Of a stretch of 10,083 bases of DNA, positions 1-10,083 are shown piece after piece (position 1 is the stretch's first letter; each line of letters starts with the position of its first letter). The DNA is from a bacterium (GTDB lineage Bacteria > SZUA-182 > DTGQ01 > JAFGSM01): assembly GCA_049472355.1 (NCBI GenBank), contig JBLIRP010000113.1, positions 1-10,083 of the forward strand. Reading direction: 5' to 3'. The notes under the pieces are model-generated. The model saw nothing but the letters and a program-made list of their open reading frames with translations, had not been told where the DNA came from and did not search any database. The translations under genes and the position numbers were made by a program.

Positions 1-1
1 G

Positions 2-673
2 ATCGTTTCCCATGTCACCTCAATCGATCCCTCAGCCGGGATGATCGGTGTCTTGAAGGAAAAGACGGCAGAACAGGGGATCACCAATGTCCATTGTGTA
101 CTGAAACGCTGGGAGGAGGTCGACATCACGAGGGATCTGTACCCGCCCTATGATGTGGTGCTTGCCTCCCTGTCACTCGGTATGTACGATATCAAGGAAT
201 CCATACAAAAGATGCTCGACGCCACATCACGGTTCGTCTATCTTTTCTGGTTTGCAGGGGAACCGTCATGGGATGTGCATGCGCGCGCCCTCATCCCCCT
301 GCTTCACGGGACCGATTTCCAACCCATGCCCCGGTGTGACGTACTTTTTAACGTCTTATATCAGATGGGGATCTATCCTCATGTAGAGGTTTATCCTTAC
401 CAGCATCTCAATGTATTTGCCTCCAAGGAAGAGGCGGTAACGTATTTTGCCCACCGATTCGGTGCCTCTACAAAAAGACAAAGGGAGATCCTGGGAGAGT
501 ATTTGGCTGGGATTCTTCAGAACGAAAGGGGATTCCTTGTCCTTCGCTCCCCTGCTACCTGTTTGAAGATGTGGTGGGAGCGGTCCATAATCGAGCGCCA
601 AGCACTTCCTTCAAGGAGGTGTGATACGAAACGTGGGGCATATGCCGGTTCCGGGGCAGGGCATTTTCAATAA
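2..673 (+). CDS. Class I SAM-dependent methyltransferase (5'-partial; runs off the left edge)
   Basis: The frame is open from base 2 (IVSHVTSIDPSAGM...), giving the typical motif 'VTSIDPSAGM'. It is followed by 'NVHCVLKRWEEVD' and 'YDVVLASLSL'. The glycine-rich motif I lies outside the window. Stop TAA at 671-673. Confidence 0.85.
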   Translation: MVSHVTSIDPSAGMIGVLKEKTAEQGITNVHCVLKRWEEVDITRDLYPPYDVVLASLSLGMYDIKESIQKMLDATSRFVYLFWFAGEPSWDVHARALIPLLHGTDFQPMPRCDVLFNVLYQMGIYPHVEVYPYQHLNVFASKEEAVTYFAHRFGASTKRQREILGEYLAGILQNERGFLVLRSPATCLKMWWERSIIERQALPSRRCDTKRGAYAGSGAGHFQ

Positions 674-1307
674 AGCACCTCCCACCGGCTGGTATCGGCC
701 ACAGGAGCCCTCCCACATGGTCGATGATCCTCTCATTGGGGTCCCGATCCCCAAGTCCGGAGATGAATACCCCCTGCAACGAAGATGGTCTCAAATCCTT
801 GAGGTGAATACTGACGGATTGTTCGTCGATATCCGGGACGAATTCCAATTCCCTCCACACAATCCTCCTCTCCTCCACCACCTCCTCGACGTCGTATTCC
901 TGGGTGAGGTATTGGGCATTGAGGGGATTGATTTGTCCGGGGAAATAGACCTTCATAACGATTCTATGGACGTTGGGATCGAATTCCTGGGAGAGGGCGA
1001 TTTTTGACTGCCAAAGCCCGTAAGGGAAGTCTCCCCAGGGGGGGAACAGGGCCAGATCAGCCAATGCCAATGCATTACAATCCTCAAAGGATGCATAGGT
1101 CTCGGGATCATCGACATAATCATCGAGATCTACGGGCGCTGTATCGTATACCAGGAGCTGAAGGGTGATAGATCCCTTGCCGGTTTTAGTGAGAAGGTCA
1201 CGGGAGGTAGCGGTATCCTGCGCACGGGCATGAGACAGAAAAAGGGGAATCATGATTGCCGTAAACGCGACAATCATCCACCAGGGCATGGCCCATTTCT
1301 TTCTCAC
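555..1307 (-). CDS. Exported protein with choice-of-anchor U-like domain and CFI-box-like motif (~250 aa)
   Basis: The ORF spans 555-1364. I prefer GTG at 1307, preceded by GAGGGG-aagccc, which gives a clean signal peptide MRKKWAMPWWMIVAFTAIMIPLFLSHARA|Q. 'DFPYGLWQSKI' and 'GLGDRDPNERIIDHVGG' resemble choice-of-anchor U motifs as I recall them. 'PAGGRCFI' has CFI at 669-677. The domain call is from motif recognition only. Confidence 0.62.
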   Translation of the reverse strand: MRKKWAMPWWMIVAFTAIMIPLFLSHARAQDTATSRDLLTKTGKGSITLQLLVYDTAPVDLDDYVDDPETYASFEDCNALALADLALFPPWGDFPYGLWQSKIALSQEFDPNVHRIVMKVYFPGQINPLNAQYLTQEYDVEEVVEERRIVWRELEFVPDIDEQSVSIHLKDLRPSSLQGVFISGLGDRDPNERIIDHVGGLLWPIPAGGRCFIENALPRNRHMPHVSYHTSLKEVLGARLWTAPTTSSNR

Positions 1308-1475
1308 GGGCTTCCCCTCAAAGCAGCGGCAATGTACAAACAAGGAACTCAATCCTCCCTTCATAAAGGACTATATATCTCCTCCATGTCTGAATCAATC
1401 ACACTACCCCTTTATTAATCTATCGTCATAAACAATCCTCAACCTGGAGAACGGCCGTGCATCCCGCATGCAGAC

Positions 1476-1513
1476 AGACCTGGAGACCTGCGGCGAAAAG
1501 GTCTCCGGGGTCT
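1476..1513 (-). terminator. Stem-loop directly downstream of the 1519-2052 gene (terminator or 3' stabilising hairpin)
   Basis: Perfect 8-bp core GGAGACCT (1482-1489) / AGGTCTCC (1499-1506), extended by AGACC/GGTCT across a bulge. It begins 5 nt after the stop codon. There is no clear U-tract on the minus strand. Confidence 0.5.
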
Positions 1514-1518
1514 ATTGC

Positions 1519-2052
1519 TCAGATGAGCGGAAGGAGTGCGGTGAGCCCGGTGAGGGTCGGAATGGTGGGTGCGGTGGTCGACAGCCGGGTCAATGTCTTT
1601 GTCTGTGTGGGTCCGGTCAATCCGGAGAGGAGCGGGAGGAGTGCAAGCGCGGTTAGGCCCAGCGCCGGGGTTGCCACGGTGGGTGCGACGGCCGTTACCG
1701 GTGCTACCGGTGCCACCGGGCTGAGGGGCAAGACCGTGACCTGAATCACGGAGAGCGTGGGATTAAAGAATATGGTCACCGTGGCTGCGGCCTGTCTGAG
1801 TGCGGGTGCGGGCATACGCACGGGAGAAAGCAGTGAAAGGGACGTCCTTGGAGGAAGGGGGGGCGCAATAAAGGGACCCAGAACCGGCAGTCGGGGGAAC
1901 ATGCCCAGGAAGGGGAGAAAGGGATACGGGGAAAACAGGGGGGAGAAAAAGGGGTTGGGCGCTCTGTACCAAGGGGGGATCTGCGCACGCCCTGGACGGC
2001 CTACCGAGAGAACCAGGGCGGCAAGGAGTAGTATGAGAAGATATCGTTTCAT
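1519..2052 (-). CDS. Secreted Pro/Leu/Thr-rich hydrophobic protein, R-x-A-A family member (177 aa)
   Basis: Strong SD AAAGGAGGT 6 nt before ATG. Signal peptide MKRYLLILLLAALVLSVGRPGRA|Q. Pro/Phe-rich region, then RQAAA at 1783-1797. No Asp or Glu in the protein. Confidence 0.8.
   Translation of the reverse strand: MKRYLLILLLAALVLSVGRPGRAQIPPWYRAPNPFFSPLFSPYPFLPFLGMFPRLPVLGPFIAPPLPPRTSLSLLSPVRMPAPALRQAAATVTIFFNPTLSVIQVTVLPLSPVAPVAPVTAVAPTVATPALGLTALALLPLLSGLTGPTQTKTLTRLSTTAPTIPTLTGLTALLPLI
1697..1719. repeat. Short in-frame 9-bp tandem repeat encoding PVA-PVA-PV
   Basis: accggtgct accggtgcc accgg on the + strand (about 2.5 copies). Confidence 0.6.
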
Positions 2053-2250
2053 GGGCTGACCTCCTTTACATATTGTTTCTTAGATCAAGGCAATCAACCG
2101 AATTTTTGCCTTAAGAACCTTCATCGTTCATGTCAATCGTACGATCAAGTGCGTTATGTTTACATACACGCCTAAATCGGTAAATTGAACGTGGTCACCA
2201 GGGTGCTTGTACAGCAGTTGTTCTCCTTTCAGTCGCTGCGTCTCCTTGTT

Positions 2251-5175
2251 TCAGTTACAGGGGGCTGGACAGAGCCGTTTTGCCTCCTGCAACAAAACAA
2301 GGACATCCTGATTAGACGGTTCGATGCGCAGGGCCTCCCGCAGATGATCCACCGCCCCCCTGTAATCCTGGAGTGCAAACAGGGCAAGCCCCAGGTTGAA
2401 GTGGACCTTCGGATTTTCGTAATCAAGTTCCTCCGCCCTCCTCCATATACTGATTGCAGCATCGTAATCCTTTCTTTCATAATTGGCGGTGCCCAGGTTT
2501 ATGAGTGCCTCAACATGATCGGGCCGGGCGGCAAGCAGTGTTTCCCAGACTGCAATGGCCTTATCAATATTGTTTTGTCGCAGGTATGCAGTGCCGATAT
2601 GGAGATACGGCTCTTCGAGGGTGGGGTCCAATGCCAGGGCGCGTTCCCACAGTGAAATGGCCTGTGCATAGTCGGCATCCTGAAATCGGGCCGTTGCCAT
2701 ATTCAGGAGAGGGACGGGATCTGCCGGATCGATGGTGTATGCCCTTTCCCATGCTGCAATCGCCTCCCGGAGCAGGCCCCTATCGAAGAGGGCCTGTCCC
2801 AGCTTCAGAAACGCCTGTGTATGCCGGGGATCCAGCTCAACGGCGTGCCGCCACAAGGCGAGGGCCTCGTGCGGCCTGTTGAGCCCCGAGGATGCCTGGC
2901 CGAGATAAAAGTAGAGGTCCGCCGATGCCGGACCCTTGGTGATCGCGGTTTCCAGCGCTCGCTGCGCCGCATTGTAATCGCCTTGCGCGAGATAAAGGAT
3001 TCCCCGGTGCGTCCATGCCCCCTGATGCCCGGGCGCCATTTCAACGGCCTTCGTATAGGCATTGGCCGCGGCGGCATACTCCGCGCGGTGGAGATGGACG
3101 GTACCCAGATTGATGATCGCCTCGATATAATCGGGTTTTATTCGGACTGCCGCGGAAAACTCCTCCTCGGCCTGATTGTATAATCCCTTCTCCATGAAGA
3201 TGCTTCCGCGATTGTTATGTGCCTCTGCGCTGTTCGGATCGATGGAGAGGGATTTCTCGAACTCCCGAAGGGCATCATCCCCCCGCCCCAGTCGGTGGAA
3301 GAGCACCCCAAGGTTATTGTGGGCCTGCAGATGGTTCGGGTCCAGTTCGATGGCCTTTCGGAGAAAGCCGGCAGCCTCGTCATAGTTTTTCCGGTCAAGG
3401 GAAAGCTGCCCGAGTTGATTGAGGGCATCGACGTACCGGGGATCCAGTGCAAGCGACCTCTGTGCAGCATGGATGGATTTATCGAGATCCCCCTTTTGCC
3501 GGTGCACGACACTCAGATTGTAATACACCTCCGCATATTCGGCCTGCGCAAGCGCCAGTTCGAATTCCTCCAGGGCCTTGTCCGGGTCGCCCTTTTTGTG
3601 ATAGATCACCCCAAGGTGGTTGTGGACATCCAAATAGTTGGGTGAGACGGCAAGGAGCCTTCTGAACGTCCTTTCAGCCTCGTCGAGATTGCCGCTTTTT
3701 TCCTCAATCGATGCGAGGTAGAACAGCGCCGAGGCATTGTCCGGGTTGACGGAGAGTATTGTCTGGAACTCCCGGCGTGCGCGGTCATACAGACCGAGAT
3801 AGATATAGGAAACCCCCCGATCGATCCCCTCCAGAAGCGCGATCATGTCCTTGGGATCAGGCCGCCCCTCTGTTTCCCCGGCCCCGGACCACACGTATCC
3901 GAGGCTCTCCATGCGTTTTCGCACCTGGTCGTCCAGATTCACCTGCGCTGAGCGGCCGGGCCCCAGTGCCGTCTTCAATGCCTCAAGCCTTTCCCGCCAG
4001 GGACCTGCATCCTGGGGATAGAGGTTGGTGCCCTCCTTCGGATCATGTGCGAGATTATAGACCTCGGGCCGCGGTGCACTGACGAATTTCCACTCCGGTG
4101 TCCTGATCCCTTCGATCCTGCTCCATCCGAAATTTTCCTCCGGATAGAGGGACTCCAGCAGGATCTCACGATCGAATGAATGCCCGTTCCCCGTCATCAG
4201 CGGGAGAAGGCTTTTCCCCGGGAGCGTCTTTGTGGAAGCGCCCTTCAACGGTATGCCGAAAAGGTCCAGGACCGTGGGGAGGATATCGAGGGTGGAGACC
4301 ATCTCATCGATCCTGCCCGCAGGGATGGTCCCCAACGGGTCATGGATAATGAGCGGGACATGCATGGTGGTGTCATAGACGAAAATGGCATGGGTTGGTT
4401 CACCGTGCTCACCGAGTCCCTCGCCATGGTCCGAGGTGAGAATGACGGCCGTTTTGTCCATGAGACCCAGACGCTCCATGCCGAGGAACAGGTCACCGAT
4501 GCAGTGATCGGTGTAGGCAATCTCGCCGTCGTACAGGTGGCCCTTGTACTGCTCCCTGAACGGACTCGGGGGCAGGTACACGGCATGGGGATCGAAGTAA
4601 TGGAGCCAGAGAAAAAAGGGACCCTCCCGTAGGGCGGAAAGCCAGTCCAACCCGGCCCTGGTCACCTCCTCCCCGCGCCGTTCGTTCTCCAGAAGGATTG
4701 CGGCGGCCCCCTCTTTGGGAAGGGAGTCTTCGTAGAAGTCGAATCCCTGGTCAAGGCCAAAGAGTGAATCCAACACAAAGGCGCCGATGCAGGCCCCGGT
4801 GTGAAGCCCGTGGTCCTTCATGACCTCCGCCATGGTGAGCACCTCGGGATCGAGGAGGTAGTTTCCGTTGTTTCGAACCCCGTGCTGGAGCGGATACAGG
4901 CCCGTCAGGATGGTGACATGGGAGGGAAGGGTAATGGGCACCGGGGTGAATGCCCGGGTAAAGAGGACCCCCTTTGATGAGAGGCGGTCGATCGCAGGGG
5001 TGTTGGCGTCCCTATACCCATAGCAGCCCAGATGGTCCGCCCTGAGGGTGTCTATGGTGATGAGAAGAAGATTGCGTCGAGGCCCCTTCGCTGCGGTGCC
5101 CAGCGCGTACGCCGGGCCCGTGGAAGCGGTTATTGCCATAACCGCAGCGAGGATGAGAAAAAAGAGCCGTTTCAT
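2251..5175 (-). CDS. Exported sulfatase-like hydrolase/transferase (alkaline phosphatase superfamily) with long C-terminal TPR array (~974 aa)
   Basis: Preferred ATG at 5175 gives signal peptide MKRLFFLILAAVMAITASTGPAYA. Motifs: NLLLITIDTLRADH, PITLPSHVTILTGLYP, WLHYFDPH, TSDHGEGLGEHGE, PLII, MESLGYV. The C-terminal ~510 aa are 34-aa TPR units such as AHNNLGVLF...A...F.KSLSIDP. Confidence 0.93.
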   Translation of the reverse strand: MKRLFFLILAAVMAITASTGPAYALGTAAKGPRRNLLLITIDTLRADHLGCYGYRDANTPAIDRLSSKGVLFTRAFTPVPITLPSHVTILTGLYPLQHGVRNNGNYLLDPEVLTMAEVMKDHGLHTGACIGAFVLDSLFGLDQGFDFYEDSLPKEGAAAILLENERRGEEVTRAGLDWLSALREGPFFLWLHYFDPHAVYLPPSPFREQYKGHLYDGEIAYTDHCIGDLFLGMERLGLMDKTAVILTSDHGEGLGEHGEPTHAIFVYDTTMHVPLIIHDPLGTIPAGRIDEMVSTLDILPTVLDLFGIPLKGASTKTLPGKSLLPLMTGNGHSFDREILLESLYPEENFGWSRIEGIRTPEWKFVSAPRPEVYNLAHDPKEGTNLYPQDAGPWRERLEALKTALGPGRSAQVNLDDQVRKRMESLGYVWSGAGETEGRPDPKDMIALLEGIDRGVSYIYLGLYDRARREFQTILSVNPDNASALFYLASIEEKSGNLDEAERTFRRLLAVSPNYLDVHNHLGVIYHKKGDPDKALEEFELALAQAEYAEVYYNLSVVHRQKGDLDKSIHAAQRSLALDPRYVDALNQLGQLSLDRKNYDEAAGFLRKAIELDPNHLQAHNNLGVLFHRLGRGDDALREFEKSLSIDPNSAEAHNNRGSIFMEKGLYNQAEEEFSAAVRIKPDYIEAIINLGTVHLHRAEYAAAANAYTKAVEMAPGHQGAWTHRGILYLAQGDYNAAQRALETAITKGPASADLYFYLGQASSGLNRPHEALALWRHAVELDPRHTQAFLKLGQALFDRGLLREAIAAWERAYTIDPADPVPLLNMATARFQDADYAQAISLWERALALDPTLEEPYLHIGTAYLRQNNIDKAIAVWETLLAARPDHVEALINLGTANYERKDYDAAISIWRRAEELDYENPKVHFNLGLALFALQDYRGAVDHLREALRIEPSNQDVLVLLQEAKRLCPAPCN
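2270..3830 (-). repeat. TPR repeat array (~15 units; boundaries approximate)
   Basis: Periodic 34-aa units with N-L-G...A...A-L/I-x-L/I-D-P signatures in the translated ORF. Confidence 0.85.
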
Positions 5176-5333
5176 TCCCAATCGTTCCTGATTATAAATG
5201 ATTTCTGCTTGAATCAGTTCGGCTGTTTCCCCTGATCGAGAACAAGGAAAACACACCCCGCAATTGCTGCCGTTCCTCGGGGGCCTGATCGTCTGCATGG
5301 TCTGTCACTGTCCTCATATGTCCTGATAGGGAC

Positions 5334-5385
5334 AAAAAGGCCTGTCCGCCGCGGTTATTGCACATGTTTGACAGAGGACAGGCCT
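5334..5385 (-). terminator. Probable intrinsic terminator closing the four-gene cassette
   Basis: Perfect 10-bp inverted repeat AGGCCTGTCC (5338-5347) / GGACAGGCCT (5376-5385) with a 28-nt loop, running into a T5 tract on the minus strand. It starts 22 nt after the stop at 5408. The loop is unusually long. Confidence 0.6.
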
Positions 5386-5407
5386 GTTCCGAGCCGTATT
5401 CAGTCTG

Positions 5408-6217
5408 TTATAAGACCGGCGGATTGAGATTCAGGTTAAAGATCCCCTCATCGATCACCGGGGTAGCAGTCCCCAACACCGTATAAAAACCGGTCATGGT
5501 GGTGGGTGATAGCAAAATACCGGTCAGCACGCAATCATATCCCGTCCCCACAAAACCCTCCAGGGTAATGGTATCATTGATTATAGCACCACTTACTTCG
5601 AAGGGAATACTGGCGTAGCGGCTCCCCTGCAAAACAGCGGTCCCGGCAAGAATCCCCAGTAGGGGGTCTTCCGCAAGATTGAGCAGCATGGGCCCCGAAT
5701 TCCAGAGCACGGGAAAGGCAATATAGGTGCTCTGCCATGAACCGGTCCAGCTTCCCGCCTGGGCAGCGGTCCTGGTGGGGGCAACAACTGCCGCCAGGGG
5801 AGCGCTGGCCAACGTGGATGAGGCGAGGGTTATGGGAGGAATGACTCCCGAACGCAGGCCGCCGGTCAGTTGCGGGAATATCCCCAGGGTGCTCGGCAGA
5901 CCGAGGCCAATGCCGCCAAAGCCAAAGAGGGGATTATAGTTAAATGGCGCCGGGGAAAACGTGCCCAGGGTGTTCCCAAATCCGAAACCTCCCCATCCAT
6001 ACAGGCCAAGGGCGGATAGGGGAGTGTTGAGCGCGCTCGATCGTATCCCGAATCCGGGGAGAAACACATACGGGTTGTACAATCCTCCATAGCCGACCGC
6101 CGGATTGGGGGGACTGATGGTGAAGCCCGAGTATTGAGATGCCACCGGAGAGCACAGGATCAGCGCCGCACATAAAAGGAAAACAACACCTTTAAGAATA
6201 GACAGCTTCCTTGTCAT
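5408..6217 (-). CDS. Secreted protein: Gly/Pro/aromatic-rich region, RTAA motif, then ~117-aa predicted all-beta domain (269 aa)
   Basis: Signal peptide MTRKLSILKGVVFLLCAALILCSPVAS|Q. Low-complexity G/F/Y/P region, then RTAAQ at 5759-5773, then GSWTGSWQS and alternating beta-strand patterns. AAGGAG/AGGGT lie upstream of the ATG. Confidence 0.82.
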   Translation of the reverse strand: MTRKLSILKGVVFLLCAALILCSPVASQYSGFTISPPNPAVGYGGLYNPYVFLPGFGIRSSALNTPLSALGLYGWGGFGFGNTLGTFSPAPFNYNPLFGFGGIGLGLPSTLGIFPQLTGGLRSGVIPPITLASSTLASAPLAAVVAPTRTAAQAGSWTGSWQSTYIAFPVLWNSGPMLLNLAEDPLLGILAGTAVLQGSRYASIPFEVSGAIINDTITLEGFVGTGYDCVLTGILLSPTTMTGFYTVLGTATPVIDEGIFNLNLNPPVL

Positions 6218-6355
6218 GACGGAATACCCTTTCTCCTTATATCTTCTCGTGGTTAATGTCGTCCTGCCAGGGTTCTCCTCTTGTAGGTATAATGGTTATA
6301 TTGCCACCTGTTCCCTATGCCCTGTTGCAACTGCTTCGTGTATGAACAACCTCCT

Positions 6356-6811
6356 TTACAGAAAGAGATTCTGGAGCAGGGCAAACAGGAGCGGGTTTTC
6401 GGTGCTGAGTGCCCCCTCATACAGTGCGCTTGTATAGACCGTTGCCAGCAGCGACAATAGGGGCGGAGGAGAGGCAGGGGCAGCAGTCAGCGTTGGGGCC
6501 GCCACCGTCGGGTTGATGACGCTGACGGTCCCCGCTGTAGGATTGGTGACGATAATGGTCGCCGCGCCAATCCGGGGGAAGGCGGAGAGGCTCGGTGGGC
6601 TGTAATAAGGGAGTGCAGGATAGCTCAGAGGGAATAACCGGGAAACAGGTGCAACAGGGGGAAATGCTCCGAAGGGATATCCGAAGGCGCCGAACCCCCA
6701 AAATGGATAGAGATAGGGAACCTGGGCAGTCCCTTCCGTTGCAAGCCCACAGACCATGAAAACCATTGCGATGCAGATCAGGGTGATGACGATGCCATTG
6801 ACTGTTTTCAT
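6356..6811 (-). CDS. Secreted Pro/aromatic-rich hydrophobic protein, R-x-A-A family member (151 aa)
   Basis: GGAGG-ttgtgttt-ATG at 6811. Signal peptide ending GTA|Q. RIGAA at 6560-6574. Amphipathic or hydrophobic C-terminus NPLLFALLQNLFL. Confidence 0.8.
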   Translation of the reverse strand: MKTVNGIVITLICIAMVFMVCGLATEGTAQVPYLYPFWGFGAFGYPFGAFPPVAPVSRLFPLSYPALPYYSPPSLSAFPRIGAATIIVTNPTAGTVSVINPTVAAPTLTAAPASPPPLLSLLATVYTSALYEGALSTENPLLFALLQNLFL

Positions 6812-6838
6812 AAACACAACCTCCATTATTCAAGCCTG

Positions 6839-6853
6839 TCAAGTTATATGCCG
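6839..6853 (-). promoter_or_regulatory. Possible internal sigma-54-like promoter (degenerate -12 element)
   Basis: Minus strand CGGCATA-TAAC-TTGA has the correct -24/-12 spacing but TTGA instead of TTGC. It sits just upstream of the SD of the 6811 gene. Confidence 0.25.
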
Positions 6854-6950
6854 GTTATGCCTTGTGGGGTAGCGGCTCATTTTCAATGAACCAGGCCCCC
6901 AGGCAGCATGGAAACAATTAGTTACATTAACGAAGCTCGCGTGAATAGAG

Positions 6951-7343
6951 TCATCCCTCCAGGGTGAAGATGAGGATGAGAAACACAAGGGTGCTCGGGG
7001 TGAGATTGAGCGTGCCGAGCGGCGCATAAGCGGAAACGGTTGGGGTCGTTTGCGGCACGACCACAAGCGTAGCCGCGGCGCCCCTTGAAAGCGTCGGCAG
7101 ACTGGCCAGGGCCGGATTTACTAATGGATTCATGAATGGTGAAGCAATAATGGGGAATGAGGGGTACGCGGGAAGAAAAGGGGCATAGGGTGAGGCGAAA
7201 AAACCGTTTTGTGAATACAGCGGTGAAAAGGGAAAATAGAACGGTGGCACCAGTTGCGTATGTGCCGCCATAGCAAAGAGAAAGATGGAGAGCATCAGGA
7301 TGCACCCGCCCACAAAGATACGAGTAGAACAATTTCGCCTCAT
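6951..7343 (-). CDS. Secreted Pro/Phe-rich hydrophobic protein, R-x-A-A family member (130 aa); paralog of 7481-7861
   Basis: GGGAGGAAGGA upstream of ATG 7343. Signal peptide ending AAHT|Q. RGAAA at 7071-7085. C-terminal APLGTLNLTPSTLVFLILIFTL is 18/22 identical to the neighbouring gene. Confidence 0.83.
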   Translation of the reverse strand: MRRNCSTRIFVGGCILMLSIFLFAMAAHTQLVPPFYFPFSPLYSQNGFFASPYAPFLPAYPSFPIIASPFMNPLVNPALASLPTLSRGAAATLVVVPQTTPTVSAYAPLGTLNLTPSTLVFLILIFTLEG

Positions 7344-7480
7344 ACTTTTTTCCTTCCTCCCAAAAAGGTACCGTATGTCAACTCGACCGCTCACCATGAC
7401 AATGAAACACCCTCACCCCAGTCGGTAATGGATGATAGTGGGAACCTCGTTATGCATGGTTGAGCGGCGCTCCGTTTCTT

Positions 7481-7861
7481 TCAATGCAACGTGAAATAGA
7501 GAAGCAGAAGGACAAGGGTGCTTGGTGTAAGGCTCAGCGTTCCCAGCGGGGCGGAACTCGTCACGGTATTCGTGCTTGCCGGTATGGTGATAATGGTGAC
7601 CGCATTCGATGTCCTCGGCAGTGTCAATGATGGAAAAGGCCTGATGGGCGCTGAGAGCGGATACGGCGGGATATACATCGGGAATGGTGCGAACCACGGG
7701 GCATATCCTGCATAAGGTGTATAGAGCGCGGAGGTCGTGAAATAGGGAAACGGAGCTAGGGGGGGCAGGGGTAATGTCTGGGCCGAACACACACCTGAAA
7801 GGCAGATGAAGAAAAACAGGGCTGCAACGACCATTGCCAGCCGGGAACGAGAGTGAAGCAT
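7481..7861 (-). CDS. Secreted Pro/Tyr/Phe-rich hydrophobic protein, R-x-A-A family member (126 aa); paralog of 6951-7343
   Basis: AAGGAGGT-ttgcacc-ATG. Signal peptide ending VCSA|Q. RTSNA at 7601-7615. C-terminal APLGTLSLTPSTLVLLLLYFTL. No Asp, Glu or Lys in the protein. Confidence 0.83.
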   Translation of the reverse strand: MLHSRSRLAMVVAALFFFICLSGVCSAQTLPLPPLAPFPYFTTSALYTPYAGYAPWFAPFPMYIPPYPLSAPIRPFPSLTLPRTSNAVTIITIPASTNTVTSSAPLGTLSLTPSTLVLLLLYFTLH

Positions 7862-7883
7862 GGTGCAAACCTCCTTGTGTTAT

Positions 7884-7995
7884 AAAATTGTCCTGAAACA
7901 CTACTCCAACCTAAACGGGGATTTTAGTTTGGAGATAACCAAGAAATGTTGGGATTTTTAATGTAATGAATCGGTATAAAAAAATTGTCCTAAAA
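7884..7995. repeat. 15-bp direct repeat pair in the leader region
   Basis: AAAATTGTCCTgAAA (7884-7898) and AAAATTGTCCTaAAA (7981-7995); 14/15 identical, 97 bp apart. Confidence 0.6.
7904..7934. other. Hairpin in predicted 5' leader
   Basis: CTCCAA-c-CTAAA (7904-7915), 7-nt loop, TTTAG-t-TTGGAG (7923-7934): 11 bp with one mismatch. Confidence 0.5.
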
Positions 7996-8054
7996 TAATT
8001 AGATAATTATATATGCATAAATAGTAAGACTTTTCAAGGTCGTGTCCTTGTCGT

Positions 8055-8091
8055 AACTGTGAGAATCGCTTGAGAATATTCTCAAGCAGTT
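8055..8091. promoter_or_regulatory. Perfect 20-bp palindrome (operator or RNA hairpin) with an extra half-site
   Basis: GCTTGAGAAT|ATTCTCAAGC at 8068-8087. A further TGAGAAT lies at 8060-8066. Outer arms are AACTG (8055-8059) / CAGTT (8087-8091). Confidence 0.6.
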
Positions 8092-8204
8092 CATACGCCT
8101 GATTTGACTATTTTTTAACCCATAGGTTTTGGGGTTGGTCCGCAATGCTTTTTTTGCTGTTCAAGCGAAACCTATTTATACAAAAATCGTCCATAAAAAA
8201 TATG

Positions 8205-8221
8205 AGCAAATATCATGCCAA
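8205..8221 (-). promoter_or_regulatory. Sigma-54 (RpoN) -24/-12 promoter
   Basis: Minus strand TTGGCATG-ATAT-TTGCT versus consensus YTGGCACG-N4-TTGCW: one mismatch and exact spacing. It is intergenic, points at the downstream cassette and has an AT-rich block upstream. Confidence 0.8.
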
Positions 8222-8480
8222 ATGAATATTTTTGTAATGTTTTTTGATATAAATTTATTGACCCATGAAATATATTTTATTTATTATCTGCTTTTTATAT
8301 GATTTTTTTGTGTTTTGAGGGAAGGGCGCTATATTATTTTCAGAAAAATATTTAATTTATTATTTTAAATATATTCTTTTTGTATATTTTGTTGATAAAT
8401 GCCCATACAATATATGTAATTTTTTGCCACATTTCCCTGTTTTTGCCTTTAATAATTTGCTTTAATTGAGATTACCATGA
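8222..8480. promoter_or_regulatory. Very AT-rich upstream activation region (candidate enhancer-binding protein and IHF sites)
   Basis: Long A/T runs contrast with the GC-rich genes. TGT-N11-ACA at 8415-8431. IHF-like TATTTTGTTGATA at 8385-8397 (one mismatch to YAANNNNTTGATW). Confidence 0.4.
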
Positions 8481-8575
8481 ATGAAAGAGTTTTCACATAG
8501 TGTGAGCGAAATATGTCGGGTAGGTTTCTTGCCTGAGGGTTATGATTGATCGATGATCGTCCGGGGAAGGAGTGA

Positions 8576-10083
8576 TCAGCAGTGCGCCGTGCACTGGAGC
8601 CATTGTGAATAATAGGTATTTAAGGCAATTTCCACATTTCTCAGCGAGTCTTCAACCATGTGGCGAAAATCCTTATCGATTGACTGATACTCCCTGCGCA
8701 ATTCCTTAAGGAATCGATCCTTCGCCGCCTTGAGCTCTCGTATCGTTTTATCCATGTCGAATGACACACAGGTGGTGCGAATCTTCTCTCCATACAGATC
8801 CTTCACCGAACGCGCGTGAATCTTGAAATTGTCCACCGCCAGTATCTCCTGGGTGATCTTAAAAAAGTGGTGTCCCCAAATAGCCATCCTGACCGCCTCA
8901 GGAAACATCCTTCGCTCGATCAATAAGGCCTTCATGAGAAACCGCATGTAGGAGAGGCCATATGGGGTGAAGGTTTGTCTCAGAAGGGACCTCAAAAAGA
9001 TGACAAGCTCTTCGCACCTGACGCGGCGGGAGGAGTTCTGATGGGGCTTCAAATTGTGGAGCAGGGTAAGGCAGCGCTCGAAATAGGATTTGTAGGAATA
9101 GATGTCTGAGATGATATCCTTATATCCACTGATAAGGGTATCATGGTTCATTTTGGGTTCGAAATTGCAGTGCAGGTCGTGGGTATTGTTTCCGGAGGAA
9201 TCGTGCAACAGCCTGCCTTCGCGCTCCAGGCGGCGATAGAGCTGTGTATTGGGCAATGCGTTCAACAGCCCCACCATGGCGAGGGGAATGCCGGCCTCCT
9301 GGATGAATTGTATCTGCCGTTCAAAGATATCCGGCGGATCACTATCAAAGCCCACAATGAATCCCCCGGTTACCTCGATCCCCTTGTGCTGGATCCTTTT
9401 TACACTCTCGATCATGTTGTGTTTTACATTTTGCCGTTTCCCGGCATTGATGAGTGTCTCTTCAACAGGGGTTTCAATGCCGACAAAGACCATATTGAAT
9501 CCGGCGCTGGCCATAAGATCAAGTAATTCATCATCGGCAGCAAGATCAATGGATGCCTCGGTGAAAAACTCAAAGGGATAGTCGCGCTCTTTTTGCCATC
9601 CTGCAATAACGGAAAGAAGACCTTTAACCTGTTTTTTATTGCCGATGAAATTGTCGTCCACAAAAAAGACCGACCCCCTCCATCCCAGATCATACAGGTG
9701 ATCCAATTCCCCTTGTATCTGGGGAATAGTCTTGGTACGGGGTGTTCGACCGAACATCTCGATGATGTCGCAGAATTCACAATTGAATGGGCATCCGCGC
9801 GAGTACTGCAGTGCCATGCTTCCGTACGATTTCATGTTGAGCAATTCAAAGCGAGGCGCCGGGCTCAGGGAGATATCCGGCTTCCTCGTATCGGCATAGA
9901 CCCGCCCTGCCCTTCCCTGTTCCCAATCATGCAAGAATTTAGGGAGGGTCACCTCCGCCTCATTGAGCACAAAATAGTCGATATCCGGGATGTTTTCATG
10001 AAACGATGTGGGGTAGGGGCCTCCCGCTACAACAGGTACGTTAAATCGCTTGCAACGCCGAGTAAGCTCAGCGAGCGAATCCT
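8576..10083 (-). CDS. Cobalamin-binding radical SAM protein, probably DUF4070-type (5'-partial; runs off the right edge)
   Basis: The frame is open to the window end (DSLAELTRRCKRFNVPVVAGGPYPTS...VLNEAE = B12-binding domain motifs). It has SRGCPFNCEFCD (CxxxCxxC), VFFVDDNF, VFVGIET, GGFIVGFDSD and ALPNTQLYRRLEREGRL. Confidence 0.93.
   Translation of the reverse strand, partial: DSLAELTRRCKRFNVPVVAGGPYPTSFHENIPDIDYFVLNEAEVTLPKFLHDWEQGRAGRVYADTRKPDISLSPAPRFELLNMKSYGSMALQYSRGCPFNCEFCDIIEMFGRTPRTKTIPQIQGELDHLYDLGWRGSVFFVDDNFIGNKKQVKGLLSVIAGWQKERDYPFEFFTEASIDLAADDELLDLMASAGFNMVFVGIETPVEETLINAGKRQNVKHNMIESVKRIQHKGIEVTGGFIVGFDSDPPDIFERQIQFIQEAGIPLAMVGLLNALPNTQLYRRLEREGRLLHDSSGNNTHDLHCNFEPKMNHDTLISGYKDIISDIYSYKSYFERCLTLLHNLKPHQNSSRRVRCEELVIFLRSLLRQTFTPYGLSYMRFLMKALLIERRMFPEAVRMAIWGHHFFKITQEILAVDNFKIHARSVKDLYGEKIRTTCVSFDMDKTIRELKAAKDRFLKELRREYQSIDKDFRHMVEDSLRNVEIALNTYYSQWLQCTAHC

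Follow-up and report, generated by a model that had tools for sequence, protein, structure and literature searches.

The five minus-strand ORFs that we have followed up in the window (the whole stretch of DNA analyzed here, 10,083 nucleotides long) belong to a conserved cluster of genes for exported proteins that share an Arg motif, and an exported structural role is our best reading for the proteins of its six families (A-F). The Arg motif is, in our judgment, probably a protease site. We tentatively propose, at slightly less than even confidence, that the cluster encodes exported, nearly uncharged precursors that are cut at this motif by a co-inherited clade of subtilases, after which their hydrophobic modules co-assemble outside the cytoplasm. 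On balance, we favor a structural coat or matrix as what these products build.

Organization of the gene cluster

The five ORFs represent four families (A twice, C, D and F) of a six-family cluster whose full order is A-B-C-D-[sulfatase-like TPR enzyme]-E-F; the window is without family B and contains family E only as a 46-bp remnant. This order is kept in relatives and, minus the enzyme, in a paralogous cluster (C94). A preliminary description of this DNA had reported the five ORFs and their SD sites; all five are present in the sequence, each with an SD-like site (GGAGG, GGGAGG or GGAG) 5' of its start, and for A2 and C we prefer starts at 7343 and 6811, where the mechanical ORF list has 7397 and 6826.

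All genes of the cluster lie on the minus strand. A1 (family A, 126 aa; 7481..7861) has a signal, a Pro/aromatic segment, the Arg motif and then a C-terminal part made up of a beta-prone Thr-rich segment, an APLGTL motif and a hydrophobic C-terminal helix, and gave no Pfam or NCBIfam match. A2, the other family A protein (130 aa; 6951..7343), begins at an ATG at 7343 that is backed by an SD, and its copy number varies, since the A2 gene is bridged by one contig in an RNA library from a related strain. The family C protein (151 aa; 6356..6811) consists of a signal, a Pro/aromatic segment, RIGAAT and a predicted C-terminal helical hairpin that is also predicted in family B, while the family F protein (177 aa; 1519..2052) has a signal, a Pro/aromatic segment, RQAAAT, a beta-hairpin-prone segment and a Thr/Pro-rich tail ending in GLxxLLPxI. 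In the family D protein (269 aa; 5408..6217) a signal and a Gly/Pro/Phe-rich segment are followed by RTAAQ and an avidin-fold barrel.

Two features had been overlooked. The 2.9-kb gene between D and F (2251..5175) encodes an exported, sulfatase-like TPR enzyme of the alkaline-phosphatase superfamily and is conserved as part of the cluster. The sixth gene, E, has been deleted in the window; its last 15 codons remain (2172..2217), ~380 bp having been lost relative to the intact orthologue in a related genome (G001), and the SD of the deleted gene is still in place. Pfam and NCBIfam gave nothing usable for the ORF at 555-1364 either, and Rfam gave 0 matches on the window and 7 loci.

Properties of the encoded proteins

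All five proteins have, as described previously, a hydrophobic, signal-like stretch with Gln immediately after it, and cleavage at this point is predicted from the pattern; of the 80 A-F members that were parsed, 79 have a signal with this ending. The reported scarcity of acidic residues and lack of Cys in the four small proteins also held: the mature chains of A1, A2, C and F have 0, 1, 2 and 0 Asp+Glu, respectively, and no Cys. In the family D protein the mature chain contains 8 Asp/Glu and a single Cys. GRAVY values of the mature chains are 0.50-0.73, and the parts of A, C and F after the Arg are 40-100 aa long. AlphaFold did not give a confident fold for the mature C monomer (pLDDT 57, pTM 0.19). 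The window's proteins are under purifying selection, with dN/dS values of 0.28 (C), 0.16 (D) and 0.33 (F) against the G001 orthologues, and in the same comparison the part after the Arg is more constrained than the rest.

We could not sustain the earlier view that the five ORFs are paralogues of one another. Profile comparison joined only A with C, over a 22-column motif region (probability 82.6); probabilities for C-F, A-F, D-C and C-E were 0.7-5.3. The impression that the proteins belong to no named family was borne out, as Pfam (at E<=0.1) and NCBIfam were without a match for the five ORFs. None of 14 more members (B, E, G, divergent genes from genome G006 and Gly/Tyr barrels) scored above cut-off in Pfam, and database homologues are all labelled 'hypothetical' or nameless. 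The ESM Atlas gave no usable feature match for C or D, with only weak barrel look-alikes for D. We found no account of the system in the portions of the SZUA-182 literature available to us or in the literature on low-complexity secreted proteins of uncultured bacteria.

The C-terminal domain of family D (~5411-5760) is modeled as an 8-stranded avidin-fold beta-barrel (pLDDT 82.8) whose first hairpin is hydrophobic (YIAFPVLW). The model matches avidins (rhizavidin, zebavidin) in both Foldseek and VIA, with a Foldseek E of 5e-5 and Z of 12-14 at 10-16% identity. No ligand can be inferred for D given this low identity, the fact that Pfam gave no Avidin (PF01382) match and the fact that a de novo barrel came out as the best structural match. 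PDB sequences searched with the D profile gave no match.

The Arg motif

The five Arg motifs translate exactly as first reported: RTSNA in A1 (7601..7615), RGAAA in A2 (7071..7085), RIGAA in C (6560..6574), RTAAQ in D (5759..5773, at the start of the barrel) and RQAAA in F (1783..1797), all on the minus strand and each a predicted protease site. No role for the Arg had been proposed in the preliminary description; the present evidence points to a protease site. Conservation of motif and architecture in homologues holds across one order. The Arg is present in 87/87 members of families A, B, C, E and F, collected with profiles that excluded the motif, and the consensus is R-x-[AGPS]-x-[AQ]. Among parsed C homologues it occupies the same position in 34/34, Lys never substitutes, and in 26 of the 34 the mature chain has no other basic residue. 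In a logo of 114 sites, taking the Arg as P4, P2 is A/P/G/S in 114 and P1' is A/Q in 112. Since 12 of 40 D-type barrels are without the Arg and family G is without the motif, not every exported low-complexity protein needs cleavage.

The motif is retained before four modules that are not related to one another, one of them a barrel that folds alike in relatives without the Arg, R-x-small-x equals the junction of the candidate protease itself, and 6 of the 114 sites are of the furin-like form R-x-x-R. These points argue against the Arg being an assembly or recognition signal that is not cut, for instance a sole charge in a hydrophobic chain that either forms salt bridges in the polymer or docks on the TPRs of the enzyme before Thr modification. 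We consider such a role unlikely, even though conservation reaches into the beta-prone residues after the Arg (x-A-A-T-I-I) and the TPR enzyme is linked to Arg-motif genes in all 13 genomes of the order, whereas a protease is adjacent in 2 clear cases only.

A candidate protease

If the Arg motif is a protease site, a clade of S8 subtilases provides a candidate enzyme. The S8 subfamily is present in 13/13 genomes of the order and 0/7 others. Within it, 29 of 52 aligned order sequences, from all 13 genomes, form a clade with Glu in both the S4 (107) and S1 (166) pockets and an intact D-H-S triad; residues were numbered by alignment to thermitase and are given in BPN' numbering. We lean towards this clade as the protease for the Arg motif, which would make it a P4-Arg convertase of bacterial type for the A-F precursors. 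The evidence for this is that: (i) Arg is at P4 of the predicted own maturation site, placed by alignment to the mature N-termini of solved subtilases, in 26 of 28 clade proteases vs 2 of 23 sister paralogues, and in a database set in 49/51 vs 9/65; (ii) clade proteases bear the same aromatic low-complexity N-terminal tag as the cluster proteins, with R-x-A-A directly after the tag in 8 of 28; and (iii) in G006 and G012 the protease gene is immediately 5' of an Arg-motif gene. These are the sole two clear adjacencies; the window's genome has two E107/E166 genes (C59:26597-28444 and C115:10589-12301), neither near the cluster, and an I107/N166 paralogue on C21. The correlation of S4 Glu with P4 Arg, read from a quick S8 tree, is confined to one clade and so represents a single evolutionary event rather than independent repeats. 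There is precedent for the pocket assignments: subtilase position 107 lines S4 (PMC7935941), G166E moves the P1 preference of a subtilase to Lys/Arg (PMC9126251), and S1P is a known P4-Arg subtilase (PMC11231238).

The cleavage register is uncertain: with Arg at P4, 76 of the 114 substrate sites would have Ala at P1, whereas 25 of 28 proteases have His at P1 of their own site, and their S1 pocket contains Glu. In the alternative register the cut would fall directly after the Arg (P1), made by a gingipain-type C25 protease or an E166 subtilase, and filament polymerization would be driven by the newly exposed N-terminal strand as in type V pili. Glu166 favors a basic P1, the window's genome has 3 matches to C25 domains, which are present in 15 of the 20 genomes of the class, and Rgp cleavage at Arg triggers type V pilus assembly (PMC13655056). 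However, C25 is not co-distributed with the cluster (it was not found in G007 and G012 and is present in other orders), its domains sit within very large multidomain proteins, the cluster proteins have neither a lipobox Cys nor a beta-sandwich pilin fold, and conservation lies mostly 2-4 residues beyond the Arg; we therefore regard a cut at P1 as distinctly improbable. Clostripain C11 was also searched for and not found.

The embedded sulfatase-like TPR enzyme

The cluster enzyme has a PF00884 sulfatase scaffold, with a PF01663 match over the nucleophile region, followed by ~15 TPRs. Thr82 of T-L-P-S-H (codon at 4932) occupies the nucleophile position, where solved sulfatases have their Cys in the alignment, and the motif T-L-P-[SA]-H is found in 16/16 enzyme copies. 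By their motifs, NPP, EptA and LtaS are Thr-nucleophile enzymes of the alkaline-phosphatase superfamily. Given the Thr motif, the embedded 'sulfatase' is probably a phospho-transferase or phosphodiesterase. The subfamily is present in 13/13 order genomes vs 0/7 others, and we found no account in the literature of a Thr-nucleophile sulfatase with TPRs.

Distribution, host and expression

In one order of uncultured bacteria, which likely belongs to the phylum SZUA-182, 13/13 genomes have either the cluster or divergent Arg-motif genes next to this enzyme, against 0/7 genomes of sister orders. Divergent Arg-motif genes adjoin the enzyme in G006, G007 and G010, and in G007 and G010 they are the only such genes, with no A, C or F profile match. 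Co-distribution within one order is also compatible with unrelated order-specific traits.

Exported low-complexity proteins have expanded throughout the order, and the cluster belongs to this expansion; a heuristic census on mechanical ORFs, with some false positives and no control genome, counted ~70-100 such proteins per genome. Family G, which is linked to the cluster and globular, has 10-65 copies per genome. The window's genome (G000) contains LpxC; Spo0A_C was not found in this genome (87.5% complete) in a search whose B. subtilis positive control gave a match. Two GspD-type secretins in the host offer a route to the surface. Curli-type export was considered and rejected, as there were just partial CsgG-like matches within large proteins.

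That the proteins instead form the envelope of a periplasmic inclusion, like sulfur globule proteins, seems to us quite unlikely. Sgp proteins are exported, extremely hydrophobic, Pro-patterned and structural, with several copies (PMC10386293), and many proteins of the order carry Gly/Tyr/Pro repeats. Against this, DsrA was above cut-off in 0/13 genomes, the five proteins gave no SGP Pfam match, and the inventory of tagged enzymes suggests a matrix rather than a globule skin. This inventory includes proteases, alpha-2-macroglobulin-like and other enzymes that carry the same tag. For a relative, L034, Table S2 of PMC9040765 has entries for sat, asr, hdr and tusA and none for sqr, Sox, fcc or rDsr.

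Short RNA contigs cover A1, C, D, F, the enzyme and a radical SAM gene in three runs of one study, showing neither strand nor level, and DNA carry-over may contribute to them; no RNA contig covered 8089-9099 in those runs, and a fourth run gave unrelated partial matches only. The radical SAM gene, a B12-type DUF4070 gene upstream in the window, raises the further possibility that the ORFs encode precursors from which this and the sulfatase-like enzyme would make modified, diffusible peptides, such as RiPP-like signals or antimicrobials. A similar gene, assigned by its N-terminus, is beside enzyme-F in one G004 locus, and the layout is of the leader-plus-core type. We think this very improbable, as the radical SAM gene is missing from most other cluster loci although the cluster is retained there, its product is cytoplasmic but the precursors have Sec signals, and the cores are 40-120 aa long, one of them a globular barrel, with no linked transporter.

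A sigma-54-like -24/-12 site (8205..8220, minus strand; 10 of 11 consensus positions) is located ~345 bp upstream of A1. We rejected a sigma-54 regulon as a general feature, as no such site was found in the 600 bp preceding the first gene of other cluster copies; of 81 genes scanned, a comparable upstream site was found before 2 standalone D genes only. A scan for sigma-70 promoters and terminators was at chance level.

A model for assembly and its implications

In the model that we prefer, the proteins would be exported by a Sec-type route and the signal, from the observed pattern, cleaved before Gln. An S8 protease with Glu107 (S4) and Glu166 (S1) would then take Arg as P4 and cut R-x-A-A | A/Q; the residues and correlations are observed, the cut itself is predicted from them, and the P1-Arg register is the alternative. 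Cleavage would part the Pro/aromatic N-terminal segment from a Thr-rich beta-prone plus helical module (A, B, C, E and F) or, in family D, from the avidin-fold barrel, and the freed modules may polymerize with family G and other low-complexity exported proteins. The Thr-nucleophile enzyme, whose linkage to the cluster is observed, would finally decorate or trim Ser/Thr-linked groups on these proteins.

A broader version, which we consider doubtful, is that the order builds an animal-like protein biomaterial outside its membrane from its ~70-100 exported low-complexity proteins, which would be matured by furin/S1P-like P4-Arg subtilases and decorated by an expanded family of Thr-nucleophile TPR transferases, with enzymes anchored in the material by low-complexity tags and the cluster providing protease-activated core subunits. 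The components brought together in this version also include Pro/aromatic and Gly-Leu-Tyr repeats, the 10-65-copy globular family and avidin-fold barrels.

If the preferred model is right, this would be a bacterial envelope or matrix system without a member in any current family, whose assembly resembles that of eukaryotic matrices, i.e. secreted precursors activated by a sequence-specific convertase. The enzyme-substrate pair could be tested by expression in laboratory hosts, without culturing the organism, and a natural P4-Arg subtilase might find biotechnological use. It would also point to a class of possible substrates of the widespread 'sulfatase-TPR' proteins of Thr type, and would furnish markers and predict the morphology, namely a thick hydrophobic coat or matrix, of a lineage that no one has yet seen.

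Comparison with known systems

Chaplins and rodlins (Streptomyces), BslA (Bacillus), fungal hydrophobins and repellents are small secreted hydrophobic proteins thought to form a water-repellent layer; chaplins have a conserved Cys pair and hydrophobins an eight-Cys pattern, and fungal repellents are freed from precursors by a convertase (Kex2). The cluster proteins are likewise small, secreted and hydrophobic. The preliminary description had compared them to chaplins, hydrophobins and spore-coat proteins, a likeness for which membership found no support: the mature chains of A1, A2, C and F have no Cys, there is no Pfam match, LpxC is present and Spo0A was not found. They differ from chaplins/rodlins, BslA and hydrophobins in having no Cys pattern, a diderm host without Spo0A, and other sequences and folds. 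A genome-wide search for Chaplin (PF03777), run with no positive control, was blank.

The Sec signal, extreme hydrophobicity, regularly spaced Pro and multiple copies of SgpA-D (Allochromatium vinosum) are found in the cluster proteins as well. In contrast, the cluster has no sequence match to SgpA-D (SGP, PF17228, gave no match in a genome search that had no positive control) and no sulfur-oxidation pathway was found in the DsrA search of the 13 genomes or among the entries for L034, while an internal Arg site, folded C-terminal modules and a dedicated enzyme are its own.

The family D domain shares its eight-stranded antiparallel barrel with avidin/streptavidin, to which it adds an inserted hairpin of hydrophobic character and a pro-segment of low complexity, and its fold is also that of the Cap15 receptor domain. 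The cluster enzyme has T-L-P-[SA]-H, plus ~15 TPRs, instead of the C/S-x-P-x-R of formylglycine-dependent (S1) sulfatases; by motif it shares a Thr nucleophile with NPP, EptA and LtaS, on a scaffold of sulfatase type.

Type V pili (Porphyromonas FimA/Mfa1) are also encoded by an operon for several exported subunits that all have a pro-segment as well as a conserved Arg, and proteolysis triggers their assembly, as we propose for the cluster. The cluster subunits have no lipoprotein Cys at +1 and no double beta-sandwich, are uncharged and of low complexity, and their candidate protease is an S8 rather than a C25 enzyme. A close parallel to that protease may be with the SKI-1/S1P and furin convertases, which have an acidic S4 region, have P4-Arg in their own prodomain junction and substrates, and act on secreted precursors (PMC11231238); the first of these holds for the E107/E166 clade, the second by prediction and the third by our proposal. 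The clade differs in being thermitase-like bacterial S8 enzymes with an I9-type prodomain, an aromatic low-complexity tag and no P domain. P2 is small (A/P/G/S) in the order's sites vs L/I/V in S1P, and the substrates are small, uncharged proteins.

The five genes and the order of the cluster

All five minus-strand ORFs of the preliminary description, A1 (7481..7861), A2 (6951..7343), C (6356..6811), D (5408..6217) and F (1519..2052), are present. Each is preceded by an SD-like site (supporting starts at 7343 for the second gene, A2, and 6811 for the third, C), begins with a signal-like segment ending before Gln and, on translation, gives the Arg motif (R-x-[AGPS]-x-[AQ]) as described. Also borne out were the scarcity of acidic residues in the small members (0, 1, 2 and 0 Asp/Glu in mature A1, A2, C and F; mature D has 8), their freedom from Cys, which among the mature chains occurs only in D, and the want of a named family, as none of the five has a Pfam or NCBIfam match at E<=0.1. 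No mature chain has more than one Lys; the segments before the Arg are 14-29% Pro and 14-25% aromatic, and those after it 21-24% Ser+Thr. The window spans an entire contig of a MAG of 3.49 Mb that is 87.5% complete. Given dN/dS values of 0.28 (C), 0.16 (D) and 0.33 (F) against orthologues in the related genome G001, these three are proteins under selection, and in each the value after the Arg is below that before it. RNA-library contigs from one study give partial coverage of A1, C, D and F and of the enzyme gene described below, a weak hint of expression; in another, from a related strain (run X2), the flanks of A2 (6947-7350) are joined, a natural variant without this gene.

The genes had been taken for five paralogues; profile comparisons instead give four families, with A1 and A2 in one. 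Similarity between A and C is confined to 22 columns around the motif, and the C-F, A-F, D-C and C-E comparisons gave no support for relatedness; B and C have C-terminal helices in common. Elsewhere in this genome (C94:45052-48593) lies another cluster, whose six genes run A, B, C, D, E, F, and relatives have the arrangement A(1-3)-B(0-2)-C-D(1-3)-enzyme-E(0-1)-F. The window cluster is without B, and its E is reduced to an SD and the last 15 codons, with ~380 bp deleted relative to G001.

Directly downstream of F, here (555-1364, minus strand) and in G001 (L015), lies a gene for an acidic, exported-looking protein (269 aa) of no Pfam family; the ORF that comes after F in G005 (L020) is of about that size. 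Upstream of A1 is a 700-bp AT-rich intergenic region (7864-8575, 28-38% GC) with a sigma-54-like site (8205-8220), and beyond it a B12-type radical SAM gene with DUF4070 (8576-9970, minus strand, truncated by the contig end). A similar gene lies upstream of enzyme-F in G004 (L051) and is absent from other cluster loci.

Conservation and distribution of the Arg motif

When profiles made from post-motif residues only were run over 39 loci, the Arg stood just upstream of the match in 24/24 A, 20/20 B, 16/16 C, 7/7 E and 20/20 F members and in 28 of 40 D-type matches (one a fragment), a tally with a mild bias in that the loci were chosen through searches that had included the Arg column. The 12 Arg-less D-type matches are more distant barrels, mostly beginning A-E/N-Q-x-G. 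The residue counts at 114 sites are R-x-[A67,P24,G20,S3]-[A76,N18,Q8,R6,other 6]-[A86,Q26,other 2]. Among database homologues of C, 34 of 37 were parsed, and in all 34 the Arg lies five residues ahead of T-I-I; in 26 the mature chain has no other basic residue, and not one of the 34 contains Lys. Of the three left unparsed, two have a motif recognizable by eye and the third is apparently frameshifted.

D is present in the window's genome (G000) and 11 of the 12 other genomes of its order, and in none of 7 genomes from the class's other orders or of 41 from other phyla. Among the 20 class genomes, C, A and F profiles matched in 11, 10 and 10, all inside the order; in G006, G007 and G010, where these searches were weak or blank, divergent Arg-motif genes of the same plan (e.g., R-Q-A-A-Q, R-N-A-N-I, R-H-A-A-I, R-T-A-A-V) adjoin the same enzyme. 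Such counts are descriptive, given that the order genomes are related to one another and that several of them are incomplete. The D profile found 76 sequences among 1.84 billion representatives, most with a low-complexity N-terminus, and the C profile 38 among 5.8 billion, all unnamed or hypothetical. A named relative (L034) is 77% identical across the D barrel and, since Table S1 of PMC9040765 classes it in phylum SZUA-182, the host lineage is likely SZUA-182.

Modules, enzyme and other low-complexity proteins

The post-Arg domain of D was modeled with eight strands beginning right after the motif (pLDDT 82.8); its structural matches, at 10-16% identity, include avidins as well as other small barrels and imply no ligand. 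The model of mature C has low confidence (pLDDT 57) and only the C-terminal helices, the expected outcome if folding takes place on assembly; it does not, though, count as evidence for assembly.

The gene between D and F (2251..5175, minus strand) encodes a sulfatase scaffold with TPRs. Its nucleophile motif, T-L-P-[SA]-H in 16/16 copies from these loci, differs from that of formylglycine sulfatases and resembles that of Thr-nucleophile phosphodiesterases and transferases. The subfamily has 4-13 copies per genome in 13/13 order genomes and, at E<=1e-90, none in the 7 genomes of other orders. Seven copies were examined in G000, and five of them lie within 6 kb of a low-complexity exported gene; the corresponding figure for long ORFs, taken over 4 kb, is 258 of 1808 (the windows differ). 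Multi-pass membrane proteins, one with TPRs and two without a Pfam match, recur beside low-complexity and sulfatase-like genes (L121 3312-5321, L032 2106-3626, L110 5385-6890); they may, at a guess, be GT-C-type glycosyltransferases.

A heuristic screen of G000 picked out 73 exported ORFs whose N-terminal segment is aromatic and uncharged, some of them fused to enzymes; the strict Arg motif is found in 10, all A-F members. That the segment also occurs on large exported enzymes and binding proteins (C120:12731, C60:10631, C72:85456, C73:23599, C81:27720, C59:26597, C115:10589) suggests a general anchoring tag. Family G (W-x-A-x-P-P-Y-N-x-L-W-P-L-W), which has no Pfam name, is present in 10-65 copies in 13/13 order genomes and none of the 7 others, adjoins genes of families A, B and F and occurs in G006 as a fusion with D-type barrels. 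Its members are ~190 aa, exported and uncharged, with an invariant W-x-x-x-P-Y-N-x-L-W-P-L-W-S-P; there are 35 in G000 and up to 65 in G006, some in tandem arrays (G000 C82:3676-10772, C116:57310-59818, C27 and C52; G006 C49, L117). In L027 (G006 C12:70000-90000) polyproteins consist of a family G domain and then one to five D-type barrels, with Pro/Thr/Val linkers that end P-T-A-A-I-S-Q and have no Arg motif. Elsewhere Gly-Gly-Leu-Tyr repeats, which we take to resemble squid suckerin or moth chorion repeats, precede D-type barrels (L032 6015-8433, L046 4972-5889, G000 C58, C79, C56 and C139), often adjoining an H166-type S8 paralogue.

A candidate protease

Of the 11 S8 matches in G000, five belong to one subfamily with aromatic low-complexity extensions resembling those of the cluster proteins; at E<=1e-60 this subfamily is found in 13/13 order genomes and 0/7 others. 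In a thermitase alignment, 29 of 52 sequences, one clade, carry Glu at the sites equivalent to subtilisin residues 107 and 166 (BPN' numbering). The two always co-occur, and these E/E enzymes are found in 13/13 order genomes and form one branch (SH-aLRT 100, quick tree). Position 107 is part of the S4 pocket lining (PMC7935941), and the substitution G166E moves P1 preference to Lys/Arg (PMC9126251). We placed the self-cleavage site from solved relatives, whose mature chains start at the residue matching L of L-V-P-N-D.

We favor an E/E subtilase as the candidate protease for the Arg motif. Our reasoning is that: (i) P4 Arg is present at the enzyme's own predicted site in 26/28 E/E enzymes versus 2/23 paralogues, and in 49/51 versus 9/65 database homologues (among 120 matches listed, 119 parsed); (ii) the E/E junction, R-x-[A,S,G,P]-H, fits the substrate pattern when the Arg is read as P4; (iii) R-x-A-A directly follows the enzyme's own tag in 8/28 (by eye) and (iv) an E/E gene immediately precedes an Arg-motif gene in G006 and G012. 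S1P offers a parallel, as it needs P4 Arg both at its prodomain site and in its substrates (PMC11231238). Counting against this candidate, the P4-Arg correlation rests on one clade and thus one event, the predicted substrate P1 is mostly Ala yet S1 is acidic, and the E/E genes are unlinked to the cluster in G000. Alternatively, gingipain-type C25 domains, with 3 matches in G000 and a presence in 15/20 class genomes, could cut at the motif; however, they were not found in G007 and G012.

In 27/29 E/E subtilases (L056, L057 and orthologues L058-L089) Pro, an unusual S1' residue, replaces Met right after the catalytic Ser. G000 also encodes giant exported proteins (1,900-4,600 aa) with C25 or S8 domains (C127:37511-49018, C127:54589-60426, C72:21176-34900, C65:30509-44221).

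A working model and its precedents

The most likely reading, at slightly less than even confidence, is that the cluster supplies the precursor proteins of a structural layer outside the cytoplasm. After export, the E107/E166 subtilase would cut these precursors at the Arg motif, the Thr-type enzyme would decorate them, and they would co-assemble with the other low-complexity proteins into the layer. What was observed is the order of the genes, the conservation of the motif, the residues and the co-distribution; cleavage, modification, assembly and location are predictions. The host genome encodes LpxC and two secretins of the GspD type; Spo0A was looked for in it and not found, and DsrA was above cut-off in 0/13 order genomes.

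No published description was found in the literature searched, which took in few subscription journals; the system appears new in its composition, and its function is a prediction. Put to the defining tests of chaplins, hydrophobins and spore coats, whose likeness in function the preliminary description had suggested, the system did not pass as any of the three, nor did it pass as type V pilins, as avidins or as sulfatases proper. In its proposed working the cluster would resemble convertase-matured matrices, type V pili (PMC13655056) or sulfur globule envelopes (PMC10386293).
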